This document shows, one piece after another, positions 1 through 6,641 of a stretch of 6,641 nt of DNA. The notes below the pieces were generated by a model, which was not told the origin of the DNA, ran no database searches, and worked only from the letters and a program-made list of their open reading frames with translations. The translations under genes were made by a program, and so were the position numbers. The stretch's first letter is position 1. Every line of letters starts with the position of its first letter. Source of the stretch: Candidatus Helarchaeota ASGARD archaeon Hel_GB_B (GTDB lineage: Archaea; Asgardarchaeota; Lokiarchaeia; Helarchaeales; HEL-GB-B); assembly GCA_005191425.1 (NCBI GenBank), contig SUPR01000148.1, positions 1 to 6,641 of the forward strand, in the 5' to 3' direction.

Positions 1-1394
1 ATTGAATTTATTCTTTTTTCTATATCATCAAGATTATAGATTGGATTATCTCTGTATATTTTAATTCCACTTTTTATTATTAAAAAAATATATTTTAAAA
101 AGAACCACGCCACTAATAAATCAATTTCTGAGGCTGAAATTTTGGGGTGTTTATATACAAGTCCGGAATTTATCCAAAAATTTTCAAAAAACTTTTTTTT
201 CTGGTCTAGCAGACCTTTTGAGACCAATTCTTCCCACAAATCCGTAGTATATTGTGGTGCAAATTTATACAATCTTATTGCCATTCTTTTTGGATTTGTT
301 TCAAAAGCATTGAGTGCACTTTCAAGAGTTTTTTTCATTAAATCTTTTGATTCCCATGGAAACCCAATCATATATGTTAATACCGCATTAATATTTAATT
401 CATTACATATTTTTACAGCTTTTTCTAAATCAGTTAGCTCAATTTTTTTATTTATATTTTTTAGTCCTTCTGATGAACCACTTTCTCCACCCATTAATAT
501 ACCTTGCAGTCCTATATCCTTTAATTTACCTAACACTTCTCTTGAAATGTCTGTTACTCTCGATGAACATGACCATTTAAATTTTAAATCCTCACTTTTA
601 ACTAACTCAAAAAAAGAATTTATCCATTTTCTGGACGATATAAAATTATTATCCACATAGGAAATTAATAAATTATATTTATCGGATGGATATATTTTAA
701 ATAACTCTTTCAATTCTAGTATTGCTCGTTCTGGTGATTTCGTTCGCCATTTATCACCTAATATCAATCGTGCCGTACAAAACTTACATTGATATGGGCA
801 ACTTCTTGAAATTTCTAATGGAAATATTAATGGTGGGTTCCTCTTAGTCATTTTTAAAAATTTCTTGTTCATTTCTATATATGCGTCTAAATTAGCAAGT
901 TTAAACGCGGGCATGGGCAGTAAATCTAAATTTTCTACTATTTTCGTTGGATTATTAATAATTTTTCCTGAATCTAAATAACAAAGGTTTTCAATCTCTT
1001 CAATACTTCTTTTTCCGTTTAAATAATCTATTAATTTAGAAAAAGCAAAATCACCTTCATGTCTAATTATATAATTAATCTCTGGAATTTCCTTTAAAAA
1101 AAATTCTGGGTCTAAACTGGGTAAACATCCACCTAAAATAATTGGTGCTACCGATTTTTTTCTGACTTTTCTACATATCTTTTTTACTTCGGAAATTTGT
1201 CCCATTACAGAAATTCCAATTAAATCGGCATCACCTAATAACTCATCATTTTTATTTATAGAACGGTCTATTATTCTTACACTATAATTTTTGTTTATAA
1301 TACCTCCTGCTAAACATAACAAACCTAAAGGAGGTGCATTAACTGAAATAAATGGTTTTCCTGGATAGATTAATATTATTTTTTTTATTTTCAT
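1..1394 (-). CDS. Cobalamin (B12)-binding domain radical SAM protein (class B methyltransferase-like); 3' end lies beyond the left edge of the window
   Basis: Hand translation of the minus strand from ATG at 1394 gives 464 codons with no stop down to position 3. N-terminal B12-binding domain motifs: MKIKKIILIYPG..PPLGLLCLAG, DLIGISVM, IILGGCLPS, IIRHEGD. Radical SAM motif EISRSCPYQCKFC (CxxxCxxC, about 778-816), then YVDNNF, GILMGGESGS, YMIGFPWES. Not in the ORF track, probably because there is no stop inside the window. An in-frame GTG at 1403 is an alternative start. Confidence 0.93.
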   Translation of the reverse strand, partial: MKIKKIILIYPGKPFISVNAPPLGLLCLAGGIINKNYSVRIIDRSINKNDELLGDADLIGISVMGQISEVKKICRKVRKKSVAPIILGGCLPSLDPEFFLKEIPEINYIIRHEGDFAFSKLIDYLNGKRSIEEIENLCYLDSGKIINNPTKIVENLDLLPMPAFKLANLDAYIEMNKKFLKMTKRNPPLIFPLEISRSCPYQCKFCTARLILGDKWRTKSPERAILELKELFKIYPSDKYNLLISYVDNNFISSRKWINSFFELVKSEDLKFKWSCSSRVTDISREVLGKLKDIGLQGILMGGESGSSEGLKNINKKIELTDLEKAVKICNELNINAVLTYMIGFPWESKDLMKKTLESALNAFETNPKRMAIRLYKFAPQYTTDLWEELVSKGLLDQKKKFFENFWINSGLVYKHPKISASEIDLLVAWFFLKYIFLIIKSGIKIYRDNPIYNLDDIEKRINS

Positions 1395-1560
1395 TTTTTC
1401 CACAAAAATTCTTTATCATTACATTGGTAATATGGAAACCTATTATTTTCTATACAAATTTTAAGAAAAAAATATAAAAAGCAAACTAAAATTAATTCTC
1501 TAACGAATGGATTTAATCAGTCAAATTTGAGGACGATATTATTATATCTAACCCCCTTTC

Positions 1561-1588
1561 CTCGATATAATTGACTATACATATCGAT
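1561..1588. promoter_or_regulatory. ModE-like operator (molybdate/tungstate-responsive regulator box) upstream of aor
   Basis: CTCGATATAATTGACTATACATATCGAT contains the perfect inverted repeat TCGATAT-N12-ATATCGA (1562-1587). It matches the recalled ModE consensus ATCGnTATATA-N6-TATATAnCGAT at 16 of 20 specified positions (17 allowing TAYAT), with exact spacing. It ends 58 nt before the start of a tungstoenzyme gene. Confidence 0.65.
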
Positions 1589-1592
1589 AGAC

Positions 1593-1600
1593 TTAAATTT
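1593..1600 (+). promoter_or_regulatory. Candidate archaeal TATA box for aor
   Basis: TTAAATTT about 50 nt upstream of ATG 1647 would place the start of transcription near 1620-1625 and keep the GGTGA site in the leader. The background is AT-rich and TTTATAT near 1614-1619 is an alternative, so support is weak. Confidence 0.3.
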
Positions 1601-1637
1601 AATGGTCGTTTTTTTATATTACTTTTACACTTTTTTT

Positions 1638-1642
1638 GGTGA
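1638..1642 (+). promoter_or_regulatory. Ribosome-binding site (GGTGA) of aor
   Basis: GGTGA ends 4 nt before ATG 1647 and is a typical archaeal Shine-Dalgarno core. Confidence 0.7.
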
Positions 1643-1646
1643 TATT

Positions 1647-3515
1647 ATGGGTAATGGAATTATGAATCGGTTTGTACGAGTAGATTTATCTTCTCGACAA
1701 ATTGAAATAAAACAAAATTATGAAGAAAATTTCAAGTTATATTTAGGCGGTATGGGCATTGGAACAGCCATTATATGGGATACAGTTAAAAAATATGTTT
1801 CTGAAGGAATTAATTTAGCCAAAATGGACGCCTTAGACCCAAAAAATGTTTTGGTCTTTGCAGTGGGGCCAGGTACTGGCGTAGCTGGGTTTCCATCAGG
1901 TGGGCGTCATCATATTATGGCTCTTAAATCTCCATTAACTGGGTCAATTGGTTCTGCCAATTCCGGTGGTAAATGGGGTGCCTATCTTAAATCAGCTGGG
2001 TTTGATGGGATCGTTCTTAATGGAAAAGCTGATAAACCAGTCTATCTAACTTTATTTAATGGTAAAGTTGAATTTCACGACGCAAGCGATTTATGGGGAA
2101 AAGATGTCCATGAAACTACTGATATTTTGTTTAAACGACATAACAATGAGGGGTTTGAAATATCTATAGCTTGTATTGGTTCTAATGGTGAAAATGGGAA
2201 ACCCAATTCTGCTATTGTAAATGATTTCCACCGAGCAGCAGGTAGGACCGGAGTCGGTGCTGTAATGGGGTCTAAAAATCTAAAGGCTATTGTCGTGGGA
2301 GGTAATCAAAAAGTTGAAATTGCTCAGCCTGAAAAATTTAAAGAATATTCCAAGATTGCACTGACTAAATTAAAAGATAATGGAGTCACAGGTGAAGGTC
2401 TTCCAACTTATGGGACTGCAGTTTTAGTTAATATTATTAATAATATCGGATCATTGCCATTACATAACTGGCAGAGTGCCTATTCTGAGGAAGCAGAAAA
2501 AATCTCTGGGGAAACTCTAACTGAAAAATATCTAATTAAAAAGAATCCTTGCTGGGGATGTGCTATAGGTTGTGGACGAATATCTTATGTTAAAGATGGT
2601 CCATTTGCTATTGATCGTACTGAAGGCCCTGAATATGAATCTATTTGGGCATTGGGAAACTCTTGTGGGGTTCATGATATGGGTGCAGTTATCATGGCTA
2701 ACCATTTATGCGATAAATATGGTCTTGATACTATTACCACTGGAAGTACTATTGCATGTGCTATGGAATTAGCTGAAAAAGGATATATTCCAAAGGAAGA
2801 TTATGAAAATATTGATTTAAAATTTGGTAATGGAGAAGCTCTAGTAGAATGCGTCCGATTAATGGGCGAACAAAAAGGGTTCGGATTAAAACTACTTGAA
2901 GGCTCTCGAAAATTAGCTGAAATGTATGGACACCCTGAACTTAGTATGTCTGTTAAAGGTCTCGAAATGCCTGCTTATGACCCTCGTGGAATTAAAGGTA
3001 TTGGACTAAATTATGCAACTGCAAATAGAGGTGGATGTCATGTCACTGGATATACTGTATCTCCAGAAGTAATTGGACTTCCTGAAGAAATTGATCGCCT
3101 AGACTATAGTAGTAAACCTACTTGGGATAAAATTTTCCAAGATTTTACTGCAACTGTTAATTCTGTTGTTAATTGTTTGTTTACCACATTCGCTTTAGGT
3201 GCTGAAGATTTTGCAAACTTACTTTCTGCTGTAACAGGTTGGGAACTTACAGACCAAGATATTTTAACTATTGGTGAACGAATATATAATACTCAACGCT
3301 TAATAATGGAGAAATTAGGGATTAAAGACCAAGATACTCTTCCTGAACGTATTTTAAAAGACCCTCTCCCAGATGGACCTTCCAAGGGAGAAATATGCGA
3401 ACTTGATAAAATGCTCGGTGAATATTATAAACTTCGCGGATGGGATGAACATGGCATTCCAACACCTAATAAAATTAAGGAATTAGGTATTGATGACTTC
3501 AAACTATTAATTTAA
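1647..3515 (+). CDS. aor: Tungsten-containing aldehyde:ferredoxin oxidoreductase (AOR sensu stricto), 622 aa
   Basis: Colinear with the recalled Pyrococcus furiosus AOR: RFVRVDLS, KSPLTG..ANSGG, AGFDGIV..GKADKPVY, NDFHRAAGRTGVGAVMGSKNLKAI, GLPTYGTAVLVNIIN, the [4Fe-4S] ligands CWGCAIGC (C302/305/309) plus NCLF (C510), EGPEYESIWALG, CDKYGLDTI, PAYDPRG, NRGGCH, DTLPERIL, YYKLRGW. Start moved from 1602 to ATG 1647 because of the GGTGA site and the family N-terminus. Confidence 0.97.
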   Translation: MGNGIMNRFVRVDLSSRQIEIKQNYEENFKLYLGGMGIGTAIIWDTVKKYVSEGINLAKMDALDPKNVLVFAVGPGTGVAGFPSGGRHHIMALKSPLTGSIGSANSGGKWGAYLKSAGFDGIVLNGKADKPVYLTLFNGKVEFHDASDLWGKDVHETTDILFKRHNNEGFEISIACIGSNGENGKPNSAIVNDFHRAAGRTGVGAVMGSKNLKAIVVGGNQKVEIAQPEKFKEYSKIALTKLKDNGVTGEGLPTYGTAVLVNIINNIGSLPLHNWQSAYSEEAEKISGETLTEKYLIKKNPCWGCAIGCGRISYVKDGPFAIDRTEGPEYESIWALGNSCGVHDMGAVIMANHLCDKYGLDTITTGSTIACAMELAEKGYIPKEDYENIDLKFGNGEALVECVRLMGEQKGFGLKLLEGSRKLAEMYGHPELSMSVKGLEMPAYDPRGIKGIGLNYATANRGGCHVTGYTVSPEVIGLPEEIDRLDYSSKPTWDKIFQDFTATVNSVVNCLFTTFALGAEDFANLLSAVTGWELTDQDILTIGERIYNTQRLIMEKLGIKDQDTLPERILKDPLPDGPSKGEICELDKMLGEYYKLRGWDEHGIPTPNKIKELGIDDFKLLI

Positions 3516-3529
3516 AATAATAAATCCTG

Positions 3530-3550
3530 TTTTTTATTTTTTTTATTTTT
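3530..3550 (+). terminator. Oligo-T archaeal-type terminator after aor
   Basis: T6-A-T8-A-T5 run beginning 14 nt after the aor stop, with no GC hairpin. Confidence 0.55.
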
Positions 3551-3578
3551 CAATATTTTAATTCTTTTTAGTCATAGA

Positions 3579-3583
3579 GAGGA
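3579..3583 (+). promoter_or_regulatory. Ribosome-binding site (GAGGA) of the radical SAM/SPASM gene
   Basis: GAGGA ends 10 nt before ATG 3594. Confidence 0.5.
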
Positions 3584-3593
3584 TTTTATTATA

Positions 3594-4916
3594 ATGAAAA
3601 CATTTCCGAAAATTCTACAAATTGAGCCAACTACACATTGCAATTTTCACTGTAAAATGTGTATTCGCAGGTCTTGGAATGAAAAAATTACTAATTTTCC
3701 GCTAGACCTCTTTGAAAGTTTGGCCAGTCAACATTTTTCTAAATTATACCGTGTTATTTTTATGGGTATCGGTGAAGTCCTTACTCACCCACATTTTCTT
3801 AAATTTATTGAAATTGCTGCAAAATATTTACCTGATAATGGGAAAATTGAATTTAGTACTAATGGCAGCTTGTTGACGCCAGAAATCACGGATAAAATTT
3901 TACAAGCTGGTCAAAAAAAATTAGACCGTATAATCGTCTCATTAGAAACCCCATTTCTGGCAAAATTAAAACATATTAGACCCGAGGCTGGTGAATATCT
4001 TTTTGATAATCTTAAATACTTAGGTAAACAATTTCAACAAGGTAAATTTTCAAACTTGGCTATTGAATCTGTTATTATGAAATCAACTTTATACGACCTT
4101 CCCGATCTTGTATCTTTTTGCTCTAAAATACCTATTAAATCCCTTTATATTACCCACATATTGCCCCATACTCCAGAAATGATCTCCGAAACTCTTTATT
4201 CGACTACATCCTCTGAAGTTTGGTCTATGGGCAAAAAATTTGTTGAAGAGAGCTGGAATGCTCAGAAAAAAAGTATTATTAATTTAGCATTAAAACCTGC
4301 TTATGGTGAATTTAGCGAAGAACGAAAAATTCTTGGAAATTACCTCTTATTTCTATTGCAATCATTCCGCGATAAAAGCTTTTCATCGGGTCTTAGCATA
4401 AATTTCGATAAAATCATTCAAGTTTCTAAAAAATTTGAAATCTTCCAAGATGTCACAAAAATTTTTTCTCAAGCTCAAAAAATAGCACATCAATCTAATA
4501 TTTATTTAGAATTACCTCCTTTATTTCCTAGCTTCTTCTCTCGCACCTGCCCCTATGTTAAACGAAGCGCTGCTATTATTAATGTCCACGGCGATGTAAT
4601 TCCTTGCTTTAATTTTATGCACCATTCTATTACTTATGTTAATGGCCACATGCGAGAAGAACGAGTAAAATCATTTGGAAATATTAACAATCAAGATTTG
4701 GCTGATATCTGGCAATCACCTCAATATAAAGAATTTCGCGATAGATTACATAATGATCATTTCTCTGAAAAAATTCCATGGTGCGGAGACTGCCCTTACT
4801 CTACAGCAAATTGTTTCTATACAAATTCTAATGAATCTGATTGCTATGGCAATTCCCCCGGCTGCAATGAATGTCTTTATAGTGGAGACCTTATAAAATG
4901 TATTTTTGATCCCTAA
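3594..4916 (+). CDS. Radical SAM/SPASM-domain protein, putative metalloenzyme (tungsten-cofactor oxidoreductase) maturase, 440 aa
   Basis: IEPTTHCNFHCKMC (CxxxCxxC, C16/20/23), FMGIGEVLTHP, FSTNGSLL, IVSLE. C-terminal SPASM-like region RTCPY...GDVIPC...FGNI...IWQS...Y..FR, then Cx2Cx6Cx9Cx6Cx2Cx8C. Architecture and context resemble the recalled TIGR04311 (rSAM_Geo_metal) and TIGR04317 (W_rSAM_matur) families. The exact family needs an HMM search. Confidence 0.9.
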   Translation: MKTFPKILQIEPTTHCNFHCKMCIRRSWNEKITNFPLDLFESLASQHFSKLYRVIFMGIGEVLTHPHFLKFIEIAAKYLPDNGKIEFSTNGSLLTPEITDKILQAGQKKLDRIIVSLETPFLAKLKHIRPEAGEYLFDNLKYLGKQFQQGKFSNLAIESVIMKSTLYDLPDLVSFCSKIPIKSLYITHILPHTPEMISETLYSTTSSEVWSMGKKFVEESWNAQKKSIINLALKPAYGEFSEERKILGNYLLFLLQSFRDKSFSSGLSINFDKIIQVSKKFEIFQDVTKIFSQAQKIAHQSNIYLELPPLFPSFFSRTCPYVKRSAAIINVHGDVIPCFNFMHHSITYVNGHMREERVKSFGNINNQDLADIWQSPQYKEFRDRLHNDHFSEKIPWCGDCPYSTANCFYTNSNESDCYGNSPGCNECLYSGDLIKCIFDP

Positions 4917-4948
4917 TTATTTCTAAACTTTAAAAAACGGACGATAAA

Positions 4949-5266
4949 ATGACCAATAATAAAATTAAAATAGAATTTTCGGTTTTTGCAAACTTAAGAA
5001 ATATTTTAGGGTTTAAAACTAAAATAATTGAAATCTCTCCAGGAATAACTATAGTTCAATTTCTAAAATTTGTCCGGGATAACTTACCCAATGGTCAATC
5101 CTTCTATAATGCAGTCTTTGATAAAAAAAACCAGCAAATTAAACCTTATATGCGGTTTATTATTGATGGTCATATTGTCCTAAAACATGAAATTAATACC
5201 TATCAAATCCCCGCAGATTGTAAAACTATCGCAGTCTTTCCTCCTGTAGGTGGTGGATTTATATAG
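4949..5266 (+). CDS. moaD: MoaD/ThiS/SAMP family ubiquitin-like sulfur-carrier protein, 105 aa, with C-terminal GG followed by FI
   Basis: N-terminal KIEFSVFANLRNILG, internal FIIDGHIV and C-terminal IAVFPPVGGG match the beta-grasp MoaD/SAMP pattern. It starts 32 nt after the radical SAM stop. The symbol marks the family, not a proven orthologue. Confidence 0.88.
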   Translation: MTNNKIKIEFSVFANLRNILGFKTKIIEISPGITIVQFLKFVRDNLPNGQSFYNAVFDKKNQQIKPYMRFIIDGHIVLKHEINTYQIPADCKTIAVFPPVGGGFI

Positions 5267-5585
5267 CCAAATAATGTGTCTAAAATTAATTTTTAATTTT
5301 AAAACTAAAAAAAATCTCTCTCTATTTCTCAAAGAAATATAAGGAAAGTTACATTCTTTTGAACTTACTATGTATTGACTTCCCGATAATCCACATTCAA
5401 ACATATAATTTCATTTTGAAATTCTACGATTTAACCCATATTTAGAAATAATAAATGAATTCGTTATTAAATATTATATTTCATATTTTAATACATGAAT
5501 TTTATTATATTCACTTAATATCCATTGAGTTATTTTATTTCTATATTTATTTTACGGAAAAATATAAAAAATCCATTGAATTCAT

Positions 5586-6089
5586 TTATTTTCTATTTTC
5601 AAAAAAATTTTTCAATTTAAAATATTCTCCTTTCCAGCGTTCTAAGACCATCATTTCTCCTTTTGATAGGGCATTATTTCCAAAATACGAGTCCAACATT
5701 AATATATAATTACTAAAGAATTTCCAGTGCTGTTGTATTCCAATATTGTCGTTTGCATTAAGTGCCATAGAGAGATATTTATATTCCATAGGGATTCCGT
5801 TAATAAGTCCAATTTTTATTATGTTATTTTTCAAGGTAGGCGGAATAAATAAGTTAATGCGTTTAAGAAGTTTTTCAATATCTTCGATTGGCTTGATTAA
5901 TAAATTTACAAGACCTTTACCGGCATAATATTCTGCATATTGTAAATTTTCGACTACATCCCTTCTTATCTCTTTAATCTCTTGTATTTGAAGAAAATTC
6001 TTTCTAACATATTCGTCAAGATTTTTTTCAGAGATTTTCCCACAAACATAATAGCTCAATTGCTCCCTTTGAGCATCACTTATTGTCAT
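5586..6089 (-). CDS. Hypothetical protein, 167 aa
   Basis: Open frame with soluble-protein composition (many K, E, I, L, N) in a region where non-coding DNA is full of stops. ATG at 6089 is preferred over GTG 6098. No family motif recognised. Confidence 0.75.
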   Translation of the reverse strand: MTISDAQREQLSYYVCGKISEKNLDEYVRKNFLQIQEIKEIRRDVVENLQYAEYYAGKGLVNLLIKPIEDIEKLLKRINLFIPPTLKNNIIKIGLINGIPMEYKYLSMALNANDNIGIQQHWKFFSNYILMLDSYFGNNALSKGEMMVLERWKGEYFKLKNFFENRK

Positions 6090-6099
6090 AATTTTCACA

Positions 6100-6641
6100 A
6101 AAATTTTATATTTAATAAGATTTTTTCATTAATTTATTAAAAAATTTGATCAATCAATTAATTCATTAATTAAATAGTATTTACTTAATTGTAATATTGT
6201 GATCAATTCATTATTTTTAAATTTTAACACAATTTTAACTATTTAATTGATTTTTTTACCGATGATAATTTTTGAAAAAAAAGATTACTTGGGTGCTATA
6301 AATATTAAATATATAATCTCTTAAAGTGTATCAAATAAATTCTTAATTCTTTATGATTGAGTTATGAAAAATACAATTTTAAAAAATAAAAAATATTAAA
6401 TGCAATTTTTAAGAAATCAATTATCATGTATATTTATCGAATACAAACTTCAATATCTCTGATAGATGAAATTTTGAATTCTTTCAAGTTTATCTTAAAG
6501 ATAATTGCTTAAATTTTAAAAAGATAATGTAAAACTATTATAAAATTAAAAAATATTAAAATAAAAAAATAAACACATAACAAATTTTTAGGAAAAATTC
6601 ATTTCCAATAGAAATCTTTTTTTATCACAAATTTAAATTTT
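6100..6641. other. Very AT-rich non-coding region (upstream region of the orphan gene)
   Basis: Hand count gives 79 G+C in 521 nt for 6121-6641 (about 15% GC). No ORF in the track. It contains several short palindromes and degenerate repeats. Confidence 0.7.

Follow-up and report, generated by a model that had tools for sequence, protein, structure and literature searches.

Why should a tungsten enzyme be encoded together with a radical SAM/SPASM protein and a sulfur carrier? In the window, by which we mean the whole 6,641-nt stretch of DNA analysed here, from the Asgard archaeon Candidatus Helarchaeota Hel_GB_B, genes for an aldehyde:ferredoxin oxidoreductase (AOR), a radical SAM/SPASM enzyme and a MoaD-type protein follow one another. 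The association of AOR, radical SAM and MoaD has been reported before, both in papers and in the names given to NCBIfam families, and the Asgard trio is a fresh example of a widely conserved, previously described puzzle rather than a new system. The details that are new are signature changes of one AOR clade in two segments and a two-residue tail beyond the Gly-Gly of the MoaD-type protein. Taken as a whole, the trio is probably a dedicated accessory module serving one clade of tungsten AORs, every biochemical step of which is one that we infer.

The three genes and their products

The ORF listing and the translations agree with the first-pass annotation in that the three genes are co-directional, all on the + strand, with a gap of 78 nt (3516-3593) between the AOR and radical SAM genes and of 32 nt (4917-4948) between the radical SAM and MoaD-type genes. 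Directly 3' of the AOR stop codon we read a T-rich tract (T6, T8, T5; 3530..3550, + strand) that might terminate or attenuate transcription, as archaeal oligo-T signals do, between AOR and the radical SAM-MoaD pair. A separate transcription unit has been reported for the carrier and radical SAM genes of T. kodakarensis (PMC11323500).

The first gene (1647..3515, + strand) encodes a tungsten-type AOR of the P. furiosus AOR type. Its ORF opens at 1602 and its probable start is the ATG at 1647, which has GGTGA 5 nt upstream and fits the N-terminus of P. furiosus AOR (residue numbers of this protein count from 1602, not from the ATG). The protein reaches 224 bits against AFOR_N (cut-off 29.8, E 1e-66) and 485 bits against AFOR_C (cut-off 27, E 1e-145), and its closest solved relative is 1AOR, with 607 bits against 269 for FOR and 222 for WOR5. 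In the alignment, the [4Fe-4S] ligands C317, C320, C324 and C525 correspond to C288, C291, C295 and C494 of 1AOR, and the catalytic E346 and H480 to its E313 and H448. For the C. autoethanogenum enzyme, excerpts of the published work confirm the roles of E312 and H448 (PMC12727526). The window's AOR would be the catalytic member of the trio, holding a [4Fe-4S] cluster and a tungsten-bis-pterin cofactor, with tungsten content and aldehyde oxidation both being predictions.

The second gene (3594..4916, + strand), with GAGAGGA located 10 nt upstream of its start, is single-copy in the genome and encodes a radical SAM/SPASM enzyme of 440 aa, recognised with Pfam, NCBIfam, a 30-sequence alignment and an AlphaFold model (pLDDT 91, pTM 0.89). 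It comprises the SAM cluster motif C16-x3-C20-x2-C23 (3639-3662, + strand), whose three Cys are invariant in the 30 sequences, a family-specific four-helix insert at residues ~207-300 (4212-4493, + strand) and a SPASM region (4548-4901, + strand) with nine Cys conserved in the same alignment (C319, C338, C397, C400, C407, C417, C424, C427 and C436). In the latter, the SPASM pattern C-x9-15-G-x4-C is found as C319-x13-G333-x4-C338, followed by the seven other conserved Cys. One cluster would cleave SAM, and the nine-cysteine region could bind two auxiliary clusters.

To which family does this enzyme belong? The profile searches proposed in the first-pass annotation recovered PF04055 (Radical_SAM, 61.4 bits, cut-off 29.5) and PF13186 (SPASM, 57.1 bits, cut-off 21.5), and the expected relationship to TIGR04317 and TIGR04311 stood, since these are its best two family matches, but membership did not: it scores 247.7 bits against TIGR04317 (cut-off 380, E 1e-73) and 242.1 bits against TIGR04311 (cut-off 400, E 1e-71). 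The two families, named 'tungsten cofactor oxidoreductase radical SAM maturase' and 'radical SAM/SPASM putative metalloenzyme maturase' respectively, share its radical SAM plus SPASM architecture, and the context implied by the first name, next to a tungsten-cofactor oxidoreductase, is found here with the AOR 78 nt upstream. Because the TIGR04311 alignment runs end to end (1-423 of 423), this model covers the helical insert; TIGR04317, with 349 positions and a match in two stretches split by the insert, is a model without those ~90 residues. None of 11 tested archaeal family members reaches either cut-off, and ten relatives score 130-310 bits against TIGR04317. Because it scores under both family cut-offs, the window's enzyme is, on sequence grounds, a member of an uncurated third (sister) subfamily beside the two.

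Linkage to one AOR clade and the place of pterin synthesis

If the trio is a module, its parts should travel together. The survey of homologous neighbourhoods suggested in the first-pass annotation bears this out: of 35 orthologous radical SAM loci (profile score at least 400 bits, flanks of at least 2.5 kb), 32 have an AOR gene no more than 1.5 kb from the radical SAM gene and 23 a MoaD-like gene as well, which leaves nine of the 32 AOR-linked loci with no nearby MoaD. Among the best 120 radical SAM matches, the last one still falls inside the archaeal subfamily. Gene order varies (AOR-rSAM-MoaD, AOR-MoaD-rSAM or divergent) over at least five archaeal phyla, and the trio occurs in Asgard, Bathyarchaeia, Thermoproteota, Hadarchaeota and Nitrososphaeria. 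The three loci with no AOR within 1.5 kb come from genomes that nevertheless encode the clade AOR: in L. ossiferum it is 8.8 kb from the radical SAM gene, and the two Thermofilaceae genomes have it at another locus. The radical SAM gene is tied closer to AOR (32/35) than to MoaD (23/35), and this tighter linkage indicates that a cis-encoded carrier is not obligatory for the radical SAM enzyme.

The linkage between radical SAM and AOR exceeds chance, and it concerns a particular group of AORs. In the tree, 42 of 44 linked AORs form with the window's AOR one clade (support 100/99), and the 12 other AOR paralogs of the Hel_GB_B genome fall outside it. Immediately outside branch 13 sister AORs whose genomes gave no match to the radical SAM gene. 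Of 121 Asgard genomes, 18 carry the radical SAM gene; 17 of these also matched AOR with E-values no worse than 1e-170, and in the eighteenth there is just a fragment, located where a contig ends. Linkage, tree and co-occurrence together tie the conserved module to one AOR clade, in agreement with the dedicated module that had been proposed.

The location of the core pterin-synthesis genes is in keeping with an accessory role. A Pfam/NCBIfam profile search found no moaA, moaE or moeB within the window, as had been noted, and the genes were found on other contigs. Contigs C36 and C130 carry MoaA, MoaC, MoaE and two MoeA genes, and the genome also has, outside the window, six E1-like genes and another MoaD-like gene. 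Similarly, when about 80 loci were scanned out to 7 kb from the radical SAM gene, MoaE, MoaC and MoaA were all absent, and an E1-like gene and MoeA turned up in two loci each. Both results support the earlier view that this is not a pterin-biosynthesis operon.

Could the arrangement reflect co-regulation only, the MoaD-type protein being the housekeeping small subunit of molybdopterin synthase placed next to the enzyme it mainly serves, with the radical SAM protein working in an unrelated pathway? No canonical MoaD is identifiable among the genome's six beta-grasp proteins: none of the six reaches a curated MoaD cut-off, so a housekeeping MoaD cannot be singled out. In addition, distant radical SAM relatives (~260-290 bits) occur in other contexts, for example, in five bacterial loci, directly after an SBF/ACR3-type transporter gene. 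However, the second MoaD-like gene lies on C130, where MoaC and the two MoeA genes are ~3-5 kb away, the linkage to one AOR clade outlasts rearrangement over several phyla, and co-occurrence holds in 17 of 18 genomes, which makes co-regulation only a highly improbable account of the trio.

The aor-cmo pair of P. furiosus was reportedly described by Kletzin et al. in 1995. In T. kodakarensis, the trio aor - ublC (moaD family) - radical SAM (tk1066-tk1065-tk1064) has been described (PMC11323500), with the three gene types side by side as in the window; the likeness rests on gene types, not on orthology of the radical SAM enzyme to TK1064/Cmo, and the window belongs to an Asgard archaeon. AOR-linked MoaD genes were noted in 2006 (Iyer, Burroughs and Aravind, PMC1779556) and again by Makarova and Koonin in 2010 (PMC2948915), where excerpts propose that they make molybdopterin for the AOR tungsten cofactor. 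The frequent neighbours given in these excerpts (MoeB, MoaE, MoeA and a pyridine disulfide oxidoreductase) are, in contrast, almost absent around trios of the window type (PMC1779556, PMC2948915). The same excerpts make no mention of a SPASM radical SAM partner around AOR-linked MoaD, and the term 'radical SAM' is absent from the text of PMC2948915.

In the aorABCDE operon of Aromatoleum aromaticum, MoaD-like aorD and aorE adjoin a tungsten AOR, as the carrier does here, but the AOR is a bacterial three-subunit enzyme (AorABC) and no radical SAM gene has been described in the operon. There, aorDE raised the activity of the recombinant AOR from 4.5 to 16 U/mg, and active enzyme was made from a plasmid with aorABCDE alone (PMC9295118). 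Because of this, and because no radical SAM match came from the genomes of the sister Asgard AORs, including one with a completeness rating of 100%, the radical SAM step is not universally required.

The AOR cofactor pocket and the substrate of the radical SAM enzyme

What sets the linked AORs apart? Comparison of alignment columns between 46 clade members on one side and the 13 sister AORs without a radical SAM gene plus the 12 own-genome paralogs on the other gave 13 clade-defining differences in total, and six of them are substitutions in two short segments that we take to be cofactor-binding. Loop H103-N120 (HHIMALKSPLTGSIGSAN; 1908..1961, + strand) carries four of the 13 (M106, a one-residue insertion at L108, S115 and S118) and is bounded by the positions that align with P. 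furiosus R76 and N93, which the 1AOR structure paper reportedly assigns as cofactor phosphate and Mg ligands. The other segment is the second of the two D-x-x-G-L-(C/D) pterin-binding motifs of AORs, reportedly described in the same paper. In the window it reads N520-S-V-V-N524-C525 (3159..3176, + strand), where other AORs have D-S-x-G-x-C; motif 1 is intact (D-K-Y-G-L-D). N520 is found in 46 of 46 clade members, and Asp in 13 of 13 sisters as well as in 1AOR, 9MQX, 9G7J and 8C0Z. P. furiosus AOR, unlike the window's clade, has D rather than N in motif 2 and lacks the loop insertion.

The Asn at motif 2 may still hydrogen-bond to the pterin. As evidence for a different cofactor the change at motif 2 is weak: it is a single-clade trait, and sister clades that lack the radical SAM gene can also carry Asn in place of the corresponding Asp of motif 1. 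That the radical SAM subfamily makes a chemically distinct tungstopterin for one AOR clade, or installs it differently, seems to us improbable; such a view leans on the position of the subfamily outside the curated models, the helical insert, the nine-Cys SPASM region and the re-tooled cofactor pocket (motif 2 Asn, loop insertion). If true, it would mean that the cofactor is not identical across all AOR-family enzymes.

The radical SAM enzyme would perform a radical step needed by this AOR clade, but on what substrate? Its fold matches are generic radical SAM/SPASM enzymes (BtrN, MoaA, anSME, SuiB, SkfB, BlsE, DesII), at 12-18% identity and TM-scores of ~0.4-0.5. These solved SPASM/twitch enzymes share the core fold and an auxiliary-cluster domain, whereas the nine-Cys pattern and the four-helix insert are peculiar to the window's family, and they allow no transfer of a substrate. 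SPASM enzymes commonly modify peptides or proteins, and the enzyme might, by analogy with the anaerobic sulfatase-maturating enzyme, be a clade-specific maturase of the AOR polypeptide, with MoaD supplying only pterin sulfur. The nine conserved Cys of a SPASM architecture, the presence of SuiB, SkfB and anSME among the best fold matches (CteB being another protein or peptide modifier matched), the tighter linkage of radical SAM to AOR than to MoaD, and the invariant Ser residues S115 and S118 with the inserted residue in a conserved loop would all fit. Against this, enzymes with small-molecule substrates (BtrN, BlsE and DesII) score equal to or above the peptide modifiers, and no single target residue stands out among the clade-defining positions. 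We know of no modified residue in other solved AORs, all of which lie outside the window's clade. Excerpts of the report on the 1.59 A structure of C. autoethanogenum AFOR, likewise outside the clade, mention none (PMC12727526). We regard modification of the AOR polypeptide as rather unlikely. Our best guess, granted that the trio is a module, is that its substrate is the pterin cofactor, or an intermediate on the way to it, and that the reaction takes place no later than insertion, although we put this at somewhat less than an even chance. A peptide substrate seems less likely to us. Two hints bear on this: the radical SAM domain begins at residue 5, too early for a peptide-recognition domain to precede it at the N-terminus, and six of the 13 clade-defining AOR differences lie in the two putative cofactor-binding segments.

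The MoaD-type carrier and sulfur supply

The third gene (4949..5266, + strand) encodes a MoaD-type beta-grasp sulfur carrier of 105 aa, matched by Pfam ThiS (PF02597, 26.2 bits, cut-off 22.5) and below the curated cut-offs of TIGR01682 (moaD, 21 against 66 bits), TIGR01687 (moaD_arch, 27.6 against 49.5) and NF041918 (SAMP1, 34.4 against 60). Among solved structures it is nearest to Ta0895 (a hypothetical protein), a SAMP1 homologue and two entries with the title molybdopterin converting factor subunit 1 (1VJK and 2M19), and a profile of 27 AOR- or radical-SAM-linked partners matches 1VJK, 2M19, the SAMP1 homologue and E. coli MoaD. F97, P98, P99, G102 and G103 are invariant among the 27, most of which stop exactly at GG, and the FPPxxGG tail is presumably common to E. 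coli MoaD. The window's carrier ends in FPPVGG-G102-G103 followed by a two-residue tail, F104-I105 (5258-5263), which recurs in an independent assembly. Such a tail would block adenylation unless processed; processing is assumed, and the genome has seven JAB-domain matches.

With the tail removed, the carrier would be adenylated by an E1-like enzyme encoded elsewhere, both steps being ones that we infer, and would take sulfur as a C-terminal thiocarboxylate to MoaE, encoded on another contig, where the transfer would yield the dithiolene of the pterin that this AOR is to receive. This role in dithiolene supply is proposed by analogy, having been shown only for the Thermococcus counterpart UblC. 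Deletion of ublC in T. kodakarensis halved molybdopterin and left AOR activity at ~54% in sulfur-poor medium (PMC11323500), data that point to ordinary molybdopterin sulfur supply.

The first-pass annotation had instead favoured an extra sulfur insertion or modification by the enzyme and carrier together. The radical SAM enzyme would use the MoaD thiocarboxylate, for example to place a terminal sulfido or sulfhydryl on tungsten, or would modify the carrier itself. We consider this quite unlikely. The nine AOR-linked loci with no nearby MoaD do not fit it, and the radical SAM sulfur-insertion enzymes known to us all belong to other subfamilies. Ordinary dithiolene synthesis accounts for the smaller total molybdopterin pool seen when UblC is lost (PMC11323500), and in excerpts of the structural literature the ligand on tungsten is modelled as oxygen rather than sulfur, both in the available structures and from EXAFS (PMC12727526). 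These excerpts also discuss sulfide activation of AOR and a possible sulfur ligand on tungsten, which would favour sulfur insertion (PMC12727526), as would the closeness of the two genes: the spacing between MoaD and radical SAM is 0-30 nt in most Bathyarchaeia loci, and in Archaeoglobaceae relatives the two remain paired with no AOR nearby.

Gene organisation of the trio

The window, which is the entire contig C57 (6,641 bases) of an Asgard archaeal MAG of 3.54 Mb and 28% GC whose nearest protein relatives bear the names Promethearchaeota or Helarchaeota, carries three co-directional genes on the forward strand, all with Pfam matches above cut-off. The first encodes a tungsten aldehyde:ferredoxin oxidoreductase (AOR); its ORF opens at 1602 and ends at 3515, and the likely start is the ATG at 1647, where the N-terminus of Pyrococcus furiosus AOR aligns and which GGTGA precedes by 5 nt. 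A radical SAM/SPASM protein (rSAM; 3594-4916), whose start is preceded at 10 nt by GAGAGGA, follows after a gap of 78 nt, and a ThiS/MoaD-family protein of 105 residues (4949-5266) after a further 32 nt. ORF listing and translation thus reproduced the positions and gaps of the first-pass annotation, and Pfam its family assignments. Because a T-rich tract (T6, T8, T5; 3530-3550) lies just 3′ of the AOR stop codon and GAGAGGA precedes rSAM, the rSAM and MoaD genes may also be transcribed on their own, besides with AOR. Transcription on their own has been reported for tk1065-tk1064 in Thermococcus (PMC11323500).

Upstream of AOR and divergent from it lies a gene for a B12-binding (cobalamin-type) radical SAM protein (3-1403, reverse strand), whose adjacency to the trio is not conserved in other genomes. 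This protein belongs to a set of about 20 paralogs encoded in the genome; HpnJ and BchE, the curated models that fit it best, both score far under their cut-offs. Downstream of the trio, the AT-rich DNA (5300-6641, 19–26% GC) contains no recognisable family and may be non-coding or lineage-specific; an 84-aa low-complexity ORF (5455-5709, forward strand) and a 170-aa ORF (5586-6098, reverse strand) have no family match. Neither Rfam families nor tRNAs scored over threshold in the window.

The trio is of a known kind, to which the window adds another example and not a new system. No catalysts other than the AOR family are known to reduce unactivated carboxylic acids, and obtaining these enzymes in active form is difficult. 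A radical SAM gene beside aor has reportedly been known since 1995, and we know of no identification of its reaction. Iyer, Burroughs and Aravind 2006 (PMC1779556) describe MoaD genes that strictly adjoin AOR genes, outside the Moco operon, and propose that they serve molybdopterin synthesis for the AOR tungsten cofactor; Makarova and Koonin 2010 (PMC2948915) confirm the same association for archaea. In T. kodakarensis, tk1066 encodes AOR, tk1065 the MoaD-family protein UblC and tk1064 a radical SAM protein, and Hidese et al. 2024 (PMC11323500) suggest that this cluster helps to mature the AOR cofactor.

An archaeal radical SAM subfamily and its AOR clade

In a 30-sequence alignment the cluster motif of rSAM, C16-x3-C20-x2-C23, is invariant, and the SPASM part has nine conserved cysteines, C319-x13-G-x4-C338 plus seven more. 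The AlphaFold model (pLDDT 91, pTM 0.89) predicts a four-helix insert at about 207-300, separating the core from the SPASM domain. As to its family, the kinship with TIGR04317 and TIGR04311 that the first-pass annotation had put up for a profile check stands, and membership in either falls: these are the best family matches, TIGR04317 (tungsten cofactor oxidoreductase radical SAM maturase) at 248 bits (cut-off 380) and TIGR04311 at 242 bits (cut-off 400), scores so far under the curated cut-offs that the enzyme is a relative of both families and a member of neither. Ten relatives of the enzyme are also under both cut-offs, and the best 120 matches listed in the profile search all lie within the same group. 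A modest new point, judged from these scores, is that the enzyme belongs to an uncurated archaeal subfamily. Since the curated models miss it as a whole, annotations read just ‘radical SAM protein’; the Lokiarchaeum ossiferum member carries the probably erroneous annotation ‘GTP 3′,8-cyclase’. Solved structures searched with a profile included no member of the subfamily, the best match being BtrN at 76 bits, and fold searches (PDB, AlphaFold clusters, ESM Atlas) gave no substrate clue, returning generic radical SAM/SPASM relatives at TM ~0.5 and cluster mates without names.

Is the trio kept together elsewhere? Homologue look-up found the order AOR-rSAM-MoaD in Promethearchaeum syntrophicum and in a Helarchaeota MAG, AOR-MoaD-rSAM in two metagenome contigs and, in a Njordarchaeia MAG, an rSAM gene divergent from AOR with MoaD beyond AOR. 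A scan with the 30-sequence profile over one genome per prokaryotic species returned 80 loci, which we scored with home-made AOR, carrier and rSAM profiles; rSAM genes of at least 400 bits were taken as orthologous, and of their loci those with flanks of 2.5 kb or more on each side were counted. AOR lies within 1.5 kb of rSAM in 32 of the 35 orthologous loci, a MoaD-like gene is present too in 23, and three have neither. All three exceptions still have an AOR of the linked clade (the clade whose genes adjoin orthologous rSAM) in the genome: it lies elsewhere in the two Thermofilaceae genomes, and in L. ossiferum (~2.644–2.660 Mb) AOR is 8.8 kb upstream and MoaD 3.4 kb downstream of rSAM. In this last locus the trio is spread over about 14 kb, and the ORFs of the 8.8-kb interval have, in the part examined, a faint Pfam match at most. 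The rSAM gene occurs in 18 of 121 Asgard genomes, 17 of which have an AOR match with E 1e-170 or better and the 18th no more than a contig-end fragment.

More distant relatives (250–400 bits; Archaeoglobi and sulfate-reducer-type bacteria) are AOR-linked in 1 of 13 loci, and functional inference is therefore confined to the orthologous group. Among the relatives, five loci of Deltaproteobacteria/Desulfobacterales-type MAGs (L053, L055, L056, L058 and L059; ~260–285 bits), with AOR not found nearby, have the rSAM relative directly 3′ of a transporter gene, with an overlap or at most ~40 nt between them; the representative in L058 is of the SBF/ACR3 family. In two Archaeoglobaceae MAGs (L076, L082), a short-form rSAM relative has its start overlapped by a MoaD-like gene; the genes that come next encode a PF04060 Fe-S/ferredoxin protein and a protein of 400 aa without family, AOR being absent within 7 kb.

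In the window AOR, the four cysteines of the [4Fe-4S] cluster and the catalytic Glu and His residues all align with 1AOR, and among solved structures P. furiosus AOR is the closest (607 bits; FOR 269 bits, WOR5 222 bits). The genome encodes 13 full-length AOR paralogs and a single copy of this rSAM gene. Maximum-likelihood analysis placed the window AOR and 42 of the 44 linked AORs in one clade (support 100/99), and the other 12 paralogs of the genome all outside it. A second, quicker tree (FastTree) added 16 AORs of Asgard genomes where the rSAM gene was not found: 13 branch just outside the linked clade and three inside it, the sources of the latter being a contig of 2.4 kb and two genomes of 85% and 95% completeness. 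The placement of linked AORs relative to paralogs and rSAM-negative sisters ties the rSAM helper to a single AOR clade and not to AORs generally, near relatives existing without rSAM. The first-pass proposal of a dedicated three-gene module is supported by linkage, co-occurrence and clade specificity, and we regard it as highly improbable that the trio is merely co-located.

Thirteen alignment columns distinguish the linked clade from sister AORs. Four of them, including a one-residue insertion, lie in the loop H103-N120 (residues numbered from 1602) and two in N520-S-V-V-N524-C525, where the sisters and the four best-matching solved AORs have D-S-x-G-x-C. In the 1AOR structure both segments reportedly bind the cofactor, through the phosphate and Mg ligands and through the second of the D-x-x-G-L-C motifs. 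We downgraded the D-to-N change in the second pterin motif as a sign of a modified cofactor, because Asn also occurs at the motif 1 Asp in sister clades without rSAM, and because a single-clade trait amounts to one evolutionary event. P. furiosus AOR has none of the signature changes, although its gene reportedly adjoins a radical SAM gene, cmo. As a lead to a distinct cofactor the changes are therefore weak. The alignment and tree suggest, as a modest new point, an rSAM subfamily restricted to one AOR clade with a re-tooled putative cofactor pocket.

The sulfur carrier and possible roles of the radical SAM enzyme

The carrier ends in F-P-P-V-G-G-G, which presumably resembles the E. coli MoaD C-terminus, followed by F and I after the Gly-Gly (5258-5263). 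An assembly error was rejected because an independent assembly (L112) has the very same FI tail on a protein that differs at five other residues. Most orthologues stop exactly at GG, and a few carry other tails (+A, +N, +LSPHTL, +SANLRGVYNE, +RIFRGVKRDR). The tail past Gly-Gly in this lineage is a modest new point, and would imply either C-terminal processing or tail tolerance.

Given the strong comparative evidence, we consider it likely that the trio serves one AOR clade as its dedicated accessory module. In such a module, the FI tail would be trimmed and the carrier adenylated by an E1-like enzyme; the carrier would then most likely deliver sulfur via MoaE to the pterin dithiolene, as MoaD does, and rSAM would perform a hydrogen-abstraction step. 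Deletion of T. kodakarensis ublC in sulfur-poor medium halved molybdopterin, left AOR activity at ~54% and abolished FOR activity, and elemental sulfur restored all these defects (PMC11323500). In Aromatoleum, aorDE, described as MoaD-like, gave higher recombinant AOR activity (PMC9295118).

We tentatively favour, with limited confidence, an action of rSAM on the cofactor or one of its intermediates, because the radical SAM domain begins as early as residue 5, too near the N-terminus for a peptide-recognition domain to precede it, because the small-molecule enzymes BtrN, BlsE, DesII and MoaA are no poorer matches than peptide modifiers, and because the clade signature changes fall in the presumed cofactor-binding segments. 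Modification of the AOR polypeptide, for which the matches to peptide modifiers would speak, seems unlikely. Lower still we rate the first-pass idea of an extra sulfur insertion by rSAM with the carrier as donor, which appears rather improbable since 9 of the 32 AOR-linked loci have no nearby MoaD. A sulfur ligand on AOR tungsten is still a matter of debate (PMC12727526). Expression of clade AORs probably requires the helper, which sister AORs do not need. Cultured carriers of the rSAM family usable experimentally are P. syntrophicum, L. ossiferum, Desulfurococcus amylolyticus, Thermofilum and Archaeoglobus veneficus.

Pterin genes and other carriers in the genome

Genes for a canonical MoaA (Radical_SAM + Mob_synth_C) and MoaE are on contig C36, those for MoaC, two MoeA and another MoaD-like protein on C130, and there are six E1-like genes and seven JAB-domain matches elsewhere in the genome. 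Across all loci examined, MoaE, MoaC and MoaA were not found within 7 kb of rSAM, and an E1-like gene and MoeA each occur within that distance in only two. This supports the first-pass statement that the trio is not simply a pterin-biosynthesis operon. The canonical MoaA on C36 also led us to reject rSAM as a MoaA replacement.

None of the genome's six beta-grasp proteins reaches a curated MoaD cut-off. On C130, the MoaD-like gene (96 aa, ending PIEGG) adjoins genes for a CobW-type GTPase and a MiaB-like methylthiotransferase, and is followed within ~7 kb by the two MoeA genes, MoaC and a JAB-domain gene, in a loose Moco cluster. A second AOR-carrier link occurs on C142 (locus L089, 7112-10502, minus strand), where a 106-aa MoaD/Urm1-like protein with an FGGG end is encoded ~0.7 kb upstream of a 615-aa AOR paralog on the same strand, with a gene for a 163-aa poly-ferredoxin downstream of the latter and no radical SAM gene at the locus. 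This pairing of ferredoxin and AOR is reminiscent of subunits AorA and AorB in the Aromatoleum enzyme. On C123 (locus L090, 3462-5135), a gene for a SAMP2/ThiS-like protein of 64 aa precedes by ~0.5 kb that for a Gtr1/RagA-family small GTPase, a eukaryote-like family typical of Asgard archaea.
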